Shown: positions 1 through 64,000 of the stretch, piece by piece
Position numbering within the stretch: the stretch's first letter is position 1
Layout of the letters: the number at the start of each line of letters is the position of its first letter
Assembly (NCBI GenBank): GCA_018394315.1
Contig: CP074575.1
Location: 1,210,615 to 1,274,614 of the forward strand
Length of the DNA: 64,000 nucleotides
DNA from: Mycoplasmatota bacterium
GTDB lineage: Bacteria > Bacillota_I > Bacilli_A > MAG-NZ
Direction of reading: 5' to 3'
Notes under the pieces: generated by a model
Databases searched by the model: none
Seen by the model: the letters and a program-made list of their open reading frames with translations, nothing else
What the model was told of the DNA's origin: nothing
Program-made: the position numbers and the translations under genes

Positions 1-1
1 T

Positions 2-355
2 TTCGAGTTACGTAGTCCAGATGCAACTGCAAATCCCTACTTAGCATATTCAGCTATTATGATGGCTGCATTTGATGGAATTATTAACAAGATTGATCCT
101 GTTAAAGAAGGCTTTGGACCATATGATTTCAATTTATACACTTTAACAGAAGAAGAACAAAAGAGCATTGATAGTTTACCAACTACACTTCTTGAGGCTG
201 CTAAAGCACTAGAAGATGATCATGAATTCTTACTTGCTGGAGGGGTGTTTACTGAAAATATCATCAAAAATCATATTACTAGAATTAAGAATGAGTTTTA
301 TTTAGTAAATAAATTGCCTCACCCAGTTGAATTTGAACTTTATTACAATTTATAA
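2..355 (+). CDS. glnA: Glutamine synthetase type I, C-terminal part (5' truncated by the window)
   Basis: Frame from nt 2 reads FELRSPDATANPYLA...NLY...PHPVEFELYYNL, the GS-I C-terminal signature. Confidence 0.93.
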   Translation, partial: FELRSPDATANPYLAYSAIMMAAFDGIINKIDPVKEGFGPYDFNLYTLTEEEQKSIDSLPTTLLEAAKALEDDHEFLLAGGVFTENIIKNHITRIKNEFYLVNKLPHPVEFELYYNL

Positions 356-362
356 ATATTTT

Positions 363-393
363 AGAGTATTCGAGTTTTTGAATGCTCTTTTTT
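363..393 (+). terminator. Rho-independent terminator after glnA
   Basis: AGAGTATTC...GAATGCTCT stem followed by a T-run. Confidence 0.75.
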
Positions 394-460
394 CTTGATT
401 AAACAATTTATTTATTATATCTTAATTTTTTGTGTGATATAATTTTTTAGAGGTGTTTGT

Positions 461-2407
461 ATGAGAGATGAATTGAAGTATTTAATAATGTTAAGTAAAA
501 ATTTTCCGACAATACAAAGTGCATATACGGAAATTATAAACTTGAATGCAATCTTGAACTTACCTAAGGGAACAGAGCATTTTATAACAGATTTGCATGG
601 TGCTTATGATGCGTTTTCTCATTTCGTTAAAAATGGTTCTGGTGTAATCTCGGCTAAGATAGATGATGTTTATGGTAATGATTTGAGTGGGCAAGATAAG
701 AGAAGATTAGCAATTTTAATTATATATCCTGAATTAATGATTGAAAAATATAATAATTTACTAAACTTAGAAGAGTTTAACAATTTTGTACGACAAAATC
801 TTGTACATTTAATTGATATTTGTAGACATGTATCAACTAAGTATACAAAAAGTAAAGTAAGAAAAGCTTTACCTAAAGAATTCGCTTATATAATAGAAGA
901 ATTATTATATGAATCATCAAAGGAGAATAAGCAGTATTACTATAAATCAATAATTAATAAGATGATAGAACTAGATAGGGGAGTTTATTTTATATATGCT
1001 CTTTCTAAGGTTATTCAAAGATTGACTATTGATCATTTACACATAGTTGGTGATATATTTGATAGAGGTCCGCATCCGGAAAAGATTATTGATTCATTGA
1101 TTGGGTATCACAAAGTAGATATTCAATGGGGAAACCATGATATTTTATGGATGGGAGCTGCATCTGGAAGTGAGTTATGTATTGCTAATGTTATAAGAGT
1201 CACAGCTCGCTATAATTATCTAAATGTACTAAACGATGGTTATGGAATAAACCTACTTCCTTTAGTTAAACTTGCTCAGAAGTATTATTTAAAAGATTAC
1301 AACAATTTCTACCCTAAGAGTGAAATTCAAAGTGACGATTTAGATTTAGTAGCTAAGATTCATAAGGCTATTAGCATTATTCAATTTAAACTAGAATATG
1401 ACGTTTTTAAACGAAATCCTGAATTTAAACTAGAATCAAGATTATTGCTTGATAAAATAAATTATGATGATTATACAATCAAAATTAATGGAGTAACTCA
1501 TAAGTTAAATTCTAAAGATTTTCCAACAATTAATCCTAATAAACCATTTGAATTGAACGAAGAAGAATTAGATGTAGTAAATAAACTTAAAATTGGATTT
1601 ATGAAAAATGAAAAGCTGAACAAACACACCAAATTCTTATTCAGTAATGGCTCAATGTATAAGATACACAATGGGAATTTCTTGATACATGGTTGTATTC
1701 CATTAGATGCAGATGGTAGTTTATCATTACTTAGAATTGATGGTAAAAACCATATGGGAAGATCATTGTTGGATAAGTTGGAAGAAAAGATCAAATCAGC
1801 ATATTTTGATAATTCTGCTGATCATCGTAATGATTATTTTGTTTATTTATGGCAAGGATTTGCATCTCCATTATTTGGAAAAAGCGAAATGAAAACTTTT
1901 GAAAGATATTTTATTGATGATGACTCAACATGGGTTGAGGAAAACAACTCATATTTCAACTTAAGAGAAGAGGAATATATTTTAGAAAATATATTTCAAG
2001 AATTCGACTTAGATTTTGATAAATCTAAGATAGTTAATGGACACATCCCAATAAAGACTTTAAGCGGTGAGTCGCCTATCAAAGCTAATGGGAAAATATA
2101 TTCCATTGATGGTGGTTTGTCAAAACCTATCTCTAAAAAAACCGGTATAGGCGGATATACTTTGAGGTATAATTCCTATGGCTTAGTACTTGTAGCCCAT
2201 CAAAGTTTCAGTTCAATTAAGGAAATAATCGATAAAGAAAATGATATCATTTCAAATGTTACATTTGTTGAGGATAGTACCCAAAGACAATATATAAAAG
2301 ATACTGACATAGGGATGAAAATAAAAAATCAAATCTTTGACCTGGAAAGATTAGTGAAACAATATAAGTTAGGAAATATTATTGAAAGAGATTATGAAAA
2401 ATCATAG
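461..2407 (+). CDS. fbp: Fructose-1,6-bisphosphatase class III (Firmicute type)
   Basis: LNLPKGTEHFITDLHG, DHLHIVGDIFDRGP, DIQWGNHD and IDGG motifs; 648 aa; RBS GAGGTG. Confidence 0.95.
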   Translation: MRDELKYLIMLSKNFPTIQSAYTEIINLNAILNLPKGTEHFITDLHGAYDAFSHFVKNGSGVISAKIDDVYGNDLSGQDKRRLAILIIYPELMIEKYNNLLNLEEFNNFVRQNLVHLIDICRHVSTKYTKSKVRKALPKEFAYIIEELLYESSKENKQYYYKSIINKMIELDRGVYFIYALSKVIQRLTIDHLHIVGDIFDRGPHPEKIIDSLIGYHKVDIQWGNHDILWMGAASGSELCIANVIRVTARYNYLNVLNDGYGINLLPLVKLAQKYYLKDYNNFYPKSEIQSDDLDLVAKIHKAISIIQFKLEYDVFKRNPEFKLESRLLLDKINYDDYTIKINGVTHKLNSKDFPTINPNKPFELNEEELDVVNKLKIGFMKNEKLNKHTKFLFSNGSMYKIHNGNFLIHGCIPLDADGSLSLLRIDGKNHMGRSLLDKLEEKIKSAYFDNSADHRNDYFVYLWQGFASPLFGKSEMKTFERYFIDDDSTWVEENNSYFNLREEEYILENIFQEFDLDFDKSKIVNGHIPIKTLSGESPIKANGKIYSIDGGLSKPISKKTGIGGYTLRYNSYGLVLVAHQSFSSIKEIIDKENDIISNVTFVEDSTQRQYIKDTDIGMKIKNQIFDLERLVKQYKLGNIIERDYEKS

Positions 2408-2429
2408 TCTCTTTTAAATTATATTTATG

Positions 2430-3587
2430 TTATTTAAATGATCTTACAAGATCCATATCTTTATCACCCCTACCAGAGATGCTTATGATAACAACATCAG
2501 TCTCTTTAAGACCAGGAACTATTTTTAAAGCATGGGCTACTGCGTGAGAGCTCTCAATGGCAGGAATAATTCCCTCGGTTTTTGATAAGTATTTAAAAGC
2601 ATTTATTGCCTCTTTATCTGTCACAGAAACATATTCAGCAAGCTCTATTTCCTTTAAATATGCATGTTCAGGTCCAACTCCAGGATAATCTAGTCCTGCA
2701 GATATTGAATACACTGGAGAAACTTCTCCCTTAGAATCTTGCACATAAATAGTGTTCATTCCATGAATTATCCCTTTTTTCCCCATTGCCATTGTCGCCG
2801 CATGTAAATCAGTGTCTAACCCTTTACCTGCTCCTTCAACACCTATTAGCTTTACTCCCTTATTTAGTAGAGGGTAGAATAGACCAATTGCATTAGAGCC
2901 GCCTCCTACACAAGCAATTGCATAATCTACTTTATCTTCTACCTCTAGTATCTGTTTATGTGTTTCTTGACCAATTACTTTTTGAAATTCCCTAACCATT
3001 GTTGGGTATGGATGGGGACCTACAGCAGATCCAAGAAGATAGAAAGTATCATCAATTCTTTTTACCCACTCACCTATTGCATAATCCACCGCATCGCTTA
3101 GTGTTTTGGTACCAGTTTTAACAGCGGTTACTTTAGCACCTAGCATTTCCATTTTGTACACATTCAATTCTTGTCTCTCAATATCTTCTTGCCCCATAAA
3201 GATTTCGCATTCCATACCAAACATTGCTGCTGCGGTTGCGGTAGCAACACCGTGTTGACCTGCACCGGTTTCTGCTATAATCTTATTTTTACCCATTCGT
3301 AAGGCTATCAAAATCTGACCTATACAATTATTTATTTTATGTGCCCCTGTATGATTGAGATCTTCTCTTTTTAGATATACTTTTGCGCCCTTCAAGTCTT
3401 CGGTCATATTTTTAGCAAAGTATAGACTACTAGGTCTACCCACATAGTTTTTTAGATAGTATTTATACTTAGAAATGAACAAAGGGTCCTCTATTGCTTC
3501 TACAAAATATTTTTCTAATTGATTTAATGCATTTACAACTACTTCCGGGACATATTGTCCTCCAAAATTACCAAATTGATGTTTCAT
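2430..3587 (-). CDS. trpB: Tryptophan synthase beta chain (TrpB1 type), stand-alone
   Basis: [18 protein letters not shown]-lysine motif, [21 protein letters not shown]; start moved to ATG 3587 behind RBS AAGGAGG. Confidence 0.96.
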
Positions 3588-3599
3588 AATATCCTCCTT

Positions 3600-3845
3600 A
3601 TAAATAAAAAATCCCCTTGCTTTACGCAAGAGGACGAATATATCCGTGGTGCCACCTCATTTTAATAAACAAAAAAGTTTATACTTCAGGTACTACATAC
3701 CCTATCTCTATAACGGGAGCTCCCGTGGTTGACTACTTGTCGCCAACCCTCTCAAGAATCCATTCAATAAACATATTTTGCTAGTTCACACCAACCACTA
3801 ACTCTCTTAAAAAATACTATTTATTTACTACTTTCTATCAACGAT
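3600..3845 (-). promoter_or_regulatory. T-box riboswitch, Trp specifier (UGG)
   Basis: Minus strand has an AGAGAG...GGTGTGAA stem I, GAA-TGG-A specifier at 3760-3762, T-box GAGGTGGCACCACG, and a terminator hairpin with U-run before the trpB RBS. Confidence 0.93.
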
Positions 3846-4045
3846 TTTAATTATTATAACAATTTTTGCTTTTTTGTCAAATAAAAGCTTAAAAAAGTAG
3901 ATAATGTATGGAAAAAATATTATTTATTGAAATAAATTTAAATAAGTGCAAAATAATAATATATATGATATAGTTGATGTCTAAAGCTAACGAATTTTAA
4001 TTCTCAATACTTGGAATTAAACTGTTAGTATAAAAGGAGAATAAA

Positions 4046-5467
4046 ATGAAGTTTACCGATTTAAATTTAAGTAAAGAAATAAAGAAAGCGATAGATGACT
4101 TAGGATATTCTATCCCAACAGATATACAAAAGAATGCTATACCAGTACTACTAGAAGGATTTGATTGTCTGGGACAGGCCCAAACTGGTACTGGTAAAAC
4201 TGCAGCATTTGGAATTCCAATTATCGAAAAGTGTTCTCAAAAAAACGCTGGTGTCGAAGCACTTATTATGGCTCCAACGCGTGAATTGGTTGTACAGATA
4301 GTAGACGCTTTAAGAGATTTTAGTTCTTATAAGAAACTGAGAATTGCTACTATAATAGGTGGAGTTGCTTACTCAAGACAATTGGCTATGTTAAAGAATA
4401 ATCCGAACATCATAGTAGCTACTCCAGGTAGAATTATTGATCATTTAGAAAATAAAAAGATTAATTTAAATAGTTTAAAAATGTTTTGTATCGATGAGGC
4501 AGATGAAATGTTGAAAGTTGGTTTCAAAGAAGAAATTGATAAGATAATTTCTTATTTGCCAAAGAAAAAACAATCAATGCTGTTTAGTGCAACTTTAGAT
4601 AAGGATGTAAGGAAAATAGCTGAAAAAGCAATGAACTCGCCCAAAGAGATATTAGTGAGTAGTGGTTTGGCTACAGTAGAAACAGTTGAACAATTTGCAG
4701 TTATAGTTGATGAGAAAGATAAACTTAAAATTTTAACAAATATTTTAGATATTAAGTCAGGAGAAAAAAGTTTAGTATTTGGTAGAACGAAAAAGAGAGC
4801 CGATGAATTGGCAACTGCATTAAATTCATTAGGATATAGTTCTAGAGCATTGCATGGTGATTTGAATCAAAGACAGAGACTACATGTTGTAAACGAATTT
4901 AGGATGGGGGGATTTGATATTCTCGTAGCTACTGATGTTGCAGCAAGAGGTATTGATATTAGTGGAATCAAGTATGTGTATAATTTTGATTTACCACAAG
5001 AAGTTGAATACTATGTCCACCGAATAGGTAGAACTGGTCGAGCTAATGAAAAAGGAGTAAGTTTTTCATTTATAAAGCAAAATGAAATGCCTCACTTAAA
5101 GAGAATTGAAAAGGAGACAAATACGAAAATCAAACTAGTACTGCCACCAACTAGAGAAGAACTGCACATCTCGCAACAATCTGTAGCGATTGATAAAATA
5201 GTTGATGGAGTAGACTTAGGAATGAAAAGATTAAAGCGTCATATTGGAGTTGCCAAAAAATTAATTGAAAAGTATGGTGGAGAAGTGGCTCTTGCAGCCG
5301 CCGTTGAAGTACTAATAGATAGAAAATCAATAGAGCTTCCAGAATTAAGTAAAGAACCATCTGTTAAAATTAAAAGCAATAATTCAAGGTCAAACCGTGG
5401 TGGTTCTAGAAAAAGAAAAGTAAATGATAGATCTTATTATAAGAGAAAACCTAGCAGAAGAAATTGA
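4046..5467 (+). CDS. cshA: DEAD-box RNA helicase (CshA/DeaD-like)
   Basis: AQTGTGKT, PTREL, TPGR, DEAD, SAT and HRIGRTGR motifs; basic C-tail. Confidence 0.88.
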   Translation: MKFTDLNLSKEIKKAIDDLGYSIPTDIQKNAIPVLLEGFDCLGQAQTGTGKTAAFGIPIIEKCSQKNAGVEALIMAPTRELVVQIVDALRDFSSYKKLRIATIIGGVAYSRQLAMLKNNPNIIVATPGRIIDHLENKKINLNSLKMFCIDEADEMLKVGFKEEIDKIISYLPKKKQSMLFSATLDKDVRKIAEKAMNSPKEILVSSGLATVETVEQFAVIVDEKDKLKILTNILDIKSGEKSLVFGRTKKRADELATALNSLGYSSRALHGDLNQRQRLHVVNEFRMGGFDILVATDVAARGIDISGIKYVYNFDLPQEVEYYVHRIGRTGRANEKGVSFSFIKQNEMPHLKRIEKETNTKIKLVLPPTREELHISQQSVAIDKIVDGVDLGMKRLKRHIGVAKKLIEKYGGEVALAAAVEVLIDRKSIELPELSKEPSVKIKSNNSRSNRGGSRKRKVNDRSYYKRKPSRRN

Positions 5468-5505
5468 TGATTTTCTAGACTCTAAATAGATGAAAGGAAA
5501 ATATA

Positions 5506-6000
5506 ATGAGTAAAATTCTTATACTGTATTATTCGTTTGAGGGAAGTACAAGAGAAATTGCTGAATCCATTTCAAAGGTATTAAAATCTGATCTAATGGA
5601 AGTGAAACCAGTTGAGGAATTAAAATCAAAGGGATTTTCGAAATTTATTTGGGGTGGTTATCAAGTAGTGACAGGGAAAAAGCCTGAACTTATTCCATTA
5701 AGTAAAAATCTTGATGATTACGATACAGTTTTCATCGGTACACCTATATGGGCTGGAACTTATGCTCCTCCGATTAAATCACTAATAGAAGATTACATTG
5801 AAGGTAAAAAAGTTGCATATTTCTATTGTCATGAAGGTGGTCATAAGAAAGCAATCGAAAAAGCAAAACAAGCAATCGAAAAAAAGAATGCTTTCATCGG
5901 GGCAAAAGGATTCATGAATCCAAAAAAGAATTTAGAATTATCTTCAGAAGAAGCTAAAAATTGGGCTAAACTAGTTTTAACAAAGACTATAGATTTATAG
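5506..6000 (+). CDS. Flavodoxin-like protein
   Basis: ILYYSFEGST FMN loop; YDTVFIGTPIWAG. Confidence 0.85.
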   Translation: MSKILILYYSFEGSTREIAESISKVLKSDLMEVKPVEELKSKGFSKFIWGGYQVVTGKKPELIPLSKNLDDYDTVFIGTPIWAGTYAPPIKSLIEDYIEGKKVAYFYCHEGGHKKAIEKAKQAIEKKNAFIGAKGFMNPKKNLELSSEEAKNWAKLVLTKTIDL

Positions 6001-6121
6001 TCTTTTTCTTTTATATCTTTGTTATGTAATAATTAAGTTAAGAGTTAAGTTTAACAACTATGATATAATTATTATAGTATGTAAAGAGGGGGAAAATAAA
6101 ATTATATTTTATTAAAATAGT

Positions 6122-7273
6122 ATGAAAAATTTTCTAGATAAGATAACAGACTTTGTTTTGACCATATTAAAGCCTTTTCTAAGATTAGCCGTTAGACTTA
6201 CTTTTGACATTGAGACATCAGGATATAAAATAAATAAGAAGAGAGAGCCATTCATTTTAATAGGAAACCATGTAACAACTTGGGATGCATTTATTGTTTC
6301 ATATGATATTAATTATCCAATACGTTTTCTAGCAACCGAGATTTCCTTTTTGGATTTTGGTAAAAGAATTACTATGGGATGGTTAGCAAGGACAATAAAA
6401 AAAAGAGTTGGTAAATCAGATACTTTGGCAATGAGACAGATGCTCAGCTATATAGAGAAAGGATATGCAATAGGTTTTTTTCCAGAAGGTGACGACACTT
6501 TTGATGGTGAAACATTAGATATTTACTCTAATACTGGTCGATTTCTAAAACTATGCAATCTAGATATTATACTAGTTAAGTCTAAAGGAACCCATTTGCA
6601 TAATCCTAGATGGGCTGATAACCACGCTAAAAGAAAAAAAATCTTTACGGAAACTGAAATATTACTAACTAAAGAAGACTTAAAGAGTTTATCAGCAGAA
6701 GAAGTTAAACTTAAAGTTGAAAAAGCAATTTATCATAATGATTACGAATGGCAAAGACAGAATATGATTAATTACGCTAGAAAAAATAAAGCAGAGGGTA
6801 TTGAAAGACTTATTTATTATTGTAATAAATGTGGTAGTGTTCTATCCGTTTTCGGGAATGGTAGTAATATCGAATGTAGAAAATGTGGTGTGATAGGTAG
6901 AATAAATGATTATGGATTTATAGAAGATAATAAATTTGACAACTTAGTTGATTATAATAAGGATCAATATAAACACATTGAAGAAGTAATAAAAAGTGAA
7001 TTTTCTTTCGACATTACATTAAACATTATTGATTTTAAAAAAGTTAAAAATATTAAGCAGGGTAAATATAAATTAAAGTATAAAGATAAAGAGTTATTAT
7101 TATATGGAGAAAAAGATTTTATTTTTAAATTTGAGAATATCAAGTATCCAACTAAAACAATGAAGAATAGTTTCTCTTTTGATTATGATGAGATTTCATA
7201 TAACATTACAGATTGTAGACACATAAATGTATTATACGAAATTAACAGATATCTTAATGGTAGTTATAAATAA
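6122..7273 (+). CDS. Lysophospholipid acyltransferase (PlsC-like) with C-terminal CxxC...CxxC domain
   Basis: NHVTTWD (HX4D) and FPEG motifs; CNKC...CRKC. Confidence 0.85.
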   Translation: MKNFLDKITDFVLTILKPFLRLAVRLTFDIETSGYKINKKREPFILIGNHVTTWDAFIVSYDINYPIRFLATEISFLDFGKRITMGWLARTIKKRVGKSDTLAMRQMLSYIEKGYAIGFFPEGDDTFDGETLDIYSNTGRFLKLCNLDIILVKSKGTHLHNPRWADNHAKRKKIFTETEILLTKEDLKSLSAEEVKLKVEKAIYHNDYEWQRQNMINYARKNKAEGIERLIYYCNKCGSVLSVFGNGSNIECRKCGVIGRINDYGFIEDNKFDNLVDYNKDQYKHIEEVIKSEFSFDITLNIIDFKKVKNIKQGKYKLKYKDKELLLYGEKDFIFKFENIKYPTKTMKNSFSFDYDEISYNITDCRHINVLYEINRYLNGSYK

Positions 7274-7328
7274 GATTAATAGAAAAAACTCTCTTTTAAG
7301 AGCTTAAACTTAATAGAAATAAACATTA

Positions 7329-8339
7329 CTAAGTTTTATTTTTAAAATATTCTTTTGTTGCATTATATCCTTGCTGATATAAGAACTTATATTTTTCATC
7401 ATTTAGGGAAATATCAAAGTCAGTAGATGAGACTTCTTTTGTATCGATTTGAATTGATCTAAGTACATCTACCAGATTGTTTTTATATAAGTCTTGTTGA
7501 ACTTTCATTAATGATTTAACGAGATTTTCTATATAGTCAAGAATGTTAGTAATCTCTTCATAAACATATTTGCTTTTGAACCTTATACCAAGTGTTTGCA
7601 TATTTACACCATCAATAATAATGTCATTAAATATTCTTGAATCAAACATATTTATAGGATACATTGTCATTACTCCACCATCTGAGAATATATGCGTTTG
7701 TTCTTCATTGTCAATTGTCTTATTAATCCTTATCGATTCGAAAAAAAGTGGAATTGACATAGAAATTCTAACAGCTTCAGCTACTTCCATATCTGGTGTT
7801 GTTTCATATGAGAAAATTCTTGAAGAATTAGTTGATATATCAGTTCCAGTAATATATAAGTCTAGAAATTTTCTTTCATCTTTATGTATGCTTTTATTTT
7901 TGAAGTCTCTAAATGTATATGGTGGCTGTTTTTTATTAGGGTCAAATTGTATTTCAATCTGCTCTTTTATCCAATCATAGAAATATTCACTAGAATACCA
8001 TCCAAAATCTTTTGTTAGTCTATAAATACCATCGATGTCCCCAATTATTCTTTCTAGTTCGTTTTTAAGTACTGATGGTATCTTTTTTAGATTTTTATGT
8101 GTATTAGTTCCAGGGAATTTTCTGTAATCTAGTGAATCAGCAATATTTTTCATTTCTTTAAATGGTAAAGCGAAACTAACTATGCACGCAGTAATTGCAC
8201 CAGCAGATGTGCCTGCTACTCTCTTTACACTTTGAAGTAATCCGTTACTATATAAATAGTCTAGAACCCCTAAATATGCAATTCCGAGTACTCCTCCACC
8301 TGAAAATGCTAAATTCTTGATGCCGTAGTAATAATTCAT
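7329..8339 (-). CDS. Patatin-like phospholipase
   Basis: GGGVLG oxyanion motif, GTSAG nucleophile, DGG; start at ATG 8339 behind GAGGTG. Confidence 0.92.
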   Translation of the reverse strand: MNYYYGIKNLAFSGGGVLGIAYLGVLDYLYSNGLLQSVKRVAGTSAGAITACIVSFALPFKEMKNIADSLDYRKFPGTNTHKNLKKIPSVLKNELERIIGDIDGIYRLTKDFGWYSSEYFYDWIKEQIEIQFDPNKKQPPYTFRDFKNKSIHKDERKFLDLYITGTDISTNSSRIFSYETTPDMEVAEAVRISMSIPLFFESIRINKTIDNEEQTHIFSDGGVMTMYPINMFDSRIFNDIIIDGVNMQTLGIRFKSKYVYEEITNILDYIENLVKSLMKVQQDLYKNNLVDVLRSIQIDTKEVSSTDFDISLNDEKYKFLYQQGYNATKEYFKNKT

Positions 8340-8548
8340 AACACACCTCGACTTTAAAGTCATTTAATGAATGCCTTTAAATGGTTTACTACATTATACG
8401 AAAATTGTTTGCTTATATGATTTTTATAATCATACTGTTAATAAAATTTTGAAGTACTCCAATGATTATATGATTGAATTAAAAGAGTTATAAATAAATA
8501 GATTTTTAAGAAAGGAAAAATGATGGGTTGTCCATCTAAAAATTAAAA

Positions 8549-9586
8549 ATGGAAGTTAATAAAATTGTGTCTGCTCCTAAGAAACCGGTTGAGGATGGTA
8601 AATTTATTTTTGGAATTTATAACACCCCTTTTGAGGAAGTGAATATGCTTGATGCAAAAAAAATATGGAAGTTCCCTGTACCTAAATTTATTAAGCAGTT
8701 GAGACTTGCAGAATGGGAAGCCTTTCAGTTGTGGGATGGACACTTTTTCATAATGTGTGTTGTAGGAGTGAGTCATATCGCGAGAAACGCAATTACAGAA
8801 ATTTTTGTATATGATAATAATAAAGAAACAATTATATTTAAAGATTTTGGACTTCACAAGAAGTCACTGCTTAAAAGAGAAAACGCACTAATATCATCTG
8901 AAGTTAACCTTAAAACAGATAAAGTGGACTATAGAATAATAAACGACTTAGGAAATTCTAATACTATATCTGTGGAAGTAAAATGTGAAGATTTCGAAAT
9001 TTACTTTACTGGTAATCACCAGACTGCAATACCACTTTGTTATTGTATGCCGTTTGCAAAAAATAGAGGTCTATATTCTCATAAAAACTATGTAGAGGCA
9101 AGTGGTTATATGAAAATTGGGGATGAAATGATAAATTTCACTAAAGATGCAAGGATGAATATCGATGATCATAAAGGATATTATCCGTTTAGAAACTCAT
9201 ATGATTGGGTGACAACAAGTACAAAAATTGATGACGATTTCATTGGACTAAATCTTACCAAAAATCAAATTTTAAACCCTGAAAAAAACAATGAAAATGT
9301 AATATGGGTTAACGGAAAAACCGGTAAGAAGTTGAAAATTGATAAAATGGGTTAAGAAGTTGAAAAATTTAAATGGAAGATTAAGGATAAAATGGGACTG
9401 ATTGATTTATCATTTTATCCTACAAAGCATGATATTGGTTTTTATGTAAAAAAGTTATTTGGCTTTTTTATTATTAATTATTATACACCTATTGGTCACT
9501 TATCTGGGACAGTAGAAGTGTCCGGTAAGAAGTTGAAATTTGATAATGCAATCGCTGTAGGTGAAAGAAGAATTGGAAGAATTTAG
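8549..9586 (+). pseudogene. DUF2804-family protein interrupted by an in-frame TAA at 9353-9355 (real pseudogene or consensus error)
   Basis: ORFs 8549-9355 and 9392-9586 share a frame; RLAEWEAFQ, YSHK, DDHKGYYP, YDW, GLNLTKNQ and NENVIWVNG motifs continue into IDLSFYP...GHLSG. Confidence 0.7.
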
Positions 9587-9665
9587 TTATATAGTTACTT
9601 ATTACTCAATAATATATCTAAAAGATAATTACTTTTAGATTTTTTTTGTAATTAGTATTAAAAAA

Positions 9666-9694
9666 GTATATTGAGTTAAAATTCACTCAAACTA
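9666..9694 (+). promoter_or_regulatory. Putative forespore sigmaG promoter
   Basis: GTATA-17 nt-CAAACTA, matching the sigmaG consensus GHATA-N17/18-CAWAHTA, upstream of RBS AAGGAGG. Confidence 0.6.
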
Positions 9695-9723
9695 TACTAG
9701 ACTAAATTTTAAGGAGGAATTAA

Positions 9724-9966
9724 ATGAACCATAATAAAGACTCGAAAAACAAAAATAAGGCAGGTAAGAGACAATCACCAATTGGTAACAGAATTCAAAA
9801 TCAAAACAATAGGAATGAAGATTTTCTTCAAGAAGAGTTCGCTGAAGAAATGGTAGAACAACAAAGCGAGACATCTCAAGAAAAAGCAAACCTAATTGGT
9901 AGAAATGAGAGAACAGGTAATATAAATTCTTACGAAAGAAATGAGAAAAATAGACAAAAGCGTTAA
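9724..9966 (+). CDS. Small N/Q/E/K-rich hydrophilic protein, gamma-SASP/YfhD-like spore protein candidate
   Basis: 80 aa, no hydrophobic core, EEFAEE resembling the GPR site EFASE; strong RBS; own terminator. Confidence 0.5.
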   Translation: MNHNKDSKNKNKAGKRQSPIGNRIQNQNNRNEDFLQEEFAEEMVEQQSETSQEKANLIGRNERTGNINSYERNEKNRQKR

Positions 9967-9974
9967 CTAATATC

Positions 9975-10004
9975 AGTACTGTGAATAATTCACAGTACTT
10001 TTTT
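9975..10004 (+). terminator. Rho-independent terminator
   Basis: AGTACTGTGAA/TTCACAGTACT perfect stem plus T-run. Confidence 0.85.
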
Positions 10005-10103
10005 AAAATGAAAAATTAGAAAATAATACTATAAGTAATCACAAATAATATTTGAAAAATTGTAGAAAATATAAAGTACGAAAATGAATATTGGAATGAT
10101 GAT

Positions 10104-11078
10104 ATGAAATATAAGATTACATTAATAGTTTTACTACTTTCAATTGTTATTATGAAAAGTAGTATTGAAATTCACACTGTAGAGCAAGAAACTGAAGATA
10201 GAAAAGCCATTTACGAACTCTATTCAAAATATACAGAAATTCCTTGGTATCTAATTGGCGCTATTGATCAATATGAACGAAATACTAAGGCATTTAAAAG
10301 TTATTGTCCAAAAGAAGATGAATTGATCTCAATTTGCATTGACCCTATAATTTGGCAAGGAAGGGATAACCCATTTGATAATGATAATAATCCTATGACA
10401 ATCAGTATGTTTTTTGGAATTGGGTTAGATGGAAATAGTGATGGTTTTGCAGATAGATTAAATCCTTATGATCGTTTAATTACATTGTTAAGTTATTTAA
10501 CTATGAATGGTAAAAACAGTGATGATATAAGAAATAGTTTAATTGATTATTATGAAAATGAAGAAGGCGTTAGAATAATCTATGAAATAGCAGGACTGTT
10601 CCAAGAGTTCGAAATAATTGACCTATCAAAAAGAGTATTTCCAATTCCTAAATATTATGATTCAGCTTATACTAATGGATTTGGTGCAGGAAGATCTTAT
10701 GGAGGAAGAAGATCTCATGAAGGGATAGATATATTTGCTCATTACGGGACACCAGTTTTATCTACATCTTACGGTGTTGTTGAGAAAATTGGGTGGAATA
10801 GATATGGTGGTTATCGAATCGGTATTAGAGACTATTATAACACTTACCAGTATTATGCTCACCTACAAGGATACAAAAAAGGCCTTAAAGAAGGAGATTA
10901 TGTTAAGCCTGGAGATGTGATCGGTTTTGTTGGTTCAACTGGTTATGGGAAGGAAGGTACTAGTGGTAGATTTGCTCCTCATTTACATTTTGGATTATAT
11001 AAATATGATGGTAAAAGAGAGTGGTCATTTAATCCCTACAATTTTATAAGAAAGTGGGAGCGAATTAGTTTAAGATAA
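10104..11078 (+). CDS. lytH: M23 peptidase, LytH/YunA-like spore cortex endopeptidase
   Basis: N-terminal signal/TM; PWYLIGAIDQYER, GIGLDGNSDG, HEGIDIFA, GWNRYGGYRIGIRD, YAHL, PHLHFG. Confidence 0.8.
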   Translation: MKYKITLIVLLLSIVIMKSSIEIHTVEQETEDRKAIYELYSKYTEIPWYLIGAIDQYERNTKAFKSYCPKEDELISICIDPIIWQGRDNPFDNDNNPMTISMFFGIGLDGNSDGFADRLNPYDRLITLLSYLTMNGKNSDDIRNSLIDYYENEEGVRIIYEIAGLFQEFEIIDLSKRVFPIPKYYDSAYTNGFGAGRSYGGRRSHEGIDIFAHYGTPVLSTSYGVVEKIGWNRYGGYRIGIRDYYNTYQYYAHLQGYKKGLKEGDYVKPGDVIGFVGSTGYGKEGTSGRFAPHLHFGLYKYDGKREWSFNPYNFIRKWERISLR

Positions 11079-11223
11079 TATAAAATAAAGCTAATTAAAA
11101 AATAGCTTTATTTTTCAAGTAGTATCGCTGGTCGTTTATATAATAATGTCCTTTATACTCTTCACTCATACCAAATTATAATATTAAATCCTAATAAAAT
11201 ATGTCTTGACATGGCGTTTATAT

Positions 11224-11268
11224 TTAACAATTTTCACATTTTTGCATAGAATAATGAAAACGCTTTCT
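11224..11268 (+). promoter_or_regulatory. SigmaA promoter with a cre (CcpA/LacI-type) operator at the start site
   Basis: TTAACA-17-TAGAAT followed by ATGAAAACGCTTTCT (11254-11268), an exact match to WTGNAANCGNWNNCW. Confidence 0.65.
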
Positions 11269-11364
11269 TAAAGGATTTTTCAAGTTTAAGAGGCAATGAT
11301 TTGGTGTTTGATTTACATCAAATCCTAGTAGTTCATTACAATTTTTCAAAGGAGGAGGGGGAAT

Positions 11365-11511
11365 ATGAAATGCATTAAATGTGGAAGTGAAAACTTAGCT
11401 CCGGGAGACTTTATGTATGAATGTAGAGAATGTGGATTCGAGTGGATTAGTTCTGATAAAGAAGAGATTTTAGTAGATAAATCAGAACTAAGCGCTCATA
11501 TGGAGAAATAA
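11365..11511 (+). CDS. 48-aa zinc-ribbon protein (not in the ORF track)
   Basis: MKCIKCGSENLAPGDFMYECRECGFEWISSDKEEILVDKSELSAHMEK; RBS AGGAGGAGG; terminator 11523-11549. Confidence 0.8.
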   Translation: MKCIKCGSENLAPGDFMYECRECGFEWISSDKEEILVDKSELSAHMEK

Positions 11512-11680
11512 TCTTTTCCTATTCACTCCAACTTGGAGTGATTTTTTTTGAGTTTCAAAGATTATTAAAGGAGAAAGATAGAATGTTAAAGTAGTTCTAT
11601 CTAAAGAATGGTATACTTTAGTATAGGTACAATAGTATTTAAATATTTTTATTTAGAATCAATAACAGTGGGGAGATTTA

Positions 11681-13801
11681 ATGAGAAAGTATGTAGAATT
11701 AATTTATAGGTTTAAGAAACCTTTCATATTTATTTTTGTTTTGTTAAATGTAATTTCAATTGTGGGAGTCACTCAAATTGAATTAAGTTCAGATTTTACC
11801 ATTTTTATGCCGAATAACTCACCTCATAATGACACTTTAGAAGCAATGAATGAGAGGTTTGATAGTAGCAGTCAATTGATTATGATGCTTGATTATAAAG
11901 AACTTGATGAGTCTGTTATGGAAGAAATCAGTGAATTTCGATACTTTATCGATAATTTTGAGGACTTTGAATATGTTAATGGAATAAATCCTGAAGACTT
12001 TCAAGACACAAATGTTTTTTGGGAGTCTATTAATCGTTTAGGTGATAACTCACCAGTAGTTTTCGAGGATGATACTTATCATTTTACTTTTGTTGGGTTT
12101 CCAAGTGAAGGATTTGATAGAGATTCGATTAATGAGATTAAGTCTTATCTGAAGGATAATGATATAGATTATGCAATTAGTGGTGATATTTATTCTGAAA
12201 CTGAGATTATTGAATACATCCTAACTATATTACTTATTTTTCCGCCAGTTGCTTTGTTACTTGTATTAGTAGTTTTTAGATCACAAATGAAATCACTCAA
12301 GGCTACGATGATGAGCGTACTTCCAGCTGGTATAGGTACATTATGGACGATGGGCTTATTAGGGTTTATAGGTGAGGAATTGTCAATTATATCAGTCTTA
12401 GCTCCGGTGTTTACAATAGTTATAGGTAGTGCTGATGGTCTTCATTTTATGTCTCATATCTTGGAAGTAGAAGAAGAAGGGTATAAGAGGTTCGACTCTA
12501 TCGTACACACATTGAAGATGGTAGGTATACCAATGATAATTACTACTATAACTTCAATATTTGGATTTATGTCATTAATTTTTTTACGCACGGATTCGAT
12601 AAAATATCTTGCGTTAACTGCTTCTTTAGGGATTTTCTTTGCAGGGATCGCGACATGGTACGTTTTACCTTTAATCTTGAGTACGGATACTAAAGTGGCA
12701 TCAAAAAGGCAAGGGAAGAAGATTACTTATAATTTTGTAAAGAAATTGTGGGGATATCCAAGCATAATAATCTCTTTCATAATTCTTATAATTAGTATTG
12801 TTTTCTTACCGAGTATTAAAAATGAATTCAATATGCTTATGATCTATAAGGATAATACAGAAATTAAGGAGAACTTTGATAGGGTTTCAAAATTGCATGG
12901 AGGAAGTATACCGTTATACGTTTATGTTGAGACAGAAAACAGAGTGTTGGACATCGATTATTATACAAAAGCAAATGGTCTAGTTAGTGAGTTAAGAGAA
13001 AGTCATAAAGTTGCAAAAGTTAACAGCGGGTACGAAATGCTAGCAATAGCAAATGGTCGGCTTACTGGAAATGTTTCATATACTGATAATGAGATGGATC
13101 AAATGATAATCTATAATAGCTTGAATTCGAATATAAACGTTCCTATTAGTGAGCTTATCAATTTAGATGAAAATGTGTTTAGGTTGATAGTTTTTCCAGT
13201 TGATTTAACTAATGAAACAATTGATGAAATAGAGACGATAGTGAATAAACATAATGTTTCTGGATTTAATGTTAAACTAACGGGTGTACAAACAGTAATG
13301 AAAGATTTGAATGATATAATAATAAGTAATCAAGTTACTACTGTGATGATAGCTTTAATAGGTATATTTTTACTCTTATTAATTACTGTTAGAAAAATCA
13401 AACTAGCTATAGTCTCAACGATTCCTATTATAATTACTATTGTTGCATTGTTTGGATTCTTGTCGTTAACAAGGATATCACTTAATGTAATTACAGCTAC
13501 GATGTTTAGTATTTCTATTGGTGTCGGAATTGATTATGCGGTTCATTTTTCATCAGTATTTAAAGAGATGAGGAAAAAAATGAAAACGGAAGAAGCATTA
13601 GACAGAACATTTAAATATTGTGCAAGACCAATTATCACCAATGCGTTAGGCTTATCTATTGGTTTTAGTATTTTAATGTTCAGTCCTTTACAAATTCATT
13701 TATATTTATCAATACTAATGTGGCTATCAATGGTGTTAAGTGTAATCTTATCATTAAGCTTACTTCCAACAATCATAAATATTGTGTATAAAAAGGCTTA
13801 A
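11681..13801 (+). CDS. MMPL/RND-family membrane transporter
   Basis: Two repeats of TM, soluble loop and 5 TM; GSADGLH and GVGIDYAVH motifs. Confidence 0.88.
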   Translation: MRKYVELIYRFKKPFIFIFVLLNVISIVGVTQIELSSDFTIFMPNNSPHNDTLEAMNERFDSSSQLIMMLDYKELDESVMEEISEFRYFIDNFEDFEYVNGINPEDFQDTNVFWESINRLGDNSPVVFEDDTYHFTFVGFPSEGFDRDSINEIKSYLKDNDIDYAISGDIYSETEIIEYILTILLIFPPVALLLVLVVFRSQMKSLKATMMSVLPAGIGTLWTMGLLGFIGEELSIISVLAPVFTIVIGSADGLHFMSHILEVEEEGYKRFDSIVHTLKMVGIPMIITTITSIFGFMSLIFLRTDSIKYLALTASLGIFFAGIATWYVLPLILSTDTKVASKRQGKKITYNFVKKLWGYPSIIISFIILIISIVFLPSIKNEFNMLMIYKDNTEIKENFDRVSKLHGGSIPLYVYVETENRVLDIDYYTKANGLVSELRESHKVAKVNSGYEMLAIANGRLTGNVSYTDNEMDQMIIYNSLNSNINVPISELINLDENVFRLIVFPVDLTNETIDEIETIVNKHNVSGFNVKLTGVQTVMKDLNDIIISNQVTTVMIALIGIFLLLLITVRKIKLAIVSTIPIIITIVALFGFLSLTRISLNVITATMFSISIGVGIDYAVHFSSVFKEMRKKMKTEEALDRTFKYCARPIITNALGLSIGFSILMFSPLQIHLYLSILMWLSMVLSVILSLSLLPTIINIVYKKA

Positions 13802-13898
13802 AAAGCATGAATATATGAGAGACATGATGTCTCTTTTTTTTCATCATAAGTCAATAAAATGGTACGTACACATACTAGTTAGTACGTTTATAAACTAA

Positions 13899-13952
13899 TG
13901 AAAATGGTTTCATTCAATAAGGGGTTGGAATTTTAAATTACTATGTTAGAAT
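13899..13952 (+). promoter_or_regulatory. hyd operon sigmaA promoter with an upstream cre-like palindrome
   Basis: TGAAAATGGTTTCA (13899-13912, one mismatch to cre); TTGGAA-16-TAGAAT with extended -10 TG. Confidence 0.5.
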
Positions 13953-13992
13953 GTGGGTGTAAAAAACATATATCGTATGGAGGAGGTAAATA

Positions 13993-14496
13993 ATGCCAAA
14001 TAAAATCAAGGTCAATTTGAACTCAAGTCACTTCCAAGAATTGGATAGTTTTATTGATGGACTTGAAACGACCGAAGGCGAATTGATTTCGATATTGCAT
14101 AAGGCTCAGAGCATTTTTGGGTATCTACCAAAAGAGGTGCAAATCCATATTGCAAAGAGAGTAAATGTACCAGTTTCAAGAGTATATGGTGTAGTTAGTT
14201 TTTATTCGTATTTCACAATGAAGCCAAAAGGTAAGTATCACATTTCCGTTTGCACAGGGACCGCTTGTTTTGTTAGAGGAGCAGATGCTGTACTAAGAGA
14301 TTTCGAGGAGGAATTAGAAATTAAATCAGGAGAAACAACCAAAGACGGATTATTCTCCCTTGATTCACTTAGGTGTGTAGGCGCTTGTGCCTTAGCTCCA
14401 GTAGTTTTAATCAATGAAGATGTTTATGGAAAAGAAGATGCAAAAAAAGTAAAAGAGATAATTCAAAAGTATATGAAGATTAATAGTGAAGGTTAG
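13993..14496 (+). CDS. hydC: Electron-bifurcating [FeFe]-hydrogenase gamma subunit (NuoE-like, 2Fe-2S)
   Basis: CTGTAC...CVGAC 2Fe-2S ligands; first gene of the operon. Confidence 0.92.
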   Translation: MPNKIKVNLNSSHFQELDSFIDGLETTEGELISILHKAQSIFGYLPKEVQIHIAKRVNVPVSRVYGVVSFYSYFTMKPKGKYHISVCTGTACFVRGADAVLRDFEEELEIKSGETTKDGLFSLDSLRCVGACALAPVVLINEDVYGKEDAKKVKEIIQKYMKINSEG

Positions 14497-14504
14497 GTGA
14501 AGTC

Positions 14505-16358
14505 ATGGTGAATAGGCAACAATTATTAGAAAAATACGAAGCAGAAAAAAATAGAATTCTTAATAGATCAGGTGATATTGCTCTAGGGAAGAAAGAGATA
14601 TTAGTTTGTGCGGGAACAGGTTGCATGTCTAGTAAATCTTTGAAGATAATCGAAAACTTAGAAAAAGCAATTAAGGATAATGGATTAGATATAGATGTAC
14701 ACGGGACTGGATGTTTTGGTTTTTGTGGAAAAGGTCCCATTGTTAAAATTATGCCAGATGATACTTTTTATTCAGAAGTATCTGTGGATGATGCCGAGAA
14801 AATTGTTAGCCACTTAGCAAAAAATGAAATTTATGAAGAGAAACTATTTATAAATCCAGATACTAAAGTAAGAGCAACGACTACTAATGAAATACCTTTC
14901 TACAATAAACAAGTACGATTAGCATTAAAGAACTGTGGTTTTGTTAATGCTGAAAGTATAGATGATTACATTGGTGCTAAAGGATATCAGGCACTTGCCT
15001 TAGCCTTGGAAAAGTCTCCGCAAGAGATAATAGATATAATTAAAGAATCCGGAATTAGAGGTCGCGGAGGAGGAGGATTCTCTACAGGCCTTAAATGGGA
15101 ATTTGCATTCAAGAATAAAGCTGATCAAAAGTATGTAGTTTGTAATGCAGATGAAGGAGATCCTGGAGCTTTTATGGATCGAAGTATCTTAGAGGGTGAT
15201 CCACACAGTGTAATTGAAGCTATGGCGATATGTGGGTATGCAATAGGTGCTAGTGAAGGTTATGTATATATTAGAGCAGAGTATCCTGTTGCATATGATA
15301 GATTAGTTAAAGCAATCAAAGCTGCTAGAGAAGAAGGACTTCTTGGGAAAAATATCCTAGGATCTAGTTTAGATTTTGATATATTAATCAAATTTGGAGC
15401 TGGGGCGTTTGTATGTGGTGAAGAAACCGCTTTAATATCTTCTATGGAAGGTAAACGTGGAGAGCCTACATCAAAACCACCATTCCCTGCAGAAAAAGGA
15501 TTTTGGAAGAAACCTACTAATGTAAATAATGTAGAAACACTTGCAAATATTCCTCAGATTATTCTAAACGGTGCAGATTGGTTTAGTAAAATTGGAACCG
15601 AAAAGTCAAGTGGGACAAAGGTGTTTGCGCTTGCTGGAAAAATTAACAATGTTGGATTAGTTGAGGTTCCGATGGGTACAACTTTGAGAGAAGTTATATA
15701 TGACATCGGTGGTGGAATTGTTGATGGAAAGAAATTCAAAGCGGTTCAAACAGGTGGACCAAGCGGTGGTTGTTTAACAGAAGAAGACTTAGATACACCA
15801 ATTGACTTTGACAGTTTGATACAAAAAGGATCCATGATGGGTTCTGGCGGAATGATTGTAATGGATGAAGATGATTGTATGGTATCTGTTGCTAAATTCT
15901 TCTTAGAATTTACCGAAGAAGAATCATGTGGAAAATGTACCCCTTGTCGCATAGGTACCAAAAGATTACTAGAAGTACTTGTTGAAATTACTGAGGGAAG
16001 AGGAAACATGAAGCATATTGAGGAACTTAGAAGATTATGTACTGTAATAAAAGAAACTTCACTATGTGGATTAGGTCAATCAGCACCAAACCCGATTTTA
16101 TCAACGTTAGAAAAATTTGAAAATGAGTACATTGAACACATTAAGAAAAAGAAATGTCGTGCTCATTCTTGTAACGATTTAATTCAGTATTTAATAGATG
16201 TAAATGAGTGTGTGGGTTGTACTGCTTGTAAGAAAGTATGTCCAACTAGTTGTATTTCGGGTGAAGTTAAGAAAATTCATTCAATAAACCAGGAAAATTG
16301 CATTAAATGTGGGGCTTGTAAGTCTACATGCAGATTCAATGCAATTGTGGTAAGGTAG
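14505..16358 (+). CDS. hydB: Electron-bifurcating [FeFe]-hydrogenase beta subunit (NuoF-like, FMN/NADH)
   Basis: N-terminal 2Fe-2S, GRGGGGF, CNADEGDPGAFMDR, GAFVCGEETAL, ESCGKCTPCR, C-terminal 2x[4Fe-4S]. Confidence 0.94.
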   Translation: MVNRQQLLEKYEAEKNRILNRSGDIALGKKEILVCAGTGCMSSKSLKIIENLEKAIKDNGLDIDVHGTGCFGFCGKGPIVKIMPDDTFYSEVSVDDAEKIVSHLAKNEIYEEKLFINPDTKVRATTTNEIPFYNKQVRLALKNCGFVNAESIDDYIGAKGYQALALALEKSPQEIIDIIKESGIRGRGGGGFSTGLKWEFAFKNKADQKYVVCNADEGDPGAFMDRSILEGDPHSVIEAMAICGYAIGASEGYVYIRAEYPVAYDRLVKAIKAAREEGLLGKNILGSSLDFDILIKFGAGAFVCGEETALISSMEGKRGEPTSKPPFPAEKGFWKKPTNVNNVETLANIPQIILNGADWFSKIGTEKSSGTKVFALAGKINNVGLVEVPMGTTLREVIYDIGGGIVDGKKFKAVQTGGPSGGCLTEEDLDTPIDFDSLIQKGSMMGSGGMIVMDEDDCMVSVAKFFLEFTEEESCGKCTPCRIGTKRLLEVLVEITEGRGNMKHIEELRRLCTVIKETSLCGLGQSAPNPILSTLEKFENEYIEHIKKKKCRAHSCNDLIQYLIDVNECVGCTACKKVCPTSCISGEVKKIHSINQENCIKCGACKSTCRFNAIVVR

Positions 16359-16366
16359 GTGAGAAG

Positions 16367-18130
16367 ATGAGTAAAATGAATATTACAATCGATGGTAAAA
16401 ATATAGAAGTGGATTCAAATAGTACTATTCTTGAAGCTTGTAAAAAGCTTAATATAATTATCCCTACTCTTTGTCATTTGGATTTACATGATCTAAAAAT
16501 GGTTAATAAGTCAGCTTCTTGCAGAATTTGTGTTGTAGAAGTTGAAGGAAGAAACAATTTAGTGACAGCTTGTTCTACACCAGTTGCTGATGGGATGGTA
16601 GTAAATACACATAATATCAGAGTTATGAACGCAAGGAAAACAGTTCTTGAATTAATGTTAAGTGACCATCCTGCAGAATGCTTATCTTGTTCTAAAGGTG
16701 GAAATTGCGATTTACAGCATATGGCTGAAAGATTCGGAATGAGAGAGATAAGAGTAACAGGAAAATCACAATCTACTTATAGGAAAGATAAAACAGTTTC
16801 AATCAGACGTAATTTAGATAAATGTATAATGTGCAGAAGATGTGAAACAATGTGTAACGAGGTTCAATCTGTTGGAGCACTATCAGCGATAAATCGTGGA
16901 TTTGATGCAGTAGTAGCACCGACATTTGAAGTGAATTTACATGATTCAGTATGTACTTTCTGTGGACAATGTGTTCAAGTGTGCCCTGTAGGAGCTTTAA
17001 CAGAGACGGATAGATCGTGGGAAGTAATTGAAGCACTAGCTAATCCTAGAAAGACTGTAGTTGTAGAGACGGCTCCTGCTGTTCGAGTAGCCCTTGGAGA
17101 AGAATTTGGGTATGAACCAGGTACCAATGTAACTGGAAAGATGGTTTCAGCGTTTAGACAACTAGGATTCGACTATGTGTTTGATACAAACTTTGCTGCT
17201 GATTTAACCATTATGGAAGAGGCAACAGAGTTACTTGAAAGAATAAAAAGGCTTAAAAGTGGAGAAAAAGACGTTAATCTTCCAATGCTAACATCTTGTT
17301 GTCCTGCGTGGGTTGCTTTTATAGAAACACAATTTCCTGAATTATTAGATATACCTTCTAGTGTAAAGTCACCTCAACAGATATTAGGAATTATAGCAAA
17401 GACTTATTTTGCTGAGAAAATAAATGTTGACCGTAAAGATATGGTAGTGGTCTCTGTTATGCCTTGCCTTGCTAAAAAATATGAGGCAGGAATTGAATCA
17501 TTCAAAGAAGATGGGAACCCAGATGTGGATATTGTATTGTCTACAAGAGAGTTTGCACAACTAATAAAGTTATCCAATATAGATTTTAATAGCTTAGAAA
17601 ATGAGGACTTTGATAATCCGTTAGGTGAATCATCTGGCGCCGGAGCGATTTTCGGTACAACTGGTGGAGTTATAGAGGCTGCAACAAGAACAGCAGTAGA
17701 GTGGATTACAGGTGAATCATTAGATAATGTTGATTATAAATCTATGCGTGGAGAAGAAGGGATAAGGATTGCCAATCTAAAGGTTAAAGATTTAGAAATA
17801 AACATTGGTATTGCTAATGGTCTTGGAAGTGCTAGAGAATTACTAGAAGAAATCCAAGCAGGAAATCCTAGAAATTTACACGCTATTGAGATTATGGCAT
17901 GTCCACAAGGTTGTATCGATGGTGGAGGACAACCATATCACCATGGGAATATAGATATCATTAAAAAGCGTAAGCAAGCTATTTATGAAGTAGATGGAAA
18001 GAAAACTATTAGAAAATCCCATGAAAATCCAAGTATTCAAAAACTTTACAAAGAATATTTAGGAGAACCATTAGGAGAAAAATCACACAAATTACTTCAT
18101 AGAGAATACGACAAAAAAGAAAGAGTATAA
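16367..18130 (+). CDS. hydA: [FeFe]-hydrogenase catalytic subunit (group A3)
   Basis: H-cluster motifs TSCCPAW, MPCLAKKYE, EIMACPQGCIDGGGQP; N-terminal F-clusters; start at ATG 16367. Confidence 0.95.
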   Translation: MSKMNITIDGKNIEVDSNSTILEACKKLNIIIPTLCHLDLHDLKMVNKSASCRICVVEVEGRNNLVTACSTPVADGMVVNTHNIRVMNARKTVLELMLSDHPAECLSCSKGGNCDLQHMAERFGMREIRVTGKSQSTYRKDKTVSIRRNLDKCIMCRRCETMCNEVQSVGALSAINRGFDAVVAPTFEVNLHDSVCTFCGQCVQVCPVGALTETDRSWEVIEALANPRKTVVVETAPAVRVALGEEFGYEPGTNVTGKMVSAFRQLGFDYVFDTNFAADLTIMEEATELLERIKRLKSGEKDVNLPMLTSCCPAWVAFIETQFPELLDIPSSVKSPQQILGIIAKTYFAEKINVDRKDMVVVSVMPCLAKKYEAGIESFKEDGNPDVDIVLSTREFAQLIKLSNIDFNSLENEDFDNPLGESSGAGAIFGTTGGVIEAATRTAVEWITGESLDNVDYKSMRGEEGIRIANLKVKDLEINIGIANGLGSARELLEEIQAGNPRNLHAIEIMACPQGCIDGGGQPYHHGNIDIIKKRKQAIYEVDGKKTIRKSHENPSIQKLYKEYLGEPLGEKSHKLLHREYDKKERV

Positions 18131-18136
18131 ATTAAA

Positions 18137-19642
18137 GGCTCTAAGTCAAGGATTGGGGTAAACTCAATAAAAGAGTAAGAGCTCAAAGGATGTAGATTGA
18201 AAAATCTATGTCCTTTTTTTGTGCATAACTATGCAGATACAACGTGTCTTGAATTATTGTGATGATAAAGGATCTTGTTTCTAAAGGTATTGAAACATCT
18301 GAACCCGTATGAAGTACGTTTAATCACTTTGATATAGTTGTTAGATCCTTCTATAAAAGAACTAGTATATTTAGTATTCGTATCAGGATTAATCATAAAT
18401 GAATTGACTATTTCAGGTAACCATCGTTCAATTGATAATGCTGCTTCTCTATATTCACCAATGTTAGATTTTTTAGATTCAATTATCCAACTAGAGATTT
18501 TAGAATAAACATCAGGATAAGTAGAGCTATGAACAATCTCATAAAATGATTCTAGTAGTTCCCTAGCTGTAGCTAACTCTGGATGGATGTTTCTCATATA
18601 ATCTAGTAAGTAAGAATCGCTAGTCCATTGTTTAGTTCTTTTGTCAAACTTCCAATCATTAGAGATGTTTTCCGGCTTTGTATTAAATAATCTCCACCTA
18701 GACTTGAGAACTTTATATTCTTTATCAGTACGATTAAATTTCTTCATAATCCGTATTCTTATCTTTTTAGCTGCATTGGTGACTAGTCTCACAAAATGGA
18801 ATGTATCAATAACTATAGTAGCGTTAGGGAAGAACTCCTTACAAATATCATAGTAAGTATGATACATATCCATAGTAATAACCTCTACATTATTAAGTTC
18901 TTCAGAACTAAACTTACTAAAGTAATGATGTAAATAATCCTTATACCTACATGGTAATATGTCGATTATCTTTCTGTTCGACGGATCACATAGAGATAGA
19001 TTATACTTATATCCACCACTATTACCTTTGAATTCGTCAATGCTTAATACTCTAGGTAAAGACTTTCTAGATTGTTTACAATACATATTAAATATTCTTC
19101 TTACAGTGGTAGAAGACATATTAAGTCTTTTCCCCATGTCTTTGAAAGAAGAAACAAGTATAGCTTCTTTAATAACACTCCATTTAGAGTTAGTACTTAT
19201 CTTATTGTACTTCTCTACGAATTGATTAGGTAAAGAGAACCTCTTACCACAATCACAACGATATCTACGTTGTTTGTATCTAATAAAACACTTACGGTTA
19301 TTGAAAACACCGTGATTAATAGTTCGAGTATAGTAGTCATGAACTTTATCAGTTAGCTCTCCGCATACAGGACATTTAGATAACTGACGCTCTCTGGATA
19401 AGTTAATTATAATTTCATCTCCTACATGTTCATAACCATCAATGTGAATATTTTGATCATCAATGTTGAATAGTGATTTCAAATCTTCATTAAATGTGAT
19501 AAAATTTCTTTGCATAATACACCTCTTTTAATTGGGTTTCGTCGCTTTAATTATAACGTGTTATTATGCACTTTTTTTATTTCCGCTAAAAAAGTTTGAA
19601 ATAAGAGAATAACTCTCTTACCCCAAACTTAATTTTACAGCC
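18137..19642 (-). mobile_element. ISL3-family insertion sequence, 1506 bp, apparently intact
   Basis: 24-bp imperfect terminal IRs starting GGCT and ending TTGGGGTA (17/24 identical); 8-bp target duplication AAATTAAA at 18129-18136 and 19643-19650. Confidence 0.93.
18229..19515 (-). CDS. ISL3-family transposase
   Basis: CPVCG...CDC zinc finger, LSIDEF, TMDM, IVIDTFH, EGSNNYIKVIKRTSYGFR. Confidence 0.95.
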   Translation of the reverse strand: MQRNFITFNEDLKSLFNIDDQNIHIDGYEHVGDEIIINLSRERQLSKCPVCGELTDKVHDYYTRTINHGVFNNRKCFIRYKQRRYRCDCGKRFSLPNQFVEKYNKISTNSKWSVIKEAILVSSFKDMGKRLNMSSTTVRRIFNMYCKQSRKSLPRVLSIDEFKGNSGGYKYNLSLCDPSNRKIIDILPCRYKDYLHHYFSKFSSEELNNVEVITMDMYHTYYDICKEFFPNATIVIDTFHFVRLVTNAAKKIRIRIMKKFNRTDKEYKVLKSRWRLFNTKPENISNDWKFDKRTKQWTSDSYLLDYMRNIHPELATARELLESFYEIVHSSTYPDVYSKISSWIIESKKSNIGEYREAALSIERWLPEIVNSFMINPDTNTKYTSSFIEGSNNYIKVIKRTSYGFRCFNTFRNKILYHHNNSRHVVSA

Positions 19643-19647
19643 AAATT

Positions 19648-19672
19648 AAAAGGCTAAAACTTTAGCCTTTTA
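19648..19672 (+). terminator. Original hydA terminator, displaced by ISL3
   Basis: AAAAGGCTAAA/TTTAGCCTTTT hairpin immediately after the right target duplication. Confidence 0.75.
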
Positions 19673-19741
19673 TTATATTTGTTAAGTAGTCATTGTATAT
19701 GATAGAATGAGATAAATTATTTTATATAATATGGAGGAAAT

Positions 19742-21121
19742 ATGGATTATAAAAATGTAATAAAACAATATGAAAGTGAAATGATTGAAGGACTTCAAGA
19801 GTTAGTAAGAATAAAAAGTGTAGAAGACATAGCTACAGCCACAAAAGAAATGCCTTATGGTGTTGGTCCATACAAATGTTTAGAGTATACACTTAACCTA
19901 TGTGAAAGTTTAGGAATGAAAACTGTAAATTTAGATGGACATGTAGGATGGGCTGAAGTGGGTTCTGGAGAAGAAATGATTGCTGTTTTAACTCATTTAG
20001 ATGTTGTACCTGAGGGTGATGTGAAAACATGGAGTGTTCCTCCATATGATGCAATTATAAAAGATGGAAAAATGATAGGAAGAGGAACAAGTGACAATAA
20101 ATCACCTGCTATTGCCTCAATATATGCTCTTAAATCTATGATGGATATGAATGTAAAATTTAATAAGAGAATTAGATTAATATTTGGTACTAATGAAGAG
20201 ACAGGTTTTGGATGTATGAAGCATTACGTCAAACGTGCTGAATTACCTACTGTTGGATTTACTCCTGATGCAAGTTTTCCGATTATTCATGGAGAAAAAG
20301 GAATTCTACAATTAGAATTCAAATCAAGATTGGATTTAGGTGATTTAAATGTTAAATCTTTTGAAGGAGGAGTAGCAACGAATTCTGTTCCTGATAAGTG
20401 TGAGATTGTAATTCAAGGAAAATTTAACTCTTTTGTTGATAAAGTAAAAGAAATTATTGATACTCATAATTTTGATGCAATTATAGAAGTCAGTGATGTT
20501 TGTAAAATCATAACTTTTGGTGAATCATCTCATGGTAGTACTCCAGAAGAAGGAGTAAATGCAATTTCTAAAATGTTTAAGTTATTCGCTGAGTGCGAAA
20601 TAAGTTCTAACTTGGTAAATGATTATAATAGTAAGATAGCTGAATGTACAAATGGTGAGTTAATGGGAAGTGACTTAAGTGACGAGTTTGGAAGTCTAAC
20701 AATGAATGTAGGAACACTTGAATTAGTCGATCAAGAAATTGTGTTCGGAATTGATGTAAGGTATCCAATTAGCAAAAGTTTAGAACAAGTAATTGAGAAA
20801 ATAAAAGAGGGGTTAAGCCGAAGTGTTATCTCAGTAGATGAAAAATTTCATAAAGAACCCATATATTATGAAAAAACAGATCAGTTAGTTACGAAGTTAT
20901 TAAATGCATATAGAGAGGTAACAAATGATTATGAAAGTGAGCCTTTTACTATAGGTGGTGGATCTTATGCTAGAGCAATGCCAAATTTAATTGCCTTTGG
21001 CGCTTGTTTCATAGAAGATGGATTTTGCGCTCATCAGCCAAATGAATTTATCTATATAAAAAGATTAGTCGAGCAAGCGGAGATTTATTGTAATGCGCTA
21101 GAAAATTTACTTGAAGGTTAA
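19742..21121 (+). CDS. pepV: M20 dipeptidase PepV/Sapep family
   Basis: HLDVVP, GRGTSDNK, GTNEE, HGEKG, GGGSYAR, AHQPNE. Confidence 0.9.
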   Translation: MDYKNVIKQYESEMIEGLQELVRIKSVEDIATATKEMPYGVGPYKCLEYTLNLCESLGMKTVNLDGHVGWAEVGSGEEMIAVLTHLDVVPEGDVKTWSVPPYDAIIKDGKMIGRGTSDNKSPAIASIYALKSMMDMNVKFNKRIRLIFGTNEETGFGCMKHYVKRAELPTVGFTPDASFPIIHGEKGILQLEFKSRLDLGDLNVKSFEGGVATNSVPDKCEIVIQGKFNSFVDKVKEIIDTHNFDAIIEVSDVCKIITFGESSHGSTPEEGVNAISKMFKLFAECEISSNLVNDYNSKIAECTNGELMGSDLSDEFGSLTMNVGTLELVDQEIVFGIDVRYPISKSLEQVIEKIKEGLSRSVISVDEKFHKEPIYYEKTDQLVTKLLNAYREVTNDYESEPFTIGGGSYARAMPNLIAFGACFIEDGFCAHQPNEFIYIKRLVEQAEIYCNALENLLEG

Positions 21122-21211
21122 AATCCATTTAATTGGATTTTTTCTATAAATAGCAACTCAGGATATAAATTACATATTTATTTTTGTTAGTATTCAATAT
21201 GGGAGGGCATT

Positions 21212-22090
21212 ATGGACTGGAAGTTGAACGTACAAGAGATTTTAGATTGGATAGAGAATAATCTAGAGAATAATATTACTCTCAGTAAAGTAGCTGATTA
21301 CATCGGTTATTCAGAATTTCATACTACAAGGAAATTTCGGAAGTTAACAGGTGATACGTTAAGAAGATATTTACAACTTAGAAGACTAAGTAATGCAGCT
21401 ATAGAGTTAAGAGATAGTGATCGAAGGATAATAGAGATAGCTATAAAATACGATTTTTCATCGCAAGAATCGTTCACAAGATCTTTTAAAGAAGTTTTCG
21501 GAATTACGCCTAGCAAGTATAGAAAACTGGTTGTTCCGCTTAATTTAACGCTCAAAAAGAATGTTCATATCCCAAAATATACTAAAGGAGAGATAATTAT
21601 GGATTTTAAAAATCAAGTTGAGGTAAAAAAAGTTACGTTAGAAGAGCATAAGTTTGTTTTCTTGAGAAGATTGGGAGTAGATAATTACATGGACTTTTGG
21701 AGATTAGTAAAGGGTGAAGGTATTGATTGTGATGAAATTCATGGATACTTAGCTAGTCTTCCTGGGATTTATAAAGAACCATTTGGAGCACTTTATACAG
21801 AAGATGGAAAAAAGGGATATATGTTTGGAATTGCTGTTCCAAAGTCGTTTTCCTGTGATTTACGCTATGAACTTCAGGTATTAGAAATTCCAACCAGTGA
21901 TTATTTGATATTTGAGCATCCTAAATTCTTAGATGAAGACTTTGCTAATGCTTTAGTTAAAACAAGGAAGTTAGCACTGGAGTATGATATGAGAGAGTTA
22001 GATTTAGAGTGGAATAATGATTTTGTTGAATATTATGAACACAGCGGATTAACAGATAATTTCTATTTCATAAGAAAAGTACTAGACTAA
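21212..22090 (+). CDS. AraC-family regulator with C-terminal effector (GyrI-like) domain
   Basis: N-terminal double HTH (IAIKYDFSSQESFTRSFKEVFGITPSKYR). Confidence 0.88.
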   Translation: MDWKLNVQEILDWIENNLENNITLSKVADYIGYSEFHTTRKFRKLTGDTLRRYLQLRRLSNAAIELRDSDRRIIEIAIKYDFSSQESFTRSFKEVFGITPSKYRKLVVPLNLTLKKNVHIPKYTKGEIIMDFKNQVEVKKVTLEEHKFVFLRRLGVDNYMDFWRLVKGEGIDCDEIHGYLASLPGIYKEPFGALYTEDGKKGYMFGIAVPKSFSCDLRYELQVLEIPTSDYLIFEHPKFLDEDFANALVKTRKLALEYDMRELDLEWNNDFVEYYEHSGLTDNFYFIRKVLD

Positions 22091-22113
22091 AAAAGCCATT
22101 TTGGCTTTTTTAT

Positions 22114-22692
22114 CTATTTAGTCGTTTTGGAGATGGGTTTTGCAGTAAAATAAGATAACGTATCACCATCGACTTCACCATATTTGAAAAATATTAATAA
22201 CTCTTCAGTGAAACTAAGAAGATAAACTGTGATGACGATTCGAATTAATAATGTAGTATCAATTACTACTGAAAGTATGACAAGTACAAATACTAATAAT
22301 CCGCATATTTTTGCTAATAGTGTATGTAATAACAATAACTTCTTAAACTTAATGAATGAAGTTATAATTACAATACCAAAGACCCCTAATGTAAAATACA
22401 AATAATGTAAATTAGGTGTAAGGTAAGTGGGTGCAAGTATATACAAAAAGTATGCAGATGATACAAAAAATAGAATATCTGCATATGTATCTAGATACAT
22501 ACCTAATTCGGTTTGCGTATTGTATTTTCTAGCGATTTTTCCATCAAAAAAGTCAGTTAGTCCTAGAGTGACATAACCGATTATGAATGCTATCCTTTGA
22601 TCATTGTATAAAAATATAAATAGTAGTGGTAAAAAAACTGCTCTTGAAACAGATAAGATATTTGGAATGGTAATATATTCTCTTTTTTTCAT
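22114..22692 (-). CDS. CDP-alcohol phosphatidyltransferase
   Basis: TIPNILSVSR and DFFDGKIAR...G..LDTYAD motif. Confidence 0.9.
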   Translation of the reverse strand: MKKREYITIPNILSVSRAVFLPLLFIFLYNDQRIAFIIGYVTLGLTDFFDGKIARKYNTQTELGMYLDTYADILFFVSSAYFLYILAPTYLTPNLHYLYFTLGVFGIVIITSFIKFKKLLLLHTLLAKICGLLVFVLVILSVVIDTTLLIRIVITVYLLSFTEELLIFFKYGEVDGDTLSYFTAKPISKTTK

Positions 22693-22818
22693 ATGCTTCT
22701 CCTCTTTTCATCTACTGTGATTACATTATAACTAGAAATCTAAAATTGTCACTATCTGTCTAATTGCATTATCATGATTAGCTAAATTAAAATGGCTATT
22801 GATTAAGCCATTTAATAT

Positions 22819-23394
22819 TTAAGTTTCGTATTCGACATCAACTGTAACTTGTAAATTGATTTCTTGTGGTACTAATTGTATTTCACTATACGCACGTAAT
22901 GGAGTAGGATAGTGGTTATCTCGTAATGAGGCTTCTTTTACTCCTTTGATTTCTTGATTACTGGATTTAGCTAATATATTTGCTTTTACTAGTGCACCAT
23001 TATATGCTGAATCTATTAGAGCATTACGTAAAGTAGCAATATTACTGTTTGTAAATGAAAATGTAAAACTAGCACCACTTTCAGAAGAATTCAGTAGTTC
23101 AATTAACTCAAGTGTGTTGTTTTCATTATAATCTGAATCAAGCTGAATAAGAGCATTACCTCTATACTCTAAGAACTCATTGTTTTTGTCGTATACTTTT
23201 CTAAGTGTATAACTTGCTACTCTTACTTCATGCTCAAAGGATAATTTGCTTAAATCATTAAGTAGAATATCGATTTTTGTGTTTAGATTTGTAAGAGCTT
23301 CTTGATAATCAGTACTAGAGGAAGTAATATTGAATGCCACACTCATTTCGTTAACGGGAACACTTGATTTTTCAGTGTTGGATACTTTTATCAT
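22819..23394 (-). CDS. SIMPL/DUF541-domain protein
   Basis: Overall SIMPL pattern (...LIDSAYNGALVKANILAKS...PQEINLQVTVDVEY). Confidence 0.7.
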   Translation of the reverse strand: MIKVSNTEKSSVPVNEMSVAFNITSSSTDYQEALTNLNTKIDILLNDLSKLSFEHEVRVASYTLRKVYDKNNEFLEYRGNALIQLDSDYNENNTLELIELLNSSESGASFTFSFTNSNIATLRNALIDSAYNGALVKANILAKSSNQEIKGVKEASLRDNHYPTPLRAYSEIQLVPQEINLQVTVDVEYET

Positions 23395-23416
23395 TTTATC
23401 ACCACTATATATATAT

Positions 23417-23519
23417 GCGTTCTCAGCCCTTAGTGATTTCCTGTTAAGGTTACCTTTCCTAAGACTCTCTTTTGCAGGTATGGGAAACTCATCAACAATC
23501 TTAAGATGAACGGAACGTG
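23417..23519. ncRNA. Unassigned structured RNA candidate
   Basis: 103 nt at ~43% GC in an AT-rich intergenic gap, with nested complementary segments forming a long interrupted hairpin. Confidence 0.4.
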
Positions 23520-23548
23520 ATCAATTAAGAATTAAAGAGATTTAATAT

Positions 23549-23968
23549 TTACAAACAATTTGAAGGATATTTTTGGTTATTAAAATAAGAAAAGGGTAGT
23601 AATGCTAGCAATATAAATAATATAAACAGTAATGGGAAATCATTGCTCTTTTTTATTTTGGTATGCACCTCGTGATTTATTATTAAACCTATACTTCCAC
23701 AACATGCTTTATCACGTGAACTTTTTCCTTTTGGTGTAATTTCAACGCTCTTTAAAAGAGAACAAGTTTTCGAATACGACTCCCCTGGACTTAGTGTTTT
23801 TATGGGTTCCTTACTCCCGTTTACACTTATATCGATTTTACACGGACCATCTGAATAGTGAACTATCATTGTTCCAGAAGACTCAGTAATTGACTTGTCA
23901 CAAGACCAAAATGTTTGTTTTTTTGATTCTTTAACCTTGAAATCAAATTTCAACTCATGTTTCCTCAT
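23549..23968 (-). CDS. Ena/DUF3992-like endospore appendage subunit with C-terminal hydrophobic tail
   Basis: TFW...SGTMIVHYSDG...VNG...PGESYSKT...CCGSIGLIINH core, then FPLLFILFILLALLPF; RBS GGAGG, ATG 23968. Confidence 0.6.
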   Translation of the reverse strand: MRKHELKFDFKVKESKKQTFWSCDKSITESSGTMIVHYSDGPCKIDISVNGSKEPIKTLSPGESYSKTCSLLKSVEITPKGKSSRDKACCGSIGLIINHEVHTKIKKSNDFPLLFILFILLALLPFSYFNNQKYPSNCL

Positions 23969-23999
23969 ATTGCCCTCCACAAAGCACGTATGTCAAAAA

Positions 24000-24371
24000 T
24001 TATGTATAGTTTAAACTGATACATACAGTACCACAACATCTACCTTTTGAATCACACCCATGAGGGAATTTGCATCTAACACCAACCCTTTTAAGTGTAT
24101 TCAAAGTTATAGCATGAGTTTGCCCTCTTATTATTTTTAAATCTGCAGGATCACGTGGGTCTGAATTATCGTTTAAATATACCTCTAATTCTTTATTACA
24201 TCCATCTTTGTATGTGATTATCAGTGTACCATTAGGATTGCATAAGTTTGGGTCTGCCTCCCAGAGTGTTTCTATCGGTGCTCCCGGTACTGAATCTCTA
24301 CGGTTTTTACAACTTAGAACAAAACCGAATTTGAATTCTTCATGTTTAGGTTTGCAGTAACATGTCAACAT
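24000..24371 (-). CDS. Ena/DUF3992-like endospore appendage subunit, Cys-rich
   Basis: N-terminal CYC; TLWEAD...GTLIITYKDGC...RGQTHAITLNTLKRVGVRC...CCGTVCISLNYT; RBS GGAGGTG, ATG 24371. Confidence 0.68.
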   Translation of the reverse strand: MLTCYCKPKHEEFKFGFVLSCKNRRDSVPGAPIETLWEADPNLCNPNGTLIITYKDGCNKELEVYLNDNSDPRDPADLKIIRGQTHAITLNTLKRVGVRCKFPHGCDSKGRCCGTVCISLNYT

Positions 24372-24700
24372 CAACTTCACCTCCTATAAATAAAACATAA
24401 ATTTGATTTATTATTAGATAATTAAGTAATAAACTACTATGGTTTCAAATGCATTCATTCTATTATTACTCAACAAACTAGAACAAGGTAGTGCTTTTAT
24501 CACGGTTTCTTTAAAAAAAATTGCTTGTAATTATATGTGCATTTATCTATTAAAAGATTATGTTTTGTACTTAAACTAATTTCACCAATAAAAATGGCTT
24601 GTTAATTGTTTATTTTATGTAAGAGTAACACATCAACCAAACATACACTTCCTTATGCTATAATTATTAATAAGTAAAGTTATAGATAGAGGGTGATGGA

Positions 24701-25219
24701 GTGAAGGAATATGCAATAGAGAAACTCGTATGTGAGCTATCTACTGGCAATTTAGATGTATTTGATCAAATTTATTATGAAACAAAGGACTTAGTCTATT
24801 ATGTTATTTTTAATATCCTGAGAAATGATTTAAAAGCTGAGGAACTAATGCAAGAAGTGTATCTTAATATGCTTAGAAAAGTTAGTAATTATAAAAAGAA
24901 GAACTTTTCTGCGTGGATAGCTACAATGGCAAGAAATATGGCAATCAATACATATAATAAAGAAAAAAGAATTAGTTATATGGATTCACAGGAAATGGAA
25001 TTTGTTTTTAAATCAGACTCAAATAGTGATGAAGAATATCTTTTAAATGATATGAGAAGAATTTTAAACGAAACTGAATTTGAAGTGGTGTTGATGCATG
25101 TTATTGGGAATATTACTCATCAAAAGATTTCTGATGGTTTGGGAAAGCCAATAGGAACTGTTTTGTGGATATATAATAAAGCAATGAAAAAGCTTAGAGC
25201 TGGTTTGGAGGTGAAGTAG
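24701..25219 (+). CDS. ECF RNA polymerase sigma factor
   Basis: Region 2 AEELMQEVY...FSAWIATMARN; region 4 THQKISDGLGKPIGTV. Confidence 0.9.
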   Translation: MKEYAIEKLVCELSTGNLDVFDQIYYETKDLVYYVIFNILRNDLKAEELMQEVYLNMLRKVSNYKKKNFSAWIATMARNMAINTYNKEKRISYMDSQEMEFVFKSDSNSDEEYLLNDMRRILNETEFEVVLMHVIGNITHQKISDGLGKPIGTVLWIYNKAMKKLRAGLEVK

Positions 25220-25981
25220 ATGAGTGATAATGATTTGAAAAAATATTTACAGGCAAAAATAAAAATGACAGTACCAAATAAAATTGAGGATATAAAATCA
25301 TCTCCAGAATTTTATGTTAAGAGATCTAGCGTAACATTCAAAAACAGATTTAGATATTCATTTGCTTCTATATTAATATTGATAATTGCTACACTATCAA
25401 TTGTTTTTAAAACTGATGATATTTCTACAATTGTAAGTTTGGACATTAATCCTTCAATTATGATTATGCTAAATGCAAAAGAGGAAGTTGTTAACTTAAA
25501 AGGCAATAATTCTGATGGAGAAGAATTGATAAATGATTTGAATTATAATAAGTTAAATGTTGAAGAAGTTGTTGAAGTGATTATGACTAGAGCTTTAGAG
25601 CAAGATTATATTTTGGATGAGGACATTATTTTATTAGGTATTGAAAGTGATGATGAGGAACTTAAAAACTCTTTGGCGACCAAATTAAATGAAAAAATTA
25701 AAAACAAAATGATGACCAAAAATAAAAATGTTGATGTAATAATTGAAAAGTTTGCTAGCAAAGGTAATTCCGATGAATTAAAAGTTTCAAATGCCAAAGA
25801 TAAAATCATCATGGAGTTAATTGAAAATAGTAATTATACTATAGAAGATTATCAAGTTCTAAGTCAAATGAAGATAAAAGACTTAAATAGCATGATGAAA
25901 GAAAACGAAGCAGATGAAAAGGTTGAACAAAAGAACGGTAATAATGGTAATTCCAATAAGTCTAATAAGCCTAACAATTAA
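25220..25981 (+). CDS. RsgI-like anti-sigma factor (TM plus DINPS extracytoplasmic domain)
   Basis: Single TM, then VSLDINPSIMIMLNAKEEVV...NNSDG; directly abuts the sigma gene. Confidence 0.8.
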   Translation: MSDNDLKKYLQAKIKMTVPNKIEDIKSSPEFYVKRSSVTFKNRFRYSFASILILIIATLSIVFKTDDISTIVSLDINPSIMIMLNAKEEVVNLKGNNSDGEELINDLNYNKLNVEEVVEVIMTRALEQDYILDEDIILLGIESDDEELKNSLATKLNEKIKNKMMTKNKNVDVIIEKFASKGNSDELKVSNAKDKIIMELIENSNYTIEDYQVLSQMKIKDLNSMMKENEADEKVEQKNGNNGNSNKSNKPNN

Positions 25982-26117
25982 TTATACTTAAGTCCTCTAT
26001 TATGAGGATTTTTTCTTTGAAAAAGTTGTTGTGTAGATCTAATAGGAACCAATCCTTAATGAATAACATATATAAATATAGGCATATAACTTTTTAAAAA
26101 AAGAATCGAGGTGTAAT

Positions 26118-27410
26118 ATGCAAATTTATGTAGTTCAAAAAGGTGACACGCTAACAAATATTTCTAAGTTATTTGGGGTACCTGTGGATTTAATAGTCAG
26201 TCAAAATAAAATTACAGAACCAAACAACTTGTTAGAAGGCCAAACAATAATTATACCTGTAGAAGGAATGTATCATTTTGTACAGCAAGGTGAAGACTTA
26301 ACTGGGATAAGTAATTTATACGGTATTCCATTATTTGAAATAATATCAGTAAATAAATTGTCTAACTTTGGTCCGTTGCCAGTTGGATTTCCACTTTATA
26401 TCCCTAGAAAAAGTAAAACTGTCATTGAGACCAGTGCGTATGATGATATAGGTCTCACGAAAGATAATTCTCCTAAGATAATATCTGAAATAGGGAATGC
26501 TCTAACAACTCTTCCTGTCTTCAGTTATCAAGTTAATAGAGATGGATCTTTAACCCTACTAGATGATAATCCTACATTAAATGCAGCTTTTAATAATGGA
26601 GTAGCTCCTGTTTTGGTGATAACAAATATTGAAGATGGTCAATTTAGTCAAGAGCTAGCTACTATCATACTAAACGATGAGACTCTACAGGAGAAGGTAT
26701 TAGAAGAAGCTATTAAGATAATTGAAGAGAAGGGATACTTTGGGTTGGATGTAGATTTCGAGTATTTGGGAGCAGAAAACAAAGAAGCATACGTAAAGTT
26801 TCTTGCGAAAGCTAAAGAGATGTTAAACAATAAGAACCCAAATTATAAACTATCCGTAGCTTTACCTCCTAAAACGTCTGAGGAGCAAAAAGGAACATTG
26901 TATGAAGGACACGATTATGAAGCGATTGGTAAGATTGTAGATCAAGTTTTAATGATGACTTATGAGTGGGGATGGAGTGGAGGTCCACCAATGGCAGTTT
27001 CACCCCTTAATAAAGTTAAAGAAGTAATGGAGTATGCTCTTACAAAGATTCCTAGAAATAAGATTTTGATGGGGGTACCATTATATGGATATGATTGGAC
27101 TCTACCTTATCAAAAAGGCGGTAAGTGGGCAAAAGCAATTGATCAAGTTGAAGCTTATGATATTGCGAATAGGTATGGTGCAGTTATAGAGTATGACGAT
27201 TTAGCTCAGTCACCATTCTTTAACTATGTTGATGAAGAGGGGAATGAACATGAGGTATGGTTTGAGGATGCAAGAAGTTATCAAGCAAAGTTCGATTATG
27301 TTAAAGAATTAGGAATTAGTGGACTTTATAATTGGGTCTTAGGATTTGATTCACCGCAAAATTGGCTGTTAATTGAAGATAATTTTATTCCAGTTAAACT
27401 CTTTAGATAA
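26118..27410 (+). CDS. yaaH: Spore cortex-lytic LysM-GH18 protein (SleL/YaaH/YdhD family)
   Basis: Two LysM domains, GLDVDFEY, HDY, MTYEWGWSGGPPMAVSP, GVPLYGYDW, HEVWFEDARS. Confidence 0.88.
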   Translation: MQIYVVQKGDTLTNISKLFGVPVDLIVSQNKITEPNNLLEGQTIIIPVEGMYHFVQQGEDLTGISNLYGIPLFEIISVNKLSNFGPLPVGFPLYIPRKSKTVIETSAYDDIGLTKDNSPKIISEIGNALTTLPVFSYQVNRDGSLTLLDDNPTLNAAFNNGVAPVLVITNIEDGQFSQELATIILNDETLQEKVLEEAIKIIEEKGYFGLDVDFEYLGAENKEAYVKFLAKAKEMLNNKNPNYKLSVALPPKTSEEQKGTLYEGHDYEAIGKIVDQVLMMTYEWGWSGGPPMAVSPLNKVKEVMEYALTKIPRNKILMGVPLYGYDWTLPYQKGGKWAKAIDQVEAYDIANRYGAVIEYDDLAQSPFFNYVDEEGNEHEVWFEDARSYQAKFDYVKELGISGLYNWVLGFDSPQNWLLIEDNFIPVKLFR

Positions 27411-27787
27411 AACACGTATAAAGCGTGTTTTTTAATTTGTAAAGTAAGATAATAATTAAGGAATATATAGATTGGCATTCAAAACTTATTATAGTTTATA
27501 GTAAAATGCTTTCATTTTATTACTATTTATTATAGAGTATGGTAGAATACCGGCAGTTCAAATAATCATCCTGGACTTGTATTTGATGTATCGATATATA
27601 ACTAGAAAGAGTAACTTAAAGTTGAAATAGGACATATATTGCTGAATATCCTCGCTTAATTGTTTTTTTGGCAGAATGGAGCAAAATAATCACTAAAAAT
27701 TGTAAATTTCCTTTTAAAGAGTTAAATTTCTATGTTATAATAAATTGCTATACTTAATATTCTATAACTCAAGGGGGTTTTTATAGT

Positions 27788-28156
27788 ATGAAAAAGTTTT
27801 TGTTGGCATTTATGGTAACGGCTGTTGTCGTATTGGCATTGCCTACAGTAGAAGCGAAAATAGGAGAAGTACTTACCACAGAAGAAAGAGAGGACTACAA
27901 AGAGGCTAAAGAAATTTCTAAAGAAGCAAATCTTGAAATTAAAAATTTGGTTATTGAAGCGAAAGAATTGGCCGAAGAGTATCCTGAATATACAGAAGAT
28001 ATCATACAAAATTTAGTTGTTGTAACAAACGAAATTGCATACTCAGCGATAGAAGCAATTAAAGAATTGGGATTTGTCGCAGTTTGTGAATACAAAACTT
28101 ATATTATCGGTGGACAAGAGGTTGAAATTGATCCACTACGTGTTTATGGATGGTAG
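27788..28156 (+). CDS. Hypothetical secreted protein
   Basis: Signal peptide MKKFLLAFMVTAVVVLALPTVEA; acidic helical body; C-terminal EVEIDPLRV. Confidence 0.75.
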   Translation: MKKFLLAFMVTAVVVLALPTVEAKIGEVLTTEEREDYKEAKEISKEANLEIKNLVIEAKELAEEYPEYTEDIIQNLVVVTNEIAYSAIEAIKELGFVAVCEYKTYIIGGQEVEIDPLRVYGW

Positions 28157-28171
28157 GATTTATCTAGCTTC

Positions 28172-29089
28172 ATGAGAAAAAACGGACTATTCATTATTGA
28201 GAATGGGTCTTATAAGGATAAATTTACCTTAACATCAAATGAATTAAAATTGCTAGCATCTGCTGATGGGGTTGAAATTATGACTCAATCTATCAGCGAA
28301 GGAGTAATTTTCGATGTTTGCCCATCCGATGATAACGCGACAACTATGATGGAATTCTTCTATGTGTTAGAAGGAGAATTAGAGTATATTCGAAGTGATA
28401 ATGAAAAAATTAAGTTAGGTGTTGGAGATTGTTTTTATGCGCATATCTTACAAGAAGTGTGTATATTCAATCCACTAACTGATATAAAAATACTTTATAT
28501 TGCGACTCAACCTATTTTTCATGAACTTGGTGAGTCAATGAGAGAATTGCATAAACTAAATTACGAATTACAATTTAAAGATCAGTATACAAAAAGTCAT
28601 AGTGAAAGAGTTAGAGAGTTATCTTTGAGTCTTGCAATAGAAATGGGACTTAATCGTGACATTATTGCTGGTGTTGCTCTTGCTGCATTATTCCATGATG
28701 TTGGTAAGATAGAGATACCGAGTCAGATTTTGAAGAAAACCGGTAAACTAGATGAAGATGAGTTTGAAATTATTAAGCGACATTCAGTTACTAGCTCAGA
28801 TTTGGTAAGAAATATCAAGTATAAGGATATATCTCAAATAGTCGCTGAACATCATGAGCGTTTTGATGGTTCTGGATATCCTAAGGGAATTGCTGGAAAG
28901 AATATTTGTATTGAAGCTAGGATAATAGCTGTTGCAGATACATATGATGCTATGATGACTGATCGACCTTACCGAACGAAAATAGAAAAATCTAAAGTTA
29001 TTTCGGAAATTAATGAATTGTCTGGAACAAAGTATGATCCGCAAGTTGTGGAAGCATTTAACAGATTGTTAATTAGAAACAAAATATAA
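28172..29089 (+). CDS. Cupin plus HD-GYP cyclic dinucleotide phosphodiesterase
   Basis: EFFYVLEG cupin; HSERV, HDVGK, HHERFDGSGYP, ADTYDAM, RPYR. Confidence 0.9.
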   Translation: MRKNGLFIIENGSYKDKFTLTSNELKLLASADGVEIMTQSISEGVIFDVCPSDDNATTMMEFFYVLEGELEYIRSDNEKIKLGVGDCFYAHILQEVCIFNPLTDIKILYIATQPIFHELGESMRELHKLNYELQFKDQYTKSHSERVRELSLSLAIEMGLNRDIIAGVALAALFHDVGKIEIPSQILKKTGKLDEDEFEIIKRHSVTSSDLVRNIKYKDISQIVAEHHERFDGSGYPKGIAGKNICIEARIIAVADTYDAMMTDRPYRTKIEKSKVISEINELSGTKYDPQVVEAFNRLLIRNKI

Positions 29090-29200
29090 CCTAAAAAGAA
29101 CCTATAATATGTTAGGTTCTTTTTCAGTATAGAAAAAAATATTTTTAGATTTAGAATCTATTTACATTAAGAGTAAGTTTAACTATGTTATAATTTATAT

Positions 29201-31513
29201 ATGAAGGTTAAAGTAAGTGTAAGAAAAATAGTTGAGTTTTTATATAGTGGTGGAAATCTATCTAATGAGTATTTCCAAAACAAAGATATGCAAGAAGGAA
29301 TAAAAGCTCATCAGTATTGGCAAAGTAAGTATGGACTTCAAGACTCAAAAGAAGTCTCTATTTTTTATGAGTACAAACTCAGTAATATAATTTACACTAT
29401 TTCTGGGAGAGTTGATGGAGTGTTAGGTAAAGAGAAACAGATAATAGAAGAAATAAAATCTTCAAGGACAAGTCTTGAAGAAATTAATATAAATTCTAGG
29501 CCAGAACACCTTGCTCAAGCTAAGATGTATGCTTATATGTATATTATCAACAATAATCTTAAGAGTATAAAGGTTAGATTAACTTACATAAATACACTTG
29601 ACTATTCGTATAAGAGTTTTGATAAAGTATATAATAAAACTCAACTTGAAAAATTCTTCATTAAAACGATTGTAGCTTATGACGAATGGCACTTGAAATT
29701 AAGAAATCATTTTAAAATTTACTCTCAAAGTCTTAGTGAGCTAAAATTTCCTTTTGTTAATTACAGAGTGGGACAAAGAGAGTTAATGGCGGCGTGTTAT
29801 CAAACAATAAATAAAGGCGATATATTATATGCAATGTCACCAACAGGCGTTGGGAAGACAATGGCTACAGTATTTTCAAGCTTAAAAGCTATTAAGAGAG
29901 AAAAACAAAAATTATTCTATTTAACAGCAAAGAATGCAGGTAAAGTAGTGGCATTGAATGCACTTAACAGCAAAGAATGCAGGTAAAGTAAAGGAAAAGT
30001 AATTGAAATCACTAGTAAGGAAACTATATGTTTTTTAGATGAAAAGGACTGTACTCCTGAAGGTTGTAGATTTGCAAAGGGATTTTTTGATAGATTGAAA
30101 AAAGCTACAGAGGATATATATACTAATGAAATAATGTTCACAAGAGATGTTATTGAAAAATTTGCAAGAGAATATACAATATGTCCTTTTGAATTTTCAC
30201 TTTATTTATCTTATTTTTCTGAAGTGATTATTTGTGACTATAATTACGCATTTTGTCCAAAATCACATTTAAAAAGATATTTTGAAGAGAAAAACTACGA
30301 GCCAATATTATTAGTAGATGAGTCACATAATTTAGTTTCTAGGAGTAAGAGTATGTACTCAGCTGAATTACTCAAATCCTCAATTATTAAATTAAAGAAA
30401 CTATTAAAGAATGAGAAAATAAGAGTAAATCAGGAAATTAATAGTCTTGTGAAGAATTTTGATAATTTGGGTGATAAGAAGTCGTTATTCATTAATGAAT
30501 TAACTAATGAGTTTATTGATTCATTTGACAGATTGTTTTATAAGTTAAATAAATATCTAGCTGAGAATGCAGATTTTTCTGAAAGAGATGAAGTAATTAC
30601 TATATACTTCGAGATGAATGATTTTAGTAGAATCCTAGAATACTTTAACGATGCTTATAAAGTTAGGATTGAAACAAAAGGAGATGTAAAGGTATCCTTA
30701 ATTTGTCTAGATGCAAGTGAGTTTTTATTCAATACAGTATCAAATTTTTGTTATGGGACTGTATTCTTTAGCGCCACGTTATCTCCACTAGAATATTATA
30801 AGCAACTAATAACACAAGGTGAGGGAGAACATATAGTTTTAAAATCCCCTTTTCCTAAGGAAAATTTAAATATAATTGTTCAAGATAGTATTTCTACAAA
30901 ATATCGAAATAGAGATGACTCGGTTAGTGAAATAGTTAAGACTATAAAGACCATGATTGACAACAAGAAAGGAAAATTCATTGTTTTTTTCCCTTCTTAT
31001 ACTTATTTGGAAAAAGTGAATAACAGTTTAGATGTCAATATAAATAAAGTTACTCAGAGAAGAGATATGACTTACAAAGAAAGAAGTGTTTTCCTAGATA
31101 AATTTAAAGAAGAGGAATCTATTATAGGATTGTTTGTAATGGGGGGGATTTTTGCTGAAGGAATTGACTATGTAGGAGATATGCTTGATGGAGTAATAAT
31201 TGTGGGCGTAGGATTACCAATGTATGGTGACTATAATAATATGCTTAAATCATACTTTGATGAAAAGTTTGGTAATGGATTTGACTATGCGTATACATTT
31301 CCCGGGATAAATAAAGTGATTCAAGCGGTGGGAAGACTTATAAGAACAGAGATAGATACTGGGGTTGCAATTCTAATTGATGAAAGATTTTCAAACTATA
31401 AGTATAGGAATCTATTCCCTCCTGAGTGGAGTCATTATAAAGTCATTAATGACACTAATGAAATAAAAAAGAAAATAGGATTATTTTGGAGTGATAAATT
31501 TGAAAATAGATAA
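29201..31513 (+). pseudogene. PD-(D/E)xK nuclease plus XPD/DinG-family Fe-S helicase, interrupted by an in-frame TAA at 29984-29986 (possibly a consensus error)
   Basis: GRVDG...IEEIKS nuclease; SPTGVGKT, CPFE, DESHNL, SATL, EGID, QAVGRLIR; both ORF halves share a frame. Confidence 0.8.
29921..29990 (+). repeat. Perfect 27-bp direct repeat
   Basis: TTAACAGCAAAGAATGCAGGTAAAGTA at 29921-29947 and 29964-29990. Confidence 0.98.
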
Positions 31514-32153
31514 AGAAATAAGAAATAAGGTGAATGACTTTTCCCTTGCGACTTTAAGTTTCTCAAGTCAGGTAAAACATAATGAAGAATTAGATCGTGT
31601 TATAGATGAAGTAGAAAAAGAGATTAATGAATTATATCGAATAGAGGATGTTATTAAAATTCCAAATATCTTGTCTGCAAGAAATGGTTATAAATCGTTT
31701 GGTAAAGATCCTAGTAGATATAGACTAGCAGTTGAATCACTATTTAGAAGGCTAGCAAAAGGAAATAAGTTATATAGAATTAACAACGTTGTAGACTGTG
31801 GGAATTTACTGTCATTAAAATGTCAAAAGTCAGTAGCAGTACTAGATCATGACAAAATCCAAGGAGATATTTATGTAAGACTTGGTAAAAAAGATGATAA
31901 TTACTATGGAATAGGAAGAGGAAAAATTAATATCGATAGAATTCCCTTATATGAAGATCAAGTTGGTCCATTTGGGTCTACTACAAGTGATACTGAAAGA
32001 ACCATGATTACAGATAATAGTAAGAATATTTTAGTTTTGATAATTTCATTTAATGGGAGGGATCAACTACATCATGATATTGAAATTGCTAAAGATATCT
32101 ATAGGAAATATTGTAATGTAAAAGATTTCAAAATAGGAATATACGATAAATAA
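31491..32153 (+). CDS. B3/B4-domain protein (free-standing tRNA editing-like)
   Basis: GKDPSRYRLAVESLFRR, INNVVD, GPFGSTTSD. Confidence 0.88.
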   Translation: MINLKIDKEIRNKVNDFSLATLSFSSQVKHNEELDRVIDEVEKEINELYRIEDVIKIPNILSARNGYKSFGKDPSRYRLAVESLFRRLAKGNKLYRINNVVDCGNLLSLKCQKSVAVLDHDKIQGDIYVRLGKKDDNYYGIGRGKINIDRIPLYEDQVGPFGSTTSDTERTMITDNSKNILVLIISFNGRDQLHHDIEIAKDIYRKYCNVKDFKIGIYDK

Positions 32154-32173
32154 AGGAGTGCTAAACTGCACTC

Positions 32174-33211
32174 CTATATTTTTATTATCTTGTATTTTGT
32201 TGCTCCTAGGCCAATCTTTTCAGCATGTTTTAATGTATTATTACCTCTGTCAAAATATTTCCATAGATTTGAATCTGGTGCTGTATTTTTTTCTTTGGTT
32301 ACTAAATCAAAGCAAGCTTTATCTAATGCGACTGGATCCGTACTTGCAAACATACCAATGTCCTTAATTACTGGTTCCATTGCTACTCCCAAACAATCAC
32401 AGTTATCTGTAATATTAGTGACAAAGGTTATATAAACAACTTCTTTATCTCTTTGTGCCGCATATGCATACTCTGCAAGTTTTTCTAGAAAATTAGCATT
32501 ATTATTCCAGTCAATGCTGATTGAATGTTCTGGACAGTGAGAGATGCAAGCAGCACAACCAATGCACTTATCATTATTTATAACTGCTAAATCTCTTACC
32601 TCAATAGCACTTGATGGACATTTTTCTTCACAAATTCCACATCCAGTACAGATTTTAGGATTTATTGCCGGAACGCTTAAAGAGTGCATGGCTAGTTTAC
32701 CACCTCTAGAAGCGAAACCCATTGATAGTTGTTTTATTGCACCACCAAATCCCGCAAGTATATGCCCCTTGAAGTGACTGCAAACAATGAATTGATCAAA
32801 ATTGCTAAATTCTCTACCAATTAGAGCCTCATCAAAAAATTCTTTATTTATTTTAATAGTATTATAATCTTCTCCATATTCACCATCTGCAATTATTATT
32901 GGTATTCTAGTAAAGTTATGTTCTTCTGCTGTCTTTATATGCCTTTCTTTAATGGTTCTAGAGCCTACATATAAAACATTAGTCTCGATGAAAGAGGTAC
33001 TTATGTTGTTTTCTTGTAGGTAATCGATAATTCCATCATAATCTTCCGCCTTAATGAAGGTTATATTTCCTTTTTCACCAAAATGCACCTTAATTGGTAC
33101 CTCGCCCTTTAACGTTATTTCCTCTTTTGAGATTACTGTTTTTAACAGTATCTTTGCAATTTCCGACTTATTAGTATCGCATGAGATGTCCTTAAAATAT
33201 ACATTTTTCAT
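32174..33211 (-). CDS. DUF362-domain 2x[4Fe-4S] protein
   Basis: KVHFGEKGN, SHFKGH, GFGGAIKQLSMG, two CxxCxxCxxxCP motifs, DPVALD. Confidence 0.9.
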   Translation of the reverse strand: MKNVYFKDISCDTNKSEIAKILLKTVISKEEITLKGEVPIKVHFGEKGNITFIKAEDYDGIIDYLQENNISTSFIETNVLYVGSRTIKERHIKTAEEHNFTRIPIIIADGEYGEDYNTIKINKEFFDEALIGREFSNFDQFIVCSHFKGHILAGFGGAIKQLSMGFASRGGKLAMHSLSVPAINPKICTGCGICEEKCPSSAIEVRDLAVINNDKCIGCAACISHCPEHSISIDWNNNANFLEKLAEYAYAAQRDKEVVYITFVTNITDNCDCLGVAMEPVIKDIGMFASTDPVALDKACFDLVTKEKNTAPDSNLWKYFDRGNNTLKHAEKIGLGATKYKIIKI

Positions 33212-33343
33212 TTTAGTTACCTCCCCTTTAACTAATTATAGTGAATAATTTCTATTTAATAAAGTCAATATTTTGATATTTTCAACATAATGTAACTAAA
33301 TTCTACCTTCTCCATAATTAAGATAATAGTAGGAGGAGATTTT

Positions 33344-34099
33344 ATGGCTGGAAGATATCCCATTTTTGAACTCATTAGGAGTGATTCTGTAATAACTCCT
33401 AAGTCACCATTTGATAATGATTTTAATAAACATTTAGTAGTTTGTTTTTTTAAGGATGTAATTGATGAATTACATAAGAGTGGACGAATAGAAGAAGTAA
33501 AGTCTTATAAAAGTGAGTTTGGTGATTATCCATTATATAATGCAAGATTTAATGGTGAGAATGTATCACTGATTTATTCTCCCTCTGGAGCTGCAATGGC
33601 AGCTGGCGTCTTAGAGGAAGCGATAGCTGGAGGTGTAAAGTATATTATGGCTATTGGTTCATGTGGAGTATTAGATGATATATACGAAGCAAGGGTTTTT
33701 ATTCCATATTCTGCAGTTAGAGATGAAGGAACTAGTTATCACTATCTTAAAGCAGAAGATGAAATAGCAGTTGACAGAAGAATTTTAAAAGTCATTGAAG
33801 AAGCTTTTAAGGAGTCTTCCCTTAATCATACTATTGTAAAGACTTGGTCAACAGACGGACTCTTTAGAATATCATTTGATAAAGTAAAAGATATTATGAT
33901 GAATGGGTGCTATATAATTGATATGGAATGTTCTGCTCTACTCGCAGTATCTAAGTATTATAATATAAAATTTGGGCAAATATTTTACAGTGATTATAAT
34001 TCGCGATTTTTAATGAAGAATTTTAAAGAATGGAACAAAAGAAGAACTGATAAAATCGAACTAGTTTGGTTAGCGATTGAGTCATGTCTTATGATGTAA
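33344..34099 (+). CDS. Nucleoside phosphorylase (uridine phosphorylase-like)
   Basis: IGSCGVL, AVRDEGTSYHY, TWSTDG, DMECSA. Confidence 0.85.
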   Translation: MAGRYPIFELIRSDSVITPKSPFDNDFNKHLVVCFFKDVIDELHKSGRIEEVKSYKSEFGDYPLYNARFNGENVSLIYSPSGAAMAAGVLEEAIAGGVKYIMAIGSCGVLDDIYEARVFIPYSAVRDEGTSYHYLKAEDEIAVDRRILKVIEEAFKESSLNHTIVKTWSTDGLFRISFDKVKDIMMNGCYIIDMECSALLAVSKYYNIKFGQIFYSDYNSRFLMKNFKEWNKRRTDKIELVWLAIESCLMM

Positions 34100-34148
34100 A
34101 TCACTTTAATATTTTCTTTTCCTATGTTAGTATTTAGATGGTGATCTC

Positions 34149-34628
34149 ATGAATTTATTATTAACATTGCATAAAACTAAAAAGTACTTAGCGATAAATA
34201 TTATCGCTTTTATAGTGTTTATGATTATCTATACATTGCTAGATATAAATGGAAATGATTCGTATGGAGCAATGAGTTCTAGTTATGGTAACTTTATTGT
34301 GTTAGTACATATATTAATTAATACAATAATATCCTTAGTTTCATCTATCGTAATTACATGGAGTTATATTTCATTAAACATTAATAAAAAAGATGTGATA
34401 ACTACGAACATTCCTTTTATAGGTATAATTCTAGGGTTTTTTACTTTTGGGTGTACTCCGTGTGTTGTAGCATCCTTAAGCATTTTTGGAATTACTTTTG
34501 CTCCATTGGTTTTACCTAATGGAAACTTGCTTTGGAAGTTCTTAGTTCTTATTCTTGTAGTGGTAAGTGCTGTTATTACTGGTTTTACTATAAATAAGGG
34601 CTGTTCTATAGAAAAAAATAATCGATAA
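34149..34628 (+). CDS. Hypothetical 4-TM membrane protein with GCTPC motif
   Basis: Hydrophobic segments; FGCTPC within a TM region. Confidence 0.7.
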   Translation: MNLLLTLHKTKKYLAINIIAFIVFMIIYTLLDINGNDSYGAMSSSYGNFIVLVHILINTIISLVSSIVITWSYISLNINKKDVITTNIPFIGIILGFFTFGCTPCVVASLSIFGITFAPLVLPNGNLLWKFLVLILVVVSAVITGFTINKGCSIEKNNR

Positions 34629-34680
34629 AATATTGATTTTTGAATAATTGATGTTATAATAGTTTTGCTAGAAAAAAATT

Positions 34681-34755
34681 GGTCCCGTAGCCAAGTGGCT
34701 AAGGCATTTGACTGCAACTCAATGATCACCGGTTCAAATCCGGTCGGGACCTCCA
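34681..34755 (+). tRNA. tRNA-Cys(GCA)
   Basis: Cloverleaf with GGTCCCG/CGGGACC acceptor, anticodon loop CTGCAAC, GGTTCAAATCC, encoded CCA. Confidence 0.97.
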
Positions 34756-34761
34756 TAATAT

Positions 34762-34848
34762 GCCTTGGTGGCGGAATTGGTAGACGCGCGGGACTTAAAA
34801 TCCCGTGGGGTCAAACCCGTGCCGGTTCGACTCCGGCCCGAGGCACCA
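34762..34848 (+). tRNA. tRNA-Leu(TAA)
   Basis: Cloverleaf with long variable arm, anticodon loop CTTAAAA, GGTTCGACTCC, CCA. Confidence 0.97.
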
Positions 34849-34945
34849 TTTAAAGAATTATACAGTTTTGTATAATTTTTTTCTTGCAATATTTTTATTT
34901 ATAGTTATAATTAGTTAGTATACGAACTTAAGGAGGGTGATTGTC

Positions 34946-35314
34946 ATGTATTTTATTCCAGGTGCTATATTACTATTTGTTTTTATAATTATAAAAGTAT
35001 CTCGTAAGTCTGGGAACGGAGTAAGTCATTTAAATTCAGATGATTTCAATAAGGATATGAGAAATGGAATTATATTAGATGTTAGATCTAAAAGAGAGTA
35101 TAAAATGGGGCATATAAATAACTCGATATGTATTCCAATCAATACTCTACCAGATAATTTAAGTAAGCTAGATTCGAGTAAACCAATTTATGTTTATTGT
35201 GCATCAGGAGCTAGATCAAGTAACGCTGCCTCATACTTACTTAATAAAAAGTATGAAGTCTTTAATCTTAGAGGTGGATTAAACCGTTGGAACGGGTCTA
35301 TAACTAAAAAATAG
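34946..35314 (+). CDS. Rhodanese-like protein with N-terminal TM
   Basis: LDVRS..EY..GHI, YCASGARS, LRGGLNRW. Confidence 0.88.
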   Translation: MYFIPGAILLFVFIIIKVSRKSGNGVSHLNSDDFNKDMRNGIILDVRSKREYKMGHINNSICIPINTLPDNLSKLDSSKPIYVYCASGARSSNAASYLLNKKYEVFNLRGGLNRWNGSITKK

Positions 35315-35381
35315 TTCTTGAGTAAAAGAACTTTTTTTGTGCTATACTTTAGGTACATTTCTAAAAGAAAGGAACTATTTC

Positions 35382-35888
35382 ATGGATTATCTATTTAATG
35401 AATATAATGATCAATTGTTAAATCAACTACCAAAGGGAGCTTTTTTAACTACAAGAATTGGTGATAAGGTAAATACAATGACAATAGGATGGGGAAATAT
35501 TTCTGTTGTTTGGTATAAACATGTGTTTATGGTTTATGTGAGATATTCTAGAGAAACATATAATATGCTTGAACAAGCAGGGGAATTCACAGTTAGTTTT
35601 CCAATTACTTTAGATATGAAGAAAGAACTAGCATATTGTGGGAGTCATTCTTTTAGAAATAAAGATAAAATTAAAGATTTAGGCTTAACCTTAATTAATG
35701 GTAAAAATATAAATACTCCGATTATTGCTGAATGTAATCTCCATTTAGAGTGTAAAGTAATCTATAAACAATCAGTGGAACCAGGAATGATCTCAGAAGA
35801 AATTAAGGATAAATATTATAAAGGTAATAACGATTATCACGTATGTTATTATGGAGAAATAGTCGCTAAATATGGTAATATTGAATAG
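35382..35888 (+). CDS. Flavin reductase-like / flavoredoxin
   Basis: NTMTIGWG, FTVS, CGSHSFR..DK, LECKV, YH...GEI. Confidence 0.85.
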   Translation: MDYLFNEYNDQLLNQLPKGAFLTTRIGDKVNTMTIGWGNISVVWYKHVFMVYVRYSRETYNMLEQAGEFTVSFPITLDMKKELAYCGSHSFRNKDKIKDLGLTLINGKNINTPIIAECNLHLECKVIYKQSVEPGMISEEIKDKYYKGNNDYHVCYYGEIVAKYGNIE

Positions 35889-36005
35889 AGAATAAAAACT
35901 AGAGCGAACAATTGTTCGTTCTTTTTAAGCCATTTCTCTTACAAGAAAAAGATAAAATATTGTCGTATTTTGTGCTATAATTTAGTGTGAAAGTTGGTGT
36001 AAGTT

Positions 36006-39000
36006 ATGAAATTAAATGAGTTACTTGATATGATAAATATTGAGGAAAAAGATTTTTTTCTTGATGGTAGAATTGACGAAATTTTGGTAGATATAAATAA
36101 GAATAAGTGGATATTTATATTTGACTTACCAAAAGTTTTACCAATAGAATTATATATAGATTTTAAACAGAAATTAGAAGAAAGATTCTCTAGCTATAAT
36201 CAAATTGAGAGTGAAATCAATTACCGAAATCAAAGAGTTCCTAAAGAATATGTAGATGACTATTATTCATATGCATACATTGAGACTTTAGAAGATTATC
36301 CAAGAGTATCTGTATTAGATAACTATCATGTAAGAATAGATGAAATAATTACTTTTGAAGTCTCTAGTAAAGAAGACGAATCCATTATCTTAGATAAGCT
36401 TGATCTAATAAATACAAAACTAGCAAGTTTTGGGGTGAAAATTTCTTTTGATATAGTTTTTACAGATGAAGTAGTTTCGACAAAAGATATTATTAATAAT
36501 GAGCATAATAAACTTGAACAAAAACTAGCTACGGAATTAGAGGATAGTATAAAAAGTAAGAAACTATCTATTGGTGATTCAATCAAGGGTAATTTTATGA
36601 ATATTGAAGATATACCTAAGACCGATGAGGAAGTATCTCAATATGCTAGAGATTTAATTGTTGTTGAAGGATATGTGTTTAAGTCTTCTATGAGAAAACT
36701 TAAAAGAGGTTCTACCTTATTAGAAGCTCTTATTACTAATTTTAACGACTCAATAAAAATTAAGAAGATCATAAGAGAAAGAGATGATCAATTAATTGAT
36801 CAGCATCTAAAAATCATTGAAGAGGGCAATTGGGTCAAATGTTCTGGTTACTTCAATTTTGATAAATACGCAAAAGATGTAGTGTTTGACTTTACTAATA
36901 TTTCTACTATTGATAAGAAAAAAGAAATAGAAATCCTAGATGATGCTGAAGAAAAGAGAATAGAATTACACGCCCATACGAAAATGAGTTCTATGGACGG
37001 AATAGCAAGCGTTAAAGACATAGTTAAAAAGGCAATTAAATGGGGACATAAAGCCATAGCGATTACTGATCATAATACTGTTCAGAGCTTTCCTGACTTT
37101 AATTATGCAACCAAAAACACAGATATCAAACCTATATATGGAGTTGAATTAAGTTATATAGATGATCTAGATACAGTGATTACTAGAAATGAATCTGAGG
37201 TTAAGTTAAGAGATGCTGATGTTACTTTTGTTGTATTCGATATAGAAACTACTGGTTTTAGTGTTAATCACGATGAGATTATTGAAATAGCTGCGATTAA
37301 AATTGAAAATGGACATTTTACACACTTTAATTCATTTGTTAAGGCTAATAGAAAACTAAGTAAATTGACTACTAAGTTAACTTCAATAACTGATGAAGAT
37401 TTGTTGGATGCGCCAAGTATTGAAGAAGTAATGATAAAATTTCATGAGTTTATTAGAGGTAGTATTTTAGTTGCCCATAATGCTGATTTTGATATGGCAT
37501 TTATTTATGAGAATTTTCGAAAATTAAATATATATACAGTTGATTATCCTACAATTGATACTTTGCAGCTTGCTAGAGTCTTGTATAAAGATACTCTAAA
37601 ATCATTCAATTTAAAAGCTGTTAGTAAACACTTGAAAGTAAGTTTAGAACAACATCACAGGGCAATTCATGACACCGAAGCAACAGCAAATATTCTATTA
37701 ATAATGCTTAATGAAGTATTCAATAAAGGAATAATTTATCACTGTGACATGAACAATTTAATCACACCAGACATTGTACATTCATTGAATATTCCAAGGC
37801 ATATAACGATTCTAGCTCAAAATAGAACTGGACTAAAAAATATGTATAAGATTTTGTCTGATGCTGCAACAAATCATTTTCACAGAGAACCAAGGGCCCT
37901 TAGATCAATTATTGAAAGGCATCGAGAAGGTGTATTAATCGGTTCCTCTTGTGTCAAAGGTGAAGTATTCGAATTTTCTTTAAATAAGGATTTTGAATCG
38001 CTTAGAGATAAAGCAAGTTTTTATGATTACTTAGAAATACAGCCCCCAAGTGTTTATTCACACTTGTTTGAAGATATTGAAGGTGGTGATGAATATATTA
38101 AAGATGCAATTAGTAGAATAGTAACTGCTGGAGAACACTTAGATATACCTGTTGTAGCTACAGGAGATGTACACCACATATATCCAAATCAAGTAGATTA
38201 TCGAAAAATTTATTTAAAAACACCAATGGTAGGTGGTGGATATCATCCTTTGAACAGAGTAGAAAATGTTCCATCTATGCATCTTAGAACAACTAACCAG
38301 ATGTTAGAAGATTTTAGTTTCTTAGGAGATAAAGCACTTGATATTGTAGTAAAGAACTCTAATTTGATCAATGATAAGATAGAAAGATTTGATTTGTTTC
38401 CTAAAGAACTATTTACTCCAAACGATGACTTCTTTGCTAGTAAGGGTATTCCAAGCATTAGTGAAGAAGTGGAAAAAATGGTATGGACCAATGCAAAAAG
38501 AAAATATGGTACAAATCTTCCAGATGTTGTTAAAGAACGAATTGAACATGAATTAGATCCAATTATTAATCGTGGATTTGGTAATGTATATTATATTTCA
38601 CATATCTTGGTTAAAAATTCTTTAGAGAACAAGTATTTGGTTGGTTCTCGTGGATCAGTAGGTTCGTCACTTGTAGCAACACTTATGAATATAACTGAGG
38701 TTAACCCTTTACCACCTCATTATGTATGTCCAAAGTGTCAATTTTCGATTTTTAAAACAATGGATGAAAATATCGATTCTCGTACATCTATTTATCAAGA
38801 AGATTTAAGAAGCGTTGAGTCTGGATTTGATTTACCATTAGCCAATTGTCCAGTTTGTGGTACTAGGTTCAGTTCTGACGGACATGATATTCCTTTTGCT
38901 ACCTTCTTAGGGTTTAAGGGTGATAAAGTTCCGGATATAGATCTTAATTTCTCTGGAGATTATCAAGCTCAAGCTCATTTAGATATAAGAAAAATGTTTG

Positions 39001-40403
39001 GTGAAGACTATGCTTTTAGAGCAGGTACAATTTCTACTATTCAAGAAAAGACTGCTTATGGATACGTTAAAGGGCATGCTAAAGATTTAGGAATCCAAAT
39101 TAGAGATGCAGAAGTGCAAAGATTAGTTTCTGAAATACACGGAGTTAGAAGATCAACAGGACAGCATCCAGGAGGTATTGTTGTTGTTCCTCATGATATT
39201 GAAATTTATGATATTACACCAATTCAATATCCTGCTGATGATGTAAATAGTACTTGGAGAACTTCTCATTTTGATTATCATTCATTCGAAAGTAACCTAT
39301 TTAAAATTGATGTACTCGGGCATGATAACCCAACAGTTATAAGACAACTAATGGATTATGTTGAGATGTTTCCAAGTGAATTTCCATTTGATAACGTATA
39401 TGATATTCCAATGGTAGATAAAAAAGTTATGAGTCTATTTAGTAGTACTGATGCACTTAAACTAAGTGGTGATATTATGAGTTCGGTAGGTACATATGGT
39501 TTACCTGAATTAGGAACGAACTTCGTTAGACAGATGCTTGTGGATACTAAACCAAAGAATTTTGCTGAGTTAGTAAAAATATCCGGGCTATCACACGGAA
39601 CTGATGTATGGTTAAACAATGCAAAAGATCTGGTGCAAGAAAAACATCCAGAGTTTGGTAAGATTAACTTTTCTGACGTCATTGGTTGTCGAGACGATAT
39701 AATGATTAATTTGATTTATCAAGGATTAGACCCAGAAGATGCTTATGATATTACTGAAACAGCTAGAAAAACCGGTAAATACCTTTCATTCGAACAGAAA
39801 CAGCTTATGAAAGAGAAGAATATTCCTGACTGGTATATTTGGAGTTGTGATCAAATTAAATATATGTTCCCTAAAGCTCATGCTACTGCATATGTTATTG
39901 AAGCATTAAGAATTGCTTGGTTCAAGGTTCATAGACCTATTTATTACTATGCTACATATTTTTCTAGAAGAGCGGATTACTTTGATGTAAATGCATTTTT
40001 AGGTGGATATGATGGTATTAGGGATAGAATATTAGAGATAAAGGATCAATTAAATCCAAGTGACAAGGATCAAAGATTAGTGACTGTACTAGAAATTGCT
40101 TTAGAGATGTGTTCAAGAGGTTATACATTTAATAACATAGACTTGAATAAGTCTAAGTCTTCAGAATTTATTATTAGTGACGATAAAAAGACATTAATAT
40201 TACCGTTTGTTACCATTGATGGTTTAGGAACAAATGTTGCGGATTCAGTAGTTTCAGCTAGAAATAACAGTGAGTTCAAATCTATTGAAGATTTAAGGAA
40301 ACGTACTAGACTATCTAAAACTTTGATACAAAAGTTAAAAGATTTGAAAGTGCTTGATGAACTTGAAGAAAAAGATGAAGGTAATCAGCTTTCACTATTC
40401 TAA
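36006..40403 (+). CDS. polC: DNA polymerase III PolC
   Basis: PHP domain (ELHAHTKMS), embedded exonuclease (FDIETTG, AHNADFD), GSRGSVG, GDKVPDIDLNF, zinc finger. Confidence 0.98.
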   Translation: MKLNELLDMINIEEKDFFLDGRIDEILVDINKNKWIFIFDLPKVLPIELYIDFKQKLEERFSSYNQIESEINYRNQRVPKEYVDDYYSYAYIETLEDYPRVSVLDNYHVRIDEIITFEVSSKEDESIILDKLDLINTKLASFGVKISFDIVFTDEVVSTKDIINNEHNKLEQKLATELEDSIKSKKLSIGDSIKGNFMNIEDIPKTDEEVSQYARDLIVVEGYVFKSSMRKLKRGSTLLEALITNFNDSIKIKKIIRERDDQLIDQHLKIIEEGNWVKCSGYFNFDKYAKDVVFDFTNISTIDKKKEIEILDDAEEKRIELHAHTKMSSMDGIASVKDIVKKAIKWGHKAIAITDHNTVQSFPDFNYATKNTDIKPIYGVELSYIDDLDTVITRNESEVKLRDADVTFVVFDIETTGFSVNHDEIIEIAAIKIENGHFTHFNSFVKANRKLSKLTTKLTSITDEDLLDAPSIEEVMIKFHEFIRGSILVAHNADFDMAFIYENFRKLNIYTVDYPTIDTLQLARVLYKDTLKSFNLKAVSKHLKVSLEQHHRAIHDTEATANILLIMLNEVFNKGIIYHCDMNNLITPDIVHSLNIPRHITILAQNRTGLKNMYKILSDAATNHFHREPRALRSIIERHREGVLIGSSCVKGEVFEFSLNKDFESLRDKASFYDYLEIQPPSVYSHLFEDIEGGDEYIKDAISRIVTAGEHLDIPVVATGDVHHIYPNQVDYRKIYLKTPMVGGGYHPLNRVENVPSMHLRTTNQMLEDFSFLGDKALDIVVKNSNLINDKIERFDLFPKELFTPNDDFFASKGIPSISEEVEKMVWTNAKRKYGTNLPDVVKERIEHELDPIINRGFGNVYYISHILVKNSLENKYLVGSRGSVGSSLVATLMNITEVNPLPPHYVCPKCQFSIFKTMDENIDSRTSIYQEDLRSVESGFDLPLANCPVCGTRFSSDGHDIPFATFLGFKGDKVPDIDLNFSGDYQAQAHLDIRKMFGEDYAFRAGTISTIQEKTAYGYVKGHAKDLGIQIRDAEVQRLVSEIHGVRRSTGQHPGGIVVVPHDIEIYDITPIQYPADDVNSTWRTSHFDYHSFESNLFKIDVLGHDNPTVIRQLMDYVEMFPSEFPFDNVYDIPMVDKKVMSLFSSTDALKLSGDIMSSVGTYGLPELGTNFVRQMLVDTKPKNFAELVKISGLSHGTDVWLNNAKDLVQEKHPEFGKINFSDVIGCRDDIMINLIYQGLDPEDAYDITETARKTGKYLSFEQKQLMKEKNIPDWYIWSCDQIKYMFPKAHATAYVIEALRIAWFKVHRPIYYYATYFSRRADYFDVNAFLGGYDGIRDRILEIKDQLNPSDKDQRLVTVLEIALEMCSRGYTFNNIDLNKSKSSEFIISDDKKTLILPFVTIDGLGTNVADSVVSARNNSEFKSIEDLRKRTRLSKTLIQKLKDLKVLDELEEKDEGNQLSLF

Positions 40404-40448
40404 TAAATAATCAATTATTAGATAATAATAATTTTAGGAGGAAAGAAT

Positions 40449-41210
40449 ATGAGAATTATGAGATCTACAAATCCTGTTTTTAGAGGAATAAAAGGTAATG
40501 AAGTTTTTAGTACATCTAATTCAGCTACTTACGGAGGAATTACATCAAAGACATTTCTTTTATTTCTTATAGCAGTTACAACTGGTTATTTTACTGCTAG
40601 TAATGTTGAGTTTGTTTTAAGTAATAGTTGGATAATGCTAGTATCAATGATTGCAGCATTCGTCTGTGTAATGATTTCTAGCATAAACCCTAGAGCAGCG
40701 AAGATTTTTGCACCTTTATACGCTGCATTTGAAGGTATGCTACTAGGAACAATCATTTTATTTATTTCAACCTTATCAACTGTTTCAACAGCTTATGAGG
40801 GAATAGTTTTAAATGCTGTACTTATAACGTTATCTATATTCTTAGTTATGCTACTACTATATTCTACAGGTGCGGTAAGAGTAGGACCGATGTTTAGAAG
40901 AGTGATGATGGGTGCATTATTTGGATTGATACTCTTTACATTCTCTACTTTTATAATAGGAATATTTAGTCCAGGATTTAGAGAAATGATTTATGGTAAT
41001 ATGCAATTGATGTTGTTAGTTTCTTTGATTTCAGCGGCTTTAGCATCTTTATTCATATTAATAGATTTAGATAACTGTACCAAATTAGTTCAGGCATCTG
41101 CCCCTAAAGAATATGAATGGGTTGCAAGTTTGGGATTAATGGTTACTATAATTTGGCTATTCCTTGAAATATTAAGAATTCTAATAATATTCGCTAGCCG
41201 TAGAGACTAA
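40449..41210 (+). CDS. Bax inhibitor-1/YccA-like membrane protein
   Basis: SNP-like N-terminus, LYAAFEG, APKEYEW..SLGLMVTIIWLFLEILR. Confidence 0.85.
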   Translation: MRIMRSTNPVFRGIKGNEVFSTSNSATYGGITSKTFLLFLIAVTTGYFTASNVEFVLSNSWIMLVSMIAAFVCVMISSINPRAAKIFAPLYAAFEGMLLGTIILFISTLSTVSTAYEGIVLNAVLITLSIFLVMLLLYSTGAVRVGPMFRRVMMGALFGLILFTFSTFIIGIFSPGFREMIYGNMQLMLLVSLISAALASLFILIDLDNCTKLVQASAPKEYEWVASLGLMVTIIWLFLEILRILIIFASRRD

Positions 41211-41285
41211 AATAAATCAACTGAGACATAAACACATTACAATACCCCCTTCTTACGTAAACTAAAGTGAGGAGGGGATTTTTTA

Positions 41286-41600
41286 ATGAAAAACTATGGA
41301 AAAGAAGATATGAAATATATGAACATGGAAGAATATGAAATGAAAAAAGACTATAAAGAAATGCCGTATCAAGATCAGCACATGTGTCATCCACATGGAT
41401 ACCATCATGGACATCATTGTGGATGTGTACCTATGCCACAACCAAAATGTAAAGTAGTTCATAAATATCACTATGAAGACTATCCGGTTTGCGTTCCGGT
41501 TCATACTCATTACGTCAATCATATAGTTAAAAAACCAAAATTTATTCCAAGATATTCTTGCAGTGAAGAAGTTCAATGTGACATACAAAGACCGTGCTAA
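41286..41600 (+). CDS. CotD-like His/Cys/Pro-rich spore coat protein
   Basis: PKCKVVHKY...PVCVPVHTHYVNH...PRYSCSEE pattern resembles the CotD family; RBS GAGGAGG. Confidence 0.6.
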   Translation: MKNYGKEDMKYMNMEEYEMKKDYKEMPYQDQHMCHPHGYHHGHHCGCVPMPQPKCKVVHKYHYEDYPVCVPVHTHYVNHIVKKPKFIPRYSCSEEVQCDIQRPC

Positions 41601-41664
41601 AACATATATTTGACAAATTATAGTTGATTTAATAGGATAAATAATATAAAATATTAAAGAAATC

Positions 41665-41880
41665 GAAGATAAAGGATTAGTAATCGCTAGAATCATTTTT
41701 AAGGGAGAGGGTACATTAACTGAGAGTGCTCTTAAAATGAAACGATGAATTCACCTTTGGAGTGGTGTTAATAGCATCCGCATTCTTGGCGTTATAAGAT
41801 TTGAGTGCATAGTTTTTGCTATGAACTAAGGTGGTACCGCGATAAGAAATCGTCCTTAGAGAAGGACGATTTTTCTTTTT
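41665..41880 (+). promoter_or_regulatory. T-box riboswitch, Phe specifier (UUC)
   Basis: AGGGAG...CTGAGA stem I, GAA-TTC-A at 41750-41752, AAGGTGGTACCGCG, terminator AAATCGTCCTT/AAGGACGATTT. Confidence 0.95.
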
Positions 41881-41900
41881 AGAGATTTAAGGAGGAAATT

Positions 41901-42935
41901 ATGAGTATTAATGAAAAGCTGAAACAAATTGGTGAAGAGGCTAAGAAAACTATTTCTATAGTAGATACTATTCATGATTTGAATAATGAAAAAGCAAGAT
42001 ACCTTGGAAAAAAAGGGTTAATGGCTGAATTCATGAAGATGATGAAAGACGCTACTATAGAAGAGAAAAAAGAGATTGGGAAGGCCTCAAATGAAGTAAA
42101 ACAACTTATAACTAAGTTGTTAGATGAGAGAAAAGAGTATATAGAAAATAAAAAGGTGGAAGAAAAATTAGCATCGGAATCACTAGATGTAACTTTACCA
42201 GGGAAAATAAGTAACGTTGGTGTAAGGCATATATTAAATCAGGTTACTGAAGAATTAGAAGATTTATTTATTGGAATGGGATATATAATCCAAGAAGGTC
42301 CTGAAATTGAAATTGATGAGTTTAATTTCGAAAAACTAAATTTACCTAAGGATCATCCTGCTAGAGATATGCAAGATTCATTCTATATCTCAGATGAGCT
42401 ATTGCTTAGAACGCATACATCTCCCGTACAAGTTCGTACAATGCTAGAGTATGGCGGTAAAGAAGCAATAAAGATCGTATGTCCTGGGAAGGTTTACAGA
42501 AGAGATGATGACGATGCAACTCATTCACATCAGTTTATGCAATTTGAAGCTTTAGTTGTTGATAAAATGACTACATTAAGTGATTTAAAAGGTACTTTAC
42601 TAGAGTTTGCTAAAAAACTATTTGGTGATGATAGATCAATTAGACTTAGACCATCATACTTTCCTTTTACAGAACCTAGTATGGAAGTTGATGTTTCGTG
42701 TAGCAAGTGTGGCGGAAGTGGTTGTAATATGTGTAAAGGTACAGGCTGGATAGAAGTGCTTGGTGCTGGAATGGTAAATAACAATGTATTAGAATTATGC
42801 GGATATGACTCTAAAATTTATCAAGGATTTGCTTTAGGGATGGGTGTAGAAAGAATTGCAATGCTAAAATATGGAATTGATGATATTAGACACTTCTACA
42901 CTAACGATCTTAGATTTTTAAAGCAATTTAAATAG
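41901..42935 (+). CDS. pheS: Phenylalanyl-tRNA synthetase alpha subunit
   Basis: [25 protein letters not shown]. Confidence 0.98.
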
Positions 42936-42945
42936 GAGGAAAATT

Positions 42946-45300
42946 ATGAAAGTTTCATATAAATGGTTAAATGAATTTGTTGATGTTGATATTCCTTATG
43001 AAGAACTGGGAAATAAATTTTCTTTAATGAGTCAAGAGGTAGCCGGAGTTTATAGTTTAACTGATGCAACAAAGATAGTTGTTGGACATATTATAAGCAA
43101 AGAAAAGCATCCAGACGCCGAGAAGTTAAGTGTTTGTCAAGTTGATGTTGGACACCCAGTTCAAATAGTATGTGGCGCTCCAAATGTTGAAACAGGACAA
43201 AAGGTAATAGTTGCTTTAGTTGGAGCGGTACTAGCAGGATTTAAAATCAAGAAAGCAAAGATTCGTGGAGTTGAGTCAAATGGAATGATCTGTTCACTAA
43301 ACGAATTAGGTATTGATAAAAAGTACGTTGACACTAGTGGAATATATGTTCTACCAGAAAACTCTAAGATAGGGAGTAACCCATTAGAAGTATTATCTTT
43401 AGATGATGAGGTTATGGAGTTAGATTTGACTCCGAATAGAGGAGATTTACTAAGTGTAATGGGAGTAGCATATGATACTGCTGCTATCCTTAACAAAGAG
43501 TTAATGTTGAAAGTACCTCAAATAGTCGAAGTTGATGAAGTTATTGATTTCAAGATCAAAATTGAAACTAAAAAGTGTATGTCTTATTATGCTAGAGTTA
43601 TTAAAAATGTCGAGATTAAGGAATCTCCTGATTGGTTAAAAGCTCGTTTAATTGCAGCAGGAGTTAGACCTATTAACAATGTTGTAGATATTACTAATTA
43701 TGTAATGCTTGAAACTGGACAGCCTCTTCATGCGTTTGATTTAGATAAGTTTGAAACAAGAGAAGTTGTGGTTAGAACAGCTAATGATGACGAAGTAATC
43801 AAGACTCTAGATGGGCAAGATAGAAACCTTTTGGTGGATGATATTGTAATTACTAATGGAAAAGTACCTACTGCATTAGGTGGAGTTATGGGTGGATATG
43901 ATACCGAAATAGATGAACATACTAAATATGTATTATTAGAATCTGCTACTTTTGATCCGATATCAATAAGAAAAACATCAAGTAGATTAGATTTAAGAAG
44001 TGAATCTTCAATGCGTTTTGAAAGAGGAGTAGATCCAAACAGAACTATTCTCGCATTAAATAGAGCTTCGGAAATGTTCCAAAACTTAGCTTCAGGAAAA
44101 GTCTTATCTGGAGTGAGTAATGTTGAAAATAATAACTTAGATGACAAGGAAATAAAGATAGATTTAACTTATGTTATTAACTATGTTGGATACAATTATA
44201 GTGTTGACGATATTGAATCAGTATTTGATGCATTAAATTTTGAATACAGTAGAGATAATGAATCATTTATTCTAAGTATTCCAAGTAGAAGGAAAGATTT
44301 GGTTACAAAACAAGATTTAATTGAAGAGATTGTAAGGATACATGGCTATGATAAAATTCCTTTAACACTTCCAAAGACTGTTTCAAGAGGAGGACTTACA
44401 ACTTCTCAATTAAGAAGGCGAAAAATAAGAAATTTACTACAAGGATTCGGGATGGATGAAGTTATATCTTATTCTCTAATAAATAAGGATAATCTATATG
44501 ATTTTACAATCGAGGAAACTAACTATACCGAACTTTTAAAACCGATGAGTATAGATAAGAGTGTTATGAGACATACGCCTTTAAATGGGTTAATAGATGC
44601 TTTAAAACATAATATAGCAAGAAAGAACAAAGATTTATCTTTATTTGAGATAGGAAGTAAATACCTTGATACGGAAAAAATGGCTGTATGTGGGGTGTTA
44701 AGTGGAGTTCAAAACCAGTTATCTTGGAAAGGTAATTATGAGTCAGTTGATTTTTATTATGTAAAAGGTATTATTGAATCTTTATTAAGTAATCTAGATG
44801 TTGAAGTGAAATATGCTAAACCAGAAAAAACGAATGTTAACTTTCATCCAGGTCAAACTGTATACATTTATCAAAATAATAATTTGATTGGTTTTATAGG
44901 TAAATTACATCCGAAATATCAAGCTTTAAATGATTTGAATGATACATTTATTTTTGAGTTAGTTTTAGATGACATTAAATTTCAAGAGGAAATTAATAAA
45001 TTTGAATCTATTCAAAAATATCCTTCAATGGAAAGAGACATAGCTATTGTTGTTAATAGAGATATCAGTGCTTCTTTAGTGTTAGATACTATTAAAAAAG
45101 CAGGAAAAAAACTTCTTAAAGATATAACTATATTTGATATATACACTGGAGAAAACGTGGGTGAGTCTGAAAAATCAATTGCGTTAAAGTTAGTGTTTAT
45201 GGATAAAGAAAGAACATTAGAAACTGAAGAAGTTACTGAAAGAGTAAATAAGATTATTAAAGTATTAGAAAAGGAAATCAACGCAAAATTGAGAGATTAG
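42946..45300 (+). CDS. pheT: Phenylalanyl-tRNA synthetase beta subunit
   Basis: IVCGAPN, LTPNRGD, INNVVDITNY, RFERGVD, C-terminal anticodon-binding domain. Confidence 0.97.
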   Translation: MKVSYKWLNEFVDVDIPYEELGNKFSLMSQEVAGVYSLTDATKIVVGHIISKEKHPDAEKLSVCQVDVGHPVQIVCGAPNVETGQKVIVALVGAVLAGFKIKKAKIRGVESNGMICSLNELGIDKKYVDTSGIYVLPENSKIGSNPLEVLSLDDEVMELDLTPNRGDLLSVMGVAYDTAAILNKELMLKVPQIVEVDEVIDFKIKIETKKCMSYYARVIKNVEIKESPDWLKARLIAAGVRPINNVVDITNYVMLETGQPLHAFDLDKFETREVVVRTANDDEVIKTLDGQDRNLLVDDIVITNGKVPTALGGVMGGYDTEIDEHTKYVLLESATFDPISIRKTSSRLDLRSESSMRFERGVDPNRTILALNRASEMFQNLASGKVLSGVSNVENNNLDDKEIKIDLTYVINYVGYNYSVDDIESVFDALNFEYSRDNESFILSIPSRRKDLVTKQDLIEEIVRIHGYDKIPLTLPKTVSRGGLTTSQLRRRKIRNLLQGFGMDEVISYSLINKDNLYDFTIEETNYTELLKPMSIDKSVMRHTPLNGLIDALKHNIARKNKDLSLFEIGSKYLDTEKMAVCGVLSGVQNQLSWKGNYESVDFYYVKGIIESLLSNLDVEVKYAKPEKTNVNFHPGQTVYIYQNNNLIGFIGKLHPKYQALNDLNDTFIFELVLDDIKFQEEINKFESIQKYPSMERDIAIVVNRDISASLVLDTIKKAGKKLLKDITIFDIYTGENVGESEKSIALKLVFMDKERTLETEEVTERVNKIIKVLEKEINAKLRD

Positions 45301-45333
45301 CCCCGTAAGGGGCTTTTCTAGGGGCTAGAAAAA

Positions 45334-46503
45334 ATGAATAAGAAAATAATATATATGCTAATATTCTCAGCATTTGCTTTCTTTGCAACGAATTTTCAAC
45401 ATGTAGTAACACCATCATATTTGAATACAATAGGATTAAAAGAGAGTCATTATGGATTTTTATTTGCTTTTATGGCGCTTGGGATGAGTATTTCTTCTCC
45501 AATCTCGGGAAGAATAGGAGATAAATATGGTACAAGGCTAACAATCTTCTTTGGCTTTATTGGGTATGCTATAAGTCAATTTCTATTTGGAACCTTTACT
45601 AATATTTATGCTTTAGTTTTTGTTAGACTTACTGCAGGGTTATCCATTTCAGCATCATCAACTAATATGATTAGTTACCTCACTAAAGTTTCAACACCTG
45701 AGCGCAGGGCTAAAGTTATGAGCTATTACGTTGCAGGGATACTCTTATTTGTATCAGTTGCATATAAATTCGGTGGAGAATTGGGTATATTCCTTCCCGC
45801 AAGAACAGTTATTTATCTTCACGCTCTTACGTGTTTAATAATTGCTTTTATTTCTCTATTATTACCTAATTTGAAGGGGAACAGTCAAGTAATCGAAAAG
45901 GTTAAATTTAAAGAAGTGATTAATGGTAAGTTGTTAACATTGTTATTTGTTAATTTATTAGCTGTGATGGCTTTTACGTCATCTGTTAGATTTATGGAAG
46001 TATATGTAATAAACATCGGCTTCACTACTCAAACATTAGGGAATTACGTCTTCATAAGTGGATTAGTGACAATAATATTTACATCATTAATATTACCTTT
46101 TATATCAAGTAGAGTAAAAGAGCCCATAATTATGAAGTTGTTATTACTTATTGGTGGGTTAGCTCTTTGGTCTACTTTCAATTTATTTGATAATATATTA
46201 ATTGGACTATATTCTACGTTTATTCTTTTTAATATGGTGAAGTCAGGTTATGATCCAATGCATAACTCGTACATATCAAAAATTGATGAAGACAACCAAG
46301 GACAGGTTATAGGAATAAGTCAATCATTTAAAGCACTAGGTATGGTTTTAGGACTAATTATTGGTGGATATTTATATGCATATGATAAAGAATTAGTTTT
46401 CAACGCATCAGCAGTTTTAATTTTAGTTGGTTTTATTATTTTACAGCTAATTAAAGGAGATAAAAATGAAAGTAAGATCTTTGGCGCACCAAACATTAAA
46501 TAG
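45334..46503 (+). CDS. MFS transporter
   Basis: About 12 TM; motif A GRIGDKYGTR. Confidence 0.88.
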   Translation: MNKKIIYMLIFSAFAFFATNFQHVVTPSYLNTIGLKESHYGFLFAFMALGMSISSPISGRIGDKYGTRLTIFFGFIGYAISQFLFGTFTNIYALVFVRLTAGLSISASSTNMISYLTKVSTPERRAKVMSYYVAGILLFVSVAYKFGGELGIFLPARTVIYLHALTCLIIAFISLLLPNLKGNSQVIEKVKFKEVINGKLLTLLFVNLLAVMAFTSSVRFMEVYVINIGFTTQTLGNYVFISGLVTIIFTSLILPFISSRVKEPIIMKLLLLIGGLALWSTFNLFDNILIGLYSTFILFNMVKSGYDPMHNSYISKIDEDNQGQVIGISQSFKALGMVLGLIIGGYLYAYDKELVFNASAVLILVGFIILQLIKGDKNESKIFGAPNIK

Positions 46504-47704
46504 AATATTCACAAGTAAGGAGTATTCTAATATAACTATTAATAATGTTTTATCTAACAATGAATTGAATGATAAGGATAAAAGATTATACACTCAAATA
46601 GTTTACGGAGTTTTAAAAAATAAAATATTACTAGACCATTACTTGAAACCTTACTTAAAAGGGAAAAGTTTAAAAGATTGGATGCGTCATTTACTAGAAA
46701 TGAGCATTTATCAAATGATATTTTTAGATCGAATACCAAAGTATGCTATTTTGAACGATGCAGTTGAAGTTGCTAAGAAAATTGATTTTAATTCAAGTAA
46801 ACTTATTAATGCTGTACTTAGAAATTTTGACACTGAGAATCTTAATGAGCCACTTAAAGAGGAAATAAGATATTCGATTGATGAATGGTTATTTAAACAA
46901 ATCAAAGGTCAATATAAAGAAGAGTATATGGATATCTTAGATTCCTTTAATAAAAATCCTAAGGCAAGTGCAAGAGTCAACTCATTAAAAACCCAAAGAT
47001 ATAAGTTATTAAATGATAGAATCCATGAGTCAAAAGTGACAAATACAGGTATTATTTTTGATTCGGGTAATATTTCACATACTAATGCGTACAAAAAGGG
47101 TTTAGTAACAATTCAGGACGAGGCTAGTCAGTTAGTTGCAAGAATGTTAAATCCCAAAAAAACAGATAGAGTATTAGATGTATGTGCGGCACCTGGGGGT
47201 AAAACCACTCATATTGCTGAAATTATGAAGAATCAAGGTCAAATTTTAGCTAATGATATTCATGCACATAAAATAGAGTTGATTAAACAAAACGCGACTA
47301 GATTAGAATTAACTAATATAGAATACTCTAATCATGATGGGACGAAACTAAGAAAAATCTATACTAGGGAGTATTTTGATAAAATATTAATTGATGCTCC
47401 TTGCAGTGGATGGGGAGTCATTGGAAGAAAGCCAGAACTTAAATATAATCAGAATGAAAAAAAAGTTGAAGAAATCAGAAAAATCCAGTCTGATTTATTA
47501 GAGAGTAATGCCCCTTTACTTAAGGTAGACGGTTTCTTGGTTTACAGCACATGTACTATTAATAAGGGAGAAAATGAAGTGCAAATCAGGAAATTTCTTG
47601 AAGAAAATAATAATTTCACATTAGAAAAAGAAAGAATGATTTTACCACATGAAAACCATACAGATGGTTTCTACATTGCAAAATTAAAGAAGGTGACAAG
47701 ATGA
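46466..47704 (+). CDS. rsmB: 16S rRNA m5C967 methyltransferase
   Basis: NusB-like N-terminus; QDEAS, LDVCAAPGGKT, DAPCSG, YSTCT. Confidence 0.95.
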   Translation: MKVRSLAHQTLNRIFTSKEYSNITINNVLSNNELNDKDKRLYTQIVYGVLKNKILLDHYLKPYLKGKSLKDWMRHLLEMSIYQMIFLDRIPKYAILNDAVEVAKKIDFNSSKLINAVLRNFDTENLNEPLKEEIRYSIDEWLFKQIKGQYKEEYMDILDSFNKNPKASARVNSLKTQRYKLLNDRIHESKVTNTGIIFDSGNISHTNAYKKGLVTIQDEASQLVARMLNPKKTDRVLDVCAAPGGKTTHIAEIMKNQGQILANDIHAHKIELIKQNATRLELTNIEYSNHDGTKLRKIYTREYFDKILIDAPCSGWGVIGRKPELKYNQNEKKVEEIRKIQSDLLESNAPLLKVDGFLVYSTCTINKGENEVQIRKFLEENNNFTLEKERMILPHENHTDGFYIAKLKKVTR

Positions 47705-48714
47705 TCTACGATCTTACTCTTACTGAGTTAATAAGTTACTTTGATGATATTAACGAGAAGAAGTTTCGAGCTATTCAAGTCTTTGAATGGTTATATAAGA
47801 AAAGAGTAAAGAGTTTTCAAGAGATGACCAATATAAAAAAAGATTTACTTCTTAAACTAGCAAGTGATTTTACTTTTCCAACCCTAAAGCTTGTTGATAA
47901 ACAAGTATCTAAGGATGGAACTACAAAGTATTTGTTCGAGTTAGAAGATAAAAATACAATTGAAGTTGTATTGATGAAATATCAGTGGGGAAATAGTTTA
48001 TGCATAACTACTCAAGTGGGGTGTAATATTGGATGCGCTTTTTGTGCAAGTGGACTCTTAGGTAAATTTAGAGATTTATCAGCAGGAGAAATAGTTCTTC
48101 AAGTAATGAAAGTAGAAGAAATTGAAGATTTAAGGATTTCTAACATTGTAATTATGGGAATTGGTGAACCTTTTGACAATTATAATAATACAATGAAGGC
48201 AATAAAAATCTTAAATCATCCGAAGGGGTTTGAGATTGGTGCAAGGCATATCACTGTGTCTACGAGTGGAATTGTCCCAAGAATTTATGATTTTGCTTTA
48301 GAACCGTTTCAAGTGAATCTAGCAATAAGTTTACATGCGCCTAATGACTCATTGAGGAACGAATTAATGAAAATCAATAAGGTCTATAATTTGGATGAAT
48401 TGATAAAGGCTTGTAAAGATTATATTAATAAGACGAATAGAAGGATAACTTTTGAATATATATTGCTTGATGGAGTGAATGATTCTTCTATGCACGCTAA
48501 TCAACTTAGTGATTTAATTAGAGGAATGAATGCTTACGTAAATTTAATACCTTATAATGAAGTATCAGAATTCAAGTATAAAAGAACAGAAAAGGAAAAT
48601 GCTCTTAAGTTTTATGATATACTTAAGAAAAGAGGTATAAACGTAACTCTAAGACAAGAGAAAGGGATAGATATTTTTGCTGCTTGTGGTCAGTTGAGAA
48701 GTAAAAATATGTAA
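47701..48714 (+). CDS. rlmN: 23S rRNA m2A2503 radical SAM methyltransferase
   Basis: CITTQVGCNIGCAFC, MGIGEP, AACGQL. Confidence 0.96.
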   Translation: MIYDLTLTELISYFDDINEKKFRAIQVFEWLYKKRVKSFQEMTNIKKDLLLKLASDFTFPTLKLVDKQVSKDGTTKYLFELEDKNTIEVVLMKYQWGNSLCITTQVGCNIGCAFCASGLLGKFRDLSAGEIVLQVMKVEEIEDLRISNIVIMGIGEPFDNYNNTMKAIKILNHPKGFEIGARHITVSTSGIVPRIYDFALEPFQVNLAISLHAPNDSLRNELMKINKVYNLDELIKACKDYINKTNRRITFEYILLDGVNDSSMHANQLSDLIRGMNAYVNLIPYNEVSEFKYKRTEKENALKFYDILKKRGINVTLRQEKGIDIFAACGQLRSKNM

Positions 48715-48717
48715 AAT

Positions 48718-49572
48718 ATGAGAGGATTAATTATTAAATTAATTGGTGGACTTTACACAGTTAAAGTTGAAAATGAACTTGTTGAGTGTAAAGCAAGAGG
48801 AAAATTTCGTCATTTGAACCAGTCACCGAAAGTTGGGGATTTAGTTGAATTAAATGATGATTTTATTATGGAAATAGAAGATAGAAAGAATGATCTTGCT
48901 AGACCCCCAATAAGTAATGTAGATCAAGTTATTTTAGTCTTTAGTGCCACTCAACCTAAAATTAGCTATTCACTATTAGATAGATTTATAGCTTTGATTA
49001 CTTATAATAATATTAATACTGTATTAGTTGTTACAAAGATAGACTTACTCAGTGAAGATGAATTAAGTTCTTTGAAAGAAGAATTAAGATACTATGATTC
49101 TGTATTAGATATTGTTTATACAGCTTCTTTGAATAAAATTGGTACAGAAGACGTAGCTAAATTATTTAAGGATAAAATAAGTGTTTTAGCGGGTCAATCA
49201 GGTGTAGGAAAATCTACATTGCTTAATTCCATTGCGGGATTAGATATTAAAACACAAGAAATAAGTAAAGCATTAGGAAGAGGAAAACATACAACTAGAC
49301 ACATCGAATTAATTGAAATAGAAGGCGGTTTAGTAGCTGACACTGCAGGGTTTTCTTCGCTAGATTTTGATGATATGGATGAGGTTGCATTATCGCACAG
49401 CTTTTCTGACTTTTTTGAATTAAGTCATGACTGTAAATTTAGAGGCTGTCTTCATCTGAACGAACCAAAGTGCAAGGTTAAAAAGTTAGTTGATGAAGGT
49501 GAAATTCCTGCATCAAGATATGATAATTATGTATATTTCATTGAAGAAATAAGATCTAATAAGAGGTACTAG
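48718..49572 (+). CDS. rsgA: Ribosome small subunit-dependent GTPase
   Basis: TKID, GQSGVGKS, GKHTTR, DTAGF, CKFRGCLHLNEPKC. Confidence 0.96.
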   Translation: MRGLIIKLIGGLYTVKVENELVECKARGKFRHLNQSPKVGDLVELNDDFIMEIEDRKNDLARPPISNVDQVILVFSATQPKISYSLLDRFIALITYNNINTVLVVTKIDLLSEDELSSLKEELRYYDSVLDIVYTASLNKIGTEDVAKLFKDKISVLAGQSGVGKSTLLNSIAGLDIKTQEISKALGRGKHTTRHIELIEIEGGLVADTAGFSSLDFDDMDEVALSHSFSDFFELSHDCKFRGCLHLNEPKCKVKKLVDEGEIPASRYDNYVYFIEEIRSNKRY

Positions 49573-49586
49573 TTGAGGTGGAAATT

Positions 49587-50204
49587 ATGATATTAGCTCC
49601 AAGTGTTTTAGCAGCAGATAAAGAAAATATTGAAAAAGAAATTCAAGAATTAGAAGAGTATGACGTTAAATGGCTTCATTTGGATGTGATGGATGGATTG
49701 TTTGTTCCAGCTAAAACATTCGGTCCCGACTTTGTTAAGAGAATTAGAAATATGACTAGTATGTTTTTTGATGTTCACTTAATGATTGAGAAACCAATTG
49801 ATTATATTAATCATTGGATTGACGCGGGAGCAGATTTAATTACTTTTCATTTTGAAGCTGGAAATGACCCAATTAAAGTTATTGAGAGAATTAAATCTTT
49901 CGGTGTTAAAGCAGGTATTAGTATTAAGCCTAACACCAAAGTAGATGAAATTAGGGATCTACTTCCATTTGTTGATTTGGTATTAGTAATGAGTGTTGAA
50001 CCTGGTAAAGGTGGACAAAAGTTTATAAGTAATTCTTTAGAAAAAATCAAAAAGTTGTCTGGTGGAGATTATTTGATTGAAGTAGACGGTGGAATCAACG
50101 AATCTACTGGAAAACAGTGTATAGATGCTGGTGCTGATGTTTTGGTAGCCGGTACATATGTTTTTAAAGATAAGAATAACATTAATATACTGAATAAATT
50201 ATGA
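49587..50204 (+). CDS. rpe: Ribulose-phosphate 3-epimerase
   Basis: APSVLAAD, HLDVMDG, DVHLM, MSVEPG, EVDGG. Confidence 0.96.
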   Translation: MILAPSVLAADKENIEKEIQELEEYDVKWLHLDVMDGLFVPAKTFGPDFVKRIRNMTSMFFDVHLMIEKPIDYINHWIDAGADLITFHFEAGNDPIKVIERIKSFGVKAGISIKPNTKVDEIRDLLPFVDLVLVMSVEPGKGGQKFISNSLEKIKKLSGGDYLIEVDGGINESTGKQCIDAGADVLVAGTYVFKDKNNINILNKL

Positions 50205-50785
50205 TTGTTAGGATAATAGCAGGAGCTCCATCGGTTTACTTAGATAATTTTTCTAATGACTATGTTATTGCGGTAGATTTTGGTGTTGAACATGCAGTTG
50301 TAAACAATATTAAGATTGATTTGGCTGTTGGTGATTTTGATTCAGTTGACAAGAAATTATTGACTGGACTGAAAACTGTAGAATTGAACCCAGTAAAGGA
50401 TGAGACAGATCTTTATGTAGCTGTTTTAGAAGCCATTAAGCTCAAACCAGATAAAATATATATTTATGGCGCCACAAATGGTAGATTTGATCACTATTAT
50501 GCAAATATTAATTTGTTAGATTTATATAATATAGAGATTGTAGATGAAATAAATAGGATTTACATAATGCACGACTCGGCTGTGGTGAAAAAAAAGAATG
50601 AATATGTATCATTTTTTCATTATTCAGGTAATCCCGTTATTAGTTTATTAGGTTTTAAATATGAACTTAGAGACTATAAATTAGAATTTAGAGACAATTT
50701 GTGTGTAAGCAATGAAGTGATGGAAGAGAAGGGAATAGTCAAAGTAACTAATGGTAAAATATTAGTCGTTCATAGTATTAAATAA
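50201..50785 (+). CDS. thiN: Thiamine pyrophosphokinase
   Basis: GDFDS, KDETD, GATNGRFDH, SNE; syntenic with rpe and rpmB. Confidence 0.92.
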   Translation: MIVRIIAGAPSVYLDNFSNDYVIAVDFGVEHAVVNNIKIDLAVGDFDSVDKKLLTGLKTVELNPVKDETDLYVAVLEAIKLKPDKIYIYGATNGRFDHYYANINLLDLYNIEIVDEINRIYIMHDSAVVKKKNEYVSFFHYSGNPVISLLGFKYELRDYKLEFRDNLCVSNEVMEEKGIVKVTNGKILVVHSIK

Positions 50786-50823
50786 TAAGATTTCTCATAT
50801 TATTATACTGAGGAAGTGATTAA

Positions 50824-50904
50824 TTGAAATTATATATAATTAGGATTCCGTCTTTTCTAGGGTCGATAATAAATGGTTTTATTAGTTTATTTAAAAAAAA
50901 ATAA
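50824..50904 (+). CDS. spoVM: Stage V sporulation protein M (26 aa, not in the ORF track)
   Basis: TTG start, MKLYIIRIPSFLGSIINGFISLFKKK: 26 aa, Pro9, FLG, amphipathic helix; located between thiN and rpmB as in B. subtilis; RBS GAGGAAGTG; sigmaE-like -10 CATATTAT at 50796-50803. Confidence 0.88.
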   Translation: MKLYIIRIPSFLGSIINGFISLFKKK

Positions 50905-50929
50905 GGCATACCTTATCTTGGGGTATGCC

Positions 50930-51130
50930 TTATACTCTATTTAATTTACCTGATTTCAAGCCAGATTTTAATCCTCTAGCTGATACGTAAACAGTTTTAA
51001 CTTTTCCATCCTCTTCAATTTTGATTTTTTGAAGATTAGGTTTGAATTGTCTTTTAGTAGTATGAAGTGAGTGTGATTTATTGTTCCCACTTACTGTTTT
51101 TTTTCCAGTAATATAACATTCTTTAGCCAT
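50930..51130 (-). CDS. rpmB: 50S ribosomal protein L28
   Basis: [10 protein letters not shown]...GNNKSHS...[10 protein letters not shown]. Confidence 0.97.
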
Positions 51131-51311
51131 TCGAATACCTCCTTACAATCTATCCATGCCTTAATAATATATCATATATTGAACTCTAATGCAACTATAT
51201 TTATTGTTTTCTATTTAATGTAAAAATAGAAATACTTTGAAAGCCAAATCAAAATTTGATATAATTGTTTTAATATGATAAACTACTGTGTGTAAAATAA
51301 TGGGGGTTATT

Positions 51312-52928
51312 ATGAACATAAAGAAATTAAATGGATTACTATTTAAAACCTTAGTAGAAAACGGCGCAATAAATTTAAGTAATAACTATAAATATATTGA
51401 TGATTTAAATGTTTTCCCTGTACCTGATGGTGATACTGGAACAAACATGAAAATGACAATTAACTCTGGTGTACAGGAAATTGCTAATTTGAAAATTGAA
51501 TCTATGGATGAAATGAGTAAAAAGTTATCAAGAGGTTTATTGATGGGTGCCAGAGGTAATTCTGGAGTTATACTATCTCAATTATTCCGTGGACTTCACA
51601 AGGGATTTAGTGGCCATGATTTAGTAGGTCCGACTGAATTAGTTGCTGGATTTAGAGGTGGAGTAGATCAAGCTTATAAATCAGTAATGAATCCTGTAGA
51701 AGGTACAATTTTAACAGTTGCTAGAGAAGCTACAGAATATCTTGAAAAAAATGTTTCTAGTGAAATGACGATAAACGAGACTTTTAAAATGTATCTCGAT
51801 GAAGCAAAAGCATCTTTAGAAAGAACTCCGGAGCTTCTTGATAAATTAAAAGAAGCAGGAGTGATTGACTCTGGAGGAGCTGGTTATGTACTCATTATTG
51901 AAGGTATGTACAAAGCATTGCAAGGTGAATTTATTCAAGCTTTAGATGATAGTGAAATGCAATCAAGTTCTGCTATTGTAGAATCAAATTCTGAGGAATT
52001 TGGATATTGTACAGAATTCATTATTCAAATGAATAATGAGATTGATGTTGAAGATGAACTTAAGAGCGCACTTGCTTATTTAGGGGATTCGATTGTTATT
52101 GTACAGGATGAGGATATTATTAAGGTTCATATTCATACACTTACACCAGGGGATGCTTTAAATATCGCTCAAAAATATGGAGAATTTGCTCGTATAAAAA
52201 TAGATAATATGTCCTTACAACATGAAGAGATAATAAATGAGGCTTCGACCAAAAACGATAAAGGTCCTATGAAAAAGTATGGAGTAGTGGCTGTAGCTCA
52301 AGGTAAGGGGCTAGTAAAAATGTTTTACGACTTTGGTTGTGATAAAGTAGTTACAGGTGGACAAACTATGAATCCATCTACTGAAGATATTGTAAAAGCC
52401 ATAAATAATGTTCATGCTGAAAATGTACTTGTTTTTCCTAATAATAAGAATATCATGTTAGCAGCTGAACAAGCGCAAGATCTTGTTTCTGATAAAAATG
52501 TAATTGTTATCGCTGCTAAAACAATTGCAACTGGATATAGTGCATTAAGTATGTTAGATTTGAATGCAGAGCCAGAAGATATTAAAGAAGAAATAGAAGG
52601 AACAATCGAAGATGTTTCTACTGGTGAGATTACTTATGCTATTAGAGATACTTCTGTAAATGGTGTTAACATAAAAGAATCTGACTTTATGGGGATATTA
52701 AATGGTAAGATTGTCGTTTCTACTCCAAGTTTAGATGAGACTCTTAAGTCTCTAACTGATGAGATGGTTTCAGATGCCGAGATTATTACCATAATATATG
52801 GTGAAGATGTTTCCAAGAATGAAGTAGAGGATTTAGAAAAATATATAGAAGAAAAGCATAGCGAAGTTGAAGTTGATATTATCGAGGGAAAACAAGCTGT
52901 GTACAATTATATATTTGCGGTTGAATAG
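51312..52928 (+). CDS. fakA: DAK2-domain fatty acid kinase catalytic subunit (YloV)
   Basis: LNVFPVPDGDTGTNM, GARGNSGVILSQ, DSGG, GYCTEF, GGQTMNPS. Confidence 0.93.
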   Translation: MNIKKLNGLLFKTLVENGAINLSNNYKYIDDLNVFPVPDGDTGTNMKMTINSGVQEIANLKIESMDEMSKKLSRGLLMGARGNSGVILSQLFRGLHKGFSGHDLVGPTELVAGFRGGVDQAYKSVMNPVEGTILTVAREATEYLEKNVSSEMTINETFKMYLDEAKASLERTPELLDKLKEAGVIDSGGAGYVLIIEGMYKALQGEFIQALDDSEMQSSSAIVESNSEEFGYCTEFIIQMNNEIDVEDELKSALAYLGDSIVIVQDEDIIKVHIHTLTPGDALNIAQKYGEFARIKIDNMSLQHEEIINEASTKNDKGPMKKYGVVAVAQGKGLVKMFYDFGCDKVVTGGQTMNPSTEDIVKAINNVHAENVLVFPNNKNIMLAAEQAQDLVSDKNVIVIAAKTIATGYSALSMLDLNAEPEDIKEEIEGTIEDVSTGEITYAIRDTSVNGVNIKESDFMGILNGKIVVSTPSLDETLKSLTDEMVSDAEIITIIYGEDVSKNEVEDLEKYIEEKHSEVEVDIIEGKQAVYNYIFAVE

Positions 52929-52958
52929 GATGCTAATGCATCCTTTTTTTGTTTAGCG

Positions 52959-53664
52959 AAAACCACTTGCTGTACGATTGGTTCTAACAAAGCTATGCTT
53001 ATGAGTGAAAGCAACAAGAAAACCTCCGTGATATAATGGGACGGGTTAGCCAACCAGACCAAAGTCAAGGAGGTATCCATGGACAATAAAAGTTTAGCAC
53101 ACACAACCTGGAATTGTAAGTATCACATAGTATTCGCGCCCAAATATAGAAGACAAGTGATTTACGGAAGAATAAGAAGAGATATTGGGAAAATCCTGAG
53201 ATACTGAGTGAAAGAAAGTGAGTGCAGATAGTGGAAGCAAATGCATGTGAAGTTCATATCTACATGTTGGTATCAATACCCCCAAAGATGAGTGTATCCT
53301 CGTATGTGGGATACTGAAGGGTAAGATCAGTTTGATGATATTTGTTAGGCATACAAACCTGAAGTATAAGTACGGAAATAGATAGTTTTGTGTAGGGGAT
53401 ATTATGTGGATACAGTGGGAAGAAACAAAATAGCGATAGAGAAATACATAAGGAACCAGATACAAGAAGATATGATGGAAGACAAGATGAGCATGAAGGA
53501 GCATGTCGATCCGTTTTCTGGACAAAGATTAAAATAAAGTCAGAAGCCCTTTAAGGGCAAGTGAGAAAGTGTCTGCGATTGGCGGATCTTTCGAGAGTCT
53601 TTAGATTGAGCCAGTACCAAGCCTTCTAGGCGCATAGGAAACTACCAGTTCTTACTGATAGTTA
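52959..53664 (+). mobile_element. Degenerate IS200/IS605-family element (tnpA only)
   Basis: Subterminal hairpins AACCA...TGGTT (52961-52983) and AACTA-CAGT...ACTG-TAGTT (53640-53663) flank a broken Y1 transposase. Confidence 0.85.
53079..53537 (+). pseudogene. tnpA: IS200 TnpA (Y1 HUH transposase) pseudogene
   Basis: MDNKSLAHTTWNCKYHIVFAPKYRRQVIYG...SIPPKMSVS...KYKYGNR...GYYVDTVG...YIRNQ spread over several frames with stops; HUH motif eroded to HIY. Confidence 0.92.
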
Positions 53665-53745
53665 TTTTTTTTGCTTTATTGTTTGTCTTGATTATACGTA
53701 AAACAAAATAATCGACTTTTGTAGAAATGATATCTATTTTTTGCA

Positions 53746-53780
53746 TATTTAGCATAGTATATCTTTTATTGGAAATAATA
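53746..53780 (+). promoter_or_regulatory. Putative sigmaF/sigmaG promoter of the first gerB
   Basis: GCATA-14-GGAAATAATA; near-copy of 55047-55082. Confidence 0.6.
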
Positions 53781-53848
53781 TCCATAAGTAGATAAAGCTG
53801 ATAAGTAAATGAGATAAGTTATTTTAATATTAAACTAATGGAGTTTTT

Positions 53849-54934
53849 ATGGAAAAAGGCAAAGGAAAGATCTCAATAAGACAAGTAATGTTTCTTTTTG
53901 TTGTTACTGTATATACACCCTCTGTTAGGTTTGTAGCCGGATATTCTGCTGGAAAAGCCAAGCAAGCTGCATGGTTAACCCCCTTAGTAACTCTTATACC
54001 TTTTTTAGTATTGATATATGTGTTAAACGCCTTGTTACAAAAATATAAAGGGTTATCATTTATGGATATTATTTATGATGTGACATCAAGATTCTGGGGT
54101 AAAATCATTCTACTACTATATTTAGTATGGCTAACAGTGTTATTAGCACTATATGTTCGATTTTACGCTGAACGCCTTGTAACTTCAATTTATCCGAATG
54201 TTAATATGAATCTATTTACTATTTCAATGTTGTTGATAGTAGCAATAATTATAAGAGCAGGAATAGTGGCTATAGCTAGAATGAATGAGATTATTTTTTT
54301 GATAGAATTATTTGTTATCCTAAGTTTATTTTTATTAATGATTCCAACAATAAAAACTGACTACCTAACTCCTATAAGCTCTATGGACATTGTTCCTGTA
54401 ATGAAAGGAAGTATTGGGAATACAGGATTAATATATATAACCTATTTGTTCTTTTTTAGTGATAGATTTTCTAGGACAAAGGAATTTATTAGATATAGTT
54501 TATACGCAGGAATATTTTTGTGGCTTGTCAGTACAATAATAATTATTACCAGTGTTGGTACTCTAGGGCATAGCATTGTAGGACGATCTCCACTTTCATT
54601 CCTAATAGCTGTAAAAAACATTTCATTGCTAGGTGTACTCAGTGGTTTTGAATCTATATTAGTTGCTTCATGGATACTGACTGATTTTATTCTAATAATA
54701 GTGTTTACTTATAGCATTATGAATATAACAAAGTCTCTGCTTAATTTAAGGGACTTTAAACCATTTATTAACATATTTTTTGTAATATTATATCTTTTAA
54801 CTTGGATACTTGGAGTTAATGTATTTGAATTACAGGCTTTTTCTGCAGACTTTGCGATCCAAATGAATCTCTTAATGCAAGTTATAGTTCCTATATTAAT
54901 TTTCTTTATCGCAAAAATCAGAAAAAAAGTGTGA
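53849..54934 (+). CDS. Spore germinant receptor B subunit (GerAB/GerKB-like, APC fold), copy 1
   Basis: KISIRQ N-terminus, AAWL, GIVAIARMNE, about 10 TM. Confidence 0.88.
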   Translation: MEKGKGKISIRQVMFLFVVTVYTPSVRFVAGYSAGKAKQAAWLTPLVTLIPFLVLIYVLNALLQKYKGLSFMDIIYDVTSRFWGKIILLLYLVWLTVLLALYVRFYAERLVTSIYPNVNMNLFTISMLLIVAIIIRAGIVAIARMNEIIFLIELFVILSLFLLMIPTIKTDYLTPISSMDIVPVMKGSIGNTGLIYITYLFFFSDRFSRTKEFIRYSLYAGIFLWLVSTIIIITSVGTLGHSIVGRSPLSFLIAVKNISLLGVLSGFESILVASWILTDFILIIVFTYSIMNITKSLLNLRDFKPFINIFFVILYLLTWILGVNVFELQAFSADFAIQMNLLMQVIVPILIFFIAKIRKKV

Positions 54935-55046
54935 GCCTAGATAATCTAAGGATATTAATTGGTGAATTGAGACGGGTGTGATTTTGTATATAAATGATGT
55001 TTAAATTAATGAATAACTACGGGGATATTCTTGTAATTTTTATACC

Positions 55047-55082
55047 TATTTAGCATACTATTATCAATATTTGGAAATGATA
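55047..55082 (+). promoter_or_regulatory. Putative sigmaF/sigmaG promoter of the gerA operon
   Basis: GCATA-15-GGAAATGATA; also contains CATACTA (sigmaG -10). Confidence 0.6.
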
Positions 55083-55106
55083 ACCTTAAGTAAAGTTGGT
55101 GATGAG

Positions 55107-56591
55107 ATGAAAAAAATTAGAACTGATATTATTAATCTTAACAAAAAAGTAGATTTACCTATGGAAGTAGAAAGCTTTAAAGGCTTATTTGCAAATAGTC
55201 ATGACTGTGTATTTACCGAAGTTATGATAAATAAAGAATTGACAGTTCATCTTGTGTTTGTAGATGGGTTAGCAAATTGTACTAATGTAATGGATTTTAT
55301 CTTAAAACCTCTCACAACATTAGAAAAATTTACGAACATAAAAGATGAGAAAAAACTTATTGATGTGATAAAAGGCGGATCGCTATATTATATATCAGTT
55401 AAAGAAACAAATGATGTTAATCTAGCTGTAGAATTACTTCTTATGGGAACTGCTGTATTGATACTTAAAGAAGCAAAGATTGCTTTTTTGTTTGAAACGA
55501 GAGGATTTGAATCGAGAAGTATTCAAGTTCCAACAGAGGAAACTAGTTTAAAAGGTTCTAAAGATGCATTTGTAGAAACGCTAAGGACAAATACAGCGAT
55601 GCTAAGAAGAAAAATGAGAACACCTGATCTTGTTATAGAAGAGCTAATCGTTGGAAAAGTTAGCAAAACTAAGGTTAGTGTTTCATATATTGATGGAATC
55701 GCTAATGATCAACTAGTAAAAAGTTTAAGAGAACGCTTAAAGAAGATTGAAACAGATCAAGTACTTTTTACAACTGTTATTGAGGAAGAAATCATTGATA
55801 GTCAGTACACTCCTTTCCCGCAGGTCGAGTATACCGAGAAACCAGATAAGTTTTGTTCTGCTCTTTTAGAAGGTCGGATTGGTATTATAATTGACGGTAT
55901 TCCATTTACGATGATAATACCAACATCAATTGTTAACTTTTTCCAGACAACTGATGATTATTCACATAACTACATTGTTGTATCAATTATTAGAGGAATA
56001 AGATACCTATTGGCTGCAGTTGCATTGATTGTTCCTGCATTTTACGTAGCCATAACAAGTTTTCATCTTGAGATGATTCCTGAAGGATTAGCCTTGTCAG
56101 TTATATCTACTGAAAAAGGCGTGCCTTTTCCAATATTTATTGAGTGTATTTTATTAAGTATCGCGTTTCAGACTTTAATAGAAGCAGGGGCAAGAATTTG
56201 GAGTAGTATTGGTGGAATGGTATCACTTGTAGGAGCACTAATTGTTGGTGAAGCTGCAATTACTGCTAACTTTATAAGTCCAGGTGTTGTGGTTGTAGTT
56301 GCTGCAGCAGCTATTGCGAACTATACTATTCCGAACAAAGATTTTGCTTTTGCCATATGGATATGGGAAATTATACTTATCTTATTAAGTAGTGTAATAG
56401 GTCTTTATGGAATGGTGATAGGAATAATATTACTTATTCACCACTGGGCACAGATGGAAGTAATGGGAGAACCGTATTTAGCGCCTTTTGCTGCGACTGA
56501 TGGAAGGAACAGTAAAGATGCAATCATTAGAAGTCTATTTGTGTTCAAAAAGAAAGAAAGTTTAGATGAACAAAGTAAAATAAATGAATAG
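55107..56591 (+). CDS. Spore germinant receptor A subunit (GerA family)
   Basis: RSIQVPTEE..LKGSKDAFVE, PFPQ...TEKPD, LLEGR..IIIDG.P, VGALIVGEAAI, PYLAP; start likely ATG 55107. Confidence 0.95.
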   Translation: MKKIRTDIINLNKKVDLPMEVESFKGLFANSHDCVFTEVMINKELTVHLVFVDGLANCTNVMDFILKPLTTLEKFTNIKDEKKLIDVIKGGSLYYISVKETNDVNLAVELLLMGTAVLILKEAKIAFLFETRGFESRSIQVPTEETSLKGSKDAFVETLRTNTAMLRRKMRTPDLVIEELIVGKVSKTKVSVSYIDGIANDQLVKSLRERLKKIETDQVLFTTVIEEEIIDSQYTPFPQVEYTEKPDKFCSALLEGRIGIIIDGIPFTMIIPTSIVNFFQTTDDYSHNYIVVSIIRGIRYLLAAVALIVPAFYVAITSFHLEMIPEGLALSVISTEKGVPFPIFIECILLSIAFQTLIEAGARIWSSIGGMVSLVGALIVGEAAITANFISPGVVVVVAAAAIANYTIPNKDFAFAIWIWEIILILLSSVIGLYGMVIGIILLIHHWAQMEVMGEPYLAPFAATDGRNSKDAIIRSLFVFKKKESLDEQSKINE

Positions 56592-56602
56592 AGGAAATTA
56601 GA

Positions 56603-57823
56603 ATGAGAAGAACTTTAATTATTACTCTAATTTTGTTCACACTATATATATCCGCTGGGTTAGAAACAATGATTGGAGGAAGAAAAAGTATTACAGATGC
56701 TTTTTATGTCACAACTGTTGGTTTAGACAAAGCTAAAGATAAAATTAAGTTAACAATAGTAACACAATCACTAGGACCTGAAGAAGAAACTGAGTACACC
56801 AAGAAGCAAGATAAATACTTTGTAACTGAGGGAAAGACCATTTTCGAAGCCAATAGGTTCTTCACCACATTTATGGATAACAAGATATTTTGGGGTCACG
56901 TTGATTACATCTTAATATCAGAATCATTAGTTAAAAATGGACTGGATACATATCTTGATTTTTTTATGAGAGATCATGAAACAAGATTAATTGCAGAGCT
57001 GTTTATTGTAAAAGAATATAGTGCAGAAGAATCAATAAAACTGGTAATAGACTCTGGTGAAGATATAACAAACACATTACATGTATTAAAAGAGGATGTA
57101 GGGAAATTATCTGTTTCTGGATGTGTTCCTGTATATGAGGCTTTTAGTACTATTACTGATGAAAATTGTGGATCTAATGTACCTTTACTTCAAATAATTG
57201 AAGATGAAAAAGAGGAAACCGATTCAACAGATGCAAAAGAAGCAAGTGTAGCTGAAGATAATCCGAAAAGTAAAAGATTAGTTTTAGATGGATATGCACT
57301 TTTGGACCCAGAAAGTTCTGAACTAGTTGGATTTCTCACTGGAAATGATGCTAGAGGATTTAACTTTGCAATTAATAAAATTAAATCTGGGGTTATTGTA
57401 GTTGAAGATCCTGAAGGTGAAGATGTAACACTTGAAATTATTAAATCAAAGACCAAAATTATACCAAAATTCAATGGAGACAAGTTGGAAGTTACCTTTA
57501 AAACTAAATTATCAACTAATATCGCTGAAATAGACGGAAGTACTAATTTGTTTACTGATGAAAATATTGAACTCTTAATCAAACAACAAAACGAGATGGT
57601 GAAAAAAGAAGTAAAAAATGCAATAGATTTTGCTTTAAAACATAATATAGATATTTTTCCAATTAGTAAAGTTGTAGAGCGAAAATTTCCAGTAAAGTGG
57701 GATAAGATTAAGGATGACTGGCGTAAAATATTTACTGAAATTACATTTAACGTTGAAGTGGATTCACAAATTGATAGAACATATTCAATAAAAGAGCCGG
57801 TATTAAGTAGAGAGGATGGTTAG
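56603..57823 (+). CDS. Germinant receptor C subunit (Ger(x)C), copy 1, no lipobox Cys
   Basis: VGLD, EGKTIFEA, FWGH, LDFFMRD.E.R, C-terminal WDKIKDDW. Confidence 0.88.
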   Translation: MRRTLIITLILFTLYISAGLETMIGGRKSITDAFYVTTVGLDKAKDKIKLTIVTQSLGPEEETEYTKKQDKYFVTEGKTIFEANRFFTTFMDNKIFWGHVDYILISESLVKNGLDTYLDFFMRDHETRLIAELFIVKEYSAEESIKLVIDSGEDITNTLHVLKEDVGKLSVSGCVPVYEAFSTITDENCGSNVPLLQIIEDEKEETDSTDAKEASVAEDNPKSKRLVLDGYALLDPESSELVGFLTGNDARGFNFAINKIKSGVIVVEDPEGEDVTLEIIKSKTKIIPKFNGDKLEVTFKTKLSTNIAEIDGSTNLFTDENIELLIKQQNEMVKKEVKNAIDFALKHNIDIFPISKVVERKFPVKWDKIKDDWRKIFTEITFNVEVDSQIDRTYSIKEPVLSREDG

Positions 57824-58036
57824 ATGCTAAAATATATAATGATAATTGGTGCTATAAGCATTTATGAAATTTATATGATGGTAAAAAAGAGACAGATGAA
57901 GGATTTTAATGCATTCCTTATTTTTGTCCTTATTGCTTTGTTAGCAAGTTATATTCATGTGCATGACCCATTCGATGCTAGTTTATCTGAACTCCTTTTA
58001 AAACTTGTTAAATCTGAGTATTTTAAAGGAGGCTAA
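57824..58036 (+). CDS. Small 2-TM protein, probable germinant receptor D subunit
   Basis: 70 aa, two hydrophobic segments, between gerC and gerB. Confidence 0.65.
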   Translation: MLKYIMIIGAISIYEIYMMVKKRQMKDFNAFLIFVLIALLASYIHVHDPFDASLSELLLKLVKSEYFKGG

Positions 58037-58039
58037 TAG

Positions 58040-59140
58040 ATGGTAAAAAATAAGGGTAAAATATCAGTAAGACAGGCATTAACCTTATTTGCTATTTTAA
58101 CAATTACCCCAACGGTTAGGTTCGCAGCAAGTTCTACCGCTTTGATTGCAAAACAAGCTGCATGGTTGGTACCAACTGTTACTGCTGTTTTCCTATTTCT
58201 TATGTTATATATATTAAATATACTTTTACAAGGATATAAAAACAAATCATTTACAGAGATGATTTATGATATAACCTCTAAGTTTTGGGGAAATTTAATT
58301 ATTTTTCTTTACCTAGTTTGGATAACTATTCTGATAGCATTTTACTTAAGATTTTACTCTGAAAGACTAGTTACATCAATTTATCCAAATGTAAAAATTG
58401 ATATTTTTACAATATCTATGCTCATACTTATAGGATTTATCATTAGAAATGGAATTGTTGTTATTGCTAGAATGGGAGAGATCTCTTTCATACTTATCTC
58501 AATTGTTATTTTAGTTTTAATGATTTTTATGATTCCAACTATTAAGATTAATAATCTATTACCAATTAGTTACTTAGATATTATGCCAACTTTAAAGGCT
58601 AGTTTTTCTGGCGCGGCTTTATTTTATGTAATCTATCTGTTCTTTTTTGCTCATGAATTCACTCATCAAGAAGAGTTTTTTAAATATGGTAAGTTAACGT
58701 TACTATTTATATGGCTTATTAATACTGTAATAATTCTTGCGAGTATTGGTAACCTTGGACATGCTATAATATCAAGATCACCACTATCTTTTCTTATTGC
58801 GGTTAAACAAGTAACATTACTAGGTGTAGTGAGTGGTTTTGAGTCTATTCTTGTTGCTACATGGATTATTTCAGATTTTATAATGATTTTAGTGTTGACT
58901 TATAGCGTTTTAAATATTATCAAATCACTTTTTAAACTTTCTAGCTATAACTCATTTATAAACATTTTCTTAGTATTTTTATTTTTTATTTCTTGGATTT
59001 TAGCTAACAATGTTTTTGAACTACAAACATTATCAGTAGATGTGGTAGTTTCAGGAAATATCATTATGCAGTTTATACTTCCTATAATTATTGTAGTAAT
59101 TGCATTAATAAGAAAAAAAATAAATATTAAAACGAATTGA
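58040..59140 (+). CDS. Germinant receptor B subunit, copy 2
   Basis: Paralog of 53849-54934. Confidence 0.88.
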   Translation: MVKNKGKISVRQALTLFAILTITPTVRFAASSTALIAKQAAWLVPTVTAVFLFLMLYILNILLQGYKNKSFTEMIYDITSKFWGNLIIFLYLVWITILIAFYLRFYSERLVTSIYPNVKIDIFTISMLILIGFIIRNGIVVIARMGEISFILISIVILVLMIFMIPTIKINNLLPISYLDIMPTLKASFSGAALFYVIYLFFFAHEFTHQEEFFKYGKLTLLFIWLINTVIILASIGNLGHAIISRSPLSFLIAVKQVTLLGVVSGFESILVATWIISDFIMILVLTYSVLNIIKSLFKLSSYNSFINIFLVFLFFISWILANNVFELQTLSVDVVVSGNIIMQFILPIIIVVIALIRKKINIKTN

Positions 59141-59150
59141 GTGAAAAAAT

Positions 59151-60383
59151 ATGATCAGAACTATTACATTAACATTATTTGTGTTTATATTATATGTTGC
59201 GACAGGTCTGGAAACCTTAGTAGGTGGAAGGATGGATATCAGTGATGCTTTTTATATTGCGACTGTAGGTCTTGATAAAGAGGATGATGAAATTCAAATG
59301 ACTATAGTAACTAAACAATATTCTCCAAAGGAAGAAACATCTCAAATAGCTAAGCAGGACAAATACTTTGTATCTGTAGGTAGAGATGTCTTTGAGGCAG
59401 CAAGAAATTTTAACTCCTTTATGGATAAGGAGACGTTTTGGGGCCATGTAAGCTATATTCTAGTATCAGAAAACTTAGCCCAGAAAGATATTGATTCAGC
59501 ACTTGACTTCTTTGTAAGAGATCATGAACACAAACTGACTTCAAATGTCCTTGTTATTAAAGATGCAAGAGCAGAAGAGGCAATAAAACTAGTTACTGAT
59601 TCTGGAGAGGATATTACTACTAAATTAAAGGTTCTATCAAAGGGAGTAGGAGCTTTATCTATTTCCAGTGAATTACCTTTGATTGACGCTTTCAATAAAA
59701 TAAATAATAAATATTGTTCATGTTATATTCCAACTCTTAAAATCGTAGAAGATCAAAAAGACGAACCAGAAGAAGAAACAAAGGAAGCATCCAACACAGA
59801 AAATGAGAAAACAGATGAGAAGACGAAAAGGTTAGTTTTAGAAGGATACGTATTCTTTGATCAAGATGATGCTAAATTGCTCTGTTCGATTGAAGGTGGT
59901 ACTGCTAGGGGGTTTAATTTTATTATAAACAAGATTAAATCTGGTGTCATAGTAGTAAAAGATCCTGACGGAGAATATGTAAATCTTGAAATTATTGATT
60001 CTAAAACAGAAATAATACCAAAGATTGAGGATGACAAAATTACAGTAAAATTGAAGACTAAAATGAATAGCAACATTAGTGAGATTCACGGAGAGGTGGA
60101 TATTTTTAAGGCTGATATAATTGAAGGCTTAGTAAACCAGCAAAACGATATTATTAAAGCAGAAATGCAGAGTGTAATTGGCTTAGTTAAGGAGTATAAT
60201 TCAGATTTATTTGATTTGAGTAGTGTCATTAATCATAAATATCCCAAAAAGTGGGACAAAATAAAAGATAACTGGCGTGAAGTATTTAAAGATATTAAAT
60301 TTGAAATAGAAGTTGAATCAAAGATTAATAGAACTTATTCCATTAAAAAACCAGCTCTAAGTAGAGAAAAAGAGAAGAAATAA
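59151..60383 (+). CDS. Germinant receptor C subunit, copy 2, no lipobox Cys
   Basis: Paralog of 56603-57823. Confidence 0.88.
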   Translation: MIRTITLTLFVFILYVATGLETLVGGRMDISDAFYIATVGLDKEDDEIQMTIVTKQYSPKEETSQIAKQDKYFVSVGRDVFEAARNFNSFMDKETFWGHVSYILVSENLAQKDIDSALDFFVRDHEHKLTSNVLVIKDARAEEAIKLVTDSGEDITTKLKVLSKGVGALSISSELPLIDAFNKINNKYCSCYIPTLKIVEDQKDEPEEETKEASNTENEKTDEKTKRLVLEGYVFFDQDDAKLLCSIEGGTARGFNFIINKIKSGVIVVKDPDGEYVNLEIIDSKTEIIPKIEDDKITVKLKTKMNSNISEIHGEVDIFKADIIEGLVNQQNDIIKAEMQSVIGLVKEYNSDLFDLSSVINHKYPKKWDKIKDNWREVFKDIKFEIEVESKINRTYSIKKPALSREKEKK

Positions 60384-60404
60384 TATTCGGATTGGAGCAG
60401 GTTT

Positions 60405-61490
60405 ATGTTTAGAAATAAGGGTAAAATATCAGTAAGGCAAGTAATGATTATTCTTATAATAACTGTATATACACCATCTATAAGGTTTATAGCTAGAGCA
60501 ACTTCCTATTCTGCAAAACAAGCATCATGGCTTTCTCCAATTATTGCCTTTGGAGTTTATGTGATAATGCTATTTATTCTTAATAGATTTTATAAGAAAT
60601 ATAAAAACAAAAACTTTTCTGAAGTAATTCTTGATAACACCCCAAAATTAATCGGAAAAACGATTATTGTTATCTATATTATTTCGATTACTTTATTACT
60701 AGTTCTTTATATAAGATATTTTGGTGAACGATTTGTAACAGCACTTTATCCAAATGTAGATATCAATATTTTTATCATATCTATTTTATTAATAGTAGCG
60801 TTTATGATTAGAAGTGGAATAGTTGTTATTGCTAGGATGAGTGAATTGATGTTTATCATTATGACAATTATTTTTGTTTCATTAATGTTTATAATGGTTC
60901 CAAACGTTCAATTGGAGAATGTGACGCCAATATCCACTTTAGATATAATTCCAGTTTTTAAAGGGAGTATTGTAACAATTGCATTAAGCTATTTACCATT
61001 TTATTTTTTCTTTAGTCATGAATGGTCTCAGAATGATAAGTTCTTAAAGCATGGAATTATGGCGGGTTTATATATTTTAATTATAGAAGTGTTAATTATT
61101 TTCGTAAGTGTTGGCTTAATGGGATCAACTGTCATTTCTAGGTCACCGTTATCTTTTTTTATAGCGGTAAAAAATATAAATCTACTAGGTGAAATAAGCG
61201 GATTTGAATCAATCTTGGTGTCTACATGGATTCTTACCGATTTTGTTATCTTAATTGTCTATACTTATAGTGCATTAAATATGATTAAGTCCTTATTTAA
61301 TCTTGGAGATTTTAAACCTTTTATTAATATATATATCTTTATTACATATTTACTAACGTGGATAATTGCGAAGAATGTTTTTGAACTTCAAGATTGGGGA
61401 GCTCAATTTGCAGTTTATATGAATATAAACGTCCTAATTGTAATACCTGTAATCATTTTCATGATAGGAAAGGTTAGAAAAGTGGTATAA
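60405..61490 (+). CDS. Germinant receptor B subunit, copy 3
   Basis: Paralog of the other two B subunits. Confidence 0.88.
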   Translation: MFRNKGKISVRQVMIILIITVYTPSIRFIARATSYSAKQASWLSPIIAFGVYVIMLFILNRFYKKYKNKNFSEVILDNTPKLIGKTIIVIYIISITLLLVLYIRYFGERFVTALYPNVDINIFIISILLIVAFMIRSGIVVIARMSELMFIIMTIIFVSLMFIMVPNVQLENVTPISTLDIIPVFKGSIVTIALSYLPFYFFFSHEWSQNDKFLKHGIMAGLYILIIEVLIIFVSVGLMGSTVISRSPLSFFIAVKNINLLGEISGFESILVSTWILTDFVILIVYTYSALNMIKSLFNLGDFKPFINIYIFITYLLTWIIAKNVFELQDWGAQFAVYMNINVLIVIPVIIFMIGKVRKVV

Positions 61491-61662
61491 GAACTATTAG
61501 GAACCCTTATTTTTAGAAGTAATATTTTAAAATATACATGAGAATGAACTTATTTGTTTAGCGCTCAAATCGGTTTATTCTTTTTAGTTTTTTTGCTATA
61601 TGAAGTTTTAAATATTCATTCTCACATGTTATAATATTAATAGTAAATTTTGGGGAAAAAGT

Positions 61663-63624
61663 ATGCAAAATGAAAGTTTAACAAAACTAGATGGTGTAGG
61701 TTTAAGGACTCAAGAGAAGTTCCTTTTAAACTCTATTAAAGATGTGAAGGATTTAATCGAATATTTTCCGTATAATTTTGTTGATTACAAGGTTGGTTTA
61801 AACCAAGACAAAGCAACTGTAATAGGAGTTATAGCCACCATGCCAGTAAGTCTATTCATTAAAAAGAAGATGAATAAGATGACATTTAAGCTACAGCTTG
61901 AGGATAGAATAATTGATATTTTAATCTTTAATCGACAATTTATTAAGAACTTATTAACTGTAGGTAAAAAGATTACAGTGTCTGGTAAATATAATCCTAA
62001 TAATAATCAATTGGTTGCGGCAGAGATTCTGTTTAAATATGAAAGATTAAAACCAATTTATTCATTAAAAGAATTATCCTTATCCACCTTTCGAAAAGCA
62101 CTTAAAAGTGCTATAAAGATTTATTCGAGTGAAATGAAAGAAACATTACCGGAATATTTACTTAAAAAGTATAAACTGATTTCTTATAAAGATATGATTC
62201 GTATAGCCCACTACCCAAATTCTATTGATGAAATCAAACATTTGAAAAGAAGAGTTAAATACGAAGAATTACTTAAGTACCAACTTAAATTACAATATAG
62301 TCACTTTACCAATAAACTATCAAGTAAAATAAATATACATTACGATATTGACGCTATAAATACATTTATTGATTCTTTGCCATTTGAGTTAACAACTTCA
62401 CAAAAAGATGCGCTAGAAGAAATTTTGGAGAATATGAACTCTGATTATACAATGAGTAGGTTACTTCAAGGTGATGTTGGAAGCGGGAAGACCATTGTAG
62501 CGATAATTGCATTTTACGCTGCATATACTGCTGGTTATCAATCAGCATTTATGGCACCCACCGAGATTTTAGCTGAACAGCATTACCATAAAGTTATAAA
62601 GTTATTACCTACTCTAAATATCAAATTATTAACTTCATCAATAAATAAGAAAGATCGACTTCAAGTACTTAGTGATCTTAAAAAAGGAGTTATAGACATA
62701 ATTATTGGTACGCATTCATTGTTTCAAGATGTGGTTGAATATAACAACTTAGGTTTAGTTATAACAGATGAGCAACATCGCTTTGGAGTAGAACAAAGAC
62801 AAAAATTACGTAAGAAGGGTTTTTCTCCAGACGTATTACACATGAGCGCAACTCCTATTCCAAGAACACTCGCAATTACGTTATTTGGAGATATGGATAT
62901 ATCCACTATTAAAGAATTACCTAAAGGAAGAAAAAAAATTACTACGAAATATGTTAAAGATAAAGAATTAGATAAGGTAATTGATTTTATTAAACAGGAA
63001 ATAAAATTAGGAAGACAAGCTTACATAGTTACTGCTTTAATTACTGAGTCAGAAAAGATCGACTTACAAAATGCAGTTGATATATATGAAATAATTAAAG
63101 ATAAGCTTGATGGAAGAGTTGGTTTATTACATGGTAAGATGAAAAGTAGTGTAAAGGAAGAAGTAATGAACGACTTTAAGAATCGCAATATTGATTGTTT
63201 AGTTTCAACAACAGTTATTGAAGTCGGAGTAGATGTACCAAATGCTTCAGTAATGGTAATTATTGATGCTGATAGATTTGGGCTAAGCCAATTGCATCAA
63301 TTAAGAGGAAGAATTGGTCGTGGTGAGTATAATAGTTATTGCTTTTTGATTTCTAGTAATAAATCAGATAAAGCTGTCAAACGACTTAAGACAATTGAAA
63401 AGATATCAGATGGGTTTGAATTAAGTGAAGCGGATTTGAAATTACGAGGTCCAGGTGATTTTTTCGGTGTAAGACAATCTGGATATCCCAATTTTAAATA
63501 TGCTGACATAGTAGAGGATATGAGTATTTTATTAATTGCACGCGAAGATGCTAAAGAAATAGTGTATAATATAAACGATGAGAATAATAAAGTTCTTAAA
63601 GAATATTTAAAAAATAATTTTTAA
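61663..63624 (+). CDS. recG: ATP-dependent DNA helicase RecG
   Basis: LQGDVGSGKT, DEQHRFG, SATPIPRT, QLRGRIGRG, DLKLRGPG. Confidence 0.97.
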   Translation: MQNESLTKLDGVGLRTQEKFLLNSIKDVKDLIEYFPYNFVDYKVGLNQDKATVIGVIATMPVSLFIKKKMNKMTFKLQLEDRIIDILIFNRQFIKNLLTVGKKITVSGKYNPNNNQLVAAEILFKYERLKPIYSLKELSLSTFRKALKSAIKIYSSEMKETLPEYLLKKYKLISYKDMIRIAHYPNSIDEIKHLKRRVKYEELLKYQLKLQYSHFTNKLSSKINIHYDIDAINTFIDSLPFELTTSQKDALEEILENMNSDYTMSRLLQGDVGSGKTIVAIIAFYAAYTAGYQSAFMAPTEILAEQHYHKVIKLLPTLNIKLLTSSINKKDRLQVLSDLKKGVIDIIIGTHSLFQDVVEYNNLGLVITDEQHRFGVEQRQKLRKKGFSPDVLHMSATPIPRTLAITLFGDMDISTIKELPKGRKKITTKYVKDKELDKVIDFIKQEIKLGRQAYIVTALITESEKIDLQNAVDIYEIIKDKLDGRVGLLHGKMKSSVKEEVMNDFKNRNIDCLVSTTVIEVGVDVPNASVMVIIDADRFGLSQLHQLRGRIGRGEYNSYCFLISSNKSDKAVKRLKTIEKISDGFELSEADLKLRGPGDFFGVRQSGYPNFKYADIVEDMSILLIAREDAKEIVYNINDENNKVLKEYLKNNF

Positions 63625-63657
63625 AAAAATGATTTGTAACATTACTAGGAGGAAATT

Positions 63658-64000
63658 ATGATAAGAATAGCAGTAGACGCTATGGGTGGAGATTATGCAC
63701 CAAAAATAACGGTAATTGGCGCAATGGAAGCGATAAAGAAGTTTAGTGATATTGAAATTACGTTATTTGGAAACAAATACGAAATACATAAATATTTGAC
63801 AAACTCAAATAGAATCAGTGTAGTTCACACGCTAGAAGCTATCAAAATGGATGAAAAAGAAGCTATTAAGAAGATGAGAAGAGATAAAAAAACTTCTATG
63901 GCGATGGCGATGTACTCTGTCAAAGAAGAAAAGAATGATGCATTTGTTACAGCTGGACCAACTGGGCCTTTCGTAGCTGGTGCTCATCTAATTATTAGAA
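63658..64000 (+). CDS. plsX: Phosphate acyltransferase PlsX (3' truncated)
   Basis: MIRIAVDAMGGDYAP N-terminus; RBS AGGAGG; follows recG. Confidence 0.93.
   Translation, partial: MIRIAVDAMGGDYAPKITVIGAMEAIKKFSDIEITLFGNKYEIHKYLTNSNRISVVHTLEAIKMDEKEAIKKMRRDKKTSMAMAMYSVKEEKNDAFVTAGPTGPFVAGAHLIIR

What the first reader, a model, noticed from the sequence alone, without database searches (positions are those of the whole stretch)
23549..24371. Two-gene endospore-appendage (Ena/DUF3992-like) operon with a hydrophobic-tailed paralog
Seen: two co-oriented, paralogous, Cys-rich beta-type proteins (123 and 139 aa), each with a good RBS. They share W...GT(L/M)I(I/V)xYxDG...G(Q/E)(T/S)xxxT...CCG(T/S)xxxx(L/I)N(Y/H). 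The first has an N-terminal CYC. The second lacks it but ends in FPLLFILFILLALLPF. Known: S-Ena and L-Ena fibres of the Bacillus cereus group are built from DUF3992 jelly-roll subunits cross-linked through N-terminal Cys connectors, and the core pattern here fits that family as I recall it. Inference: a disulfide-locked spore fibre in a lineage far from B. cereus, with gene 1 as shaft and gene 2 as a membrane- or coat-embedded anchor or nucleator. I know of no described Ena anchoring architecture like this. No collagen-like tip gene is adjacent.
Basis: partly seen in the sequence, partly recalled or inferred. Interest (0 to 1): 0.82.

Follow-up and report, generated by a model that had tools for sequence, protein, structure and literature searches.

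The report
Spore-fibre protein fused to coat peptide
Two neighbouring genes in a spore-forming relative of the mycoplasmas encode subunits of the tough protein fibres known from Bacillus cereus spores, and one of them ends in a copy of a small water-repelling spore-coat peptide, which probably fastens it (and perhaps a fibre) to the spore in a way not described before.

Summary
Both genes are real Ena (PF13157) jelly-roll subunits: 51 bits each against a cut-off of 22, and the four solved Ena structures are the top fold matches. The host is a spore former (Spo0A, SpoIVA, CotE, SASP) of the Mycoplasmatota clade, where Ena was found in one family only. Gene 1 keeps a short Cys connector and the strand-I acceptor Cys, so it is a plausible shaft. 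Gene 2 lacks both and carries a predicted helix followed by 13 more residues. The tail is conserved in a clade of six proteins and is a YjcZ/SscA spore-coat peptide: one relative passes PF09680, and a tail profile pulls all five free YjcZ peptides of this genome into the top 12 of 14,711 targets (0 of 30 control profiles did). Paralog-plus-targeting-module anchors are known (ExsL, F-Anchor, Ena1C); this module is not, in the papers searched. Against a simple anchor: two of three tailed genes with known context stand alone, one relative has no shaft gene, and the tailed clade lacks the Cys that Ena1C uses to hold the fibre. Fibre formation and binding are untested. New variant of a known kind.

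The parts
24000..24371 (-). Gene 1: untailed Ena-core subunit (123 aa), candidate fibre shaft
   Evidence: PF13157 51.3 bits, E 1.4e-13; AF2 8-stranded model, pLDDT 82.6; Foldseek top 5 rows all Ena structures; VIA Z 11.0-12.0, rmsd 2.2-2.9, 97-107 aligned
24348..24371 (-). Short N-terminal connector of gene 1 (residues 1-8, Cys4-Tyr-Cys6)
   Evidence: Sequence; model residue 1 aligns to Ena1B residue 11, i.e. a connector about half the length of Ena1B's; Cys6 invariant in 5 of 5 untailed relatives aligned
24021..24023 (-). Cys117 of gene 1, equivalent of Ena1B Cys109 / Ena1C Cys142 (connector acceptor in strand I)
   Evidence: Alignment to an Ena1B ortholog whose identity was checked against 7a02
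24380..24385 (-). RBS (AGGAGG) of gene 1
   Evidence: Sequence
23974..23978 (-). RBS (GGAGG) of gene 2, in a 31-bp gap
   Evidence: Sequence
23666..23968 (-). Gene 2 Ena core (residues 1-101), without N-terminal connector and with Gly at the Cys109-equivalent position
   Evidence: PF13157 51.1 bits; Foldseek top 5 rows all Ena; VIA Z 12.3-12.9, model residue 1 aligns to Ena1B residue 18; Cys register
23639..23665 (-). Lys-rich linker of gene 2 (residues 102-110)
   Evidence: Low pLDDT at 106-108; 3 K/R in the 12 residues before the helix
23582..23638 (-). Hydrophobic helix of gene 2 (residues 111-129), diverged YjcZ/SscA-type peptide
   Evidence: AF2 helix 111-129; Kyte-Doolittle 2.89 over 15 residues; tail-profile and single-tail searches with controls; relative P0006 passes PF09680 and TIGR01732
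23549..23581 (-). Polar Cys-bearing end of gene 2 (residues 130-139 and stop)
   Evidence: All 6 tailed proteins have 1-3 Cys after the helix; YP..C end shared by 4 of 6

Best explanation
A small endospore-appendage module of a Mycoplasmatota-clade spore former. Shown: both products have the Ena jelly-roll fold; gene 2 is an Ena core fused at its C-terminus to a YjcZ/SscA-type hydrophobic peptide; the genome has core sporulation genes and five free YjcZ peptides. Inferred: both are made in the mother cell late in sporulation; gene 2 forms a ring by beta-augmentation and its tails pack into the coat among the free YjcZ/SscA peptides (or into the outer forespore membrane beneath it), possibly cross-linked through the Cys after the helix; the tail leaves strand I on the same face as the missing connector, the face that points to the spore in S-ENA, so the ring sits at the base; gene 1, which keeps a Cys connector and an acceptor Cys, polymerises on it as a disulfide-linked fibre. 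The joint would have to use other Cys than Ena1C does (candidates Cys43, Cys89, Cys90) or backbone beta-augmentation as modelled for ExsL.
For: Fold and family. Complementary anatomy: connector plus Cys117 in gene 1, neither in gene 2. Tail in 5 of 8 hits of the 1.84-billion-protein search and a tailed clade of 6 with support 98/95. P0006 passes PF13157 (42.9 bits) and PF09680 (40.5 vs cut-off 21). A profile from four tails without P0006 ranks the five free YjcZ peptides 6, 7, 8, 10, 12 of 14,711, training rows counted; 0 of 30 profiles from unrelated helices put three of them in the top 10. The window tail alone ranks P0006 third and a free YjcZ fifth of 14,710; 0 of 17 unrelated helices put P0006 in the top 10. 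SscA of B. subtilis is a hydrophobic 28-residue inner-coat protein that carries fused enzymes onto spores (PMC13417171, passages); its core matches the P0006 tail at 12 of 15 and the window tail at 8 of 15 positions (supplement read and translated by eye). Published Ena anchors are paralogs with a targeting part (PMC11362473, PMC12921279, PMC12357932). Spo0A, SpoIVA, CotE, SASP over cut-off.
Against: Of 3 tailed genes with readable context only this one has an untailed neighbour; the second tailed gene of this genome and the one in G004 are solitary, and G004 (96% complete, one contig) yields no other Ena with PF13157 or two custom alignments. All 6 tailed proteins lack the Cys109 equivalent (Gly, Gly, Gly, Lys, Glu, Arg), whose counterpart Cys142 is required for Ena1C anchoring. 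Gene 1 lacks the Cys24 equivalent and its connector is short. The window tail is the most diverged: rank 313 with a profile of the free YjcZ peptides alone, no PF09680 hit. SscA fusions were poorly surface-exposed and SafA-dependent, no SafA passed cut-off here, and the tested carrier had cargo after the peptide, the reverse of this order. No sigma-K-type promoter match upstream of gene 1.
Confidence: 0.48

Rival explanations
1. The tailed Ena is a self-sufficient coat protein: YjcZ-tethered rings or short knobs that stiffen or texture the coat. Gene 1 is an optional paralog that caps or extends the rings, or forms a free fibre, and there is no shaft-anchor division.
For: 2 of 3 tailed genes with context are solitary, and G004 has only a tailed Ena; no Cys109 equivalent in 6 of 6; Ena1C alone forms rings, not fibres (PMC12921279); SscA sits deep in the coat; no collagen tip gene in the genome.
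Against: Here the two genes are 31 bp apart with complementary features; a very distant shaft subunit in G004 could be missed; the tailed clade lies within one subfamily with connector-bearing subunits (93/91 support).
Confidence: 0.32
2. Gene 2 is a true tail-anchored membrane protein in the outer forespore membrane that seeds fibre or coat assembly early, and the YjcZ likeness reflects a shared membrane-insertion role rather than coat binding.
For: Uncharged runs of 15-22 residues; more K/R before than after the helix in 5 of 6 proteins, which fits a cytoplasm-facing core; no SafA over cut-off.
Against: The match to YjcZ is sequence-specific, not generic hydrophobicity; SscA loading depends on a coat morphogenetic protein; known Ena genes are expressed late (PMC12921279).
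Confidence: 0.1
3. Gene 2 is a distal cap whose hydrophobic tail replaces the collagen-like ruffle and makes spores stick to each other or to surfaces.
For: No collagen gene in the genome; order of genes gives no polarity.
Against: A distal cap should keep a connector, since connectors point to the spore (PMC12921279), and gene 2 has none; the tail is a coat-peptide homolog.
Confidence: 0.05
4. The proteins act outside sporulation, for example on the vegetative cell surface.
For: No sporulation promoter match; neighbours (SIMPL protein, ECF-type sigma and RsgI-like genes) are not spore-specific.
Against: No signal peptide is evident in either N-terminus (sequence); Ena and YjcZ occur only in genomes of the order that have SpoIVA; yjcZ is in the sigma-K regulon of B. 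subtilis (PMC517825, passage).
Confidence: 0.05

Closest known systems
S-ENA system Ena1A/B/C and Ena2A (PDB 7a02, 9i0y, 9t3p)
   Same: PF13157 jelly-roll core; co-oriented subunit genes; gene 1 has an N-terminal Cys pair and the Cys109 equivalent; a paralog without fibre-type connector as likely base.
   Different: Ena1C tethers through an N-terminal Cys/Pro linker and Cys142; gene 2 has no N-terminal extension, no Cys142 equivalent and a C-terminal YjcZ-type helix. Gene 1 has CxC not CC, a shorter connector and no Cys24 equivalent. 8-22% identity in structural alignments.
L-ENA system ExsL / L-BclA / Ena3A (PDB 8pdz)
   Same: Anchor logic: Ena core fused to a copy of a spore-layer protein (CotZ/ExsY domain in ExsL) that is thought to integrate into that layer.
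   Different: Fused module is a YjcZ/SscA peptide at the C-terminus, not a CotZ domain at the N-terminus; no collagen-like ruffle gene; the genome has only a weak CotZ-like match (20.1 bits, under cut-off).
YjcZ/SscA family small spore proteins (PF09680, TIGR01732)
   Same: Hydrophobic F/Y-x-L-x-x-x-L-F-I-L-L motif; five free members in this genome; full match in relative P0006.
   Different: Known members are free peptides of about 28-60 residues; here the motif is the tail of a folded fibre subunit, and it is diverged in the window gene.
F-ENA with F-Anchor (DUF4183)
   Same: Fibre-like domain plus targeting part as anchor; anchoring modules vary by lineage (exosporium leader, CsxA-like domain).
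   Different: Different fold and family; collagen stalk; no YjcZ-type module in the passages read (0 occurrences of YjcZ).
Unstudied 'CCG' Ena subfamily of Anoxybacillus, Rubeoparvulum and some marine Bacillus
   Same: Nearest named relatives of gene 1 (29-37% identity), same CCG loop motif.
   Different: 0 of 12 newly fetched members have a tail; in G904 the neighbouring paralog is a 289-aa Ena core with a long C-terminal domain instead.

Membership tests
Ena / DUF3992 (PF13157) | Profile score above the Pfam gathering cut-off | tested here: met
   51.3 and 51.1 bits vs 22
Ena / DUF3992 (PF13157) | Eight-stranded jelly-roll matching solved Ena subunits | tested here: met
   Top 5 Foldseek rows are Ena entries for both models; VIA Z 11-13 against 8.1 and 9.7 for the next entry
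S-/L-ENA fibre subunit (gene 1) | N-terminal connector with Cys | tested here: met
   Cys4, Cys6; shorter than in Ena1B
S-ENA fibre subunit (gene 1) | Acceptor Cys in strand I (Ena1B Cys109) | tested here: met
   Cys117
S-ENA fibre subunit (gene 1) | Acceptor Cys in strand B (Ena1B Cys24) | tested here: not met
   Lys at the aligned column, no Cys within two positions; Cys21 lies further along the strand
S-/L-ENA fibre subunit (gene 1) | Self-assembly into disulfide-linked helical or ring-stacked fibres | not testable with these tools
Ena1C-type anchor (gene 2) | Lumenal Cys142 and N-terminal Cys/Pro linker | tested here: not met
   Gly at that column, no N-terminal extension; not in the Ena1C clade
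ExsL-type anchor (gene 2) | N-terminal CotZ (PF10612) domain before the Ena core | tested here: not met
   Core starts at residue 1-5; only PF13157 is hit
L-ENA cluster | Collagen-like ruffle gene in the cluster | tested here: not met
   No PF01391 candidate in the genome, 93.6% complete
YjcZ/SscA (PF09680, TIGR01732) | Profile score above cut-off, window gene 2 tail | tested here: not met
   No PF09680 or TIGR01732 hit; rank 313 with a genome-specific YjcZ profile
YjcZ/SscA (PF09680, TIGR01732) | Profile score above cut-off, tail of relative P0006 | tested here: met
   40.5 bits vs 21; 30.8 vs 21.35
YjcZ/SscA (PF09680, TIGR01732) | Homology of the window tail to the P0006 tail and to free YjcZ peptides beyond generic hydrophobicity | tested here: met
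   collinear position in a supported clade
Spore coat protein | Mother-cell sigma-E/K expression and presence in the coat | tested here: inconclusive
   Recalled sigma-K pattern not matched upstream of gene 1, and matched in only 1 of 12 upstream regions tried, so the scan has little power; no RNA holder listed

The most novel reading that the evidence does not exclude
YjcZ/SscA peptides are a portable spore-coat anchoring tag, and a spore-forming branch of the mycoplasma clade uses a natural Ena-YjcZ fusion ring as the foot of a disulfide-linked appendage: a third anchoring route for DUF3992 fibres that needs neither an exosporium lattice nor the Ena1C Cys, in a lineage where such appendages are unknown. 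A hydrophobic C-terminal helix also appears, independently, in one Ena1C-clade gene heading an Ena operon in a Bacilli genome, so tail capture may be a recurring way to make an anchor.
Probability: 0.4. Interest if true: 0.78.

Novelty: new variant of a known kind. Interest (0 to 1): 0.62.

Why it matters
How Ena fibres attach to the coat is still open: the receptor for Ena1C is described as unidentified (PMC12921279), and SscA/YjcZ peptides are abundant but poorly characterised (PMC13417171). A natural fusion ties the two together and gives a direct test of what the YjcZ motif does (tail-GFP on B. subtilis spores) and a minimal two-gene system for anchored fibre display. It also places B. cereus-type appendage subunits in the reduced-genome clade that contains the mycoplasmas, where coat genes are thought to have been largely lost (PMC10868615, passages).

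Tried and rejected
Single-sequence PDB searches found nothing for either gene (0 hits); a profile reached Ena1C at E 4e-4. Metagenome-contig scans gave no usable context: 70 pattern matches, none confirmed; one locus is a high-GC housekeeping region with no Ena ORF and was dropped. Plasmid tblastn: only two weak unrelated hits. Two sub-cut-off PF13157 matches in the own phylum (G079, G500) were not examined and are not counted. ESM Atlas: best feature score 0.85 and 0.75, Ena-type clusters, none listed with PF09680; leads only. Promoter and terminator scans at chance level. No RNA holder listed; laying three sediment runs gave only short pieces and no contig across the pair. The tailed Ena of Bacilli genome G823 first looked like independent confirmation; it is downgraded because its 4 best-matching orthologs lack the hydrophobic piece and it scores with neither the tail nor the YjcZ profile. 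Monophyly of gene 1's group with the tailed group is neither shown nor rejected (56/41). Earlier-findings look-ups returned nothing. Supplements of bioRxiv preprints were not seen; supplementary trees of the Ena papers were not opened and could list tailed members.

Full report
Observation. The window holds two minus-strand ORFs, 24000-24371 (123 aa, P0001) and 23549-23968 (139 aa, P0002), 31 bp apart, each with a GGAGG-type RBS and a TAA stop. They are 26% identical over 116 columns (E 4e-10) and carry the quoted motifs. The hydrophobic stretch of gene 2 is residues 111-126; 13 further residues follow, so it is not the very end of the protein.

Family and fold. Both proteins pass PF13157 (Enas) at 51 bits against a cut-off of 22 and hit no other Pfam family at E up to 1. 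AlphaFold2 models (pLDDT 82.6 and 80.8; alignments of 9 and 6 rows) show eight strands, and for gene 2 a helix at 111-129 after a loose linker. In Foldseek the first five rows for each model are Ena2A, Ena3A, Ena1C and Ena1B entries; VIA-align gives Z 11.0-12.0 (rmsd 2.2-2.9, 97-107 aligned) and 12.3-12.9 (rmsd 1.9-2.8, 94-103 aligned), against 8.1 and 9.7 for the next entries. Residue 1 of gene 2 aligns with Ena1B residue 18, so the N-terminal connector is missing; residue 1 of gene 1 aligns with residue 11, a short connector with Cys4 and Cys6.

Host. The genome (2.17 Mb, one contig, 93.6% complete) has Spo0A, SpoIVA, CotE and SASP above cut-off, a sigma-K-like gene just under cut-off (277.7 vs 298.65; no control genome passed either), a weak CotZ-like gene, no SafA above cut-off and no collagen candidate. 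A family relative's Ena protein is named by NCBI as a YjcZ family sporulation protein of a Mycoplasmatota bacterium, and the phylum sample consists of small genomes of one class. PF13157 passed cut-off in 2 of 400 class genomes and 1 of 400 phylum genomes, own genome included, all in the own family (one genome not scored). In the order, SpoIVA and YjcZ are in the same 4 of 8 genomes and Ena in 2 of those 4; one of the two without is 55% complete, the other 97%. Sporulation itself is inferred from genes.

The tail is conserved and is a YjcZ/SscA peptide. The own genome has a third Ena core at 315287-315829 (P0005) and relative G004 has one (P0006); both are tailed. A phmmer search of 1.84 billion representatives returned 8 hits, of which 5 have a hydrophobic tail and 3 do not. 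Six distinct tailed proteins align collinearly: core, basic linker, helix, Cys-bearing end; their cores alone form a clade (98/95 in an 85-row tree, 96/96 in a 36-row tree; six partial, duplicate or poorly aligned rows were left out). P0006 passes PF09680 (40.5 vs 21) and TIGR01732 (30.8 vs 21.35). The own genome encodes five free YjcZ peptides, several ending in Cys. A profile of four tails without P0006 ranked those five at 6, 7, 8, 10 and 12 of 14,711 targets, the four training rows counted (16-25 bits); 0 of 30 profiles of unrelated helices of like hydrophobicity put three of them in the top 10, best score 10.5 bits. The window tail alone ranked P0004 first, P0006 third and a free YjcZ fifth, but the other four free peptides only 18-252 and P0005 5,957; 0 of 17 unrelated helices put P0006 in the top 10. 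Against this, a profile of the five free peptides ranks the window tail 313 and P0007 149. So the class is YjcZ-derived, and the window copy is its most diverged form. B. subtilis SscA, read from the supplement of PMC13417171 and translated by eye, matches the P0006 tail at 12 of 15 and the window tail at 8 of 15 core positions. That paper (passages) reports SscA as a hydrophobic 28-residue protein, SafA-dependent, probably inner coat, the best carrier of fused enzymes but poorly surface-exposed; yjcZ is listed in the sigma-K regulon (PMC517825, passage).

Cysteine register. Using an Ena1B ortholog checked against 7a02, gene 1 keeps the Cys109 equivalent (Cys117) and lacks the Cys24 equivalent; all six tailed proteins lack the Cys109 equivalent, and 2 of 6 have the Cys24 equivalent, the window gene not among them. 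In S-ENA these two Cys accept the connector (bioRxiv 10.1101/2020.08.21.260141, passages), and Cys142 of Ena1C is required for anchoring (PMC12921279, first parts of sections 25 and 26). Gene 2 therefore cannot hold a fibre in the Ena1C way. In a jelly roll strands B and I are antiparallel neighbours (established knowledge; sheet order BIDG), so the tail should leave on the face where the connector would be, which points to the spore. This favours a basal over a distal position; it is inference.

Is the pair a conserved unit? Not shown. Context could be read for three tailed genes: the window pair, the solitary P0005 gene and the solitary P0006 gene, the only Ena found in G004 with three queries. 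The untailed relatives P0009 and P0011 are each recorded on a contig of 12,350 bases, possibly the same one, whose DNA I could not fetch. Outside the lineage, 28 of 401 Bacilli genomes gave 66 PF13157 matches; of 82 distinct Ena-like ORFs in their loci, two rows, one gene of G823, have a hydrophobic C-terminal helix. It heads a run of untailed Ena genes, sits with the Ena1C clade, and a single origin with the tailed clade is rejected (AU p 0.0004). But its 4 best-matching orthologs among 67 family genomes lack the helix and it does not score as YjcZ, so it is a sporadic insertion and weak support. A 401-genome phylum sample added one genome with three untailed copies. The nearest named relatives of gene 1 are untailed Anoxybacillus, Rubeoparvulum and Bacillus proteins.

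Mechanism. Most likely (0.48) gene 2 is a coat-tethered base ring and gene 1 a disulfide-linked shaft; next (0.32) the tailed protein is a stand-alone coat ring and gene 1 optional. Both readings share the firmer claim, about 0.8, that the tail targets an Ena core to the spore envelope. Shown: fold, fusion, tail homology, Cys pattern, spore genes. Inferred: timing, oligomer, position, binding.

Comparison and novelty. Anchors made of a fibre-like domain plus a copy of a spore-layer component are published: ExsL with a CotZ domain (PMC11362473, passages and section 6 part 1), F-Anchor with an exosporium leader or CsxA-like domain (PMC12357932, passages) and Ena1C with a Cys/Pro linker. An Ena-YjcZ fusion, a hydrophobic Ena tail, or Ena outside Bacillota proper did not appear in searches (listings) or in the passages read (transmembrane 0 times in PMC11362473; YjcZ and Mycoplasm 0 times in PMC12357932; review PMC8619143, passages); the library lacks most subscription papers. 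PMC10868615 (passages) predicts loss of most coat genes in this part of the tree, which makes a retained or acquired appendage module notable; whether it came vertically or by transfer was not tested. Verdict: member of the Ena family, not of the S-ENA or L-ENA anchor types; a new variant of a known kind, interest 0.62.

Noticed in passing
G000:C1:315287-315829 (+), L003/L062: Second, solitary tailed Ena-core gene (P0005, 155 aa, PF13157 21.8 bits, just under cut-off), directly upstream of a run of ATP-grasp-like ORFs (recalled family look, not scanned).
   Followed up: partly
G000:C1:744621, 848334, 1431100, 1771666, 2152061: Five free YjcZ peptides (36-63 aa); three have long Gly/Tyr/Cys-rich N-termini, four have Cys after the helix, which may allow cross-linking.
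   Followed up: partly
L028:2020-2889, L021:1378-2289 (P0012): Ena core followed by a long C-terminal domain; in P0012 it passes NF052457 (BMQ_0737 morphogenetic coat protein). In G904 and G540 it lies next to a small Ena gene: another candidate anchor architecture in Bacilli.
   Followed up: no
L045:1300-1848 (-), G823: Ena1C-clade gene with an inserted hydrophobic helix, first in a run of untailed Ena genes; the helix is absent from its closest ortholog, whose flanks are near-identical.
   Followed up: yes
L053:593-1879 (-), G912: Ena core fused N-terminally to about 316 further residues that look like beta-propeller repeats (by eye).
   Followed up: no
L080/L085/L088 (G1340), L048 (G741): Tandem arrays of five or more Ena-core genes in single Bacilli genomes.
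   Followed up: no
G000:C1:1375316-1375726 (-), 1251900-1252214 (+), 1077260-1077526 (-): CotZ-like gene (20.1 bits, under cut-off) and two small His/Cys-rich ORFs with good RBS, candidate coat proteins of this lineage.
   Followed up: no
window 24701-27410 (+): Divergent from the Ena pair: ECF-type sigma factor with RsgI-like partner, then a LysM-GH18 protein of the spore cortex hydrolase type.
   Followed up: no
window 14505-19515 (+): ORFs that look like an electron-bifurcating [FeFe]-hydrogenase pair followed by an ISL3-type transposase (by eye, not scanned).
   Followed up: no

Follow-up and report, generated by a model that had tools for sequence, protein, structure and literature searches.

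A germinant receptor (ger) island occupies positions 53849-61490 of the window, which is the whole 64,000-nucleotide stretch of Mycoplasmatota DNA that was analyzed. An ORF search and assignment to Pfam and NCBIfam families gave the gene order B1 | A-C1-small-B2-C2-B3, on the + strand throughout (Table 1); the ORFs lie exactly where the preliminary description of this DNA had placed them. The genes A, C1, D, B2, C2 and B3 are spaced by gaps of 0-21 nt, and a Shine-Dalgarno-like site precedes each gene of the island. A terminator scan found two terminator-like sites, neither of which is on the + strand inside the island. The sigma-70 promoter scan was uninformative (50 sites against 51.1 expected), and an Rfam search of 52800-55200 gave one snoRNA match at chance level. 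Hidden ger fragments like CBO1973A of C. botulinum were not found 5′ of B1 (52930-53860) when local A, B, C and D HMMs were used at E ≤ 10. We predict that the island is composed of a separately promoted B1 gene and a tightly packed A-C1-D-B2-C2-B3 operon. The ORF finder listed TTG 55071 as the start of A, and this TTG is overlapped by the box region upstream of the operon. Because a GGTGA ribosome-binding site is present at ATG 55107 and none at TTG 55071, and because the resulting 494 aa equals the length of the ortholog in G004 (a genome of another genus in the same family), ATG 55107 is the more likely start.

Table 1 Genes and promoter-like regions of the germinant receptor island (window positions)
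Feature	Position	Strand	Description
B1 promoter-like region	53749..53783	+	-10-like TTAGCATAGTA (53749-53759); 13-nt box GGAAATAATATCC (53771-53783)
B1, germinant receptor B subunit, own promoter-like region	53849..54934	+	361 aa; PF03845 94.4 bits; GGAG ribosome-binding site
A-operon promoter-like region	55050..55085	+	-10-like TTAGCATACTA (55050-55060); box GGAAATGATAACC (55073-55085)
A subunit	55107..56591 (ORF opens TTG 55071)	+	494 aa from ATG; PF03323 491.9 bits
C1 subunit	56603..57823	+	406 aa; PF05504 + PF25198; TIGR02887 217.7 bits
Small D-like subunit	57824..58036	+	70 aa; hydrophobic segments 4-20, 30-46
B2 subunit	58040..59140	+	366 aa; PF03845 93.1 bits; AAGGAGG ribosome-binding site
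C2 subunit	59151..60383	+	410 aa; TIGR02887 207.1 bits
B3 subunit, last gene of the operon	60405..61490	+	361 aa; PF03845 96.3 bits; GGAG ribosome-binding site

In GerA, the A subunit is the predicted channel and the B subunit, which has an APC fold, is the ligand sensor (PMC11841064, PMC8617281). Island A possesses a full-length GerA domain (positions 2-462 of the 466 in the PF03323 model), and its N-terminal domain matched PDB 6o59 and 9prb. PF03323 matched only two genes in the 2.17-Mb single-contig genome (G000). The second gene, A2, has 27% identity to island A and is found, according to Pfam assignment of 11 neighboring ORFs, in the context spoIIAA-spoIIAB-sigF-spoVAC-spoVAD-spoVAE-A2-Peptidase_S11, with no B or C gene beside it. 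No SpoVAF-specific model of NCBIfam matched A2; its position in the spoVA operon makes it SpoVAF-like. Thus, island A is the only receptor-type GerA-family protein of the genome. The search for gerA genes elsewhere that could partner the extra B and C subunits brought up only A2 and did not refute the idea of a single shared A subunit. There are five matches to PF03845 and two full matches to PF05504. Because two intact orphan B genes lie outside the window (genome positions 1281225-1282307 on the - strand and 1453699-1454781 on the + strand), the genome-wide ratio is 1 A : 5 B : 2 C : 1 small. In this genome, which is rated 93.6% complete though it is one contig, none of the five B genes and neither C gene is truncated.

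The presence of a second GerA-family protein, the two monocistronic B genes far from A and the fact that the B fold is an APC transporter fold would fit another explanation: the surplus B subunits may act without island A, whether as transporters of small molecules or by joining the SpoVAF-like channel of the spoVA operon. We regard this as very improbable. The five B proteins belong to a single clade of the GerB family, and those members of this lineage that are encoded in loci are in ger operons. Moreover, the orphan B genes and the A operon have a core box in common (see below), and the partner of SpoVAF is FigP, with neither a B nor a C subunit described for it in the available text of PMC11841064.

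Of 91 ger loci that were annotated with local HMMs, the window locus and that of G004 are alone in combining two C genes with one A gene. In a 301-genome sample of the class, the other listed genomes with two or more C matches, G100 apart, pair each C with an adjoining A of its own. B counts in this sample were 1-3, except in G000 (5), G004 (at least 7) and G100 (at least 7, together with at least five A-family genes). A 55%-complete MAG from the genus of G000 (G001) carries other receptor genes of the canonical type. What holds for G000 and G004, a single A, may not extend to the whole genus.

B1, B2 and B3 matched PF03845 with 93-96 bits (cut-off, 23.4). Because their scores against TIGR00912 of NCBIfam (97-130 bits) are below the cut-off of 139.55, they are divergent members of the family. 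The AlphaFold model of B1 has a pLDDT of 95.3, and a structure search with this model gave an APC-type fold with ApcT, AdiC and GkApcT as the top matches (TMq 0.59-0.72). A profile of the five B proteins had no match among PDB sequences at E ≤ 0.01. GerAB relies on G25 in TM1 and G200 in TM6 (PMC8617281). The B translations contain all of the peptides reported for TM1 (YTPSVR, ITPTVR and YTPSIR) and TM6 (GNTGLIY, GAALFYV and VTIALSY), and the island paralogs indeed do not have the TM1 Gly and TM6 Glu that are common to most B proteins. In the TM1 Gly column, 66 of 87 other B proteins have G, in contrast to 0/25 in the lineage of the island, where T, S, A, N or V is found. In contrast to GerAB, the island B proteins have Thr/Ser-Pro and then Arg at the TM1 position, and Tyr where Glu is common in TM6. 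However, the TM1 motif, which had been called unusual, is not peculiar to the island: of the best 150 library representatives, 135 are full-length, and 93 of these have P-x-x-R, as do 12/13 sister-clade B proteins. TM1 Arg is present in 23/25 lineage B proteins and in 0/87 other B proteins, whereas TM6 Glu is present in 0/25 and 58/87, respectively. By these counts, the TM1 Arg and loss of the TM6 Glu that is usual elsewhere are coupled in the lineage. That the TM1 Arg points to anionic germinants, as the preliminary description suggested, is a conjecture.

The B lineage comprises 218 representative clusters at E ≤ 1e-30, and there was no characterized member among ten named clusters that were looked up. 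The TM1 motif is a hallmark of a large, uncharacterized receptor lineage. A and B belong to this distinct lineage, and C and D track it more loosely. The TM6 segments differ among the paralogs, as the preliminary description had stated, but five other 9-residue windows are more variable than TM6. The divergence of the B paralogs is spread over the protein and is concentrated neither in the predicted pocket nor in TM6. In DSSP of the B1 model, helix 10-65 runs unbroken across TM1 and a TM6 break is located at 193-196.

The scores of C1 and C2 against TIGR02887 exceed the cut-off (163.25 bits). The C1 model (pLDDT 89.6) has an N-terminal hydrophobic helix at residues 2-25, and its sole significant match in the PDB was GerBC (3n54, E 2.4e-18), which gives a GerBC-type fold. 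GerAC is lipidated through GerF (PMC11841064). However, C1, C2 and their two G004 orthologs are all devoid of Cys over their first 60 residues. The lipobox Cys column is at least 90% conserved (69 C proteins), and a strict lipobox pattern was found in 79 of 93 C proteins. The remaining 14 are C1, C2 and the G004 orthologs (four proteins), seven proteins with a looser lipobox Cys (judged by eye) and three with over-long ORF starts. Both lgt and lspA are encoded in G000. Because the Cys is missing, lipidation of the GerF type is impossible for C1 and C2. An N-terminal helix that stays uncleaved may instead anchor the C subunits in the membrane.

D subunits of the GerKD/GerUD/YfkS type are proteins of ~70-80 aa with two TM segments encoded in or beside the receptor operon (PMC4661057). 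The 70-aa small ORF between C1 and B2, with its two hydrophobic segments, fits this definition in size, topology and position. It matched no family in Pfam or NCBIfam, neither of which holds a curated D-subunit model. A locally iterated HMM found 46 homologs among 6789 ORFs, all in ger loci and nearly all directly 3′ of C; the other 45 are from ger loci of Bacillales and Clostridia. We therefore call the small ORF D-like on the basis of length, topology and position.

The island layout is conserved in the sister genus: G004 has A-C1-D-B2-C2 in the same order as G000. This locus contains both full-length C genes of G004, and a C fragment (about 84-91 aa) is present elsewhere. G004 has one receptor-type A and six intact scattered B genes, in addition to a 294-aa B copy and a split B pseudogene (248 + 135 aa). 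The identities between the orthologs are 82% for A (dN/dS 0.08) and 66% for the island B2 (dN/dS 0.14). The dN/dS values were 0.07 for the small D-like subunit, 0.08 for C2 and 0.11 for B1 (the comparison being with the G004 copy placed beside it in the tree), and the range for A, C1, D, B2, C2, B1, B3 and B4 was 0.07-0.26. In the tree, the 12 B proteins of the family form one clade (support 1.0), in which those of G000 and G004 are intermingled. For C, the tree was ((C1,G004 C1),(C2,G004 C2)) with support 1.0, and C1 and C2 are 52% identical. Because the paralogs are only 45-56% identical to one another, they are old. According to these trees, the B and C duplications are older than the split of the two genera, and the B and C copies, by their reading frames and dN/dS values, are intact and under purifying selection. 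The decayed copies in G004 (the split B, the 294-aa B and the C fragment) might suggest that the extra copies are recent or decaying duplicates without function. This is hardly credible for G000, and the intact ORFs of all five B and both C genes, the age of the paralogs and orthologs kept across genera with dN/dS well below 1 largely refute it.

In Bacillus, GerA-type receptors are expressed in the forespore under the control of sigma-G. Upstream of A and B1, we found the -10-like heptamers CATACTA and CATAGTA, respectively; the -35 regions did not fit the sigma-G consensus. The island contains the only two exact copies of the 13-nt box GGAAATRATAWCC in the 2.17-Mb genome, one upstream of B1 and one upstream of A. 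In G004, the box occurs at four sites. All three intergenic sites are upstream of ger units (A, a D-B pair and a B gene), and the fourth is antisense inside a 1013-aa ORF. Thus, the five sites (two in G000 and three intergenic in G004) are all upstream of ger units. When a matrix was trained only on the G004 sites, the B1 box ranked first genome-wide in G000; among intergenic sites, the A box ranked 14th and the B4 box 37th, and the B5 box was below the threshold. A 10-nt core, which was defined after inspecting these sites, has 13 intergenic sites in G000, four of which are upstream of B1, A and the orphan genes B4 and B5 in the orientation of the gene. Because the B4 and B5 boxes rank poorly with the matrix, co-regulation of the orphan B genes rests on the 10-nt core. 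This core was found upstream of 0/93 A genes from other taxa. We do not count lon, pta, an M32 peptidase gene and an APH-like gene as part of the regulon, since these genes have housekeeping roles and the core directly adjoins their start codons. The 13-nt box is, from its distribution in the two genomes, a lineage-specific sequence in front of ger transcription units.

The primary paper on B exchange in GerU/GerVB is reportedly that of Christie & Lowe in 2007. In the GerU system of Priestia (Bacillus) megaterium, a single A and a single C serve more than one B; GerVB is an additional B subunit, and gerUD-gerUA-gerUC-gerVB is a working receptor construct (PMC12433478, PMC4661057). The island resembles GerU/GerVB/GerUD of strain QM B1551 in having one A, more than one B and a co-encoded small two-TM D. 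It differs in its five B subunits (GerU has two), in the two C genes of its operon and in being the sole receptor of its genome. Furthermore, its B subunits are of a different lineage (TM1 Arg and no TM6 Glu), and its C subunits lack the lipobox Cys. C. botulinum likewise has loci in which several B genes accompany one A. In GerX2 of Group I (gerXB-XA2-XB2-XC2-XB and an orphan gerXB), a B gene is upstream of A as in the island, and GerX4 of Group III, described as ACxBBB with a 74-aa x, shows the A-C-small-B order. In contrast to the island, which is the only receptor locus of its genome, these loci are in genomes that hold other complete receptors; as compared by description, the embedding of a second C (A-C-D-B-C-B) also sets the island apart. 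In the parts of two C. botulinum papers that were available, extra copies were noted for gerXB and not for gerXC, and multiple or swappable GerXB units were suggested to let strains exploit new niches (PMC4161481, PMC5083711). B. subtilis GerA (GerAA-GerAB-GerAC) has the same three families and folds. For Mycoplasmatota, the spore and germination literature found consisted of a general paper on sporulation loss (PMC10868615), which in its available text gives no receptor composition.

We propose that the three island B subunits and the two orphan B subunits probably assemble, alternately or mixed, with the single A and either C. The genes for A, B, C and D would be expressed together in the forespore, and each B may sense a different germinant. 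B-A-C protomers would assemble into an oligomeric channel such as is predicted for GerA of B. subtilis (a pentamer or a hexamer with A-B-C as the unit; PMC11841064), so that one channel would read several sensors. The B subunits likely take turns on this one channel, which would widen the range of wake-up signals, and the D-like protein may modulate the receptor as GerUD does. The single A and the intact, conserved surplus B and C genes support the combinatorial idea of the preliminary description. The idea itself has been published before, with B subunits that can be exchanged (Brunt 2016, PMC5083711; GerU/GerVB, PMC12433478, PMC4661057). Given GerUB/GerVB and the published multi-B loci of C. 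botulinum, the island is an extreme natural case of a known arrangement.

It is also possible, although rather unlikely in our judgment, that only one B/C pair such as C1-B2 works and that the other copies are modulators, competitors or spares, which tune sensitivity or receptor number and add no new ligand specificity. C1-B2 is kept right after A in both genera, and A-C1-D-B2 matches the commonest single-receptor layout, A-C-D-B, many instances of which are among the 91 loci. Mutation of A in a multi-B pentacistronic locus of C. botulinum ATCC 3502 gave no phenotype (PMC4161481); multi-B loci are thus not always active. The spread of B divergence beyond TM6 points in the same direction. However, the extra copies have been intact since before the genus split with dN/dS of 0.08-0.26, the TM6 segments of the B paralogs are not alike, and GerVB replaces GerUB in the working GerU construct of P. 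megaterium (PMC12433478, PMC4661057).

A bolder form of the combinatorial reading, which we consider doubtful, would make the island a hub-and-spoke sensor. It would combine one A, two non-lipidated, helix-anchored C adaptors, five to seven B sensors under birth-and-death evolution and a dedicated lineage-specific operator (GGAAATRATAWCC) with a charge-inverted B ligand site (TM1 Arg for TM6 Glu). Because of this inverted site, the lineage as a whole might respond to a new class of germinants, for example carboxylates, that canonical GerA receptors miss.

Two questions on germinant receptors are touched by the island, namely the rules by which B, A and C combine and the stoichiometry of the channel, for which both pentamer and hexamer are predicted (PMC11841064). 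With one A, two C and five B, it is a clean natural system for the study of subunit combination. Because every functional receptor must use the same A, there are only ten A+Cx+By combinations, without background from other receptors. The coupled TM1-Arg/TM6-Glu switch is a direct and mutable hypothesis for ligand chemistry, and the Cys-less C subunits bear on whether lipidation is needed. Finally, the 13-nt box offers a handle on the regulation of receptor genes in a spore former with a small genome that is classified under Mycoplasmatota and has been little studied.

The host is a small-genome spore former, filed under Mycoplasmatota by NCBI, and the window covers 1210615-1274614 of its single-contig 2.17-Mb genome (~30% G+C, rated 93.6% complete). 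Between fakA/yloV (51288-52928) and recG (61663-63624) we found seven plus-strand ORFs. The preliminary description had placed a germinant receptor island of seven genes here; the coordinates agreed exactly, and every TM1 and TM6 peptide that it quoted was found in the B translations. B1, B2 and B3 matched PF03845 at 93-96 bits and their TIGR00912 scores were under the NCBIfam cut-off. Thus, they are divergent members of the family. The gaps between A, C1, the small gene, B2, C2 and B3 were 0-21 nt, each island gene has a Shine-Dalgarno-like site, and a terminator scan found no plus-strand terminator-like site inside the island. From these features, A-C1-small-B2-C2-B3 can be read as a single operon. 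The B1-to-A spacer is 136-172 nt and contains its own promoter-like elements. For A, no ribosome-binding site precedes the TTG at 55071. The ATG at 55107 follows a GGTGA and yields a protein of 494 aa, as long as the closest ortholog; we therefore take it as the likelier start. The ~900-nt gap between fakA and B1 (window 52945-53848) has a higher G+C content (0.36). It holds a 143-aa minus-strand ORF without family (53094-53525), no plus-strand ORF of 50 aa or more and, by eye, a plus-strand hairpin with a T-run near 53641-53672; searches of it for Rfam families, for ger remnants and for matching DNA in four relatives found nothing.

Receptor genes and shared boxes in the genome
Feature	Position	Strand	Description
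Box	window 53771-53783		GGAAATRATAWCC, upstream of B1
B1	window 53849-54934	+	Spore_permease PF03845
A (ORF)	window 55071-56591	+	GerA family PF03323, 491.9 bits, full-length
Box	window 55073-55085		GGAAATRATAWCC, upstream of A
C1	window 56603-57823	+	GerAC N- and C-terminal domains; TIGR02887 above cut-off
Small (D-like), 70 aa	window 57824-58036	+	no family match in Pfam or NCBIfam
B2	window 58040-59140	+	Spore_permease PF03845
C2	window 59151-60383	+	GerAC N- and C-terminal domains; TIGR02887 above cut-off
B3	window 60405-61490	+	Spore_permease PF03845
B4	genome 1281225-1282307	-	PF03845; monocistronic; ~6.6 kb past the window's end
B5	genome 1453699-1454781	+	PF03845; monocistronic; downstream of a serpin gene

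A genome search for PF03323 gave two genes. One is island A. The other, with 27% identity to it and no adjoining B or C, lies in the order spoIIAA, spoIIAB, sigF, spoVAC, spoVAD, spoVAE, GerA-family gene, D-Ala-D-Ala carboxypeptidase, and judged by this position it is SpoVAF-like. The preliminary description proposed one channel served by interchangeable sensing subunits, an idea that other gerA genes elsewhere would have refuted; only the SpoVAF-like gene was found, and the idea is left standing. The spoVA operon is part of a compact minus-strand sporulation cluster (L011, genome 1683000-1696000), in which a 'Gate' domain protein and one ORF without family follow beyond the carboxypeptidase. 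Five genes matched PF03845, three in the island and two elsewhere, and full PF05504 matches were C1 and C2 only. The genome totals are one receptor-type A, five B, two C and one small subunit. That the B proteins act independently of A, a reading favoured by the monocistronic B4 and B5, we consider improbable. The serpin encoded directly upstream of B5 has 406 aa (L013:3188-4408, plus strand; PF00079, E 1.8e-107). Serpins are uncommon in bacteria.

G004, a 2.45-Mb single-contig genome from another genus of the same family, has the island order A-C1-small-B2-C2, matching the window (identities: A 82%, C1 61%, small 77%, B2 66%, C2 72%). The host's two A-family genes recur in it, and its full-length C genes both lie in the one island locus. 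Its six intact B genes are spread over the chromosome, and one has a second small-gene copy just before it. We also found a short C fragment outside the island (91 or 84 aa), a damaged B of 294 aa and another split into 248 + 135 aa; these and an intact pair of small gene and B with its own box occupy L128:3172-7105, L129 and L130. The loci show birth and death of receptor genes. In midpoint-rooted FastTree trees (112 B and 93 C proteins), the two genomes' 12 B proteins fell into a single clade (support 1.0) with interleaved copies: B2 paired with the B of the G004 island, B1 grouped with two copies from G004, and B4 and B5 were placed with others. The C tree was ((C1,G004 C1),(C2,G004 C2)), support 1.0. 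Therefore, the duplications are older than the genus split. Ortholog dN/dS was 0.08 for A, 0.23 for C1, 0.07 for the small gene, 0.14 for B2, 0.08 for C2, 0.11 for B1, 0.09-0.12 for B4 and 0.26 for B3; at a saturated dS of 1.2-1.9 these ratios are rough though well below 1. Decay, of which the damaged G004 copies would be examples, is a very improbable explanation of the extra copies beside these ratios. The single-A finding covers the present genome and G004 only. G002 and G005, from two further genera of the family, have no B or C. G001, a MAG from the host's own genus that is 55% complete, has canonical-type receptor genes (L023, L131, L132) absent from the host, including a B that carries the TM1 Gly and the TM6 Glu; it seems that the repertoire differs within the genus or that this MAG is mixed.

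We compared the island with 80 loci surrounding the closest A subunits from genomes of named species, and with 10 more from relatives in the class. For annotation we used HMMs of A, B, C and the small protein that had been iterated locally. Small-protein homologs were present in 46 of the 91 ger loci (window included), nearly all directly after C, in the placements A-C-D-B or A-B-C-D; the exceptions were L054 (after A) and L128 (before a B). All 46 HMM matches, among 6789 ORFs, fell in ger loci. At least two full-length B genes with one A occurred in 14 of 89 other loci, and B upstream of A in several of the 91. Two C genes with one A were found in the window and G004 only. In a class sample of 301 genomes, with at most ~5-7 candidates scored per genome, 92 genomes had A-family genes, 49/300 had B and 50/300 had C. 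Among the matches listed, B genes numbered 1-3 per genome, except for the host (5), G004 (at least 7) and G100 (at least 7). G100 also has 4 C genes and at least 5 from the A family. Where two or more C matches were listed for other genomes, each C adjoins its own A, save one G100 C, whose A was not among the matches listed. Thus multi-B receptors are common; distinctive here are the embedded second C and a genome whose sole A is accompanied by five to seven B genes. Tandem runs of two or three B after A-C (A-C-D-B-B or C-B-B-B) occur in other families of the class (L038 of G010, G089, G073, G100). Many 0.9-1.3 Mb genomes of the class (G011, G040, family f6) retain one complete A-C-B receptor; therefore, very small genomes keep spore germination genes.

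We then aligned 112 B proteins, 87 outside the lineage and 25 within it (the family's 12 and 13 nearest relatives). Outside, position 23 of TM1 (B1 numbering) is Gly in 66/87, position 24 Ser or Thr in 71/87, and position 27 Leu, Val or Ile in 80/87 and Arg in 0/87. In the lineage, the corresponding residues are Thr, Ser, Ala, Asn or Val at 23, Pro at 24 (23/25) and Arg at 27 (23/25). Position 196 in TM6 is Glu (58/87) or Gln (12/87) outside and Tyr in 19/25 within. A profile of the five B proteins retrieved 218 representative clusters at E <= 1e-30 from 1.84 billion proteins. P-x-x-R was present in 93/135 full-length proteins among the best 150, and many of the other 42 keep Arg or Lys there. 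Members named after 10 clusters were looked up are Clostridiales and Oscillospiraceae MAGs and Acetivibrio cellulolyticus. From these counts, the TM1 motif, which had been described as unusual, is a hallmark of the lineage; the remark that the B paralogs lack the usual TM6 Glu was borne out (0/25). A coupled switch from TM6 Glu to TM1 Arg marks the lineage and may alter ligand chemistry. The A subunits from the same loci formed a clade of 15 (support 1.0), from which receptors of relatives in the same class are excluded. Of its 13 members from outside the family, one, L100, keeps the TM1 Pro without the Arg. These loci also supplied the closest relatives among B and C proteins, at weakly supported nodes. 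The B family belongs to an uncharacterised receptor lineage. The B1 model (pLDDT 95.3, pTM 0.93) has the APC fold, with ApcT, AdiC, GkApcT and LAT1 as top matches, a TM6 break at 193-196 and no DSSP break in TM1. Among family paralogs, the entropy of the TM6 window was 1.58 versus a mean of 1.18, which ranks only sixth among windows by variability.

The first 60 residues of C1, C2 and their two G004 orthologs contain no Cys. Their N-terminal sequences have Leu or Phe at the lipobox Cys position, after a lipobox-like [IL]S[ANT]G. The strict lipobox pattern was found in 79/93 C proteins; the remaining 14 comprise these four, seven whose Cys, judged by eye, fits a looser lipobox, and three with over-long ORF starts. 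In an alignment of 69 C proteins the Cys column is at least 90% conserved. Since lgt and lspA are both encoded, the lipidation pathway itself exists in the genome. The C1 model (pLDDT 89.6), whose only significant PDB match was GerBC (3n54, E 2.4e-18), has a single helix spanning residues 2-25. We infer that the C subunits are anchored by this uncleaved N-terminal helix; alternatively, signal peptidase I may cleave it.

The upstream regions of B1 and A share TTAGCATA[G/C]TA and, 11-12 nt on, GGAAAT[A/G]ATA[T/A]CC. The 13-nt box occurs at loci of both genera (window, L012, L013, L034, L124-L128), and TTAGCATA[G/C]TA precedes it in two cases. In G004 the box stands ahead of A and five B or D-B units; B4 and B5 have looser versions. 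The exact 13-mer was found at two sites in the host, both within the island, and at four sites in G004: just upstream of A, a D-B pair and a B gene, and antisense within a 1013-aa ORF. Exact intergenic copies lie at ger units in 2/2 and 3/3 cases; a reversed-pattern control gave 1 and 2 matches. With a matrix trained on G004 sites only, the B1 box ranked 1st in the host genome. Among intergenic sites the A box came 14th and that of B4 37th, and the B5 box was below threshold. A 10-nt core, defined after seeing the sites, has 13 intergenic occurrences in the host, four of them upstream of B1, A, B4 and B5, with an expectation of ~0.004 sites per 200-nt upstream region by our own arithmetic. Within 300 nt upstream of A genes of other taxa it was found in 0/93. 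The box can be read as an operator or a leader element, specific to the lineage, that would tie the ger units together.

Extra subunits have been reported in other systems. C. botulinum Group I has a pentacistronic gerXB-XA2-XB2-XC2-XB locus and an orphan gerXB, and a mutant in the A gene of this locus is reported to have no phenotype (Brunt 2014, PMC4161481). The Group III 'ACxBBB' receptor includes a 74-aa 'x' (Brunt 2016, PMC5083711), and the tandem-B layouts of G010, G089, G073 and G100 resemble it. The same paper asks why extra copies are gerXB, not gerXA or gerXC, and proposes that GerXB swapping or multiplication opens new niches to strains. In P. megaterium, a further B subunit, GerVB, belongs to the GerU receptor, and a gerUD-gerUA-gerUC-gerVB construct works as a receptor (PMC12433478, PMC4661057); D subunits have ~76 aa and two TM segments (PMC4661057). 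Table 1 of a Geobacillus survey has an 'Extra-C subunit' column. GerA is predicted to be a pentamer or hexamer of A-B-C units (2025 review, PMC11841064). The combinatorial idea is already in print, as a hypothesis. The preliminary interpretation is supported in part: the single receptor-type A and the surplus intact B and C hold; the idea is not new and the TM1 motif is shared by a whole lineage. New here is a sole-A receptor with a duplicated C, apparently not lipidated, and an expanded family of co-marked B subunits.

The subunit roles are those of the literature, in which A is the channel, B binds the germinant, and C and D have a supporting part. We observed directly the list of parts, how it is conserved, and the shared element; assembly on one A is the step that we infer from them. 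One working B/C pair, with the other copies as modulators, would account for the same parts list, including the modest rank of TM6 variability; with all these copies intact and conserved, we hold it to be unlikely. We favour, as the probable mechanism, a shared single A: all five B and both C proteins would be made in the forespore, where they would compete for, or mix on, this A. Several sensors would then be read by the same channel, and each B may add its own specificity.
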